DNA from: Octopus vulgaris | Taxonomy: Eukaryota | Direction: 5' to 3' | DNA length: 64,000 nt | Assembly (NCBI GenBank): GCA_951406725.2 | Contig: OX597830.1 | Location: 11,222,001 to 11,286,000, forward strand | In this document: positions 1 through 64,000 of the stretch, one piece after another | Layout: each line of letters opens with the position of its first letter | Numbering within the stretch: position 1 is the first letter of the stretch | The notes under the pieces: model-generated | Seen by the model: only the letters and a program-made list of their open reading frames with translations | What the model was told of the DNA's origin: nothing | The model's database searches: none | Made by a program: the position numbers and the translations under genes

Positions 1-214
1 CTGATGCAAGAAAAAGTGAAAAAATTTGTTTACAGTTAGATCCCTTCCTTCCCCTCCTCTGCCTATTATTCGTGGCACAAGTATGATATTGCTTGACCTC
101 CCATGAAGTAGAGGGCTGAGGAGAGGACATAGAAGAGGCTTGGGTGGAGTCGAAATAAATTTGGTGTTCATATTCTATGTTTGTACTTTCCACTTCACAT
201 CGCATCACAGTGTA

Positions 215-866
215 TTCTGAGCCTTGTTATATAGGTCATATTCTGAGCCTTGTTATATAGGTCATATTCTGAGCCTTGTTATATAGGTCATATTCTGAGC
301 CTTGTTATATAGGTCATATTCTGAGCCTTGTTATATAGGTCATATTCTGAGCCTTGTTATATAGGTCATATTCTGTGCCTTGTTATATAGGTCATATTCT
401 GAGCCTTGTTATATAGGTCATATTCTGATCCTTGTTATATAGGTCATATTCTGAGCCTTGTTATATAGGTCATATTCTGAGCCTTGTTGTATAGGTCATA
501 TTCTGATCCTTGTTATATAGGTCATATTCTGAGCCTTGTTGTATAAGTCATATTCTGAGCCTTGTTATATAGGTCATATTCTGATCCTTGTTATATAGGT
601 CATATTCTGAGCCTTGTTATATAGGTCATATTCTGAGCCTTGTTATATAGGTCATATTCTGATCCTTGTTATATAGGTCATATTCTGAGCCTTGTTATAT
701 AGGTCATATTCTGATCCTTGTTATATAGGTCATATTCTGAGCCTTGTTATATAGGTCATATTCTGAGCCTTGTTATATAGGCCATATTCTGAGCCTTGTT
801 ATATAGGTCATATTCTGAGCCTTGTTATATAGGTCATATTCTGAGCCTTGTTAAATAGGTCATATT
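215..866. repeat. 26-bp minisatellite, ~25 copies (TTCTGAGCCTTGTTATATAGGTCATA)
   Basis: Unit recurs every 26 nt (215, 241, 267...), with a recurrent GAGC>GATC variant. Confidence 0.97.
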
Positions 867-1379
867 TTCTGTCACTCCAGCAACCATGTCATGTTGTCTG
901 CATTGAATACAGACAATGTTGAGCAGTCTAACTTGTGCTGATCTTACTGTAGGACTGTCTGACCACTATAGTCTTTGGCATGTTTATATGTGTTTTATGT
1001 GTGTTTGTGTTTTATTTGTGTGTATAACTGAATCTGTGTGTTTGCGTGAGTATCCTCTTGTTTAATTTGTGTGTAATGTATTCAAATATCGTTATAGGTG
1101 TCCCCTTATCAAAATCGTAGCAACTCCAGCCAACCAGATGGTACTTGCTCCTTCATACCAATCCAACTGCCAGATTTCTACCAAGTCATCAGAAATATAC
1201 ATTGATGTATGCCAGTCTCAGACTAATGTTACTGGTGTAAACATGATGTATAAAGTAGACTGTGAGTATTATTAATCTTTCTACTTATTTCAATATCAAC
1301 ATTTATATTCACGACTCTATATTGCCACATCTACATCATGTGATGGTTTAATGGGATACCCCACTGCCATTCAATGACT

Positions 1380-1544
1380 GAGTGGCTGTGTGGTAAGTAG
1401 CTTGCTAACCAACCGCATGGTTCCGGGTTCAGTCCCACTGCGTGGCATCTTGGGCAAGTGTCTTCTGCTATGGCCCCGGGCCGACCAATGCCTTGTGAGT
1501 GGATTTGGTAGATGGAAACAGAAAAGAAGCCCGTCGTATATATG

Positions 1545-1575
<31 letters not shown>

Positions 1576-1777
1576 TTGTGTGTCTGTGTTTGTCCCCCTA
1601 GCATTGCTTGACAACCGATGCTGGTGTGTTTACGTCCCCATCACCTAGCGGTTCGGCAAAAGAGACCGATGGAATAAGTACTGGGCTTACAAAGAATAAG
1701 TCCCGGGGTCGATTTGCTCGACTAAAGGCGGTGCTCCAGCATGGCCGCAGTCACATGACTGGAACAAGTAAAAGAGA
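1380..1777 (+). mobile_element. tRNA-derived SINE family A (CORE-like, octopus OR-type)
   Basis: Pol III A/B-box-like head (TGGCTGTGTGGT..GGTTCAGTCCC), CTTGGGCAAGT core, internal (TA)n(TG)n, tail GGCGGTGCTCCAGCATGGCC..AAGTAAAAGA. Many copies in the window. Confidence 0.9.
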
Positions 1778-2174
1778 ATAATCTAATGGTATTTGAAAGT
1801 AGCATGGTTCCAGTGGTTGTGAATGGTTGCTAGAATAAAGGTAACTGGTTCTGATATGTGATAGAAGTGGATAGTGGTTAGCATGAAGTTGGTCAAATTT
1901 TCAGGAACATATGAAGGTATTGGATGATACCTAGAGTGGTTCAAGTGGTTTACACAAAGGTTAAGTAGGCTGGCTAGAAACTGTTGGTTAGTCCCAGGTC
2001 AGTCTAAATTGAGCAGACCTATAATCAAAGAATGTTCTACCTATGTCAGATATACATTATCCATTGTATCCTTCCTATTTCAAGAGAATTTATGCGAGAA
2101 TTGTCTACTCTCTTTAGCAGGTTGTACAACTGCACAAAGTGTTTTTTTCTAGTTGTGTAGTTGAAGAAGGTATG

Positions 2175-2555
2175 TTGGCATGGGTTGGACGGTTCAACTG
2201 GGGTCTGGGAAGCCAGAAGGCTGCACCAGGCCCAGTCTGATCTGGCAACGTTTCTACGGCTGGATGCCCTTCCTAACGCCAACCACTCTGTGAGTGTAGT
2301 GGGTGCTTTTTACGTGCCACCAACACAGGTGCCAGACGAGGCTGGCAAACGGCCACAATCGGATAGTGCTTTTTACGTGCCACTGGCACGGAGGCCAGGC
2401 GAGGCTGACAAACAGCCACGATCGGATGGTGCCTTTTACATGCCACCAGCATGGAGGCCAGTCAGGGTGGCGCTGGCAACGGCCATGTTCGGATGGTTCT
2501 CTTACGTGCCCCCGGCACTGGTATCACAGCTACAATTTCCATTGATGTTGATGAT
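2175..2555 (-). mobile_element. RTE-LINE 3'-end-derived repeat (family C)
   Basis: CATGGGTTGGACGG..GGATGCCCTTCCTAACGCCAACC motif, same as the 3' end of the RTE relic at 6343-9600. Confidence 0.85.
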
Positions 2556-2667
2556 GATAATAAAGGTTGCTACAATAAGGGTATGTCATCATAATATGAA
2601 TATATGATGAGAGTGACTGATAGCTAGACTAGAGTTATGTCTTCATATCATGGATAAATGAAGATGA

Positions 2668-3050
2668 GGAGGCGCAATGGCCCAGTGGTTAGGGCAGCGG
2701 ACTCGCGGTCATAGGATCGCGGTTTCGATTCCCAGACCGGGCGTTGTGAGTGTTTATTGAGCGAAAACACCTAAAGCTCCACGAGGCTCCAGCAGGAGAT
2801 GGTGGTGATCCCTGCTGTACTCTTTCACCACAACTTTCTCTCACTCTTACTTCCTGTTTCTGTTGTACCTGTATTTCAAAGGGCCGGCCTTGTCACTCTC
2901 TGTGTCACGCTGAATATCCCCGAGAACTACGTTAAGGGTACACGTGTCTGTGGAGTGCTCAGCCACTTACACGTTAATTTCACGAGCAGGCTGTTCCGTT
3001 GATTCGGATCAACCGGAACCCTCATCGTTGTAACCGACGGAGTGCTTCCA
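2668..3050 (+). mobile_element. tRNA-derived SINE family B
   Basis: tRNA-like head GGAGGCGCAATGGCCCAGTGGTTAGG..GGTTTCGATTCCC; AAATGAAGAT duplicated on both sides; copies at 19692, 59506, 62507. Confidence 0.9.
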
Positions 3051-3829
3051 TCCCAAATGAAGATACTGCAAAGTAACTACAAATAACAATATGGATATCT
3101 GAGAGTAGCAAGGGATTGATCTCAGGAATCACACAAGAAATTACTTGAGGAGAAAATAATTAGGATTAACATGAGAGAATTTCAATTAAGTAGAGAGTTA
3201 CTAGTTGTATTCAATGACAGCTGTATTCAATGAATATTCACCTCAACCAACTGGATGGTTTTCTACTGTTATTGCAAATTATGCACGACAACCATTCATA
3301 AAGTAAAAAATACCTTTGTACCGCAGCAAAGTCTGCAAACTTTCCTGCCACTGAAAATTTAGCTGTTTTTTTCTTGCAAAAATCCTTTCTACCAACTTTG
3401 TAGAATCCTCTTACACGTCACTCCTTGAGCATGTCTTTGTAAGTAGTATTTTCATTGAAAAAGCTTTCACATTTGCTATCTGTCTAATTTGCATCCAAGT
3501 TCAGTGTAATACATATTTGGAAAAATTCCTCCATGGAAACATTTCTTTTCCAATCTACCAGTCTCATCACTATGTACACATACATGCTGTAGTGTGAACG
3601 GTGAAAAGAGTACAACAGAAAAAGGAAGAATGGAAATGTAATTGGGTCTTACCTCGTCGGAGATGAATTCGGATAACTCTTAGCCAACTCGATCGTCTGG
3701 TGCCTTCGTCGTGTCTGCCCCAACTCATCGATGCCACACGTGCGTTGTGCCTGTGACTTCCGCTTCCTGCAAGCCCTGCGAGCCCATACTTCCGCTCTCC
3801 CCTATCCGTCACACTCTTTCACCAAACAC

Positions 3830-4123
3830 CACACATGCCAAGTTTGAAAATACTTTTGGTTGCTTCAAATCGAGGAGGTTACTGGTCCTGATAATGTCGC
3901 TTTTGTTATCCTCAAATAATGCACTCCAAAGCTAGTCCATATTATTGCTAAACTATTCAGTTTTACCATCTGTTCTTCTGGAATATGCTGCAGTTGTTGC
4001 ATGCACAGTAAAGAAAACTTTGATCCTGCCAATTATCAACCCATGCCTCTCATTTCCAGCATCTCAAAAGTAACAGAAACACTTATTAACAACCACTTTC
4101 TCCAACATCTTGAATTTTACTCC

Positions 4124-4162
<39 letters not shown>

Positions 4163-4270
4163 GACCAACACTGGTTTCATTGAACCAAGTCTGCAAGGGA
4201 CTTGCTCTCCTATATCATTGACAAGTGTTTTGTTGCTTTAGAGAAATTCGGGAAAGCAGTGTACTTGACA
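3830..4270 (+). pseudogene. Decayed non-LTR retrotransposon RT fragment
   Basis: Peptide DPANYQPMPLISSISKVTETLINNHFLQHLE resembles the RT motif NYRPISLLS..SK..E; interrupted by (TG)n. Confidence 0.6.
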
Positions 4271-4813
4271 TTGTTACTATAACAACCTATTCTTTCTCTG
4301 CACTAACTAGTTTGACTGTACTGAGTTGTACAGCTAAATAAAAACTGTGCTGCTGAGATGTTTCAAAGCATGTGTAGTGTAATTATAATTCATGATTAAA
4401 TAGAGATTTATTCACATGGATTATAATTACACTACATAAATTTGTAAGCAAATGCTACGCATTGCTTGTACAGAACACATATTAAGGAAGAATATGTTTG
4501 TGTGTGTGTGTGTGTGTGTGTGTGAGTGAATCATTCAGAACAGTAACCTGTAGGCATTTCTCTTTGTCGTCTCCAAAACGCATAGTGTCTGCTGTAGCGT
4601 CAGCTCCGATTGTCTCTCTCTAGCCGTTTTTCCCTTTCTATTTATAAAATCTCAAACAGCTAGAAAAATAGATATATCACAACAGAGTTACTGTTTAAGT
4701 AGGTCATCGTTCGTCCACTTGAACTTCGCTTGACATGGCTCAGGTCGGAGGTCAAAGGGAGACGATCAATCACTTTTTGTCAGAACAAAGGATTTCTTAA
4801 TTTCGCGCCTATA

Positions 4814-4970
4814 CATCATCATCATCATCATCATCATCATCGTTTAACGTCCGTTCTCCATGCTAGCATGGGTTGGACGGTTCGACCGGGGATCTGGGAA
4901 GCCAGAAGGCTGCACCAGACTCCGGTCTTATCTGGCAATGTTTCTACAGCTGGATGCCCTTCCTAATGCC
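4814..4970 (-). mobile_element. RTE 3'-end repeat (family C), truncated
   Basis: (CAT)n tail followed by CGTTTAACGTCC..CATGGGTTGGACGG. Confidence 0.85.
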
Positions 4971-5877
4971 CCAATACATGCATTGGTATTTGACGACCGA
5001 TGATTCTTGGATTCGATTTCGAATCCAAGCTTAGAGAAGGAAGTGCTAACTCTTACACATGTAACTAAGGTAAATGTAAAGATAGAAAGAGTCATAAAAT
5101 TTTGCAAGTTTATTTCTTTTACCATCAACATATGATAAAGTTTGCCTCAGCCACATTGAAAGACCTGAATAACTCCCAAATAAGTCTTCAGCATCGCAAT
5201 GCTGTCATGTGGTATTGCATTGGATTTGTCCTAAATAATGACCCACATTCAAAAGTAACGTGAATTCACATGGATTATGCTTTCCTTCTTCTCCCCACCC
5301 GTTTTGTCTACAGTTTTTGATTTATAGAGGTGACCAGCCTCAGGAGGCCTGATAAGGCCATGGCTACAGTCTATTCCAGATGAATAAAGCTATTAGAAAA
5401 AGATTTTATTGGCTAAACTGGCAAAATGACCATTCCAAAATACAACAATGTCCGTTTCAACACACGACTTCACATAAAAAATCTTGCACAACAAATATAT
5501 AAACGTAAAAAGATGAATTGTTTTTGAAAAATATTAGATGTCAATTTGATTAGAACAATATCTAATATATTGGTTTTTGCATTGCCATCATATATTTGAT
5601 TCATTGTTTTTGTGTCTTTAATATGCTCCATAGGAGATTCCAAGATTTAATCTACAGTAACTACAATTTGTAACCCACTTCTATAACTTTCACACTCATG
5701 AAAAGTAAACATAGAATGAAAAGAAAGAGAGTAAAAGTATCTTCAGCTTTCTTCAACAAGAATTCTAGTTATTGTTTGCACGGTAAAAAGTAAAAAGAAT
5801 GCTCATGTAATTGGAGAACATTCTATTATATAATTGTTTTCTTTTGACTTCAAAAAAATACAGATGAGACTACTGGA

Positions 5878-5917
5878 ATGATCAGACGGCCTTGGTTTCA
5901 TAGAGGAGAATTTCTAA
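5878..5917 (+). CDS. CUB-CUB-LDLa-TM gene, coding exon 1 (MIRRPWFHRGEFL)
   Basis: Acceptor TACAG before 5864, ATG at 5878, strong donor GTAAGT at 5918 (phase 1); basic N-terminus fits a signal-peptide n-region. Confidence 0.55.
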
Positions 5918-6342
5918 GTAAGTTCCATCTTGTATTTTTTAATTTTTTTATCATTTTTCAAAATATCTACCAATATGCTCACCATGCCAATGATTCCCTT
6001 TAACAGCAATAAACAATACTATTGATTGAAGCATTTTCCAGGGCTCAGTTATCTCTTCTTCTTCATCATCATCATCATCATTTAACGTCCATTTTCCAAG
6101 TCATGGCCGGGCCCCCTTGCCCGAGTACTACCAAATACTTTTGTTTTTGGCCCTCTAACAGCGCAGTTGCAGCAGTGCGACAGCCCGCTAACGTGCCGCT
6201 CTCGCCGCTGCTGCCGACTGCGCAACGCCCTGCTGGCGCCGGCCCGACATACATGGCGCTCGGCCGATGGTGCTGCATGCTTTGCGGCTCCATGACATGG
6301 GTTGGATGGTTCGCCTGGGGTCTGGGAAACCAGGAGGCTCCA

Positions 6343-9300
6343 TTATCATCATCATTATCATCATCGTTTAATGTCCACTTTCCATGCTAGCATGGGTTGG
6401 ACGGTTTTGACTGAGGGCTGGCGACCAGATGGCTGCACCAGGCTCCAGTCTTGATCTGGCATAGTTTCTACAGCTGGATGCCCTTCCTAACGCCAACCAC
6501 TCTGAAAGTGTAGTGGGTGCTTTTTACGTGCCACCAGCACAGGAGCCAGTCGGGGCAAAGGGGCTGGCATTGACCACATTCAGATCATGCTTTTTACATT
6601 CCACTGGCACGGGGAGCCAGACAGGGGGCACTGGCATCAGCCAAACTACAATTTCCATTTTTTTATGGTTCGATTTGATTTTGATGTTGATGTACTTGAC
6701 ACAATAGGTCTCCTCAAGTACAGCTTGTTGCCATATGATCCAAAAGTACTTTTACAGTGGAGTGGGGTGAGGTGGGGTGTTGATGCGACACTGGCATAGG
6801 CTACAGCTGTGATCTAACTTTATATGCCGAGTCTTCTCAGTCACAGTATATCTCCAGAGGTCTCGGTTTTTCGTCATGCTTCACCACCTCATCCCATGTC
6901 TTTCTGGCTTTCCCTCTTCCATGGTTTCCTTCCACTGTTTTGGAGTGGCACTTCTTCACACAGTTCTCTTCATCCATCTGTAGTAAATGACCATACCAAC
7001 GCGAACACCTCTCTTGCACGCCACATCCGATGCTTCTTATGTTCAACATTTCTCTCAGAGTGCTTACACTTTGTCATGTGTGCACACTGACATTACACAT
7101 CCAGTGGATCATGCTAGCTTCATTTCTTTCGAGCCTACACATGTCTTCAGCAGTCACGGCCCATGTTTCACTGCTGTGAAGCATGGCAGTTCACACACAT
7201 GCGTCGTACAATATACCTTTCACTTTGAGGGGTAGAAGCTTTCTGAACTCTGCCCAGGCTATTCTTATTCTAGTGGTAATTCTCTCTGAGCATCCACCCC
7301 CCACTTCAGACTTGGTCACCTAGGTAGCAAAAGCTATCAACTGTTTCTAGTTTCTCCCCCTGGCATGTGATATAATCTGTTTTAGCATCTGTGGTATTTA
7401 TTACCCCTGTGCATCTTCCACACACGAATGCTATCTTCCCAGTTAATATTCCTTTGTTGCTGCATCCATAGCTTACACTGGCTACATCTTATGGAATTTC
7501 TACCTACACCTATTCTACAGATTGAGCAGGGCCATCTACCTGAAGTGGTGTGTGATGTGTTCACCTTCCTACTTAATAAGACTTTGGTTTTTGTGAACTT
7601 GACTCTAAGACCCTTCGATTCTAAACCTTGCTTCCACACCTGAGATTTCTTCTCTAGTTTGGGTAGTGATTCTGCCATGAGGGCCAGGTCATCAGCATAG
7701 AGGAGCTCCCAGGGGCAACCTGTCTTGAATTCCTCTGTTATTGCCTGGAGGACTATGATGAATAAGAGGGAGCTGAGAGCTGATCCTTAGTGGAGCCCTA
7801 CTTCTACCTGGAATTCTTCACTATACTCATTGCCAACCCTAACCTTACTAACAGCATCTCTGTATAGTACCTGTTTGGGACAAAACCAAACTGCATCTCA
7901 TCTAAACACTCTCTTCCTAATTAGTTGGGCTATGACCTTCTCTGGGACCTTCATCACTTGACCCAGCAGTTTGATACCCCTGTAGTTATTTCTATCTAAA
8001 GCATCACCTTTACCCTTGTAGCAGTTGACTATGGTGCTGCTATGCCAGTCATTGGGTATGACTCCATCATGAACTACCTGGTTTACAATATGAGTGACTA
8101 GGCCATAGCCCACACCACCAGATATTTTAAGCATCTCAGCAGTGATTTCTGATGGGCTGGGGACTTTTCCTGGCTTCATACCCTTAATTGCTTTATCTAC
8201 CAGGGTGCTGTCTATTCGAATAGCTGGTCCCTCTACTGGATCAACATTTAGCAGGCTCTCCTCCTCTCATTCATTCTCCATGTTCAGCAGTCTTTCATAA
8301 TGGCTTCTTTTCAGAATCATTAAAACCAAGTGCACCATCATCCATGCGAACACATTTCTCTTCTATGACATCACAATTTCTCTCACACATTGTCTTACAA
8401 TCCCAAATACTTCAGTTCTCTGGTCCTCACGTCACTGGGCTTTGGCAAACTTCTTCTTATCTACTTCTCCCTTGGCTATGTATACCTGTCGCCCAGCCTC
8501 CTTCCTTACTATCTGGTACAGTTCCTTGCTACTCCCACTCTTCCAGGCTTTCCAGGCCTGTTTCTTTGCTCTAATGGCTTTGTCTACTGTATTATTCCAC
8601 CACCATGTTACTCTAAATCTGGAAGAGACTTTGCAGCATCTGCAGACTTGGTCTGTGGCACTTAGTAAGATATCCCATAGGAATTTCCAGCTACCCTCTA
8701 TGTCCGAGATCTGTAGCTCCTCCTCTCTCTCATTAAATTTCTTGATGAAGTTGTCTCTAAATTTCTGACCATGTGAAGGGTTCTTTAGTTTCCAAATCCT
8801 TTTCTAGATTGGTCTACTTCTTGGCATCCTTCTTGCCTTGAGTCTATAGTCACTAATGACTAGTCTATGTTAGGGGGTACATTCTTCACCCAGGAGGGTC
8901 TTTGTATTTAAGAGCAACCCTGCATCCCACTGTCTGGTGAGGATGAAATCAATCTGGTTAGCAAAGTCACCTGATTGATAAGTTATTAGGTGGCTGTCTG
9001 GCTTCCTGAAGTTAGTGTTGCATATTAAAAGGTTACATGCATCACAGAACTTCAGTAGCCTTGTTTCCTCTTCGTTTCAGGAACCAAGACCATGGCCCCT
9101 GTGTACACCAGTGAAGATACCGGATTGCCACCCAACATGCCCATTAAAATCTCGAGCCACAAAGATGAGGTCATTGCCACTCATCTTTGAGGTAGCCTGT
9201 AAGAGGTTATCATAAAAATGGTCCTTCCAATCATTTGGTAGGCCTGCTTGACAGATAATTTTTAGCTGTACTGTTCTGCAGGACCAGCCTGAGCTTAAGC

Positions 9301-9600
9301 ACTCTGTCGCATACCCTTATAACCTCTATGACCTTATCTACCCATTTCTCTGCAAGGAGTATGCCTTCACCCGCTACTCCATCCGTATTACCCTCCCAGA
9401 AGATTTTATACCTATGTGCCTTGCCTGTGAGGACCCTAACTGAAGCTCCTCTCCATCTTACCTCTTGTATGCAGCATACTTCGACACATATCGTTTCAAG
9501 CATCTCTATAATCTTACAAGACCTACCTTTCAATGTGCCTATATTGACAGTGCCAACTCTGAAAACTGGGAAAGGAATGTGGAGTAAGGCTTGGGGTGGA
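6343..9600 (-). mobile_element. Degenerate RTE-clade LINE (APE endonuclease + RT + 3' tail)
   Basis: Minus-strand fragments: CCIQEVRWRG..GILLAEKW (APE, 9231-9533), PGKVPSPSEITAEMLK..NYRGIKLL (RT, 7898-8179), Cys-rich C-terminal piece (7382-7678); frameshifted; ends in family C tail. Confidence 0.9.
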
Positions 9601-10783
9601 GAGATGTTATTCAGTGCCTGAAAAGAAGGAGGTGGTTATCGTGTTTGTTTGTTAGACATGCTTCACCTGTTCTCACTTCTAACCTGACATCATTCAAACA
9701 TTCAAGCGTGTTAAGACTGTTGCCACTACTGGGGATAGGAGTAGGATTTAGCTGCGTTGTAAGTATAAGCATTATGGACATCGTATAAACGTAAATTTAA
9801 GCATTACTGATGTTGCAAATATGGATATTCCAATGTTAGACCAAGTAGGATGTCAGCTAAACTAGTTGCATTTGTCCAGGGAGAGGAGATTTTCAGGTAT
9901 GATGGAGGGTATCACCAGCAAGGGAAAGGAGGCTTTCAGACAGAGAAAGAGAGGAAACAAGCTCATCCATACATACACACAAGCACACACGCACAAACAC
10001 AAGAACATCAGCTGCATTTGTCCCAAATGGATCAACCACCCAACTTGGAATGGTCTTTTCCAGATCTTTGAACCTAATTTCCCTTTCCTTGTGCAATTAG
10101 CTCAAGTACTCAGTGTACCAATAAAATATCATCCTCTTACTGCTCCTCCTCAATTGTGGCAAAGGTTGGAAATGGCATCCTTACTCCCAGTATTTATCCT
10201 GAACAGATTAAATTTTCTAAGGAATTTTTAGTAACCACTTTGCAATTTAAGTTATTTGTATTTTTATTCTGTGGCTGTTCAGCAAACTTAGCTTTTCAAA
10301 TATATCTAAAGGGTGGAATATGTCGAATTTGGTGGCTAGATTTTCTTCAGTGTTTCTGAATACAAGCATTGTTCCAAAGTTTGATAAAGTGATGCAGGCA
10401 ATTACCCTTAGAGATTGTCACTGCATGTAACATTTCCAAAGTAGTAACATATCTAATTCCTATTTGGTTCCAATACCAATTCAATACTTTATTCACCACC
10501 ATCATCATTTTAAATACAGAAAGAAAGTAATCATCATAATCACTTCTGATAAGGTTGTGGATCATAGAAATGATATTTAGTTATGTCCATTTAGAGTCTA
10601 ATTTTAAATTCTGTTAGAATCATCTTCTATCTTCCATGGGTCCATAAAATATATACCAATTAAGTATTGGAGTTAAGAAAATTACCTATGTACTTTGAGC
10701 CAAATTTTGAGCTATTGTACCAATATATGAGACAGTTTCTATTGATTATTATATTTTTTATTGAATATTATGATTAATTATTA

Positions 10784-11194
10784 GGATCTTTTCAGTTTGA
10801 CCGGCAGTTTTTTCTAGCGGTGTCATATGAAATTGTCACCCATAATTATGACCCTAGTATCGATCTATTGCATTTCAATCTGTTTTAGGGTTAGGGCTGG
10901 GGGGAAGGGTATCTTTTTTTCTTCACAAATGTAAATAAACCCAATCTGTTTCTTAAACAAGGGACATATTCATACGGCATAGAATGTTTTTTACCTCAAT
11001 GGATGTCATTGATTGGTTGAAATTGCAAAAATTGAAGAAAAAAAACAACAAATATCTTACAAACTATAGAATTTTCTCAATAAAGCCAAGAGAAAAAGAT
11101 GTTTTATAAACACATTGTACCAGTATACGAAGTTTAAAATTTTTTAGTTACCTAGAAATTATGTTAAAAACTGCCGTTCAAACCGAAAAGATCC
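10784..11194. mobile_element. MITE with GGATCTTTTC...GAAAAGATCC TIRs and 8-bp TSD (Merlin-like)
   Basis: ~28-bp imperfect TIRs; AATTATTA on both sides; internal TTAGGG pair. Confidence 0.85.
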
Positions 11195-11308
11195 AATTAT
11201 TATTATTGTTGTTGATTCTTTGTAAATTCTAACCTTACAATAATCTCAGTCTCAGATGGATATGTTGCATGAAATATAACTTCATTAATAATAAAAACTG
11301 TGTTTTAG

Positions 11309-11330
11309 GCATCTTTGTTGTTTTAACCTG
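11309..11330 (+). CDS. Candidate 22-nt micro-exon 2 (SIFVVLT, signal-peptide h-region)
   Basis: TGTGTTTTAG acceptor, GTCAGT donor; phase 1 in / phase 2 out bridges exons 1 and 3; hydrophobic peptide. Confidence 0.4.
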
Positions 11331-12712
11331 GTCAGTTCAACAGTAAAGTCTCCTCCAGTGAATTCTCTTTAAAACTTGAAACCAAATATTTAGTTTCAAA
11401 TCTTACAATATATTGGCCTCTTCCACTAAAGATGAAACTGACATGTTTGACTAGGTTTGCCAATCAAATCGACTTTTTTGATTAACTATTTCTGTGTTAT
11501 TGGTATGCCTGAAGTAATGAAACTCGACAACAATAACTTTGCTAAAGTTTTGAATATACATTTTTTCCATGTTACTTTTGCATTTGAAGTATTATCAGGA
11601 GACTATTGTGGCAAGTTTATCATGGCAGCAGCTCTCTTGAAAGCTAATCGTAACTTTAACAAGTTGGAGGGTACTTTTGGATAGTTTACCTTAGTAGTAA
11701 GATTAAATGTGTAAGACTTGCCCAGAAGAATGTGATGGCTGTAAAATATAGTTATTTCCATATCAATTTATATTTATTTAGATTTTACAATGTGTATGCA
11801 TTATGGTGACAGTGCATTGCATCTTGGAACGCAAGGCTATATTCATTTAAGCAACTGCTCCGGAAAATGTGTGCTAGCTTTGAATTCTTGCAGCAATTGT
11901 AAAATACGCTTCTATATGGACACCAGTAATTTGACTGGCAACAATCAACTGTAAGTGCACTAATTATATTAATCACTGCTCATACAAATTTTTTGTTTAA
12001 AGTTTAATAACCTCATACCCCATTTGGTGGAAGGGCACACCACAGAAAAATTCATTTTCACATTGTTTATGTTGGGTAGAGGTCACCCTTATTCAAGCTA
12101 TGTGAAATATATAATTCAACTCATTGTCATTGTATACAATGGCGGTGCCCCAGCATGGCCACAGCTCGTGAGCTGAAACTAGATAAAATATAAAATATAT
12201 AAATATATACATACTAGATCACAGCTTAAGTATCAATAACAACATTTAGTGGAAGCTAGATAGCAAAAACATACCATAGTGCAAATATACAGGTGTCTCC
12301 CTCATTACAGGTATGTCAGGTTACTGACTTTTATACTTACAGAAATTGTAGAGTATGACCGCTAAATTTGGTATATAGTCTATAATTTTGCTTTTATGGA
12401 GACTCATATTGCATAGTTTTAAATTGTTAACAATTTAACATTACCCTTTCTTTTTAGCTCAATGGCTACTTGCTTTTTAGTTAAGATCAAAGCATATAAT
12501 TAGTGATTTGGAAAAGTGTCATCACATTACATACATACATGATGATGAAGCACATCATCTGAAGGTAATTTGCCACCACTTTATCCCATGTCATCCTGAG
12601 TCGACCCCTTCCACTTGTTCCCTTCAAAATTTGAGATCAGCACTTCCTTATGCAGCTGTTGTCATTCGTGCACAATACATCCGATGCCTCTTCTACCCAA
12701 GTTTTCTCTTAA

Positions 12713-12932
12713 CCCTTTTGTTACTGTATTTATTTTGAGATGTTCTGTGTTTCTTTCAATTAATCTAAATATAACAAAGAATTTAGTGAAATAACTTAGT
12801 TATCATTAAGTTAGTGTTAGGAACATAAATTGTGACTAAGGCTTGGTGGAATATTTTAATTCAAAACTTATGAAAACAAGACATTTTACCACAGAGCCAG
12901 AGCCAGTTTTGGCCAGGTTGGTAACAAAAGGG
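12713..12932. mobile_element. piggyBac-like MITE (TTAA site, CCCTTT...AAAGGG)
   Basis: Reverse-orientation copy of 29398-29617; inserted in an old RTE remnant. Confidence 0.8.
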
Positions 12933-13074
12933 TAAAAGGATTTACTTTCTGTTGTACATGTACGCTGGCATTACCTATCCACCAATGCATGCTGGTTTCA
13001 TTTCTTTCAAGACTTTGCATGTCCTTTGTAGCTACAGCTCACGTCTCACTGCCATCTGGAATAGCTGAATAGTA

Positions 13075-14174
13075 GTCATCATTAATCCTTGTTCGACCGT
13101 GGTCGAGACAATGGAATTTACTATGTTACGCCAGACTTCACGGTCCATCATAGCATTACGGAGGTCCTGTTGCTGGATGCCTGTATCCCTGGAGATTACA
13201 TCATGGTAGGAGAGTGTGCGCCCTCTGGTATCGCGAGCAGATGGCTTCCGGGGAAGAAGAGTAGAAATTGCCTTGTTTGCAGCTCTACAACAATGTCCAG
13301 CAAACTGGACTCTCCTACCTTTCACAAGAGATGACACAGGTGGTAATTTCCCATATATTTGCATTTTGGTTGGATGGCGCTTCCACGAGAGATTTTGAGC
13401 TCTCATAAGGAGGCGAGTGTAGGTTCCATCCAACCGCCGCTCAAGCTTCTTTTATAACGTCCAGGTTTCTGAGCCATATAGTAGAATTGGTTCGACTGTG
13501 GCTTTGAATATTTCAAGTTTGAAGTCTCTACATAGATTTGATGACCAGATCTTATGCATGTCATTACAGGCTGACCAGGCCATACCCTTTCTAGTTAGAA
13601 AGTCTTTTCCAGATGATGATATGTATGACCCAAGATATTTATAATCAGAAACCATGTTTAAAGGCGCACTGTTGAGAGTATGGATGATGCAATCACTGTT
13701 GGACAGGCACTTGTTTATGTATTCAGTTTTGGCCTCATTGAGGTAAAGACCTACACAATTTGAGGCTTGTTCAAGAGATTGTAAAAGAGACTGGACATTG
13801 GAGAGAGAATCACTGATAAGAGCGATGTCGTCAGCAAAGTCAGTGTCTGTCAAGTACTCAGCTGGGTGTCTGGAACTTCTTCTTGGTTTTATTTCAAAGC
13901 CCTTGCCAGAGATGGTATCAACTGACATACGTAGCACATAATCAACAACAATGATGAAAAGAAATGGGGCGAGTGTGTCTCCCTGCAGTATTCCGGCTTT
14001 GATTGAGAAAGATGATGGTTCTCCATTAGGGGTTAAGATGGTTGAAGACGTATCTGTGTAGAGGACCTTGATGGCAGAAATAATTTTGTCTGGTATCCCA
14101 TAGAGCTTAAGGATTTCAAACATCTTGTACCTATCTACAGAATCGAACGCTTTAGAAAAGTCTACAAATACCAT
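13075..14174 (-). mobile_element. 5'-truncated RTE-like LINE with well-preserved RT (240-aa ORF 13452-14174)
   Basis: FVDFSKAFDSV, GILQGDTLAPFLF, DFADDIAL, YKYLGS motifs; C-terminal part continues at 13032-13433. Confidence 0.92.
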
Positions 14175-14577
14175 GTAGTAGTAGTAGTAGTAGTAATAAT
14201 AAAATATATTTCAGGGATACAATATCAAAGACATAAGTGGAAACTTCGTTAATATATTTATCAAATATTTCATTTTAAAAAATTTTCTCATTAATAGATC
14301 TTTCTGTCTTTCAATATAAAACATAAACAATTACCAAACAATTAACGAGTTGAATTTAGATAGATCCATGCACTTGCTTGTTTCACTCTACTTTCACTTT
14401 GCTTCATAATACTGACACATAAAATTTGGTCTTTCAGTCATTTGATTTGTTTGTGCTTTTTTTTAAGAGACAAGAAGAAAACTATTAAATAGTGAGAGAA
14501 TTTAAAGAATGGTAATATTCAATAAGAGAACTATTTCACTTTCACCTTTGATACTTGTATTCCTGCAATGCTCTTAT

Positions 14578-14938
14578 TCATCATCATCATCATCATTGTT
14601 CGACCGTGGTCGAGACAATGGAATTCACCATGCTACGCCAGATTTCACGGTCCATCATAGCATTACGGAGGTCCTGTTACTGGATGCCTGTATCCCTGGA
14701 GATTACATCAGGGTAGGAGAGTGTGCGCCCTCTGGTATCGCGAGCAGATGGCTTCCGGGGGGAGAAGAGTAGAAATTGCCTTGTTTGCAGCTCTACAACA
14801 ATGTCCAGCAAACTGGACTCTCCTACCTTTCACAAGAGATGACACAGGTGGTAGTTTCCCATATATTTGCATTTTGGTTGGATGACGCTTCCACGAGAGA
14901 TTTTGAGCTCTCATAAGGAGGCGAGTGTAGGTTCCATC
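14578..14938 (-). mobile_element. Second, shorter 3' copy of the same RTE-like LINE
   Basis: Near-identical to 13089-13430; (GAT)n tail. Confidence 0.9.
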
Positions 14939-15539
14939 TTATTACATTCTACAGTTCACTTTTTGTAAGTAAAAATGATAACCGTGTCTTATTTAGCATT
15001 GGTATTCTGATATAGCACAGTAAAAGTAAATATGCTAAAATGGACTCCCTTACAAACCAATAGGTATATATCTTTTGAGATTGTTTCACAATTATTTTCC
15101 CTTGAAATAGTTCAAAATTTTGTACTGTGAACATTTGGCTTTCAAGTTTTTGGTATTTTGGATTGGATGACATTTCGATTTGTTTATGTGAATGCAAATG
15201 GTCCGACCCATGCCAGCATGGAAAAGGATATTAAATGATGATGATGAAACATGTGTTGATCTATCTGGATTCTGTTCATAGGTTGTGAGGCTCTCTATCT
15301 GAGAGGATGATGAGTATTCTTCTCTACTGGCAAATCCCTGCTTAATTTGCTGCATGGCGTGGATGAAATGGCAATGAGATTTTATGCAGTTTACATTATG
15401 TGTTGTATGAAAATATCATATATTGAGCTATTACCTGTACATAATGCATACCATGCAGTATGTCAGAATAGTCTGACTAATTACTATTCAATAACACCTC
15501 AGAGGGAACTTTTTCCACACCGTACCCCACCAAACCTCG

Positions 15540-15810
15540 AAAGAGCTGTTCTTCACTCCTGCTCCAGGGTCACTCCGAAAAGCTCTATCTGCGACGATTT
15601 CATCTCAATCGAAGGAGGGGGGGCTTTCTCCGTCCGGGTTGCGGATCTGTGGAATAAGCTGCCAGACGAGATAGTGAAGATGCCGATGACCGCTCGGTTC
15701 AAAGTCTCTCTTGACCAGAAATGGCCTGAACTCTTTGCATGAACACCCCTGTACATAACTCCATGTCCCTGCTTTTGCTTTTTGAGTCAGAAAATTAACT
15801 TAACTTAACT
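15540..15810 (+). mobile_element. CR1-type LINE 3' fragment
   Basis: FSVRVADLWNKLPDEIV..FKVSLD C-terminal CR1 motif; short (TAACT)n-like tail. Confidence 0.7.
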
Positions 15811-16208
15811 GGAGTGGCTGTGTGGTAAGTAGCTTGTTTACCAACCACATGGTTCCGGGTTCAGTCCCACTGCGGGGCACCTTGGGCAAGTGTCTTTATA
15901 CTATAGACTGGGGCTGACCAAAGCCTTGTGAGTGGATTTGGTAGACAGAAACTGAAAGAAGCCCATCGTATATATGTATATATAAAAATATATATATGTA
16001 TGTGTGTGTGTGTCTGTGTTTGTCCCCCTAGCATTGCTTGACAACCGATGCTGGTGTGTTTATGTCCCCGTTACTTAGCGGTTCGGCAAAAGAGACTGAT
16101 AGAATAAGTACTGGGCTTACAAAGAATAAGTCCCAGGGTCGAGTTGCTCGATTAAAGGTGGTGCTCCAGCATGGCTGCAGTCAAATGACTGAAACAAGTA
16201 AAAGAGTA
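15811..16208 (+). mobile_element. SINE family A
   Basis: Colinear with 1380-1777. Confidence 0.9.
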
Positions 16209-17612
16209 AACCAAACCTCATCTCTCCTCTTCTGCACATTTCCTCTTTTAATGCATTATGCTTGTGCTTATCTCCTGCTCCCTAATCTTGTCCCCTATGC
16301 CCTGTTTACTGTATCATTCCGATCCTGTTGTCCCCAATCCCCTCACTCCTTGCATTCATGTGAAGTCTCTACTTCCTACCATTTATATTCTGGCCCCTGT
16401 ACCTTGAGGGCATGCCCTTCTACTTTACTACCAGTTATCTCTCCCTAGCTCTTCTAGACCATCCCATTTATATTCTTGTCCCCATTCCTTGTAAGCATAC
16501 CCTGACCCTTTGCCACCATCTTTCTTCTGTTCTCTTCCATTAACACTCTTTCTCTTGCTCTATCCCTTGGACTGGTTAGCCATGTATCTCCTCTACAACA
16601 ACACTCATTACTGGTCTCAATCTTGACCACTCCCTCTCCCCCTCCCCAGATAACCATGTCTTGCCTCTACAGTAAGACACCTGTTTCTGTCTGTATCACA
16701 CTCTAACCTTTCATCATAAGATCACTTCCAGGGCCACATCCCCCCTCAAAGGATCTTTGTCTTGCAAGTTACTTGGTGACCCTGCCAGTACTGGTGCCAT
16801 GTAAGAAGCACTTGGTCCACAAATTTCAGGCAGAAGACATCACATAGAATTAGCTGTCTTGAGAGAGAAATGATAAGCAGAAAGGAAATTGCAAAAATTT
16901 GATAGATTCTGACAAATGTACAAATTGCAGACCCTTTAACAAGAAAGGTGTACCATCCCTTAAGACTCTTGGAATCTTCATTATAATTTTTTAAGTTATG
17001 TTTTTCCTTTTCTCCTTTTTTTTTTTTTTTTCAGTTGAAAACCTGGTTTAGCATAAATCCACAGCTGCCAGGGGCCCATAAAAACAAAAGAAGAAAAAAG
17101 TGGGAAATATTGTTAATTAAAGGAAACAATTCATCTTTTAACTCTTTAATATTCAAATTATTCTTTCAAATTCTTATTTATTTACATTGATTTGGATTAA
17201 CCATGGATTATCTCAAAGCCTTGATACTGACAATGTGATTGTTTATTTTTAGCAGAACATAGTGGGAATAAGTCTGAGAGGTCAGATCTGCCCAGGTAGA
17301 ATATTTGAGCCGGAAACTGAAAGAAGCCTGTCGTATATATGTATATATATATATGTATGTTTGTGTGTCTGTGTTTGTTCCCCTAGCATTGCTTGACAAC
17401 CGATATGGCCAGTTTAAATGCTAAATGGCTATGATAAACAATTGTCTCTAATTACCAAGAGTCGGGTGCAGAAAAAGCAGATGAAAAGGGGGTACTGGCA
17501 GACATGTTTGTTGATGGGTTTTCTCTGTATCAGAAGGTGGTGTTGTTTAGGATTTAACAATTAACATTACAAGTGCAATCCTTTGTATAATCTTTGAACT
17601 TAGGCTAATATA

Positions 17613-18020
17613 GGTGCAGGAGTGGCTGTGTGGTAAGTAGCTTGCTAACCAGCCACATGGTTCCGGGTTCAGTCCCACTGCATGGTGGCATCTTGGGCAA
17701 GTGTCTTCTGCTATAGCCCCGGGCCAACCAATGCCTTGTGAGTGGATTTGGTAGACGGAAACTGAAAGAAGCCTGTCGTATATATGTATATATATATATA
17801 TGTATGTGTGTGTGTCTGTGTTTGTTCCCCTAGCATTGCTTGACAACCGATGCTGGTGTGTTTATGTCCCCGTCACTTAGCAGTTCGGCAAAAAGAGACC
17901 GATAGAATAAGTACTGGGCTTACAAAAAGAATAAGTCCCAGGGTCAAGTTGCTCAACTAAAGGCGGTGCTCCAGCATGGCCGCAGTCAAATGACTGAAAC
18001 AAGTAAAAGAGTAAAAGAGT
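17613..18020 (+). mobile_element. SINE family A
   Basis: Colinear with 1380-1777; a partial internal copy also lies at ~17310-17403. Confidence 0.9.
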
Positions 18021-18241
18021 AATATTGAAAAGTATGGCATATCTTGCAATATTTGTATGCACACTTTATCTCCTGTTGTCTATAAGCAAGAGTGCATCCC
18101 ATATCTGCTGCAGACTTTACATATCTTGTCTCAAATTGTGTCAAGCTTGGCAATTAATTCTTTTTATTTACTGCAGATTAAAACAATATTTAAAAAAAAA
18201 AAAAAATGAGTCTGTTAGTAAAATATTCTTTGTTTCTTTAG

Positions 18242-18369
18242 CAGATGTCTGACAATAAAAATCAGTGACAAATTTAAGAGAGGAGAATATATCAGATTTT
18301 CTGCATTGCAATCTAATTATCTCAACTACACAACTTTCTCCAAAGCAGCCATATTGGAGATCTGTCAAG
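18242..18369 (+). CDS. CUB-LDLa gene exon 3 (RCLTIKISDKFKRGEYIRFSALQSNYLNYTTFSKAAILEICQ)
   Basis: Pyrimidine tract + TAGCAG acceptor (18242 or 18245), open frame, AAG|GTAAC donor at phase 1 joining exon 4. Confidence 0.7.
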
Positions 18370-18995
18370 GTAACATAGAAGGACTGCAACTCAAGATATT
18401 TTACAAAGTTATTGGTAAGTGAATATTTATTTGCATGGGGGCTCACTCAACAACATAGAAGTTAAAATCTTGTCCACACATTGAACAGACGCAACAATCA
18501 GACAAATTACGGAAGCTACACACATAATAGAAGATAAACCTAGCCTGAATAGGAATCTGGAATGGAACACTAGCACACACCACAACATATGACAGAAGAG
18601 GATCCCCATAAACTGGTTACAATATAAACAAAACTAAAAACATAATAAAATACACAGATAAATAAACAAATGGAAGTAAATAACTATGTACATTAAAAAT
18701 AATAATAATAATAATTTTAAAAAATAATAATAATAATAATAATAATAAGTTGGTGTAAACACATGAACAAAATAAAAAAAAAAGCAAAAACAAATTACAC
18801 GAACATATATAAACAGGAGATACAAATATTACAGGCAATTCCCCCCACCCACACACACACACACTAACTAAACATAGACACACATAGAGGTATACACATG
18901 CGCAAATGAAGACACATACAATAGGAATAGAAAATACAAAATGGCTGACCGTTAGTAAGGAGAGACACACAAATAAGAAAGAAGAAAGCAAAGGA

Positions 18996-19035
18996 CCACT
19001 GATGCGGTCACAGGAGTGTGACGAAAGAACTCTGG
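18996..19035 (+). ncRNA. Degenerate minimal type I hammerhead-like motif
   Basis: CCA-CTGATGC-G-GTCACA[GGAG]TGTGAC-GAAA-G[AA]CTC-TGG; core position 9 is C rather than A. Confidence 0.5.
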
Positions 19036-19155
19036 CCGAAATAAGATTAAGATTAATGTCAAAAATAATAACGCTGAAGCAAAGTAACACCAAATATATA
19101 GTGCGTGTGTTTTTACTGGCTAAACTGGCAAAATGATCATTCCTAAATACAACAA

Positions 19156-19277
19156 TATGTATATATATATGTTTATATATATGTATATATATGTATATAT
19201 ATATGTGTGTGTGTATATATATATACACATATATATACACATGTATATATATGTGTATATATAAACATATATATATG

Positions 19278-19312
<35 letters not shown>

Positions 19313-19357
19313 ATATATATGTATATATATATATTCACACACACACACACACACACA
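19156..19357. repeat. (TA)n/(CA)n compound microsatellite
   Basis: Read directly; source of the YIYI-type spurious ORFs. Confidence 0.95.
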
Positions 19358-19691
19358 CCATAAAAACTCATGTAATTTGTGCATCTATGTAATATACACA
19401 AGTGATTATCAGGATAAAAATTACTAAAAAAATGCTTCTTCTTCTTTAAAATTTGCACCCCAAAGTTTTCAGATCTGCCGTTATGACCAGGGGGAAAAGG
19501 TTTTCAATTTGGTTGTATTTAGCATAATTTCACTTACTTATGATTAGATTTTATTAAATTTTCAATAAATAAAAATGATTTATCTTAACAGGTATCACAT
19601 TGTCAGCTATTAAATTTGGAAGTGTTTGTGTTGTTTATAATAAACTTTATTTTACATTTCTTGCCCACAAGAGATTATGTCCAATCTTTGT

Positions 19692-20073
19692 GGAGGCGCA
19701 ATGGCCCAGTGGTTAGGGCAGTGGACTCGCGGTCGTAGAATCACGGTTTCGATTCCCAGACCGGGCGTTGTGAGTGTTTATTGAGCGAAAACATCTAAAA
19801 TGCTCCACGAGGCTCTGGCAGGGATGGTGGTGATCCCTGCTGCACTCTTTCACCACAACTTTCTCTCACTCTTACTTCCTGTTTCTGTTGTACCTGTATT
19901 TCAAAGGGCCGGCCTTGTCACTCTCTGTGTCACGCTGAATATCCCCGAGAACTACGTTAAGGGTACACGTGTCTGTGGAGTGCTCAGCCACTTACACGTT
20001 AATTTCATGAGCAGGCTGTTCCATTGATCGGATCAACCGGAACCCTCGTCGTCGGAACCGACGGAGTGCTTCC
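19692..20073 (+). mobile_element. SINE family B
   Basis: Colinear with 2668-3050; TSD ATGTCCAATCTTT. Confidence 0.92.
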
Positions 20074-20759
20074 ACATGTCCAATCTTTAGCAAACTTCTG
20101 TATGTCTTCTCAAATCATAATCACAGGAAAAGTTGTTGATAATTGTTATCAACAAAATCAAAGCTGATAAATACCTTCAGGTGTTGCAAAATAAATTTAA
20201 TTACCAATAAACATCAGCTTGGATGACACTTTACTCAACCGTCAGAGGAAGATGACCAATCAAGCTGATTATGAAAATAAAATTCTGATTAGTCAAAAGG
20301 GTCTTCTTGTCTAAAGCTCTGGTTTTCTGCCTATTCCTGTCAGAACCTTTGATACGCAGTATTGAAATTTTAATCCCTTTCACATTTATAAAGTGTCAAA
20401 CACACTTAAAAATTTGTCGTTACCATTTTAGCTGGGAGACCAAACTGATAGTTTGGTAACCCTTTAAAATAACTATTAAAAATCAAAAGGAGAAAATAAA
20501 CAGCTTTGCAAATTTAACTCAGTGCTTATTGAACAAGAGAGGTGCAAAATTTAAGAAGCAAGTTGTTAGAATATACACGTCTGTGAGGAGACATAAACAA
20601 GAATAGCAAAAATGTATTATACCAAAAGAACTGGTAATACATACATTACAAATGTTCTATGAATGTGAAATGACATTAAACATCGTATCAAGTAAATGAA
20701 GGTTTCTGTAGGAACGCTAAGTCATATTCACTTAGTGAGTTTACATGCGCAAGGATGAA

Positions 20760-21622
20760 TTATGATATTGTCATTGTCAATCTTAGATGCAGTAAGAGCT
20801 GATAGTGGCGATATTGGTGGTGAGGAATTTCATTGTCCTAATGTGGAGAAAGCAAGCAAATACCTTCCTGATGCAAATGCAAGCTAGACTCCCTAAATGG
20901 AGAAAAACTGATCTATTTAAGGAAATTGCTGGGCTCCATTGCGATAGGTAGAAACCCCAGACAATGTAAAATATCGCCTGGACCATGATTACCAGCTTGA
21001 ACATCAAACTTCAAAAAGTAGTTAACCATTGCCTACAATAACATCAATCGAAAACAATCATGGTCCAGGCATAATGAACCAGCACAAACAACGTCAAAAG
21101 CTGAACTGCATCAAAAAAAGATCATGTTGTCAATTTGGTGAGATTACAAAAGTGTTGTGTATTCTGAGCTGCTTCCAAGGAACCAAACGATCAATTCAGA
21201 TGTTTACTGTCAACAACTAATGAAACCCGGAGGAAGCAATCAAAGGAAAACAGCCAGAATTGTCAAATTGTAAAGGAATCACGTTCCACCATGGTAACAC
21301 TAGACCACACACGTCTTTGCTAACTCATAAAATATTATTGGAGCTTGGTTGGGAAGTGATGTTACATCTACCATATAGCCCTAACCTTTGAATGGTATAA
21401 GTTTCAATAATGATGACAACCTGAATCACACTTGCTTCAGTTTTTGGCTGATAAGGACCAGCAGTTTTATGAGCATGGAATCATGAAGTTGCCAGAAAGA
21501 TGGCAAAAGGTCATGAAACAAAATGAAAAATATACAAATCATTGAAGTTCATTCTTTGTATGAAAAAAAACAACTTTTTTTTCACCCTGAAAAACCGAAA
21601 TTACTTTCTTGCCAACCTAATA
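20760..21622 (+). mobile_element. Decayed mariner transposon (transposase relic + right TIR)
   Basis: FHHGNTRPH, WEVMLHLPYSP (cf. YSPDL) and RWQKV motifs; terminal GAAATTACTTTCTTGCCAACCTAATA is mariner-TIR-like. Confidence 0.8.
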
Positions 21623-22052
21623 TATTCACACATGATAGAAATTTATAGATTAAAAGAACAAACGGAAAAGTTCTTTGATAGACAATATAAAGGAAATACA
21701 TGCAATCTTACCTCATAGCTAGTATTTTATTACATTATAGACACCTCTGTCTTGAGAATTATATCTCTCATCAGGCTGTGTAAAGGACAGAAGCCTCCTG
21801 TATCCAGCAGTCATACAGGCTGAATATAAAATTGCCTGTAATGGACAAATGTGCTGAAAATTGACTTTTTTTATATCGAAGTGGATGAACAATTATGAAC
21901 ATTGGCAAGAAAACTGGAAACCTGATGCTCTATAAACAAATTTCTTTGATATTTGTTCTGCATTTTATTAGACACTCTCTTGTTATTCTCAGCAAACCAG
22001 GGACTGATCCATTAGAAACTTGTAATAAACGATAGAATTGTTAACATATATA

Positions 22053-22215
22053 GGCGCAGGAGTGGCTGTGTGGTAAGTAGCTTGCTAACCAACCACATGG
22101 TTCCGGGTTCAGTCCCACTGCGTGGAATCTTGGGCAAGTGTCTTCTACTATAGCCCCGGGCCAACCAAAGCCTTGTGAGTGGATTTGGTAGACAGAAACT
22201 GAAAGAAGCTTGTCG

Positions 22216-22248
<33 letters not shown>

Positions 22249-22436
22249 TTGTCCCCCTAGCATTGCTTGACAACTGATGCTGGTGTGTTTACGTCCCCGT
22301 CACTTAGCAGTTCGGCAAAAGAGACCGATAGAATAAGTACTGGGCTTACAAAGAATAAGTCTCGGGGTCGATTTGCTCGACTAAAGGCGGTGCTCCAGCA
22401 TGGCCACAGTCAAATGACTGAAACAAGTAAAAGAGT
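22053..22436 (+). mobile_element. SINE family A
   Basis: Colinear with the other copies. Confidence 0.92.
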
Positions 22437-22707
22437 ATATAAAATATTTAAATTATTAAATCACATTCTACTATTTTAGAAAGGAAGGCATTACATAAAT
22501 TATCCTGGAGCCATGTTTCTAGAAGTAATGGTCATGGCTGGAATGTCATAGATCTGTTTGATTGTGGTTGTTCTGGGGCTAAACAACACACAATAACAAT
22601 CCAATAAAAACTTTAGGTCAAATTGTGATCCGTGTGAAAAAGTATTTATTTCTTTTGCTGTTATATTATTTCTTATATTTCTTATGATTTTATTACACTT
22701 CTTCCAG

Positions 22708-22880
22708 AAAAGTTGGAGACCAAATTTGCTAGTGCCACTAATATAACTCTCCTCCAAATACCTTCCAACTATCCACCAAGTGGTGAGATTTTCAAGTACT
22801 ATATCAAAAAGTCTACCCCCTCTGGTCATCTTCAGCTAATCTTGACCAATTACCTCTGTTGTGCTGACTGCTATGTCGTC
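22708..22880 (+). CDS. CUB-LDLa gene exon 4 (CUB1 N-half: ..LLQIPSNYPPSGEIFKYYIKKSTPSGHLQLILTNYLCCADCYVV)
   Basis: CTTCTTCCAG acceptor, GTAAGT donor, phase 1 in / 0 out; PSNYP motif resembles CUB SPNYP. Confidence 0.85.
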
Positions 22881-23072
22881 GTAAGTATACTCTTTCGCTC
22901 TTATCTTTCTTTGCTTTCCTGGAGAATTTGGTAAGGATAACCGTTACTTTCATATCTCTCTCTTGACTGTTATGCAATAGTTGATATGGTACAATATCAG
23001 TTTTGATATATATTGTGATATGATATAGCTGTTCATATGATTGCTGGCATACAATCTGATACATTGTATAAT

Positions 23073-23373
23073 AAAATCAAAATCAAAATCGATCAACGTC
23101 AATGGAAATTGTAGCTGTGATACCAGTGCCGGTGGCACATAAGAGAACCATCCAAACGTGGCCGTTGCCAGCCTCATCTGGCACCTGTGCAGGTGGCACG
23201 TAAAAAGTACCCACTACACTCATGGAGTGGTTGGAGTTAGGAAGGGCTTCCAGCCGTAGAAACATTGCCAGATCAGACTGGGCCTGGTGCAGCCTTCTGG
23301 CTTCTCAGACCCTAGTTGAACCGTCCAACCCATGCTAGCATGGAAAGCGGACGCTAAACGATGATGATGATGA
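23073..23373 (+). mobile_element. RTE 3'-end repeat (family C)
   Basis: Ends ..CATGCTAGCATGGAAAGCGGACGCTAAAC(GAT)n. Confidence 0.88.
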
Positions 23374-23552
23374 TACGATAATGTGGTGTGATATGAAATT
23401 TTCAGTCAACTAATACTTACCCCTTTTATTTCTGTTGATATTGTAGATCACATGACATACTTAACTATCATCAATAAAGACAATCCTCTCATTCATATTA
23501 TGTACCTTCTATTTTATATATTGTTATACGATATACTCTAGCTATTATACCT

Positions 23553-23950
23553 TCATCATCATCATCATCATCATCATTTAGCATCCGCTTTCCATGCTGG
23601 CATGGGTTGGACGGTTCAACTGGGGTCTGGGAAGCCAGAAGGCTGCACCGGGCCCAGTTTGATCTGGCAATGTTTCTACAGCTGGATGCCCTTCCTAACG
23701 CCAACCACTCCATGAGTGTAGTGGGTGCTTTTTATGTGCCAGACGAGTCTGGCAAACGGCCACGATCAGATGGTGCTTTTTATGTGCCACCGGCACGGGG
23801 GCCAGGCGAGGCTGGCAACAGCCACGAACGGATGGTGCTTTTTACGTGCCACCGGCATGAAGCCAGTCGGGGCGGCGCTGGCAACAGCCACATTCAGATG
23901 GTTCTCTTACGTGCCACCGACACTGGTAACTCAGCTGCAATTTCTATTGA
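23553..23950 (-). mobile_element. RTE 3'-end repeat (family C)
   Basis: Inverted relative to 23073-23373. Confidence 0.88.
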
Positions 23951-24157
23951 TCGATTTCTATATGGTAAACAAATTGACATACATATCTTTCCGTGTAAGG
24001 TACATCATGATATATATAATGATATAGGTGTGAAGCAAATAACATTATGAGAGCCATTATGATTGTTGATTGATGTAGATTGAATGAAAGCGTTTGACTG
24101 ATGTGAAAAACTACATTGTGTATCCATAAGCATTTATGAGTTCCCCTTTTATTTCAG

Positions 24158-24302
24158 ATTGCATTTGGATCCTCAGTATTTAATTATTCTCAAAAAGGTA
24201 TACGGAGAGTGTATACTAGTAAAGATACCATCACCGTGAAATACTTCATTGGCAAGATTCAACCTGGATGTGGACTTAAGGCTGAAATTCGTTATTTTGA
24301 AG
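24158..24302 (+). CDS. CUB-LDLa gene exon 5 (CUB1 C-half: IAFGSSVF..DTITVKYFIGKIQPGCGLKAEIRYFE)
   Basis: TTTTATTTCAG acceptor, GAAG|GTTTAC donor, phase 0 in / 1 out; ending resembles the CUB 'V.F......GF.A.Y' pattern. Confidence 0.85.
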
Positions 24303-24576
24303 GTTTACACATCCTTTCAATATTTCTTACTTCTCTCTGTCTCTCTTTCTCTTCTACTTTCTTATTCATCTTCAATTCTGTTTCTTGCAGCATGGGAAGA
24401 ATGAATACTTGATGTGGTTTTAGAGTCAGGTTTCGACTGCTATTTCAAGCATGATGGTATCTCTAAGATACCCTTATTTATAATTTCAACAATTACTATA
24501 ACCTATAAGGTTTTTTCTTCCCATGTTGCCTTAGATTTGATTGCTATTTAAAATGACGATCTTATCCTTATATATG

Positions 24577-24742
<166 letters not shown>

Positions 24743-24989
24743 ATGGGTACAGGATGTCACCAGCGGTGCAAATAACATGAAATGTGTAAACAAACGAGTT
24801 AAATATGTAAACAATGAGAAAAAAAAATGGAAAATAGGACAAGTAAACAAAGAGAAAGGACCCTTCATCAGTTGTTGGCTGTCTGTCTACTCCTCAATTC
24901 GAGCATTCAATAACAATATACATATATATAAGTGTATATGTATATATATGTGTGCATGTGTGTGTATATATGTATACATACAGAGATAA

Positions 24990-27471
24990 AGGAAGTACTT
25001 ACAAACCTAGACCAGTGCCTTAATGTACTTCTGACCTTCTGATGGGTGACTTCAACTTCCCCAAAATTCGATGGCCTGACAGTGTCATAAAGAGGGCAAT
25101 CAGGAAGAATCTCAAGTAGATCTCATGGAAATGATGTTCATGGAGCAGACCATACTTTCCCCCAACTAAAAATAAGAACATCCCGGATATCTGCCTTACA
25201 AACAATATGGACCTTATCCACAACATAAACATATCACCGTCTACCCATCTAGACCTTAACATGATAGAACTGTCAATATATGGTCCAAAACTAATTAAAG
25301 AATCGTACAACAACTGTTGGGTCCCAAGCGCTGGCCAACCTGAACTTCTACAAGACTGGCTGGAAGTCCAAACAAAGAGATACTCCAGCAAAACTGGCTT
25401 AAAAGTCTGTCCATGCAAAATACTGACATGAAATTCAATGAATTCGTGTCAATAGTGCAAACCATATCCATTAAGTTTGTCTCAGAGAAGAAGGCCACCA
25501 CATATGAGAATATTATTCCCTGAGATAGAAGAATCCTAAAGAGACAGAGGATAAAGATCTCAAATCGCTTAAATAAGGAGCTTAATGACAGCAAAACGCC
25601 CTACCTCAAAATAGCACTCTTAGAGAGACTGAGAATAAAATCAGACTCTCCCATGAAAAAGAAAGGGTAAACAGAGAAGCCAGGGTGAAGGAAAATATAA
25701 AAAGAAACCCTAAGGTTTCTACAAGTTCATAAAAGAGCCTGCCTCAGTGTGATATGGGATAGGGCCACTGTTTGATGAAAAGGGCTCACTGGCTGCAGAC
25801 CCAAGAGGATAAGTGTAGTACTCAAAAAACAATTCCAAAGTGTTTTCACCTCCCCACTAGAAAACATGAAAATAAGCAGTTCTGATGAGTTCTTCGACAC
25901 CTCTAACCTACAAGAGAAAAAGGCAACCATCAATTACATTGACATTACAAGAGAGGATGTATTGTCGGCCGTTGTTGAGATAAACCCAAACTCTGCAACA
26001 GGCCCAGATGGACTCCCAGCAATTCTGTTAAAAACATGCAAGAAAGCTCTTGCAAAACCACTGCAAATGCTTTTCCAGAATTCCTTTGAGTGCGGTACAT
26101 TTCCTCAAACATTAAAAGAAGGAATAATCTGCCCTGTCCACAAAGGAGCAAGCAGAGCTATAAACTACAGGCCTATCTCTCTGACCTCACATGTCAGCAA
26201 GATCATGGAACACATTGTCAGAAAAAGACTGACCATGTTCCTAGAGGAAAATTACTCGCTTACAGACACGCAACATAGTTTCTGTTCTAACACAGCTGCT
26301 ACAGTACTTCGATTGGATACTAAAACAACAGCTCAACCATTCAAATGTGGCTGTGATATATCTCAATTTTGCTAAGGCCTTCGATAAAGTCGGTCATGTG
26401 ATGATATGTCACAAATTGCATGATCTTGGTATCACTGGTAGACTGGGAGAGTGGCTACACGATTCCCTGTTTGTGGTTGCTCTCTCGCACATGCCCTCAG
26501 CCATAGAGTCAACCGCGTTCACCAGCTACACCGATGATACAAAAGTATTGCAGGCAGTCAAGGATCCTACTAACAGAATGACCTGAATGCAATATATAAA
26601 TGGGCTGATGAGAATAATATTCAGTTCAATGGCTCAAAATTTCAAGTACTCCACTATCAGCCCACAGACAAACTACAGCTGAAGTACACTGGACCAACAG
26701 GCAACGTAATCCCAGAGTTAGAGTCGGTACGTGACCTGGGAATCCACATTAGCAATGACGAAACTTTCTATGTGCACATTGCTCAGATGGCAACACTATG
26801 CAGGCGAGTGGCAGGTTGGATCCTTAGATCCTTCAGGACCAGGAATAGAGACACAATGCTTCTGCTATGGAGAACCTTTGTCTTCTGTCGTCTGAGGACT
26901 GCTGCTCCCAACTGTGGTCCCCACAGAGTGTAAAACTAATTGCAGAACTAGAAGTGATTCAATGCCACTACACAAAGAAGATAGTCTCAGTAAAACACAT
27001 GGACTACTGGGAGAGATTGAAGGAGCTGGGACTCTATTCCCTGGAGAAGAGACACGAGAGATATGCCATACATATGGAAAATAATGGAGGGTCTAGCTCC
27101 AAATTTTGGAATCGAAATCTACAACAATCCCTGAACTGGATGGCACTGCACAGTACCAAAGGTCCCTTCCTCTCCATCGAGGATATGAACCCAATTTTGC
27201 AATAGCTTGGGATTCAAGGGATCACTACTTTTTAATGCCCTACCACAGAATATCAGGGTTCTACAAGGTTTAGACATGGAAGTCTTCAAAAAACGCCTAG
27301 ACAGTTTTTTATCTGCAATACCAGATGAACCCACATCATGGCTGGAGGCACAAAAAAGAGCAGCAACATCCAACTCACTTCTTCATCAGAAGCAATACTG
27401 GGAAAATCCCCAGATGCAGTAAAGGCAGTGCACCAGCATGGCCCCAGCCTCTGGTTGAAACCCATAAAAGA
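24990..27471 (+). mobile_element. Degenerate CR1/L2-group LINE (end of APE, RT, 3' tail)
   Basis: MGDFNFP, GPDGLPAILLK, NYRPISLTSHVSKIME, IYLNFAKAFDKV, YTDDTK, LKELGLYSLEKR fragments with frameshifts and stops. Confidence 0.9.
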
Positions 27472-27884
27472 TATGTATATATACATATGACGAGCGAAAC
27501 GCTCCCCATCCAATGGACAGTGCTGAGTTGTCAAACATTTAAACCTAATTTTCTCAAAACAACTTGTCCGACCGTCCCATAGGCCTCCCCTTTGAGAAAC
27601 ACTGATTTAACCTAAATTTGAGACACCAGCAAAAGAAGAAATAAAGATAGACTTTTTTTTCTATTCCAAAGAAAAACTATTTTATCCACACAAATATGCA
27701 ATCGAAGAGTTTAAAGTACCAGTAATGATAAGGCTGTTGACTGGGAGAACACAAACATGGTTTAAACAGTAAACTTGGCAGGAGAGAAACGTGCCTTTAA
27801 GCAGTACAAAAACAACAAAAAAATGGAAGGTGCAGTTATGTACAGGTTGACAGAAGAAAAGCAGGACAAAAATAAGCAAAAATT

Positions 27885-29130
27885 GGAAGCCAGTCAGGTG
27901 GTACTGGTATCAGCTACATTTGGATGCTACTTTTTATGTGCTACCAGCACAGGAGCTGGTCGGGGCAGTGGGGTGGTATTGACCACGTTTGGATTGTGCT
28001 TCTTACATGCCACCAGCACGGGGAGCCAGTCAGGCAGCACTGGCAACGACCCATGCATGAATGGTGCTTATTGTGTGTTACCAGCACGGGATCCAGTCAG
28101 GCGGCACTGGCATCGGCCACAACTACAATTTCCATTTTTGATTTCTATTTGATTCTGATTCTGATTTGTGATTTTTGATTTTACTTAACTCAATAGGTCT
28201 CAAGCACAGTGTATCACCTGATAATTCAAAGGTACTTTTTAAATGGGCTGGTTATGCGATACTGGTATAGGCTATGTCTGTGATCTCACTTTACCTGCCA
28301 GGTCTTCTCAATCATAACATATCTCCAGAGGTTTCAGTCTCTTGTCATTGCTTCTGTGAGGCCTAACGTTTGAAGGTCGTGCTTCTCCACCTCATCCCAT
28401 GTCTTCCTGGGTCAACCTCTTCCACAGGTTCCTTCCACTGTTTGGGAGTGACACTTCTTCACATAGCTGTCATCATCAATACGCAGCACATAACCACACC
28501 AGCACAGTTGTCTCTCTTGCTCACTACATCAGATGCTTCTTATGTCCAATATTTCTCTTGGGGAGCTTGCACTCTGTTGTATATGCACACTGACATTACA
28601 CATCCAGCAGATCATACTAGCTTCATTTCTTTCAAGCCTATGTATGTCCTCAACAGTCATGGCCCATGTTTCACTGCCGTATGGCATGGCCTTACACACA
28701 CATGCATCATACAGTCTACCTTTCGCTCTGAGCGAGAGGCTCTTTGTCACTGGTAGTGGTAGGAGCTTTCTGAACTTTGCCCAGGCTATTCTTATTCTAG
28801 AACCTACACTCTCAGAGCATCCCCCACCCCACTACAGGCTTAGTCACATAAGTAGTGGAAGCTATCTACTACTTCTAGTTCAACCCCACCCACCCGGCAT
28901 GTAATGGAATCTGTTTTCTGAGCATCTTCAGTGTTTATTTCTCCTGTTCATCTGCTGCATACAAAAGCTAACATCCCAGTTAAACTTCCTTTGATGTTGT
29001 TGCACCTCTTATGTGTCCATAGCTTACACTAGGTACATCTTATGGAGTTTCTACAGATCGAGCAGGGCCATCTACCTGAAGGGGTTTGTGATTTGTTTGC
29101 CTTCCTACTTACTAGGACCCTAAGGCCCTT
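27885..29130 (-). mobile_element. RTE LINE 3' portion, degenerate
   Basis: LSLRAKGRLYDACVCKAMPYGSETW peptide (28529-28750); homologous to 6500-7620. Confidence 0.85.
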
Positions 29131-29250
29131 TGATAACATAATTGATTGAAATCAATAAATTCTTTTATTCATTACAAATATTTTTAAATCATTTACAAGA
29201 CACCTATATCAATTTATCATTATTATGTTTTTTTTGGTTTTTTATTGCAG

Positions 29251-29277
29251 ATTTTAACATAATTACACCAAATGCCA
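29251..29277 (+). CDS. CUB-LDLa gene micro-exon 6 (27 nt, DFNIITPNA; CUB1-CUB2 linker)
   Basis: Long T-tract + TTGCAG acceptor, GTAAGT donor, symmetric phase 1/1, no stop. Confidence 0.75.
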
Positions 29278-29397
29278 GTAAGTAATGATACATTTTTTTA
29301 ATTATTCCTAATTAATCTTTCCTTTAGATATTGTGTTCTTTGTACAGAATATATTAAAGACTTTCACAAATGGCTCATAATAAGAAATTAGTTTTAA

Positions 29398-29617
29398 CCC
29401 TTTCGTTACCAACCCGGCTGAAACCGGCTCTGGCTCTGAATATAAATGTCTTGTTATCATAAGTTTTGAATTAAAATCTTCCACCAAACCTTAGTCACAA
29501 TTTATGTTCCTAACACTAGCTGAATGATAACCAAGTTATTTTACTAAATTCTTTGTTATATTTAAAGTAATTGAAAGAAACACAGAGCATCTCAATAGAA
29601 ATACAGTAATGAAAGGG
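29398..29617. mobile_element. piggyBac-like MITE with TTAA TSD
   Basis: TTAA|CCCTTTCGTTAC...GTAATGAAAGGG|TTAA; other copies at 12713 and ~38318-38510 (partial). Confidence 0.88.
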
Positions 29618-29989
29618 TTAAACTTGTTTCATTTTTAAACTTATTTCACCTAAATAGCTGAAAATCATTTGTAGTACCTTGAGAAGAGAAAATGAGAGGC
29701 ACTGTGTGGTGTAATCAGGAATGCAATTAACTAATTATGTATAGTTGAGTTCCATTTGTAAGTTTTGGAAAAGATTCTGAAGTAATAATAATTTTCAGTG
29801 GGATGGGCTCCTCGACCTGAAGAAAATTCAAACTGGGACCCACCTGCAAGGTCATGTGCTGTTTATCTGGTATGAGATCACCATGCATGAATGAGAGAAT
29901 GGTAGATTACAAGGAAAAGAGAGTTGGGGCAAGAATGTCACCTTACATGACACGATTCTCTAGAGGAATGCATTTAGCAGTAACCTGGA

Positions 29990-30540
29990 CAAGACTTCTG
30001 TAATATTCCAAACTGTTCCTGGAAACCCATCCATTTTTTTGAAGACATTACTGAAAGTGGTAGACAGTTTGTGTTTGTGTACCTGGGCAGCACACTCATC
30101 ATCTTGTTCCTTGGATGATGAAATATATCTAAGGCTTCAGAAGACAACTGATCCCTTCAGGGCCATTGAGTCTCGTGTTTGGTTCTAACATAAGGCAAGC
30201 AAATGCTGTGTACTATGTCACTCTTTTACTTGTGATGTCACTATTACTTGTGCTCATGTCACTCTTACTTGTGCTCATGTCACTCTTACTTGTGCTCATG
30301 TCACTCTATTCCTCGTGTGAGACATCATCAACTAACATCCACTTTTTATGCCCTTGAATGCTTCAATCAAATAAGTCTGAAATATATTCTGAATGTTAGC
30401 TTATCGTTTTGGGCTCCAGATACATAAGCCTTGAAAGGAACTTACACTCGGAGCATTGAGGTAATGGTGCACAAGCACCATTTATGTACGCCCGGACACC
30501 TTTTTTGGACGATAGATTGAAAGATTCCTAAACAGATGGT
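29990..30540 (+). pseudogene. Old RTE-like RT remnant containing a 21-bp tandem repeat (~30215-30305)
   Basis: LKVVDS..YLGSTL-like residues; ATGTCACTCTTACTTGTGCTC x~4. Confidence 0.5.
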
Positions 30541-30544
30541 ATCT

Positions 30545-30945
30545 TTTTTTTCTTACTTGTTTCAGTCATTTTGACTGCGGCCATGCTGGAGCACCACCTT
30601 TAATCGAGCAACTCGACCCCAGGACTTATTCTTTGTAAGCCCAGTACTTATTCTATTGGTCTCTTTTGCCGAACCGCTAAGTGACGGGGACATAAACACA
30701 CCAACATCAATTATCAAGCAATGTTGGGGGGACAAACACAGACACACAAACATACACGCACACACATATATATACATATATACGACGGGCTTCTTTCAGT
30801 TTCCGTCTACCAAATCCACTCACAAGGCTTTTGTCGGCCTGAAGCTATAGTAGAAGACACTTGCCCAAGGTGCCACGCAGTGGGACTGAACCCAGAACCA
30901 TGTGGTTGGTAAACAAGCTACTTACCACACAGCCACTCCTACGCT
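30545..30945 (-). mobile_element. SINE family A (antisense)
   Basis: Reverse complement of the family A consensus. Confidence 0.9.
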
Positions 30946-31309
30946 ATGTAGAAAACTTGTTTATAGAAAGTACTCTATTGGAAATCAAAGCTACAATTTA
31001 AGGATTGTATAAAATCCATGTTGAAAGCATGTGGAATATGGGAAGTCAATTGTCAACATGGGTCAACATGGGTATTCTGAAAAACACATTTTTCATGCAG
31101 AATTTAACTGATCTGCTTGAACGCACACTGCTGGTGTGGTGAATAGTTGAAGCTTGGTCTGCAGATGTATATATTTATCAACAGCTGGAATCATTAGTCA
31201 CCAGTAAAACCATGAGTGCAAAGTATAGATTTGTGTGAGTGCACAATATTTTTAATGGCCAGTGATGGCCTTTCTCAGTCACGAGTAGCAGCCATCATAT
31301 ATATATCTA

Positions 31310-31704
31310 CTAGCAGTACCGCCCGGCGTTGCTCGGGTTTGTAAGGGAAATAACTATATAAGCATTTTTAGAGATGTAAAGTATAATAGCCATCTCAATA
31401 TGGCTAACCACAAAGGGGGTGGTTACTGTAGCTTTTTACGTTCTGAGATTTAATAATAAATTTTTAGAGAGTTACTTCCCTTATATATGCCAAAAATGCA
31501 TTAAAAATGGGAAAAATTGATGGTAAATTCTTTTTAAAATCGTAGACTCATCGTAGATGCGCGCTAATACCCAGAAGGGCTCGATATGAATCACGACTAT
31601 AAGATACCCGGTTTTGGTTAAACTGCACTGCAAAATGTGGGAGTAGTTAGGAATCTAAATCGTAGGAGACAGACAGCACACAACCTTTCTTTTATATATA
31701 AAGA
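31310..31704 (-). mobile_element. Non-autonomous Helitron
   Basis: On the minus strand: 5' TCTTTATATATAAAA; 3' hairpin CCCGAGCAACGCCGGG then CTAG; inserted between A and T with no TSD. Confidence 0.85.
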
Positions 31705-32594
31705 TGATAGAGTGTCTGTCCATCTATATGAAGAAAGTCTACAGCATCTATATAAAAAATTAAAATCTCATTTATGTGTAAAAATTTACACTGAACCCAA
31801 TGGAAGTTGTCCTGAGTCTCTACGTGTTCTAATAAACTTACCTACCCTTTTCCAACATCTTAGACATAGCGTAGCTCCAAAATAAATGACCTGTCTAAGG
31901 GAGATAATTATATATGTATTTCATTGGTTTTTCCGAAATTACCTGTCTAAAGGGAGATAATTATGTTTTTAAATATTTTTCTCCCTATAAACACGTTATA
32001 AAAAAAATTTGAAAATTTATGATTTTTTTTTATTTCTGATCTGCACTATACAGGGCTGGATTTATAGGGGCCCACCAGGGGCAATTTCCACAGGCATCTA
32101 GATTAAGGTGGGGGGGCTGCTAAGAAGGGTATGTAGCACTAAATACAGGGATCCTCCACGCACCTCCCAGGTATCAAGCATGAGAGGCTCTCTTTCAATA
32201 CATAAAGACATCTTGACTTGTTAAAAAATGTGATGGGTCCTCTTTTTATGATAAATAAAAATAGATTTTGCCAGTTAGAGACAACAGATATTTCAATTAA
32301 AAAAAACAATTTATACCCAGTCCCAAAGCACTTACAATTCTCGAGGGAATTGTAGCTACTTTTGGGATATCAGAGAAAAAGAAAAGAACAGAACGCTCTT
32401 GAAAGTGTATATATATATATATGTAACTGTGAGTGTGTGTGGTTGTGTGTGTAAGTACGAATGTATAAAGAGATTAAAAAATTAGTCTCTAGGCCAAATT
32501 CCTTTCAATGCATGATTTAGCTTGACCTTGGCTTGACCAATAGCAGTTAAAGTCACACACACACCCTTCTACTTCTAACCTACTTTTATTTTAT

Positions 32595-33065
32595 AATAAT
32601 AATGAAATTATTGTATACAGTACTCAGGTGCACCACAACTTGTCAGAAAGTGTGTATAAAGTATATGCAGTAATGTAGAAATGTCTGGAAAGTGAACAGT
32701 GTATGAGTCAGATACATGCTTGTGTGTGTGTATGGAGGGGAGAAAGATCAGGTGTAGTGTTGGCAAATCTCAGAAAGCATGGAAGTTTTGAAGGATGCAG
32801 TGCTCTGACAACTAACAACTGATGCCCGCAGTTTGTTCCATGCTTCAGCAACTCTCAGCGTGAAAAAATGTTTCCTAAAGTCATGGGAGCTGTGTTGTTT
32901 TCGGACTTTGTAAATATGTCCACGGGTGTTAGACGGGTGGAGTTTGAAAAGGTGCTCAGAGTTATTGTTTGTAAGATGGTTGATAATTTTATGGGTGTCT
33001 GCCAAGTCAGCTGCCAGACATCAGAGTTTCAATGTGTCCATGCCCAGGGAAGTAAGGCGTTCAGA
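32595..33065 (-). mobile_element. CR1-type LINE 3' fragment
   Basis: NTRGHIYKV..RKHFFTLRVAEAWNKL motif; second copy at 55295-55570. Confidence 0.85.
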
Positions 33066-33454
33066 ATATGTAACTCTGAGTGTGTGTAAGGACGAATGCA
33101 TGACTGATCTTGACCTTGGCTTGACCAATAGCAGTTAAAGTCACACACACACTCTTCTACTTCTAACCTACTTTTATTTTATGAAGCAAGTTAATAAAGA
33201 AAACTTTTGAATTCAGTTTTAATTATAAAATTACATCTCTCAACGGCTAAAAGCATTCTTTTCCAGCTTTAGAATTATTGCCTTCAAATGTTTCATTAAA
33301 TGGAACCTTTTTTCTTTCTTATTTTTTCATATATTTTTCGTAAGTCTGTCAAACACCTAGAATTACTTACTACATAGAAGTGGGGCAGAATAGGTAACTG
33401 GATCAAAATGAATAATTTGTGATTTCTTATTTTCTCTCATTTTGTACCATTGCG

Positions 33455-34802
33455 GGATCTGTCCAGTTTTGCTCACAAATTTTTTAATTATTTATTTTTT
33501 TTAACTAAACAGTTTGAAGCTTCGTATGCTGGTGTAATTTCTCATGTTGAATATGGTTTACTTTCAACCGTATTTTAGAAGTTATTTCATGTTAAAGTTG
33601 TCGTATTTGGGTAATTTTAACCAATCAACATGTATTCAGTTGAACGCTATTGCTGTTTGCAATAGGAATTGAAGAGGAACAACATCCAGGTCATCTCTAC
33701 TAAATGTCCCCACTCTCTCTCTTTTTTCTCTTTCTCTTTTACTTGTTTCAGTCATTTGACTGTGGCCATGCTGGAGCACCGCCTTTAATCGAGCAACTTG
33801 ACCCCGGGACTTATTCTTTGTAAGCCTAGTACATATTCTATCGGTTTCTTTTGCCAAACCGCTGAGTGACAGGGACATAAACACACCAGCATCGGTTGTC
33901 AGGCGATGTTGGATGGGACAAACACAGACACACAAACATACATGCACATACATATATATATATACATATATACGATGGGCTTCTTTCAGTTTCCCTCTAC
34001 CAAATCCACTCACAAGGCTTTGGTCGGCCTGTGGCTATAGTAGAAGACACTTGCCCAAGGTGCCATGCAGTGGGACTGAACCTGGAACCATGTGGTTGGT
34101 AAACAAGCTACTTACCACTCAGCCACTCCTGTGCCTATTTTTGTTTACTGCTTGTGTTGCATATTACATGCTTTCTTTTTTTCTTTTTTTTTTGGTTCTC
34201 ATGTCAGAGTAACCATTAAAGAATCAACACCAAGAAGGAAGAAATATTATTTACATATATTTATTTGTTTGCCTGACATGTAGTTAGAGATACAGCAGTA
34301 ACTATAGTGGCAGCGACAAATTAGCTCGCTGGTTGGTAGTTAATAGGGTAGAAGTGACTGTCTACCAATAGAGAGGGAAAGAGTAAGGAATGCGCGATGC
34401 TGACTAGAAAGGAAGAAAGGACAAAGGTGGCATCGTCTTTCTTGCAGCTGAAAGCTTCTCTTTTGAGTCAGCTATGACCAAGGAGCAATACTTTCTCTTT
34501 GCCCTTTGCTTGGCATACTAATAGAACAATGTGGTAACATTTGGTAGAGATGACCCAGAAGTTGTTCTTCTTCGATTACTATCGCAAACAGCAGTAGCTT
34601 TCAACTGAATATATGTCGTTGATTGGTTAAAATTACCCAAATACAACTTTAACACGAAATAACTTCTGAAATATGAAATTTTGTCAGAAATGTTGAAAGT
34701 AAACCATGTTCAGTGTGAGAAATTATATCAGTATCTGAAATTTCCAGCTGTTTAGTTAAAAAAAAATAATTTCAAAATCTGAGAGCGAAATTGAACAGAT
34801 CC
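33455..34802. mobile_element. Non-autonomous DNA element with ~170-bp imperfect TIRs (GGATCT...AGATCC) and a nested SINE
   Basis: 33455-33630 is inverted at 34620-34802; flanks CCATTGCG/CCATTGCA; same GGATCT termini as the 10784 element. Confidence 0.8.
33725..34135 (-). mobile_element. SINE family A nested in the TIR element
   Basis: Reverse complement of family A. Confidence 0.9.
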
Positions 34803-35275
34803 CCATTGCATCATCTTTGGGAGTAAAATTTGCTCTGTATAGGTTACGTAGTTGGGAGTAAAAATGGGTCAAAATACTTTACATCAGAGGTTCTCAACTG
34901 GGGTCCATATAAAATTTCTAGAGGTGCACAGATGAAATGCAGTAAATTGGAAGTCCACAATAATTTTTTAGGGGCCATTTCCTATTTGGAAGCCTCTTAA
35001 TGTGTTTTAATGTACACAATATTTTTATGTGAATAATATATAGTCTATTGACTTTTTTTTGTGTGCTAGGTCACTGGTAATAATAATTTCTATAATTCAT
35101 AATATTATTTATTATGTTCAAATTTTTTTTGATAAATTTGTTCGGAATTTTACTGGCATCCCCCCTATTACTGGAAATAAGCTGCATCTGCACAGTGGTT
35201 TTGAAAAGTTAGGATATACAGGCAGCTAGTTTACATGTGGATCTAGTTGTGTGTATATTTGAAATCTAAAGGCTA

Positions 35276-35342
35276 CCTACTGATGAAGACTGGCCTCAGT
35301 AAATATTTTTTTACTGGAATTAGTCAGAAACCATGGTCTAGG
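35276..35342 (+). ncRNA. Minimal type I hammerhead ribozyme (Penelope-like-element type)
   Basis: CCTA-CTGATGA-A-GACTGG..(CAGTAAA/TTTACTG)..TTAGTC-A-GAAA-C[CATG]GTC-TAGG; palindromic stem III; predicted cut after C35338. Confidence 0.7.
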
Positions 35343-35429
35343 AACTAAATTAGATGGTAAACGTTTTTAATTTTCATTCCTTTCGAGACTTTATCCCTAA
35401 TTAGTGGTTTGAGTTTTTTACTGCTGTTT

Positions 35430-36360
35430 CTAGCACAAGGCCACAGAGGGCACCTGTGGGTGACAATGCCCAGGCAGGACCGCTTCATCCACCTGCAACA
35501 CCTCTATGATCGCTTCAGGCTGGCCAGCATGACAGCTTGCAAGACCATTGGCACAGGACAGCAACAACACGGTACGACGTCGACTGGCTGCCAACAACCT
35601 GCGTTGTCGTCATCCTGCTCGAGGGCCTGCCCTCACCATCAGGCATGACTACAGTGGGCTACACAGCACCAACATTGCTACAGAGAGGCATGAGTCATGG
35701 AGAGAGATGTGTCGGGTGGCCAAAGCATCATGGTTTGGGGTGCTATAGGCCTGAATCAGAGAATTGGCCCCCATGTGTTCCAAAATGTTGCTACAGGCTG
35801 AGGGAATGGCATCAGCCCAGCGCTATGTTGACCAGATCCTAAGACCTCACATCATGCCATGTGTTCCAGCAGGACAATGCTCCCTCTTACACAGCCAGAG
35901 ACACCACAGACTTCCTGCATCCGTACAACATCAGAACCATGCCATGGCTGGCTCTCGGCCTAGATTTGAACCCAAATGAACACCTGTGAGATGAAATCCA
36001 GAGACAGCTGAACGAGGTGGCAGTCCCAAGGCCACGTGGAACTGGAGGCAGCTTTCTTCAGGGTGTGGGAACAGGTGCCAATGGCTTTTGTTAACCACCT
36101 CATGCACTCCATGTACCGATGGTGTATGACCATTTTGAACACCCAGGGAAAGCATACATGGTACTGACCATGTCACATCCTACAATCTCGATGTGCTGGA
36201 TTTTCCCACTACCTGAACACACGACACTGACCCATGGACTGTGGTCAAAGTGCATCCAAGAAATTGACTTTATCAGATTTATCAAAAATTATCTCTGACA
36301 TAATGAAATTAAAACATATTTCACAGTCACACATTCTCACATTTCTTTTGCGGTTCAATG
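35430..36360 (+). mobile_element. Decayed Tc1-like transposase relic
   Basis: VTMPRQDRFIHLQHLYDRF, QQDNAP and W..LGLDLNPNEHL (cf. WPA.SPDLNPIEH). Confidence 0.8.
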
Positions 36361-37435
36361 TATATACCTGACAGGTAAGGAGATTTATAACATCATGTCA
36401 TTACAGTACCTTCATTTAAAACAAGTGCTTCTGCTCTATAATTCACATCAAGATCCGTTTCGTTCATTCATGCCTCCTCTTGATAGCTATGCTACCTCAA
36501 GACAAGATATTTCAAGTACCTGAGCGCCAAAGTCGGTCAGTGTTGTCGTACTCTACCACGTTTGTTATTTATCCAAATTATTTTTTGGATATTTTAAGCT
36601 CTATTACTTATATTACTATAAGTATTATTTATTTTACTGGACAGAAAGAAGTTTATAGATTCACATTATATCGGAATTTGGGATCTAGTCTTTCCCATTC
36701 ACAAAATGAGCCCTCTTCCATCCCCCCACCCACCTCCACTTAATTTTGCTCAGATTGCTTTCAATTTTGGTGTATCAATGCAATTCTTAATTTTGATTAT
36801 GATCAACCAATTACTTTATCTCGTAAATTATGGAATCTGATGTTATTTGGAATTAAGGTTGGGAAATTTGGGTAACTTTAGCCAATCAACAGACAGTGTG
36901 GCATTAGCTGCTTGTTACCATGACAACCACACGCTGTGTTGTGGTTCATTGTTGTCTGTGCTGCTGTTGTCTATGTTTGTTTTTCACACTTAATTCTTCA
37001 CACCACGAGATTCTTTTCACCCACGTGTTTTGCTTTAATTTTTACTGTGTGTTAGTATTTTTTCTGTGCTTTTTCTGTGTGTTAGTATTTTACCATATTT
37101 TTCGTTTCATATATCTTGGGGACTCATTGACTCTATTCACACACTACAGGAGCCCAAATGCAAATCTGAAAGTGTGCATAATACTACCCTGGTATATCAG
37201 CAGTTGGCCATGCAACACATCTCCCCTCTCCACCGCTACCAGTTTTGTCCAAAGGAAGGGCAGAAGCCAAATATGACTTGGCACCAGTGGGGCCACAGGA
37301 GTTGCCAGAATGGGGTTGTCTACAGCATTGAACTCTGGCTCTTGATTAATCCTTGGGGTTCACTCCCAAAGCCTTTCTTTTAAATGGGTATTGCTGCATT
37401 GCTTTTAAATGGGTATTGCTGCATGGGTATTGCAT

Positions 37436-37668
37436 TGGCGGCAAGCTGGCAGAAACGTTAGCACGCCGGGCGTAATGCTTAGCGGTATTTTGTCTGCCGT
37501 TACGTCCTGGGTTCAAATTCCGCTAAGGTCGACTTTGCCTTTCATCCTTTCGGGGTCGATTAAATAAGTACCAGTTACACACTGGGGTTGATATAATTGA
37601 CTTAATCCGTTTGTCTGTCCTTGTTTATCCTCTCTGTGTTTAGCCCCTTGTGGGCAGTAAAGAAATAG
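37436..37668 (+). mobile_element. tRNA-derived SINE family D (Meta/Nin-like central domain)
   Basis: GGCGGCAAGCTGGCAGAA..GGTTCAAATTCC head; GCCTTTCATCCTTTCGGGGTCGAT..AGTACCAG domain; GGTATTG(CT)GCAT duplicated on the flanks. Confidence 0.85.
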
Positions 37669-38580
37669 GTATTGCTGCATGGCAGCGGAGTTGTTATTAT
37701 TGCTGCTGTCTTAAGCAGGTAAGGGCTTAGCAAGTAGCATAACTAGTAACAAGGGTTGCGTATTTGGATGGCTGTTGGCCTTTCAGAGTTCATCCATTGA
37801 CAGGTCTTGAATCCTCCTCACAAAGCAAGCTGTGTGGAGTTGCCAGTTTAGTGGTCGGTGACCTGGCACCGGTAAAAAGAAAACAAAAGACAAAAAAATG
37901 GGTGATGTCCGTGAGTACAGAGAGGAAACACAATGGACTTTAACAGGAGTTTTAGTTGTAGAAGCTGTGAGGGTAGCATGGTAGTTAATTGCTGCTTGTT
38001 ATTAGGGTGGTTATTTTATTTTGTCTTTGGCTGTTGTCTAAGTAAAAAAAAAACCTTGCAGCAAACGGCTATTTAAATTATTGATAACTGGTGGTGGTGT
38101 GAAGGGTCACAAGTAGAATGGAAGCAAGCTGGAAGATATAGGTATCTAGGTAGTGGATTAGAGAAATAAAGAAAACAGCATGTATTCTTCAAAAGAAAGT
38201 CATGCCAAGACAGCAAGAAGAAGCTTTCGTTGTATATGCATATAACAATACATTGCTATGTTAGAAACAGAATCAATCTAGCAGAGAAAAAAGATTATTC
38301 TTATTGTTGAAAGTTTAACCCATTCGTTACTAAGCCGGCCAAAACCAGCTCTGGCTCTGTGGTAAAATGTCTTGTTTTCATAAGTTTTGAATTAAAATCT
38401 TCCACCAAGCCTTAGTCACAATCTATGTTCCTAACACTAGCTTAATGATAACTAAGTTATTTTACTAAATTCTTTCTTATATCTAAAGTTAATTGAAAGA
38501 AACACAGAATTATATGGCACTGAATTATATTTGATTTCCCCAATACAATCATTACCCATCTTATTAACTTTCTTTTGCAG

Positions 38581-38742
38581 ATTGTGGCGCATATCAGTTA
38601 GTTACAACTTCAGGTCATTTCCACTTTCAAACTATTTATGATATTTATTATGACTGTGTATGGGTTTTGGTATCTAAACCAAGGCAAAATTTCTTCGGGC
38701 AAATTTACTTCAGTTTGTTTGTAAATGCTTCACTTTCCAAAG
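38581..38742 (+). CDS. CUB-LDLa gene exon 7 (CUB2 N-half: NCGAYQLVTTSGHFHFQTIYDIYYDCVWVLVSKP..QIYFSLF)
   Basis: TTCTTTTGCAG acceptor, AAG|GTAAGT donor, phase 1/1; CG...SG.F....DCVW.L CUB signature. Confidence 0.9.
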
Positions 38743-39055
38743 GTAAGTAAAATAAAACGACCAGCTAACCATTATCAGAGAGCTGTTTCTTATTTTCACA
38801 TTATTTGTAGTTTTATTATTTGTAATTAAAATAGGAGATTGCAGTTGATGGGGGGGGGCATACTGGGGCACCATCTTGAAAGGTTTTTACTTGTACAAAT
38901 CAACTCCAGGATTTATTTGTTTTAAAGCCTAGTATTTATTTTATTGGTCTCTTTGCTGAACCACTAAGTTATAGGGACATAAACACACCAACACCAATTG
39001 CTCTTTAGTGGGTTGGGACGCACTCTTACACATTTCAATAAGTTGAGATTAAACT

Positions 39056-39646
39056 TGTAGCGGTATCTGATATCCTCACTGTTCGAGAGACGCAACAGGA
39101 ATGATCTCGTTTGAGATTACAGCCATCTTTGGCTGGGTTGTTTCCTGTTGTATCCACTGATCTGATTGGTTGACATGTGACGCAGTTCGTCTCTACTTAT
39201 TTTGCGCCACTGTCCAAAGCCAATCAATCACGGCCTTTGGTTAAGGTCTCGTGACACCCTTTTTCCTAGGCTGTCGTGGCTGAAGCAGGAGCATGGCTGG
39301 TCATCTGTCGCTGGAACTGGAACATGTTGAGTAGCTCTGTGGTCAGTGACTAGACCTCAAAAGGTCTGGAGTCGAAAGACCAAGTATAATGAGAGCAATC
39401 CCTTATATACAGGAGAGGTGACTCAACAGAGCCTGGGAAAAAGGGTGTCACGAGACCGTAACCAAAGGGCGTGATTGGTTGGCTTTGGACAGTGACATGA
39501 AATAAGTAGAGATGAACTGCGCCACATGTCAACCAATCAGATCAGTGGACACAACAGGAAACAACCCAGCCAAAGATGGCTGTAATCTCAAACGAGATCA
39601 TTCCTGCCGTGTCTCTCAAGCAGTGAGGATATCAGATACTGCTACA
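39056..39646. mobile_element. Foldback element/MITE with ~215-bp TIRs (TGTAG...CTACA)
   Basis: 39056-39272 is the reverse complement of 39429-39646 with scattered transitions. Confidence 0.9.
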
Positions 39647-40680
39647 GACCCATACAGAGATGAAAAGAAAATATCATTGAAGAATAGGAGGTATCAGGGG
39701 AGTGCACATGAAGGTAATGTTCATGAAGAATGTGGAACTGAGAAGGGGTGGATGTGTGTGCACGTGTGTGTATGTATGTGCGTATAAGAGTACATACAAA
39801 AGTGAGGGACGTGCGAAAGGAAAGGCGGTATCAGTCACCAGCTAAAATATCTCTGATGGGTCAGAGTGAGATAGAGGTAAAAGATGTCAATAGATTGATA
39901 TAAAGTGGGCTGTGTGCATTGATGTGCAGTAAATTTCTATTGGTTCAAACTTTCAAGAGAATATTTAGTAGCTAAATGAATATCAAATTCATGAACGTGA
40001 CCATCATTTAGTGGGATATAATCCAAAAAACTGGCTGCCGAACAAACTATAACCAAGAATATTGCGAATGAGACATTGATGACGATGCTCTGTGGCACAT
40101 TTCAATAAATGTGATCTTGCAAATATAAGGAGAAACGTTTCTTCCTCGCTTCTCTTGTGTCTTTCCTCAGTGGCAAAAATTAGTTACGTCTTTTACTTAA
40201 TTTTGTTCCATCTTTTTCTTACCATCATTTCTTTTTCTTTTGCTTATAATTGCTACCTTTTCTCTCTTCCACCAATCTCTACATCATTTCACTTTTATGA
40301 CAATTTTCTATTCTTCATTCTTTCATTTTGCAACCTTTCTTTCATCTTTCTTATATTGTCTTCTAGGTCAGACATCTTCACACTTTATTGCCATCATCCT
40401 TATTCTCTTCTTTACCACTTATTCTCCACTTATTCTTATTCTTCACTCCTTTCTTCATCTTTTCTTTCTCATATTTTCTCTTACTGCATCATTTCGTCTA
40501 CTAGTCACTTTCCTTTCATTTTCTGGAGAAAGCCTTGCCTGAAATGTCCCAGTTCTCTTCAGATTTATGTTGATTCACTTGGAGTTTCATTTTGTAAAAT
40601 ATTAATTTACTTCACTGAAAATTAGATATATATATTTACGAAGTCGGGACAGACATCTGCAGCTAGCAGGCTTTTGCTAC

Positions 40681-40727
40681 TCTGGACCGATGAAGGACAA
40701 TGATCCTGAAACATGCGTGTCTCTAGA
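40681..40727 (+). ncRNA. Type I hammerhead ribozyme-like motif inside a long hairpin
   Basis: TCTGGA-CCGATGA-AGGA[CAATGA]TCCT-GAAA-CA[TGCG]TGTC-TCTAGA; all three stems pair; GUC triplet at 40719-40721; core has U4C. Confidence 0.7.
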
Positions 40728-41082
40728 TGCAAGCCTGGCTGCTGGGGGTATTTGTCTCCCCTTCGTAAATATATAAGGACACAGGAAAAAAAATGTGTCG
40801 AAGCCATCAGGAGGCGTCGATGCTTCCTAGGGCTAAACAGTGGTGGTGTAATCCCCTACTGTCACGTTAAATTGACAGTATACAACTATTATATCGCCCC
40901 ACCGCCGTACATATCTCTATGAGATATTTAGAAATTTAATAATTTCTAATTTACTTTGAAGTAAACTCTGAAAGAAGAGAAGCGGAAGTAAAAAATAAGT
41001 ATTACTGATAGTCATTATGTGTAACTAAATTCCAAATATTTTGTTTCGGCTAACCAAATATGTTGTTTTTTTATATCTTCAG

Positions 41083-41247
41083 GCAGTCATGTGGACATTC
41101 ACTGTGGAAATACATCTGAAGGGCAGAAATTGGACCTTTTAAAAAATTCTAAATATTACTATTACACTAATTTATCTGCTGCTTACATTCGACTGCAAGG
41201 TTTGGTTCGCGACCAAGACAGATTAAATATATTATTCATGGTCCAAA
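41083..41247 (+). CDS. CUB-LDLa gene exon 8 (CUB2 C-half: GSHVDIHCGNTSEGQKL..AYIRLQGLVRDQDRLNILFMVQ)
   Basis: TCTTCAG acceptor, GTATGT donor, phase 1/1, open frame. Confidence 0.87.
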
Positions 41248-41279
41248 GTATGTAACAATTTGTTTCTACTGTATACATA

Positions 41280-41659
41280 CACTACCGTCAGAAATTAATT
41301 AGCACCCTTGATTTGCTCTTCACTCAAGGTATGTGCTGTCACCTAGTGGCCATATCTCGAACTATTGCTTTGTTGCGAGTTCACTGTTGCGCAGAACGAT
41401 GACGTAACTTTGTTTGCAGAGCAGTTTGAGAGTCTACAGCCTTATGATGTTGACATAGCAGTGCAACAACAACTTGGAGTGCGGATGCAGACAAATCTTC
41501 CTTTGTTTAATAGATATAGGTAGCGCCTCGCAAGGACCGAAATCACACCATACTAAGTTTTCTCATCGCGTAAGACGTTTTGAACAGCTCATAGGTTAAT
41601 TGATTTAACCTATTTAATGTAGAAATTTGAGAAGTGCTAATTAATTTCTGACGCAAGTG
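41280..41659. mobile_element. 380-bp MITE, TA TSD (Tc1/mariner-type)
   Basis: TIR CACTACCGTCAGAAATTAATTAGCAC / GTGCTAATTAATTTCTGACGCAAGTG; near-identical copy at 60745-61124. Confidence 0.92.
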
Positions 41660-41740
41660 TATATACATACACACATATATACATACACACACATATATAT
41701 ATACACACATATATATATATACACACATGTGCACGTGCAT

Positions 41741-41771
<31 letters not shown>

Positions 41772-41955
41772 TAATGTGTACTTCTGTGCATGTGTTTTTA
41801 CCAAAAAGTTTTTAAAAAGGAGCGCAGACCATTTCAAAATACAAAAAAATATGTATTCATGCATATTTTCTATACTAATAAATTCAAATTACTGTCTATG
41901 TGAACTCATCAATAACCTATCAAAAAAATTGAACCTCTCTCCAACAATATCAAAT

Positions 41956-42356
41956 CATCATCATCATCATCGTTTAACGTCCGCTTTCCATGCTAGCATG
42001 GGTTGGACGGTTCGACCGGGGGTCTGGGAAGCCAGAAGGCTACACCAGGCTCCAGTCTTATCTGGCAGTGTTTCTACAGCTGGATGCCCTTCCTAACGCC
42101 AACCACTCCGTGAGTGTAGTGGGTGCTTTTTACGTGCCACCTGCACAGGTGCCAGACGAGGCTGGCAGACGGCCACGCTCGGATGGTGTTTTTTATGTGC
42201 GACCGACACGGAAGCCAGACGAGGCGGAGCTGGCATCGGCCACGAGTCGGATAGTGCTTTTTACGCCACGAGTCGGATAGTGCTTTTTACGTACCACCAG
42301 ACCAGGGATCCTGGCTGCTTCAATTCGATTTCGATTTCGCTTGCCCCAACATGTCC
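41956..42356 (-). mobile_element. RTE 3'-end repeat (family C) with 49-bp flanking duplication
   Basis: (CAT)n start; flanks 41907-41955 = 42393-42441. Confidence 0.9.
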
Positions 42357-42626
42357 CATCAATAACCTATCAATAACCTATCAAAATAACCCCATCAATA
42401 ACCTATCAAAAAAATTGAACCTCTCTCCAACAATATCAAATAAGTTTTGATTATTAGAAGAGGTTTAAATTGTTGGAGGTGACCTTCGTACACCACTACA
42501 AAGATCACCCCCCCCCCCCAACAATTTAAACCTCCTTTAATGCAAGCAGGAATAAAGTTAAGGAATGTCACAACCCATTCATACTTACAATCCCCTCAAC
42601 AATATCTTCCATTTCAAACTCTTTAA

Positions 42627-42846
42627 CCCTTTAGCGTTCATATTAATTTGTCAAAAATAATCCTTATTTATTCACATTTAAAAAAATTTATCTGATTTTA
42701 TTTTGTACCTTCAAGATTCGAAAGATGTAATTGCTTATCTTTAGAATGACATTGCAGGGTAGGTGTGAGATGCATGTTCTGGCCAGTTTGAGCATAAAAT
42801 GTGTAGAATATTTGGGCCGGATACAGCTGGTTTAAACACTAAAGGG
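42627..42846. mobile_element. piggyBac-like MITE, second family
   Basis: TTAA|CCCTTTAG...CTAAAGGG|TTAA; decayed relative near 17138-17430. Confidence 0.8.
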
Positions 42847-43497
42847 TTAAATTAGTTTTCAAAGACACTTACCATACCACTCGCTCCCTTATACATAAAC
42901 TTCAAACAAATATTCTACTCAACTGTCATGAACAACCAAACCCAGGGTAAAACTCTGAGAAGACATCAACTTTTTATGTAAAAACCATGCCCATCCACGC
43001 TGACCAACATATTGAGTTCTATATTAGATAAAGTTTACTCTGTATAATAGGGGAGGGGAAATCCCCACCCACAGGTGCAATTGTGTCCGTGAGCACATTC
43101 CATTGTACCCCACAGGCCGATATACTTGTATGTACAAAATACAATAAATTTTTCAGTGATAAACTTTATACAATATTCTTCTGCTTATTTGTGACATAGG
43201 TCATGTTTCCCTAACCCTAACCCTAAGACAAGAAGCCCTCAACTAAGAGAGGAAGTGGAATTGAGAGATTAGATTACTTCAGTAGGGCAAGGAAGGAGAG
43301 GAAGCATGGAGAGAGTTAGAGAGACATTTGAAGTGAGAGGGAGAGAGATATCCTGCCCACAGGGAACAGTGGGAATAGAATAACTGGTAGAGAGGGGATA
43401 GAGAGGGTATGTTCTATAGGAAATGTTTAGAAATGGCAGTGATAGCAAGTGAAGTTGAGAGGAAATGGAAGTAGCTGGGAGTAAGATTTGATAGATA

Positions 43498-43731
43498 TTT
43501 ATTTCTTTATTGCCCACAAGAGGCTAAACATAGAGGGGACAAACAAGGACAGACAAATGGATTAAGTCGATTATATCGACCCCAGTGCGAAACTGGTACT
43601 TTATTTATCAACCCCGAAAGGATGAAAGGCAAAGTCAACTTCGGCGGAATTTGAACTCAGAACATAACGACAGACGAAATACAGCTAAGCATTTCACCCA
43701 GCGCGCTAACGATTCTGCCAGCTCGCCACCT
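43498..43731 (-). mobile_element. SINE family D (antisense)
   Basis: Reverse complement of family D; TTTGATAGATAT duplicated on the flanks. Confidence 0.88.
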
Positions 43732-43899
43732 TTTTGATAGATATGTGAGGGCATAGAGAGTGTACAGATAAGCACACGAGGGAGAGTGGAAGGGGCCTCC
43801 AATGGGTAATGGCTGTGTTGGGGAGATGAATTGTGAAGGCGTCTGACTGGACAGAATTATGTGTTTCTGGGGACGGATGGGGGGGGGGCGGGTCTTGGG

Positions 43900-44770
43900 T
43901 GTAAAGGATGTGCCCCTATGTGTGGCTAGCCATGATTTTTTCAGCTTGATGTATCTTTTTAAGCGCAGCGAATTGCCAGAAGTCCTGGTCTCTTCTTATC
44001 CCTTCTGTGAGGCTCAATATGTGAAGATCCTCCATCATGACTTTGTCCTATGTCTTCCTGGATTCGCCCCTTCCACAGGTTCCATTTTCACAATTAGAGA
44101 TTGGCACTTCTTTATGCAGCTGCCCTCATCTACACACATCATAGTACACCACTACATCTGATGCCTCTTATACCTAATTTTTCTCTTAAATCGTTTACAC
44201 CCTGCTCTACATGCACACTAAATATTACCCATCCAATGGAGAATGCTGGCTTAAATTTTTTCAAGCCTTCACTTATCATCAGCCCATGTTCCATTGCTAT
44301 GTAGTATAGTTGTTCATACACAGGCATCATACAATCTGCCTTTCACTCTCAGGGGGAGGCCTATGTTACCAACAAAAGTAGTAGCTCTCTGAACTTTGCC
44401 CACCTACAAGCAACTATGTTTTCAGAGCTTCCTCCTCCACTGCTAACTCGGTCACCTAGGTAATGGAAGCTATAAGGCGGCGAGCTGGCAGAAACGTTAA
44501 CGTGCCGGGCGAAATGCTTAGCGGTATTTCGTCTGGCGCAACGTTGTGAGTTCAAATTCTGCTGAGGTCGACTTTGCCTTTCATCCTTTTGGGGTCGATA
44601 AATTAAGTACCAGTTATGCACTGGGGTCGATGTAATCAACTTAATACCTATGTCTGTCCTTGTTTGTCCCCTCTGTGTTTAGCCCCTTGTGAGTAATAAA
44701 GAAATAGGTAATGGAAGCTATCTACTGCTTCAAAGACCCCCAACACCTGGATATGTGGAGAAGTCTATTT
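43900..44770 (-). mobile_element. Old RTE 3' remnant interrupted by a family D SINE (44476-44707, +)
   Basis: LREKLGIRGIRC and FHYLGDRVSSGGG..WAKFRELL peptides; SINE flanked by a TAGGTAATGGAAGCTAT TSD. Confidence 0.8.
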
Positions 44771-44925
44771 TCTGTACATTATTTGTGTGTGTGTGTGTGT
44801 ATGCACACATCTATAAATACACATATCCAAACAAATCTAAAATAGAGATGTAGTGGATCAACTGACCAGTTTATGATACCAACTGTTTTAATTATTGTAT
44901 TGTTTTTCAATTGTCCTCTTCCCAG

Positions 44926-45051
44926 GAAACCAGTGTGCCTTGAACACATTTCGCTGTATGAATGGTGATTGTATTCCAAAGAACATGAGGTGCAACAGGC
45001 GCGTTGATTGCTCTGATTACTCTGATGAAGACGGCTGTTCACATTTTGAAG
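44926..45051 (+). CDS. CUB-LDLa gene exon 9 (LDL-receptor class A repeat: [35 protein letters not shown])
   Basis: Six Cys with F.C..G.CI and DC.D.SDE..C signature; CCCAG acceptor, GTGAGT donor, phase 1/1. Confidence 0.95.
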
Positions 45052-45372
45052 GTGAGTTTTAACTTTAAATATGTTAAATAAGCTTTAAATGTAGGGTTGG
45101 ACTACTCAAGAGTGTATTACAATTGAACTCAACTTTAGATTAATTGACATAAGCAAACACAATATTAAATATGGGATTTATCTGACTGATGTTATGGCTT
45201 TGAAGAAAGTCCTCTCAGTTGGTTTGATGGAATATAGGCAGTCCTTGAGTTTCTGGCAAGTTCCATTCTTGTATCTATCTGTAAGTCAGAACAGTTACAT
45301 ATGGTTTGTATCTAGCATCAGTTAGTAGAAAGTATAAATTTTCCATTAAAGCATTATCATAATACATCATCA

Positions 45373-48226
45373 AATCAAATCAATCAAAAGCAAAATCAAA
45401 ATCATATTCGATGACTGGCTTCCATGCTAGCAGGGTGCAAAGAGCACCATACGAGGGTGATCGTTGACAGAGTGGCTAACCAGCTTCCGTGCCAGTGGCA
45501 TTTAAAGGTCACCATTCGAGCGTGATCATTACCAGCATCACCTTACTGGCACTTGTGCCCTTGCTAGCAGGGTGCAAAGAGCACCATACGAGGGTGATCA
45601 TTGACAGAGCGGCTAACCAGCTTCCGTGCCAGTGGCATTTAAAGGTCACCATTCGAGCGTGATCATTACCAGCATCACCTTACTGGCACTTGTGCCCTTG
45701 CTAGCAGGGTGCAAAGAGCACCATACGAGGGTGATCGTTGACAGAGTGGCTAACCAGCTTCCGTGCCAGTGGCATTTAAAGGTCACCATTCGAGCGTGAT
45801 CATTACCAGCATCACCTTACTGGCACTTGTGCCCTTGCTAGCAGGGTGCAAAGAGCACCATACGAGGGTGATCGTTGACAGAGCGGCTAACCGGCTTCCA
45901 TGCCAGTGGCATTTAAAGGTCACCATTCGAGTGTGATCATTACCTCACTGGCACTTGTGCCCTTGCTAGCAGGGTGCAAAGAGCACCATACGAGGGTGAT
46001 CGTTGACAGAGCGGCTAACCGGCTTCCATGCCAGTGGCATTTAAAGGTCACCATTCGAGCGTGATCATTACCTCACTGGCACTTGTGCCCTTGCTAGCAG
46101 GGTGCAAAGAGCACCATACGAGGGTGATCGTTGACAGAGCGGCTAACCGGCTTCCATGCCAGTGGCATTTAAAGGTCACCATTCGAGTGTGATCATTACC
46201 AGCATCACCTTACTGGCACTTGTGCCCTTGCTAGCAGGGTGCAAAGAGCACCATACGAGGGTGATCGTTGACAGAGTGGCTAACCAGCTTCCGTGCCAGT
46301 GGCATTTAAAGGTCACCATTCGAGCGTGATCATTACCAGCATCACCTTACTGGCACTTGTGCCCTTGCTAGCAGGGTGCAAAGAGCACCATACGAGGGTG
46401 ATCGTTGACAGAGTGGCTAACCAGCTTCCGTGCCAGTGGCATTTAAAGGTCACCATTCGAGCGTGATCATTACCAGCATCACCTTACTGGCACTTGTGCC
46501 CTTGCTAGCAGGGTGCAAAGAGCACCATACGAGGGTGATCGTTGACAGAGCGGCTAACCAGCTTCCATGCCAGTGGCATTTAAAGGTCACCATTCGAGCG
46601 TGATCATTACCAGCATCACCTTACTGGCACTTGTGCCCTTGCTAGCAGGGTGCAAAGAGCACCATACGAGGGTGATCGTTGACAGAGTGGCTAACCAGCT
46701 TCCGTGCCAGTGGCATTTAAAGGTCACCATTCGAGCGTGATCATTACCAGCATCACCTTACTGGCACTTGTGCCCTTGCTAGCAGGGTGCAAAGAGCACC
46801 ATACGAGGGTGATCGTTGACAGAGCGGCTAACCGGCTTCCATGCCAGTGGCATTTAAAGGTCATCATTCGAGTGTGATCATTACCTCACTGGCACTTGTG
46901 CCCTTGCTAGCAGGGTGCAAAGAGCACCATACGAGGGTGATCGTTGACAGAGCGGCTAACCGGCTTCCATGCCAGTGGCATTTAAAGGTCACCATTCGAG
47001 CGTGATCATTACCTCACTGGCACTTGTGCCCTTGCTAGCAGGGTGCAAAGAGCACCATACGAGGGTGATCGTTGACAGAGCGGCTAACCGGCTTCCATGC
47101 CAGTGGCATTTAAAGGTCACCATTCGAGTGTGATCATTACCAGCATCACCTTACTGGCACTTGTGCCCTTGCTAGCAGGGTGCAAAGAGCACCATACGAG
47201 GGTGATCATTGACAGAGCGGCTAACCAGCTTCCATGCCAGTGGCATTTAAAGGGCACCATTCGAGCGTGATCATTACCTCACTGGCACTTGTGCCCTTGC
47301 TAGCAGGGTGCAAAGAGCACCATACGAGGGTGATCATTGACAGAGCGGCTGACCAGCTTCCGTGCCAGTGGCATTTAAAGGTCACCATTCGAGCGTGATC
47401 ATTACCAGCATCACCTTACTGGCACTTGTTCCCTTGCTAGCAGGGTGCAAAGAGCACCATACGAGGGTGATCGTTGACAGAGCGGCTAACCAGCTTCCAT
47501 GCCAGTGGCATTTAAAGGTCACCATTCGAGCGTGATCATTACCAGCATCACCTTACTGGCACTTGTGCCCTTGCTAGCAGGGTGCAAAGAGCACCATACG
47601 AGGGTGATTGTTGACAGAGCGGCTAACCAGCTTCCGTGCCAGTGGCATTTAAAGGGCACCATTCGAGCGTGATCATTACCTCACTGGCACTTGTGCCCTT
47701 GCTAGCAGGGTGCAAAGAGCACCATACGAGGGTGATCGTTGACAGAGCGGCTAACCGGCTTCCATGCCAGTGGCATTTAAAGGGCACCATTTGAGTGTGA
47801 TCATTACCAGCATCACCTTACTGGCACTTGTGCCCGTGCTAGTAGGGTGCCAAGAGCACCATCCGAGTGTGATCATTGCCAGAGCAGCCAACTGGCTTCC
47901 GTGCCGGTGACACATAAAAGGGCACCATTCGAGCGTGATCGTTACCAAAGTCGCCTTACTGGCACCTGTGCTGGTGGCATGTGTAAAAGGATTCGAGCGA
48001 GGCCGTTGCCAGTACCGCCTGACTGGCCCCCGTGCAGGTGGCATGTAAAAAGCACCCACTACACTCTCAGAGTGGTTGGCGTTAGGAAGGGCATCCAGCT
48101 GTAGAAACTCTGCCAAATCAAAATTGGAGCCTGGTGCAGCCATGTGGCTCACCAGCCCTCAGTCAAAATCGTCCAACCCATGCTAGCATGGAAAGCGGAC
48201 GTTAAACGATGATGATGATCATCATC
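45373..48226 (+). mobile_element. Family C (RTE 3') element carrying a 2.4-kb internal tandem expansion
   Basis: Normal family C 3' end at ~47950-48220; ATCATAATACATCATCA duplicated on both sides. Confidence 0.85.
45426..47837. repeat. 137/128-bp tandem array, 18 units
   Basis: GCTAGCAGGGTGCAAAGAGCACC starts at 45426, 45563, 45700, 45837, 45965...47701. Confidence 0.97.
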
Positions 48227-48854
48227 ATCATAATACATCATCAGCAACTACAAATTGAGCAGGAATAGAGAAAACCTCATCGTCATCATTAGGAAACAAT
48301 GAAAGATGAACATTGCTGTGTAGAAGAAATAGAGGAAATTGAAGTAGAAACAGCAGGAAGCTCAATATATCGTCAGGAGACAAATAATAGTCAAGATGCA
48401 GTAGAACACAACAGCAACAATAATAAATGCCGGTGCAATACCATTCTTTCACTGACTAAACCAGCAACCTTACCAAGTGCTGGCCTGGTAAGGAGGCTCA
48501 CTGCACACCTTCTTCACGTAGACCCACTGAAGCTACCTATTATTCTTAATGTGTCTTATCACTCAGACCTTACTCTAGACATTTTGCTTGTCCTTCCTGA
48601 AGATTGCAACCCTCTGGAAGTCACTTGCTGCAGATATATTTTCTACCGATTTCAACCTACAAACGTTCAGTTTGAACATTAATCGCATCAATCTCACTTG
48701 TTGCTCAGAGGAACTGATGCTGTTAAGTACACTGTCTCTTCTCCTTTTGTTGACTTGTTTTAAAAAGCCCTTGAGCACCTGCAAAGTAAATTTATGTAAC
48801 ACCTTAGGGTTGTCTAAAGGCAAATTTATTACTACTGAAAATATATTAATAAAA

Positions 48855-49295
48855 CATCATCATCATCATCATCATTTAACGTCCGCTTTCCATGCTAGCA
48901 TGGGTTGGACGGTTCAACTGGGGTCTGTGAAGCCAGAAGGCTGCACCAGGCCCAGTCTGATCTGGCAGTGTTTCTACAGCTGGATGCCCTTCCTAATGCC
49001 AACCACTCCGTGAGTGTAGTGGGTGCTTTTTACGTGCCACCCGCACAGGTGCCAGACGGGGCTGGCAAATGGCCCCAGACGGATGGTGCTTTTTACGTGC
49101 TACCGGCACGGGGGCCAGTCGGGGTGGCGCTGGCAACGGACACGGTCGGGTGGTGCTTTTTATGTGCCACCAGCACGGAGGCCAGTCGGGGCAGCGCTGG
49201 CAACGGACACGGTCGGGTGGTGCTTTTTACATGCCACCGGCACGGGGGCCAGGCAAGGCTGGCAACGGCCACGATCGGATGGTGCTTTTTATGTG
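48855..49295 (-). mobile_element. RTE 3'-end repeat (family C) with ~63-bp internal repeats
   Basis: (CAT)n start; repeated GGTGCTTTTTA(C/T)GTGCC units. Confidence 0.88.
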
Positions 49296-49545
49296 CATGT
49301 AGATGGAAACATTAAACAATCTTCTTATGCATTACTATCTTTTACTGATCATATTTCTAAGAAGAATTTGTGCATTTTAATTGATTTTCAAAATCATGAA
49401 GAAAATTGCTGAAACTAATTTTATATTGGTATATTATAAATTTATGTTGAAACATTGATTGTTCTTCAATAGAACCATGGTTAAAATTAGATGAGTTAAT
49501 TACTAAAGCATTAACAACTGATTCTTTTTTTTTTTTCTTTTTCAG

Positions 49546-49698
49546 ATACCAGAAAATCATATCCTTCATATTGGAGTTACAGTCTAATCATAATAGTTGT
49601 TGTAACAACCTTTATTATTCTGTCATTGTGCTTATTTTTCATATTTGTTTGCAAGATTCGCAGAATTCGACAAGCTAACAGACAAAATTCTGTCAGGG
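49546..49698 (+). CDS. CUB-LDLa gene exon 10 (TM helix SLIIIVVVTTFIILSLCLFFIFVC + KIRRIR stop-transfer)
   Basis: Poly-T + TTCAG acceptor, GTAAGA donor, phase 1/1; ~23 hydrophobic residues followed by a basic cluster. Confidence 0.93.
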
Positions 49699-50299
49699 GT
49701 AAGATTTTTAAATTCAATTCTTTGTAGAAGGGAACGGATGAAGAGATGGGTGAACATAGAGGAAAAAAGGGTAGATTCACACCCTTGTTTCAGCTGTTCA
49801 CATATAGTACTAATGTAGTTACCTCTTTCTCTTGCACAAGCATTATCTGTTTAACTAAATCATTCCAAAGATTACTAAAAGACTTGAAGTTAGGGAAGAG
49901 TCTATAACATTTACTTCCACAATCTGTGCCATTATTTTTGCTAGTAGAAACCCTTTTTGTAAAGGGTCCAGTGCCGTTGGTTTGTAACTGTTGCGGCCAT
50001 TACTCACAGTTAGCAGACAAACAATTCTATTTAAAGTTAATGGTTCTGTCAAAGGAAAATAATTTTATTTGGATCACTACATCCCACAATATCTTGCCAT
50101 TCTCAATTACTCATTCTGAAGTTTGTTCATACCACTTCTTTGCTCCATTCTATCTACACTTGCTATATAGCTCCAAATGTGACATTACTGTGTCTTCTTT
50201 TGTATTCTTTTTGGACCAATTCCATGCATTTATTCACAATATGCCATTCAGTCTGCCTTTTATCACTGCAAACCCAATAGCTGTCACTTTCTGGTATAC

Positions 50300-51080
50300 A
50301 GCGATCTGGCAGAGTGGTTAGCACGCCGGGCGAAATACTTAGCCGTATTTCGTCTGTCGTTACGTTCTGAGTTCAAATTCCACCGAGGGCGACTTTGCCT
50401 TTCATCCTTTCGGGGTCGATAAATTAAGTACCAGTTATGCACTGGGGTTGATGTAATCGACTTAATACCTATGTCTGTCCTTGTTTGTCCCCTCTGTGTG
50501 TAGCCCCTTGTGGGTAATAAAGAAATAGGTATTTCGTCTGCCGTTACGTTCTGGGTTCAAATTCCACCGAGGTCGACTTTGCCTTTCATCCTTTCGGGGT
50601 TGATAAATTAAGTACCAGTTATGCACTGGGGTTGATGTAATCGACTTAATACCTATGTCTGTCCTTGTTTGTCCCCTCTGTGTGTAGCCCCTTGTGGGTA
50701 ATAAAGAAATAGGTATTTCGTCTGCCGTTACGTTCTGGGTTCAAATTCCACCGAGGTCGACTTTGCCTTTCATCCTTTCGGGGTTGATAAATTAAGTACC
50801 AGTTATGCACTGGGGTTGATGTAATCGACTTAATACCTATGTCTGTCCTTGTTTGTCCCCTCTGTGTGTAGCCCCTTGTGGGTAATAAAGAAATAGGTAT
50901 TTCGTCTGCCGTTACGTTCTGGGTTCAAATTCCACCGAGGTCGACTTTGCCTTTCATCCTTTCGGGGTTGATAAATTAAGTACCAGTTATGCACTGGGGT
51001 TGATGTAATCGACTTAATACCTATGTCTGTCCTTGTTTGTCCCCTCTGTGTTTAGCCCCTTGTGGGTAGTAAAGAAATAG
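50300..51080 (+). repeat. Family D SINE with its body tandemly repeated 4x (184-bp period)
   Basis: GTATTTCGTCTG.. unit starts at ~50344, 50528, 50712, 50896. Confidence 0.93.
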
Positions 51081-51496
51081 AAATAGGTATACTGCCAATC
51101 CTGCATTTGATGTAATTTATCCTATGTGCTTGTTCTTACACAGCACAGGTAGTGCTTCGGTCCCTGGCTTCAAGTCACTCTACCTTAACTAGTATCTGTA
51201 TTTCTGCTCACTTTTCCTGCAAACTTTCTTCAATTCCATTTCTTTTTGTCTCCCTTAGACTTTTTTTTTTCTCTTTGTAGTCCTCTGTCTCTATGCTGAC
51301 TATATCAATCCTGACTATATCACATTCTTGCTATACCAGCCCAAACTTCTTTCTTCTGAACATATACAACTTTCATAGCAAGGAGAATCCTTGCCATCCT
51401 TGTCTTTCGTTGAGATATAACCTGTCGATATTGTTGCTCTTGGGATCAGATGCCCCATGCATTGCGAGCAGCTTTCTCAATTTTCAGTCTAGCCTC

Positions 51497-51793
51497 CGAA
51501 TCGTGGCCGAAGCCAGTGCCGCCTCGACTGGCTTCCGTGCCGGTGGGACGTAAAATGCACCAATCCGACCGTGGCCGATGCCAGCCTCGCCTGGCACCAG
51601 TGCAGGTGGCACGTAAAAAGCACCCACTACACTCACGGAGTGGTTGGCGTTAGGAAGGGCATCCAGCTGTAGAAACATTGCCAGATAAGACTGGAGCCTG
51701 GTGCAGCCTTCTGGCTTCCCAGATCCCCGGTTGAACCGTCCAACCCATGCTAGCATGGAAAGCGGACGTTAAATGATGATAATGATGATGATG
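51497..51793 (+). mobile_element. RTE 3'-end repeat (family C)
   Basis: Ends GCGGACGTTAAAT(GAT)n. Confidence 0.88.
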
Positions 51794-52107
51794 TAACTCT
51801 TTTTTTACTCAGACTGAGAAAGCTACTCACAATCCCAAGAGCAATATTGACAGGTTATATCTCAACAAAAGACAAGAATGGCAACGATTCTCCTTGCCAT
51901 TCACTTTTCTCCACAACACCAGTCTAAGTCTTCAGAATTACTGTTGCATAAAGTCTCATGCCATGTCTTCTACCATCATACCATTCATCTCCGTTATACC
52001 CTAACATTTTTACCCATTATCATCAATACTCTCCATTCTTTCCATACCTTCAAATCTGTTCTTTCCTTCTCATTTGGGAATACATCTCCACATATTTTTA
52101 GACCACC

Positions 52108-52946
52108 CTAGCAGTATCGCCCGGCGTTGCTCGGGTTTGTAAGGGAAATAACTATATAAGCATTTTTAGAGAGTTACTTTCCTTATATAAAACCGAGTAA
52201 AAAATGCATTAAAAAAACGAAAAAATGATGGTAAATTTTTTTTTTAATCGTAGACTCATCGTAGACGCGTGCTAATACCCAGAAGGGCTCGATATGAATC
52301 ACGACTATAAGATACCCGCTTTTGGTTACACTGCACCGCAAAATGTGGGAGTAGTTAGGAATCTAAATCGGAGTAGACAGATACACACACACACAACTTT
52401 AGTTTTATACTAGCAGTATCGCCCGGCGTTGCTCGGGTTTGTAAGGGAAATAACTATATAAGCATTTTTAGAGAGTTATAGCAAAAAAATGCATTAAAAA
52501 TGGAATAAAAAATGATTATTTTTTTTTTAAATCGTTGACTCAGTGTCTTCAAGCCATGAAGTCGTTGTTCTAAAAGAACGCTGGTCTCCTTGACAACGCT
52601 TTACGACGTTGATTTCCTTACACTCCCTTCCCCACAGCTTCACGAGGGAGGGAAGAAGGGGGAGAAGCAAACAGGTGCAGGTGTGACCGTGGACGCCAAC
52701 TCCGCCGCCATCGACACATGAAAAATTATGCATTAAAATGGAATAAAAAATGATGTTAAATTATTTTTAAAATCGTAGACTCATCGTAGACACGCGCTAA
52801 TAGCCAGACAGGCTCGATATGAATTACGACTATAAGATACCCGAATTTGGTTAAACTGCACCGCAAAATGTGGGAGTAAGGAATCTAAATCGAAGGGGAC
52901 AGACACTCACACAACTACAGTTTTATATATATTTTATATATAAAGA
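52108..52946 (-). mobile_element. Two nested/tandem non-autonomous Helitrons
   Basis: CTAG + hairpin ends at 52108 and 52410; TC start at 52946; same family as 31310. Confidence 0.85.
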
Positions 52947-53459
52947 TTTCATTCCCACTGTGTTTACTAAAGAACTAACTTGAGCTTCTTCGTTATGTAT
53001 CTTGAGATCATCCATAAACAATCAATTCTAGATCTTTTGCTGTTTTTCTTTATGTTAATTTTGTCTGTAGCAATATTAAAGATATTATTCACAAAACAAA
53101 TAGTAAAGGAGACACTATTCCCTTGAAAAATCTCTCTCTTGACTCTTAACATTCTTAGGTTTTGTCCATATGATGTGAACTCAGTCTCCTACCTTTCTAT
53201 GCCTTTTCTAAAAAAAAAAAAAAACTAGGAAGGGCATCCAGCCATAAAAACCATTTCAAATGGTCCCTGAATAAGGTTTATTTAAGTCTGCACAAAACAC
53301 ATTTGGTTGGTTTCTTTTATCTTTGTATGGGTCAAGTCCAGATTCCCTGAATATCACTACAGCTGCTGATAAATTAAGTACCAGTTGCATACTGGGGTCG
53401 ATCTAATTGATTGACCCTCCCCCCACTAAATTTCAGGCTTTGTGCCTATAGCAGAAGGG

Positions 53460-53510
<51 letters not shown>

Positions 53511-53701
53511 GCTTCTACTTTGACAAACGATAGTTGATAGCTGTATTATATTGAAAACTTAGTTTTAATTGGTAAGGGGTTCATGTTAGAGTACACTAAG
53601 GTTTATTTTATGTAAAGTTATTGTTGAAATATAATATCGTAGAAATATACAGATACTTATAATTTTCTACCCACATTTTACAAAATCATTCTCTTTTTTA
53701 G

Positions 53702-53811
53702 CAAACCACAACCACATAAGAATGAATCTAACGTTTGAAGGTGAGCGAGATGCACCTCCAGCCTATGATGAAGTTATGACACCAAGCGGTCTACAAGGCA
53801 ATTTTAATTTG
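53702..53811 (+). CDS. CUB-LDLa gene exon 11 (cytoplasmic: ANHNHIRMNLTFEGERDAPPAYDEVMTPSGLQGNFNL)
   Basis: CTCTTTTTTAG acceptor, GTAAGA donor, phase 1 in / 0 out; PPAY motif. Confidence 0.9.
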
Positions 53812-54013
53812 GTAAGAAAAACATGCTTCTTGAATTTAACAAAAGTTTACGAGAACAGTCACAACTGCTTTGCTGCCATGTAAATGGATGTTTTTACTTT
53901 TTCTGTTTTTCAGTTTATATGAGTCATTGATGGTGAGGCTTTCAGCATTTTTATTTCGGCTGCTAAACAGTAACTCTCATTTTAGTTTAGTGTGCTCAAG
54001 TGCCATTTTGCCA

Positions 54014-54054
<41 letters not shown>

Positions 54055-54058
<4 letters not shown>

Positions 54059-54190
54059 TGTCCCAAAAGTTCGTAGAAAGTCTTGGAAAATAATGGTCTT
54101 TATTTTGAGGAATAATTTTTGTTGTTTTTGTTAGTACTTGGCGAGTAAAAATTCAATTTTCGCAAGTGTTTACAAACTTTTGGGACAACC

Positions 54191-54191
<1 letters not shown>
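54055..54191. mobile_element. Small MITE in (TA)n (AGGTTGTCCCAAAAGTT TIRs)
   Basis: 17-bp perfect TIRs; TA-repeat target; mariner-like termini. Confidence 0.8.
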
Positions 54192-54226
<35 letters not shown>

Positions 54227-54227
<1 letters not shown>

Positions 54228-54632
54228 TAGCAGTATCGCCCGGCGTTGCTTGGGTTTGTATGGGAAATAACTATTTTTAGAGATGTAAAGCATTTTAAAG
54301 CATTTTTAGAGATGTAAAGTATAATAGCCATCTCAATATGGCTAACCACAAAGGGGGGGTGTTACTGTAGTTTTTTACGTTTTGAGATTTAATAATACAT
54401 TTTTAGAGAGTTACTTCCTTTATATAATAGCAAAAAAATGCATTAAAAATGGGAAAAAATGATGGTAAATTTGTTTTTAAATCGTAGACGCGTGCTAATA
54501 CCCAGAAGGGCTCGATATGAATCACGACTATAAGATACCCGCTTTTGGTTACACTGCACCGCAAAATGTGGGAGTAGTTAGGAATCTAAATCGTAGGAGA
54601 CAGACACACAACTTCACTTTTATATATAAAGA
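54227..54632 (-). mobile_element. Non-autonomous Helitron
   Basis: Same TC...hairpin-CTAG structure as 31310-31704. Confidence 0.85.
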
Positions 54633-55294
54633 TATATATGTGTGTGTGTGTGTGTTTTTTTTAGCTTTATTTTTATATAAAGCTCAATGGGGTTAGGTCA
54701 GATAATCATTACAAAATAAAAAAGTTAAAATTTTATCATTAATTTTCATTTAGAAAAGAATATAATTTCTTCAAACCGATTTTGGCTTTTTCTTCTTTTT
54801 TGCATTAGACACTTAAAATGCAATGGGAAAAGCCTTTATGGTGGGGGAAAAATTATGAGAATATCTTGAGATGTAAAAGTATATGATTTGAGGGGGATTT
54901 AGCTGCTGTTTTCAGGTTGTCACAGGATTACTAGAAACAGCAGCTAATCCTCCATTAAATCACAGCTTTTCATCTTAAAATATTTTCATAATTTTTTTTT
55001 TCTCCATTTGCTTTTTTTAAGTGCCTAGTGCTCCAAAAATAACCTGGAGGTGTGAATAAAAAGCACAAATTTTCTGAAATTTCTTGTATAAAATGTGTGT
55101 GTTCCCCACCCCCAATAATTTCCAAGGCTGTGGTGAGAAAAAATGTGGGAAAAATCCCCATCAAAACAAAGATAATTCAACTTATGTGAGCATTCTGATC
55201 AGAAATTCTGCTATTTATAGCCATTTTTAATAGTCTAATTAACATTTTATGGAAAATCTGTCATTTCCCAAAATCTTAGGATTTATTTATTTAG

Positions 55295-55570
55295 TATAAT
55301 AATAATAATGAAATTATTGTATACAGTGCTCAGGTGCACCACTTGTCAGAAAGTGCATATAAAGCACATGCAGTAATGTAAAAATGTCTGGAAAGCGAAC
55401 AATGTATGAGTCAGATACATGCTTGTGTGTGTATGGAGGGGAGAAAATCAAGTGTAGTGTTGGCGAATCTCAGGAAGCATGGAAGTTTTGAAGGATGCAG
55501 TGCTCCGACAACTAACAACCGATGCCGGCAGTTTGTTCCATGCTTCAGCAACTCTAAGCGTAAAAAAATG
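55295..55570 (-). mobile_element. CR1-type LINE 3' fragment
   Basis: HFFTLRVAEAWNKLPASVV; homologous to 32595-32870. Confidence 0.85.
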
Positions 55571-56059
55571 TAGTAGGTATAGAATACCTACTACAAATGT
55601 ACCAAATCTCAAGTTCCTGTGGCTTGTAGTTTTAGATTTAACAAGGTCTAAAAACATTTCAAAAACTGACCATTTGTTACATAAATATTTAAAATACTGC
55701 CAAAAAAAAGTTTTCTTTCTTGAAAAAAATTGGGCAACTACTATACTCTGGTCATTATTAATTTGTGTAATTTGAAGCTAATTATCATCTCAGTTTCAAA
55801 TATATGACATTACAAATATAGCTACTTATTCATTTATGCAAATTAGGTAAAATTTCAAATTAGGTAAAATTTCAACCATTTCAGTCATATTTCCTAAAAT
55901 AAAATTTCACAAATTAGGTATCAAAATGTTTCTTTTTTGGAAGCTCTCCAAGAAAAAGTACAATAGAAATTACATTTAAACATTTTCAAAAATTCATAGT
56001 GATATCTATTATTATTCTTGCCACTACACAATTTGATTTCCAATATTTTTCCGTTGCAG

Positions 56060-56371
56060 GCATTTAACTGGTCTCACAGTAACAGTAACGAACCCTCAGG
56101 AATGCCACCAACATATCAGGAATATATGCAACAAACATCTGCTACTGATTGTGTTGATTCAAGAGGAGGTAATGATGAAGCAAGCAGCGAGAACATAGTG
56201 CAACAACCTTTACCAGAGGAGCAGGAAGACAGATTACAAAGGGAATCGGGTAATGGAAATAAGGACCAAACAGTACCAGTAGCTTTAACAATAGATATAA
56301 ATTCAGTTGGAAATAGTTTAGAAATTTCCCAACCAGTTTCTGAAGTTAATGTTAATTCTAGCAGTTGCTAA
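56060..56371 (+). CDS. CUB-LDLa gene terminal exon 12 (AFNWSHSNSNEPSGMPPTYQEYMQ...NSSSC*)
   Basis: TTCCGTTGCAG acceptor at phase 0, 103 codons then TAA; second PPxY; AATAAA signals downstream (~56771, ~56807). Confidence 0.9.
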   Translation, partial: AFNWSHSNSNEPSGMPPTYQEYMQQTSATDCVDSRGGNDEASSENIVQQPLPEEQEDRLQRESGNGNKDQTVPVALTIDINSVGNSLEISQPVSEVNVNSSSC

Positions 56372-57661
56372 TTATTCCAGTGGCAATCTGTGTAGTGTAC
56401 AGGGTGCTGAACAACACATAACCGACACTGAGAATTATATTAGGAAGCAGTAAACATGAGCGAAAGACAGATAAAAGAATGTAGGAATGTTGAAAATAGC
56501 AATTGTCAAAAACCTTCAGCTGTATTTCTATCAGGATATGGTAACTCAGACAGTGAAGTGTATATATAAGATTTAATGACAGGGAAAAGGGTATTAAATA
56601 CATGCACACACACACACACATACACACATATATGCATCAAGTCAGTTTGGTATTATCTGCACTGCTCAAAGTAAAATCAAAATAAGCAACAGGATATCAA
56701 GTAGGGATGCAGTACACCCATTTCAAGCAGCTCCATTTAATTTAAATGCAATGCCGTCTTCAGGTGCGCAAATAAATAAATGGAATTTTAACAAGTTGGA
56801 CACATTAATAAAATTTTTCTCAAATATTTTAACAGTGTAAGAAGATGGAAGAAATTCATGTGGTCACTATTGTAGCTAAGAATAGACTACACTTCTAAGA
56901 ATCACATGGAGCATAGTGGGATCATAGTGTTGTAAGAGATTGTAATTCATTTATCTCTTTATCAATTACTAAAGGCTGTGTCTATTTTGAATAAAGGACA
57001 AGAATGAATTGACAGCTTATGGCTAGGTATGGTCATAAATATTATATGTATCCCTTTTCCTCAATGAGGAAATGAGACATTAGGAGTAGTCAGTTGGGTA
57101 AAAATAACTGTCTATGAAAAGAGGCAGGGTAGAGGTTGACTTTAAATCATGATATTAATTACCAATTAAAGGGGCAAGAAGTTAAGAAACCTAAGAAGGA
57201 AATTTTATTTAGGGGCACTATGGGTGATTGTTTATAAACAATATTGTTATGCTGTATAAAAATAAAATTTAAGAATTTAAAAAATTATATCATAACCAAG
57301 ATAGGTAAAAGGTGTGTATATATCAATTATAAATGTTAAAAAGGAAAGATTACACAGAATCGGTTTAATATTCATTCATGTACTTAATTAATTACTTATT
57401 AGGTAGTTTCTATACATATGGAATAACTGGAAAGATATACATGCTATCTATTAATTTTAAGCCACGAATCAGAAAAATGGAAAGAGGCTTACAGATACAC
57501 ACTCGTTTATATATGTACATATATACACATACACAAATATTTATATGTTTATATGGATATAGCATAATTATCTTGCATAAATTTAAGTAACTGAAAAATA
57601 TCTATTTTAGAACAAGAAAAATAACAATTTATAAGGGTATCAAAATAAGAATTTACAGTAC

Positions 57662-57761
57662 TTAAGTACTAGGCTTACAAAGAATAAGTCCTTGGGTCGA
57701 TTTGCTTGACTAAAGGTGGTGCTCCAGCATGGCCACAGTCAAATGGCTGAAACAAGTAAAA

Positions 57762-57763
<2 letters not shown>
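57662..57763 (+). mobile_element. 3' fragment of SINE family A followed by (TA)n
   Basis: Matches the family A tail. Confidence 0.85.
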
Positions 57764-57857
<94 letters not shown>

Positions 57858-58176
57858 GTATATATATTATAAGCTGTGATTGTCACAAGAATCACCAAAA
57901 GAACTAAAGTTTTTTAGCTCTGAAATTTTTAACCACCAACTTGATAAGCACCTTGTCATCACCCTGTAGGCTCTAAATTATTTCTGCATCAAACTCAGTC
58001 AATTCAGTCTTATATAGACTCTGTATTATGTCTTCTTTGTCATATTTGTGAAAGCAAACATATCTGTCTGTCTGTCAGTCTACGTGCACACACACACACA
58101 CCCCATATCAAAAGTGAGATCTACTGATGCTCTATTTAGAATACACATAGTAGTACTCTAATGATTTGAACTTAAG

Positions 58177-58570
58177 CAACAAAATGTTTCTTGACAACAA
58201 AATGTTTCTTGACAACAAAATGTTTCTTGACAACAAAATGTTTCTTGACAACAAAATGTTTCTTGACAACAAAATGTTTCTTGACAACAAAATGTTTCTT
58301 GACAACAAAATGTTTCTTGACAACAAAATGTTTCTTGACAACAAAATGTTTCTTGACAACAAAATGTTTCTTGACAACAAAATGTTTCTTGACAACAAAA
58401 TGTTTCTTGACAACAAAATGTTTCTTGACAACAAAATGTTTCTTGACAACAAAATGTTTCTTGACAACAAAATGTTTCTTGACAACAAAATGTTTCTTGA
58501 CAACAAAATGTTTCTTGACAACAAAATGTTTCTTGACAACAAAATGTTTCTTGACAACAAAATGTTTCTT
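58177..58570. repeat. Perfect 18-bp minisatellite, ~22 copies (CAACAAAATGTTTCTTGA)
   Basis: Read directly; no variant units seen. Confidence 0.97.
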
Positions 58571-59505
58571 CACAGAGTAGCAATAAGAGAAATCTGGGTA
58601 AAGCTGATTGGACTCGATATATATAAACGGCATTATATCACCACAGGAAAAAATTTGCTTCATTTCTTTCTGCCTACATATTCGGTGCATACGTACTTAC
58701 ATAAAGTATTGCACATCATACAACATGCAAAGAAACCTGTTCCTAACAGGTGTAACACCTTCCCCTGTAATATTTCCATCTGTTCCTGACAGCTGCTATG
58801 TTTTTACAACACTTACTCCCATTCCCCACGGTTCATTCAGTCATCTACGCATCAGAAACTTAACTAATTCAAAAGTCCCTTCCGGGTAATTAAAGGATCA
58901 AATTTCCTGAGTATTGTTATTGTTAACTCTTGTGCATCTGTTGCTTTTCATTCTGCTTGACTGAAATCCTACTGCACCCATAATATATATAAGATGTACT
59001 CTGTACAGTTTGGTAGTTTATTTTGGGATCAAGAATCTATGAATATTTACTAACAGTGACGGAAAATAGATCACAGCCTAAAGTTTAGTTATTGTGTAGT
59101 AGACAAACGGTTATGACAAAAACTGAATGTTTAACCCTACACAATGTCCAAAGTTAAGATACTAAAGTCTTCTTGTTAGCTAAAATTACCTCACTGGTCC
59201 TAATCATAGGTTTGCCCTACAATTGATATATCAAGCTATAGACACCATAATGTAATATTTACATTTTATGTTTTGTTAAAAATAAATTAATAAAAACCGT
59301 TTTTTGTAACACAAAAGCTATGTATTTTACACTAATTAAACTGGATACAAAAGTAATTATCAAAAGTGGAAGCTGTCATTTTCCAACTATATTTCTAAAA
59401 TAAACAATTCTAAAGAAGATAATAAATTCTAGTGATTTTGACATTCTTAGATATATGGATGCCATTTTCTCTATATCTATTTTAATATATATATTAATAT
59501 ATATA

Positions 59506-59791
59506 CCAGACCATCAGATGTTGATACACATCGCTGGTCACAATGCGTTCGCATTGTTTTAGCCTTCGATTGACGCCACCCTGCTGGCTAAGCGAGCAGG
59601 CCAACAGACGAAAGAGTGAGAGAAAGAGTGGTGAAAGAGTACAGCAGGGATTACCACCCCCTGCCGGAGCCTCGTGGAGCTTTTTAGGTGTTTTTGCTCA
59701 ATAAACACACACAACACCCGGTCTGGGAATCGAAACCGCGATCCTATGACCACGAGTCCACTGTCCTAACCACTGGGCCATTGCGCCTCCA
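59506..59791 (-). mobile_element. SINE family B variant with a different 3' tail
   Basis: Family B head on the minus strand; diverges after ..CTTTCTCTCACTCTT. Confidence 0.85.
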
Positions 59792-59866
59792 CCTATATCT
59801 ATTTACTCCTCTTAATCTTCTGAAACTTTACAGATTGTATAATTAACAAGTGATTATCAAACCTGC

Positions 59867-59990
59867 CATCATCATCATCATCATCATCATTTAGCGTCCG
59901 CTTTCCATGCTAGCATGGGTTGGACGGGTCAACTGGGGTCTGTGAAGCTGGAAGGCTTCGTCAGGCCCAGTCAGATCTGGCAGTGTTTGT
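59867..59990 (-). mobile_element. Family C fragment
   Basis: (CAT)n + TTTCCATGCTAGCATGGGTTGGACGG. Confidence 0.85.
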
Positions 59991-60744
59991 TGAATTGAAA
60001 TCATCAAAAATGTTCAGCCTGTATAAGGAATTTGCATTTTGAACCTAATTTAAACAACAGTTTGCTTAAATTGAGCTCAACATGCAACTTCCAAGAAAAG
60101 ATATGTGGCAGTTTCCCATCTAGAATTATCTTCAACAATGGTTTACTCTGTTTTTATGTGAGACTCTTTTCTCATTTCTGCATCTTGTCAAGTCTGCAGA
60201 AAGAAACAGAGTTCAATGGTGAAGCAGATTTATGTTAGTCAATTTTCAAAACAACAAAAATATACTGAAAACCAGTAATGAAAACAATACTAGTCATATA
60301 ATTTATAATGATACTGCTGGTTGTGTTAAACAAACACTTCTCTAGATTTCTACATATAAGTGAAATTTCTGTAAATAGTGAAAGTCAGCAGTGTTGAGAA
60401 AGAGAGAGATTTATTCACAAACGTCTTCATAGCAAGAAAGAATAAAATAATAAATTTGCATAAAGAATGTTACTGAAAGTGGGAAATGATTACAAGTGTA
60501 GAAATGGTTACAACTGTTTTCCCAATTCTTTTTTCCTGATGAAGGAAACTGGTTTTATGGTTATATTTAAGTGCAACAATTTAATAGTTGATTTTTTGCA
60601 CATTCCATCTGCTAATTATGAGCAGTTCAATTATTACATGATTCTGAGCTTCCACAAACAGCCATTGAATTAGATTGTACATTCTCTCCCAAGTATTCTG
60701 TATCTTTTATGGTCTTTGTAAATTCATTTCTCTCTCTATATATA

Positions 60745-61124
60745 CACTACCGTCAGAAATTAATTAGCACCCTTGATTTGCTCTTCACTCAAGGTATGTG
60801 CTGTCACCTAGTGGCCATATCTCAAACTATTGCTTTGTTGCGAGTTCACTGTTGCGCAGAACAATGACGTAACTTTGTTTGCAGAGCAGTTTGAGAGTCT
60901 ACAGCCTTATGATGTTGACATAGCAGTGCAACAACAACTTGGAGTGCGGATGCAGACAAATCTTCCTTTGTTTAATAGATATAGGTAGCGCCTCGCAAGG
61001 ACCGAAATCACACCATACTAAGTTTTCTCATCGCGTAAGACATTTTGAACAGCTCATAGGTTAATTGATTTAACCTATTTAATGTAGAAATTTGAGAAGT
61101 GCTAATTAATTTCTGACGCAAGTG
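60745..61124. mobile_element. 380-bp MITE, TA TSD (second copy)
   Basis: Near-identical to 41280-41659. Confidence 0.92.
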
Positions 61125-62201
61125 TATATATATATATCACATGACCGACATTTCGATTTCTGAAGTTTATTGAATTTTTTCACAAATTTAAGTATTCATT
61201 GCATTTAGGGTAGAGTATTCCATTTTCATTTGCAAAGTCTCTCACTCTCTATTTTAATGTTTTCCAAGTTTTTTATTTGCTATTTGCAAAACCCACAGTT
61301 TATTCTATATACATAATGTAAAAACATAATAACTATCCCAACGAATTTTGGCTATTTTTTTTTCAACTTAAAACAATGGAAGGCCTTTTCAGTAAAAAAA
61401 AAAAATTGTAAATATTTTCAGAGGAAAAGGTGAACAAATCAAGGGAGGTTTGGTTGTCATTTCTAGTACAATAGAAACCACCCTCCATTTTCACTCTCAC
61501 TTGTATTCATGTATATTTATTAAGCAAGTGAGCACTATTAGACAAAGGAATATTTAGACATAAACTATCATAAAAATTATTAGCATTGGGAATCAAATCT
61601 AAAAACATTATCAAGTGGATAGCTGAACACCACCCGGAGGCTGGTCTTTCTGCTAGTCTGTCATTGTGCCAGTTTTATTTGCATTGAAATGAAAGTGAAT
61701 TTTATGATGATTCAGTTAACCACAATCTTGAAATCCACTTCGATGCTTTATAACCTGAACCGACCCAACAGGTCACTGTAGTCTAGTATATATATATATA
61801 AATATCTCTATGCGTTATTTTCTGAATATATTTTGTTATTTTCTATATATATGTGTTATTTTCTGAATATATTTTTTTTATATGTATCTATCTATATATA
61901 TCTCCATGTGCATATGTATATTTATATATATCAAGCCTAATCATTTTTATATGCCTCTACAATCACATGTGCACACGCACAAAAATTTGTTTTCAATTGT
62001 TGAAAGTAAATAAAGTTTTAAAAAATAATATTTATTTTGATTTCAACTGTTTGAAAATGAATTATTTCACATTCTTTCAAAGTTTCTAAGTTCTTGTGTA
62101 GGTAGGTATGTATATATGTATATATACGCCATGTATAGGACGCCATGATAAATCATTAGCTCCTACACGCATTTTTTTCTCTCCTTGTTTTTTTCTGTAT
62201 A

Positions 62202-62239
62202 TCTTTCTGTCGAAGAGCGTAGGCTCGAAACGTAAAAGA
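62202..62239 (+). ncRNA. Minimal hammerhead-like motif in a probable Penelope-like LTR remnant (~62130-62335)
   Basis: TCTTT-CTGTCGA-A-GAGC[GTAG]GCTC-GAAA-CG-TA-AAAGA; palindromic ACGT stem III; core position 6 is U. Confidence 0.55.
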
Positions 62240-62506
62240 CTTTTTCTATTCCTGAGCGTTAGACTAATACATCTGTTTGTTTGTACTCCACCTGCCTTCG
62301 TTTTTTGTTTATTTTCGTAAACTCTCCCTTTATATATGAATATGTGTGTTTACATGTGTAGATAGCTGTATCTATCTCTTATCATCACCATCGTCATCCT
62401 TTATTGCCTTCTTTCCATGCTAGAACGGTTTGGATGCTTTTACAGGAACTGAGAGACCAAAGGATTGTGCTAACTTTCAATGTCTGCTCAGGTATGGGTG
62501 TCATGT

Positions 62507-62866
62507 GGAGGCGCAATGGCCCAGTGGTTAGGGCAGCGGATTCGCGGTCGTTGGATCGCGGTTTCGATTCCCAGACCAGGCGTTGTGAGTGTTTATTGAG
62601 TGAAAACACCTAAAGATCCACGAGGCTCCGGCAGGGGATGGTGGTGATCCCTGCTGTACTCTTTCACCACAACTTTCTCTCACTCTTACTTCCTGTTTCT
62701 GTTGTACCTGTATTCTCTGTGTCACGCTGAATATCCCCGAGAACTATGTTAAGTGTACACGTGTCTGTGGAGTGCTCAGCCACTTACATGTTAATTTCAC
62801 GAGCAGGCTGTTCCGTTGATCTGATCAACCGGAACCCTCGTTGTCGTAACCGACAGAGTGCTTCCA
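62507..62866 (+). mobile_element. SINE family B
   Basis: Colinear with 2668-3050; TSD ATGGGTGTCATG. Confidence 0.92.
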
Positions 62867-63519
62867 TCCATGGGTGTCATGGATGGATGCCCTTCCTATT
62901 GCCAACCACTTTACAAGAGTTTACTGGGTGCTTTTTCATGGCACTGACATTAATGAAGTCACCAAGAAACCTGCGAGACTGGACCCCACTCTCAGCTGAA
63001 AGAGGGTTTGTTAGAGATGGAGGTGAAAGTATGATAGAGGAGCAGGAACGTGTACCTTGCTGAAGAGGGATGACGTCAGCAGCTGGGGAGCTGACCGGAA
63101 GGGGCAAGAGTGACGCACGTGCAGGCAGGGCAGGATTCGGCCTTTTCGATCGAGGTCGCCGAGGGAGTAAGACACGTGAGCACGTTAAGGTAGGGGAGAA
63201 GCAGCTGCTATTTCTAGAGTTCGGGTCGGGCTGCATTGAAGGATCCATTACCGCTGAAAGGTCTCTGTCTGAGCGAAGAGAAGGTAAGGGCTTTTATTTC
63301 AAATCTCTCGCATACACTACATGTTAGAGATGGAGGTGAAAGTATGATAGAGGAACAGCGATGTGTGCCTTGAAGAAGAGGAGCTACATGGCTTCTCCAG
63401 TTTCTTACTATCTGATACACTTCATTCAAATTCATGTCAGAAAGAAAACTGAAGTTTAATGTAATTTGAATATGGTAAAATGTCGTGCATTTTAGCTCTT
63501 CACTGTATGTGTGTATATT

Positions 63520-64000
63520 CTCCATTCTTTGTTTTCAATCACTTGACTGTGGCTATGCTGTGGCACCACCTTGAAGGGTGTTAGTTTAACGAATCAACCC
63601 CAGGAGTTATTTTTTTTATAACCTAGTACCTATTCTATCCGTTTCTTTTGCTGAACTGTTAAGTTACAGGGACATAAACTCACCAACATCTGTTGTCAAG
63701 TGGTGGTGGGTGGACAAACACATAGATATGTATATATATATAAAAGTTTAGGTTCAGTCCCACTGTGATGCAGCTTAGGCAAATGTCTTTTACTATATTC
63801 CTGGGCTGATCAAAGCTTTGTGAGTGAATTTGGTAGACAGAAACTGAAAGGAGTGTATTGTATGTATACACGTATATATATATATATATGTATGTATGTG
63901 TGTGTGTGTGTTTGTATTTCCTTATCTTGAATTTGTGTGATTGTTATAAATAAGTATTGTCATTGTACAAATAGGCGCAGGAGTGGCTGTGTGGTAAGTA
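63520..64000. mobile_element. Cluster of family A SINE fragments (-, +, and a + copy cut by the window end at 63973)
   Basis: Matches to the family A tail (minus), core and head (plus). Confidence 0.8.

Follow-up and report, generated by a model that had tools for sequence, protein, structure and literature searches.

An intronic hammerhead in Octopus vulgaris is probably a truncated retrozyme copy from a family whose putative snRNA-type start site receives a LINE

A type I hammerhead motif lies on the sense strand of an intron in the 64,000-nucleotide stretch of Octopus vulgaris DNA analysed here (the window), which raises the question of whether a host gene has adopted a ribozyme or a mobile element has left a copy behind. 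We favour, with a probability of about 0.7, the reading that this is a truncated and promoter-less copy of a Penelope-mobilised retrozyme, the intact units of which would be transcribed from a U1/U2-type promoter, self-cleave as dimers and receive a LINE at their start site.

Using tblastn we placed 12 exons of the host gene on the + strand, with the element between exons at 38581..38742 and 41083..41247, with GT-AG borders read from the sequence and an intron of 38743-41082. The host exon was 96-100% identical to Octopus proteins, and the gene encodes an LDLa-domain membrane protein in which Pfam matched LDLa only and no CUB, so that the label 'CUB2' given to the downstream exon in the initial annotation is not supported. 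The same annotation had placed the hammerhead in the sense orientation ~360 nt before the acceptor of that exon, and the distance measured was 362 nt. Other repeats were also observed in the window. Directly after the downstream host exon there is a MITE-like sequence (41274-41665) with a 32-nt terminal inverted repeat, 91% complementary and 328 nt apart, which had no match among the fetched loci; reverse-transcriptase frame fragments lie in other introns at 13452-14210 (-) and 25779-26375 (+); and a 64-nt direct repeat (41892-41955 / 42378-42441) surrounds a ~390-nt repeat that recurs at other loci.

The hammerhead occupies 40675..40731 (+), with cleavage predicted after C40721. Its outer stem is TGC/GCA with a TAC bulge opposite a T, followed by a 6-bp stem I (40681-86/40722-27), the core CCGATGA (40687-93), stem II with a 6-nt loop (40694-707), GAAA (40708-11) and a self-complementary stem III, ACATGCGTGT (40711-20), all on the + strand. 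These parts and the GUC site are in correct order and sit where they had first been annotated, and in type I order they match C3-U4-G5-A6-N7-G8-A9, G12-A13-A14, A15.1-U16.1 and H17 with one deviation, U4C. We take the bulge and loop II to resemble the tertiary contact of the Schistosoma hammerhead. The motif lies within a rod at 40629..40775 (+), closed as previously noted by a perfect 15-bp stem with arms at 40629 and 40761. Downstream (+) are a GACACA/TGTGTC hairpin (40778..40799) that is kept across the family, a TACTGTCA/TGACAGTA hairpin (40857..40880), shortly past which many copies and inverted pieces stop (query 287-295), and two terminal hairpins (40911..40950), which form the main 3' end of genomic copies and the first of which shows compensatory change in 4/17 sequences. 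Four such hairpins had been listed initially; three are present as quoted, while one arm of the fourth was misquoted, ATTAGAAATT being absent and TTTAGAAATT lying at 40927.

Folding of 40620-40785, a check proposed in the initial annotation, gave -64.9 kcal/mol and a z-score of -6.13, with 0/200 shuffles as good, and the rod is real by this measure; for 40600-41000 the z-score was -8.6. Rfam returned no match in the window at gathering score and no hammerhead at E<=10 over 39500-42500, which is uninformative because relatives with a canonical core were likewise missed.

A genome search with the window element returned 2992 candidates, of which 40 were scored; these were dispersed, and the others were 88-95% identical to the window copy, whose unit spans 40609..40953 (+). 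The element had been described as single-copy, and this holds inside the window and fails genome-wide. Exact matches to a 30-nt core pattern numbered 201 for the C4 version and 21 for the U4 version, so that the family has at least 222 copies, a lower bound, and reversed-pattern controls gave 0. U4C is thus the family state, which rules out its origin as decay of the window copy, and the 21 U4 cores are consistent with CpG decay. The CTGATGA form looked for as a consensus exists as this minority, CCGATGA being the majority. Likewise, the base of stem II is U.U in most copies and A-U in the subfamily of the window copy, so both features that had been raised as caveats, U4C and the A-U closure, are family or subfamily traits and not signs of decay.

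At tandem loci the unit is about 355-365 nt, with cores 364 nt apart at one locus and a unit of 357 nt and 40% GC at another (L031); most copies have a single hammerhead, and the flanking units within one locus are 98-99% alike. The family is therefore non-coding, multi-copy and tandem, with a unit within 150-450 bp and GC below 50%. Contigs with part of the unit were also listed in 20 entries from 7 studies and four organisms; no run recorded as RNA was among them, which speaks neither for nor against expression. Of the best 29 copies outside the window, a sample that favours full length, 26/29 end at the same 3' hairpin (query 340-358), 19/29 carry the promoter motif ATCAGTG described below, and an inverted 5' piece and a partial tandem were each seen in 13/29. 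Inverted pieces and partial tandems are insertion forms of Penelope-like elements (PLEs; PMC8557442), and together with the fixed 3' ends the partial tandems and inverted 5'-truncated pieces mark the family as a likely non-autonomous Penelope-like derivative. Taken as sequence evidence, this supports assignment of the element to the metazoan non-LTR retrozymes, and the initial suggestion of a retrozyme-like monomer gains from the dispersed family, the ~355-365 nt tandem unit, the compensatory changes and the Penelope-like insertions.

The window copy is flanked by a 10-bp target-site duplication, TAATTTACTT, at 40603..40612 and 40947..40956 (+), the left copy overlapping the element end by microhomology. 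It is 5'-truncated directly 3' of where the promoter motif would lie, and the position of the motif in intact tandem units (-58; 40597..40603, +) is occupied here by host sequence from which the motif is absent. No LINE lies inside the copy. Several other copies (L001, L006, L018, L020, L021, L211) are 5'-truncated inside a small hairpin that holds the promoter motif, and it is possible that truncation within this hairpin reflects a reverse-transcription stop that strips the promoter. Co-option of the intronic ribozyme, the second suggestion of the initial annotation, would mean a domesticated, HH9/HH10-like ribozyme that cuts the pre-mRNA of the host gene and changes its splicing or its yield of circRNA. 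The sense orientation 362 nt 5' of an acceptor would suit such a role, as would membership of a subfamily with an A-U pair and not U.U closing stem II, but the copy is one of at least 222, is 94% identical to the family majority as other copies are, keeps an intact 10-bp duplication, has no second hammerhead beside it within the window and as a monomer favours a decoy fold by about 6 kcal/mol. We regard domestication as very improbable. Most likely this copy rides in the intron as a passenger, and it is itself probably ordinary.

We compared 20 hammerheads picked as distinct examples from the window family and related families. Stem I was paired in 114/120 cells (shuffles: mean 82, max 93), and stem III was fully self-complementary in 20/20 with lengths of 6, 8 and 10 nt. 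In a separate test stem II paired in 100% of cells, and 0/500 shuffles reached the score of the structure. These shuffle controls ignore relatedness and are inflated by kinship among the hammerheads. The stem I and stem III counts were taken from a parsed script and not from the alignments, because row L051 of alignment A3 is misaligned over its first 60 columns and alignment A1 misaligns stem I/III in its last 8 rows. Stem II also shows G-C/A-U swaps among aligned copies. The covariation sought in the initial annotation is therefore present across families: at the level of sequence all three helices are kept by compensatory change, stem III as a palindrome and not as a stable hairpin.

The initial annotation had counted a preferred fold that avoids the three-way junction as evidence against the ribozyme, and such a fold was seen. 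The minimum-energy monomer fold (-14.6 versus -8.7 kcal/mol) lacks the junction and pairs the core with stem III, the alignment consensus also gives this decoy, and the junction probability in the monomer, computed without tertiary contacts, was 6e-6. Stem III has -12.5 kcal/mol as a duplex and +1.7 kcal/mol as a hairpin. The weak junction of a lone monomer and the stable stem III duplex fit the dimer mechanism described for hammerheads with such a stem III (PMC4209133, PMC7229834), and the palindrome suggests that the octopus hammerhead would likewise cleave as a dimer.

A less probable reading is that the family hammerhead is catalytically dead and spread from read-through RNA as a plain structured, non-autonomous Penelope derivative. 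U4C combined with U.U closing stem II, the decoy fold and the single hammerhead of most copies are all compatible with this, but stems and palindromes kept by compensatory change across families argue against it, as does the occurrence of U4C and U10.1-U11.1 in functional natural hammerheads, as described in PMC3088659 and PMC7229834. U4C is weaker in vitro, yet sufficient for viroid infectivity (PMC3088659), and among Xenopus retrozyme dimers 8/9 failed to cleave (10.64898/2026.07.22.740005). Sister families of the octopus element carry a canonical hammerhead core. The same promoter motif was also noted in at least four additional families of hammerhead retrozymes (L081, L083-L086, L089, L092, L056, L057, L047-L063), several with U3 in place of C3 and most with one core deviation; single deviations of this kind could possibly represent tuned-down ribozymes.

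Octopus U1 and U2 loci carry ATCAGT(G/C) at -56 to -61 in 39/39 cases. These loci are copies within arrays that represent about four promoter types, not independent cases, and three further loci were dropped (two with a LINE upstream, one retrocopy). The motif was found in 0/7 promoter-bearing U6 genes, picked by eye from 20, with a background of about 1.5%. Intact retrozyme units have ATCAGTG 58 nt before an ATC (window equivalent 40655) that is the LINE insertion point, and the spacing of this proximal element to the ATC is the same as its spacing to +1 in U1/U2. We take the motif to be a PSE, a label assigned from its position and from established knowledge. Transcription of intact ~360-nt units from a U1/U2-type promoter is likely on these grounds, and the ATC, which with the 17 nt duplicated by the LINE in other copies corresponds to 40655..40671 (+), would be the start, used by Pol II with SNAPc. 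LINE leaders derived from the target begin at this ATC, and LINEs inserted in U2 carry a 14-nt retrozyme leader, which also points to it as the start site. A U6-type Pol III promoter is disfavoured by the 0/7 U6 loci; the units have a TA-rich tract near -30, given which Pol III transcription is possible. As the left arm of the rod, up to 40654, lies upstream of the putative +1, formation of the whole rod would require RNA that is a multimer, a circle or a read-through product.

Intact RT and GIY-YIG frames are plentiful in the genome, and a palindromic hammerhead lies downstream at 7/30 GIY-YIG loci. No homology of the unit to an autonomous PLE or pLTR was found in these 30 loci and 3 longer regions of 6136 candidates, and the Penelope partner of the retrozyme is one that we infer. 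We also observed a young PLE family (L237-L239; L182, L184, L186, L187, L190, L195, L201) with an intact 781-aa RT + GIY-YIG frame, which is overlapped by an upstream ~480-aa frame, and a sister family with a UUGAUAA-core hammerhead downstream.

Four retrozyme copies adjoined a common frame with a CCHC knuckle, and the junctions revealed a single site, with a duplication of 15-17 nt, at which an ORF1-only element and the 3' end of a LINE were joined. The full-length LINE is ~5.5 kb, with an ORF1 containing a CCHC knuckle, an ORF2 of APE-RT-zf-RVT and target duplications; its nearest solved relative is L1 ORF2p, and by its sequence we class it as L1/Tx1-type. The ORF1-only element (L031-L034; 295 candidates) is ~1.66 kb, encodes about 460 aa with a CCHC knuckle, is a 27-32% relative of the LINE and is targeted more loosely than the full LINE; we presume it to resemble half-L1 elements. 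We examined 60 3' ends, 30 per type, as the best hits among 295 and 1211 candidates, 5/60 of which were seeds reached via the retrozyme and inflate the counts. A hammerhead followed in 37/60 by parsing and in 4 more by eye, a complete U2 from nt 1 in 3/60, a duplication and LINE or rearranged sequence in 5/60 and unrelated flanks in 10/60 (7 of them ORF1-only), with 1/60 truncated. Rfam found U2 only over 20 LINE loci. At the 5' ends the motif lay upstream in 20/30, with a spacing to the ATC of 57-60 nt in 18/20; 8/30 followed a duplication and another LINE, 1/30 lay in a motif-less copy (L211) and 1/30 was truncated. In 9/20 long regions the target duplication was clear and 14-21 nt long, one of these regions having a 5'-truncated LINE (L113), and in the remaining 11/20 the duplication was ambiguous or spurious or the 5' end was missing. 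Duplications of this size accompany entry at the ATC for the LINE and for its ORF1-only relative alike. The duplications span +1 to about +14-17, and the position of the nick is resolved no further than about -7 to +1, since the tail of the LINE has a few bases in common with the target. Past the LINE 3' end at L079 and L082, and also at L078, we observed a short structured sequence with a U-rich run that we take to be Sm-site-like; it is possibly another snRNA-promoter RNA, and Rfam gave no match on L079 and L047.

Some LINE-retrozyme composites seem to have been copied whole, so the junction counts overstate independent events. At L033 and L101 inverted arms include the LINE and end at retrozyme 3' sites, and this, with flanking units 98-99% alike per locus, is what would be expected if the whole link went back to a few old insertions that Penelope enzymes then multiplied in composite form, without ongoing targeting. 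We think this improbable, since the insertions share one site across at least four dissimilar hammerhead families and two U2 promoter types, tandem LINEs are split by a duplication, duplication lengths differ, the 5'-truncated LINE at L113 has a duplication of its own, and near-identical LINEs occur in different targets.

Insertions of the LINE lie at the ATC in four or more dissimilar hammerhead families, that of the window copy among them, and at nt 1 of U2 genes, where two promoter types are represented on different chromosomes. A comparison of full-length LINEs from U2 and from hammerhead family C gave 99.1% identity, and all 4 U2 5' junctions have, after the U2 duplication, a 14-nt leader with a 13/14 match to the start of family C. 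These four junctions may derive from one source copy, and the simplest reading of the sequences is that a source LINE was transcribed from a retrozyme ATC and then jumped into U2. A template-switch chimera was ruled out for the U2 cases by the untranscribed promoter DNA and array context that flank them.

The targets share ATC-N6-YGG and little else in sequence, yet have the motif at -57 to -60 in common. LINE subfamilies sort by target start: ATCG targets hold a group that is 97-99% identical, and ATCT targets, which include the family of the window copy, hold a group 88% identical to it, which favours a sequence preference over pure tethering. Aiming mainly by the snRNA transcription machinery (SNAPc or an open start) and not by endonuclease preference is a possibility that we rate lower, though not negligible. 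For it speak the shared motif among targets otherwise alike in little beyond ATC-N6-YGG, and one ORF1-only copy (L060, LINE-sense 133-170) in a (TG)n tract, whose 5' end consists of U1 nt 1-23 and then another short leader beginning with ATC, and which suggests use of a third gene with the same promoter. The sorting of subfamilies by target sequence counts against it, as do the absence, over the loci examined, of a LINE within any U1 gene and the L211 LINE in a motif-less copy, though the latter may be a truncated composite. We also raise, tentatively, the idea that this LINE lineage aims at snRNA-type promoter starts as such, with retrozymes that captured such a promoter as its main landing pads. 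If true, the LINE would gain from these pads a promoter, a 3' end cut by the ribozyme about 67 nt beyond its tail and a second means of spread through Penelope retrotransposition, and the stack of parasites would have four tiers: Penelope, retrozyme, LINE and ORF1-only element.

In the mechanism that we propose, with endonuclease preference as the main aiming, SNAPc and Pol II would start at the ATC of intact units. Two hammerheads of a multimer would pair via the palindromic stem III, leave the decoy fold and cut, and dimer cuts would yield monomers and then circles, with a lone monomer staying locked. A Penelope RT/GIY-YIG enzyme would copy the retrozyme RNA from one of the two 3' hairpins, leaving partial tandems and inverted pieces. 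The LINE would nick a few bases from +1, most likely guided by an endonuclease preference for an ATC-N6-YGG-like start and aided by target-derived RNA ends, and would take over the upstream promoter, keeping the first ~14 nt of the target as a leader and leaving a complete U2 or hammerhead unit behind; only +1 insertions would be transcribed onward. In several families the junctions of the LINE point to where transcription would start and to the kind of promoter used, which makes it directly testable how animal retrozymes are transcribed and moved. Known sequence-specific LINEs of snRNA genes break their target, whereas landing at +1 and moving between U2 genes and ribozyme elements would be a new mode of targeting, relevant to transposon ecology and to site-directed insertion.

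The closest known systems to the unit are the metazoan non-LTR retrozymes, in particular axolotl HHR_Amex2/Rtz353 and the 350-390-nt repeats of Mytilus (PMC7229834; 10.64898/2026.07.22.740005). As described there, these share a type I hammerhead in a 150-450-bp tandem unit with GC of about 40%, a highly self-paired predicted circle (z -8.4 in octopus), a palindromic helix III, a U.U helix II base (axolotl, PMC7229834), a TSD > 4 bp and PLEs alongside. Unlike them, the octopus family has U4C as its family state and is found mainly as dispersed partial tandems, and its units have a LINE parasite and a likely snRNA-type promoter, neither of which appears in the consulted parts of the metazoan retrozyme papers. 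Linear and circular RNAs have been demonstrated for those retrozymes, whereas in octopus they are predicted, and we found no octopus retrozyme in the papers searched. Newt satellite 2 (Coats et al. 1994, as cited in PMC2220036) sets a precedent: it is a hammerhead repeat with an internal snRNA-type Pol II promoter, like the one proposed for the octopus units. In the amphibian this promoter was established by experiment, whereas in octopus it is deduced from motif position and LINE leaders in several mollusc families.

The LINE resembles Keno, a U2-specific member of the Tx1 clade (PMC4494074, PMC4640811, PMC6136364), in carrying APE-RT-zf-RVT and inserting in U2. However, Keno enters about 37 nt into U2 and destroys it, whereas the octopus LINE enters at nt 1, leaves a whole U2 downstream and has hammerhead retrozymes as its main target; by its insertion site we do not count it as Keno. 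In an RT tree the octopus clade and metagenome elements bordered by U2 from nt 36 came out as sisters, with an SH-aLRT of 86 in what is a quick tree with no bootstrap and no named reference. Most of the 80 metagenome loci are 24-32% relatives, with several U2/U1-flanked Keno-like elements and, by a strict scan, no hammerhead beside them. Among Keno-like LINEs in metagenome contigs (L240, L251-L254, L280, L243, L278) we noted elements with U2 from nt 36 at their flank and two next to U1 pieces. In the papers searched we found no report of a LINE inserting in hammerhead elements or at U2 +1, though such elements may be catalogued in Repbase or Dfam. Tx1L in Tx1D and Tx1-Mar in Mariner-N4_AMi (PMC4494074) are, like the octopus LINE, Tx1-type LINEs that target non-autonomous elements; their targets are DNA transposons, whereas the octopus target is an RNA-based ribozyme element entered at its likely promoter start.

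The window copy itself shares with amniote HH9 and HH10 a type I hammerhead in sense orientation within an intron. HH9 and HH10 are few-copy and ultraconserved, whereas the window copy belongs to a high-copy repeat family and has a target-site duplication.
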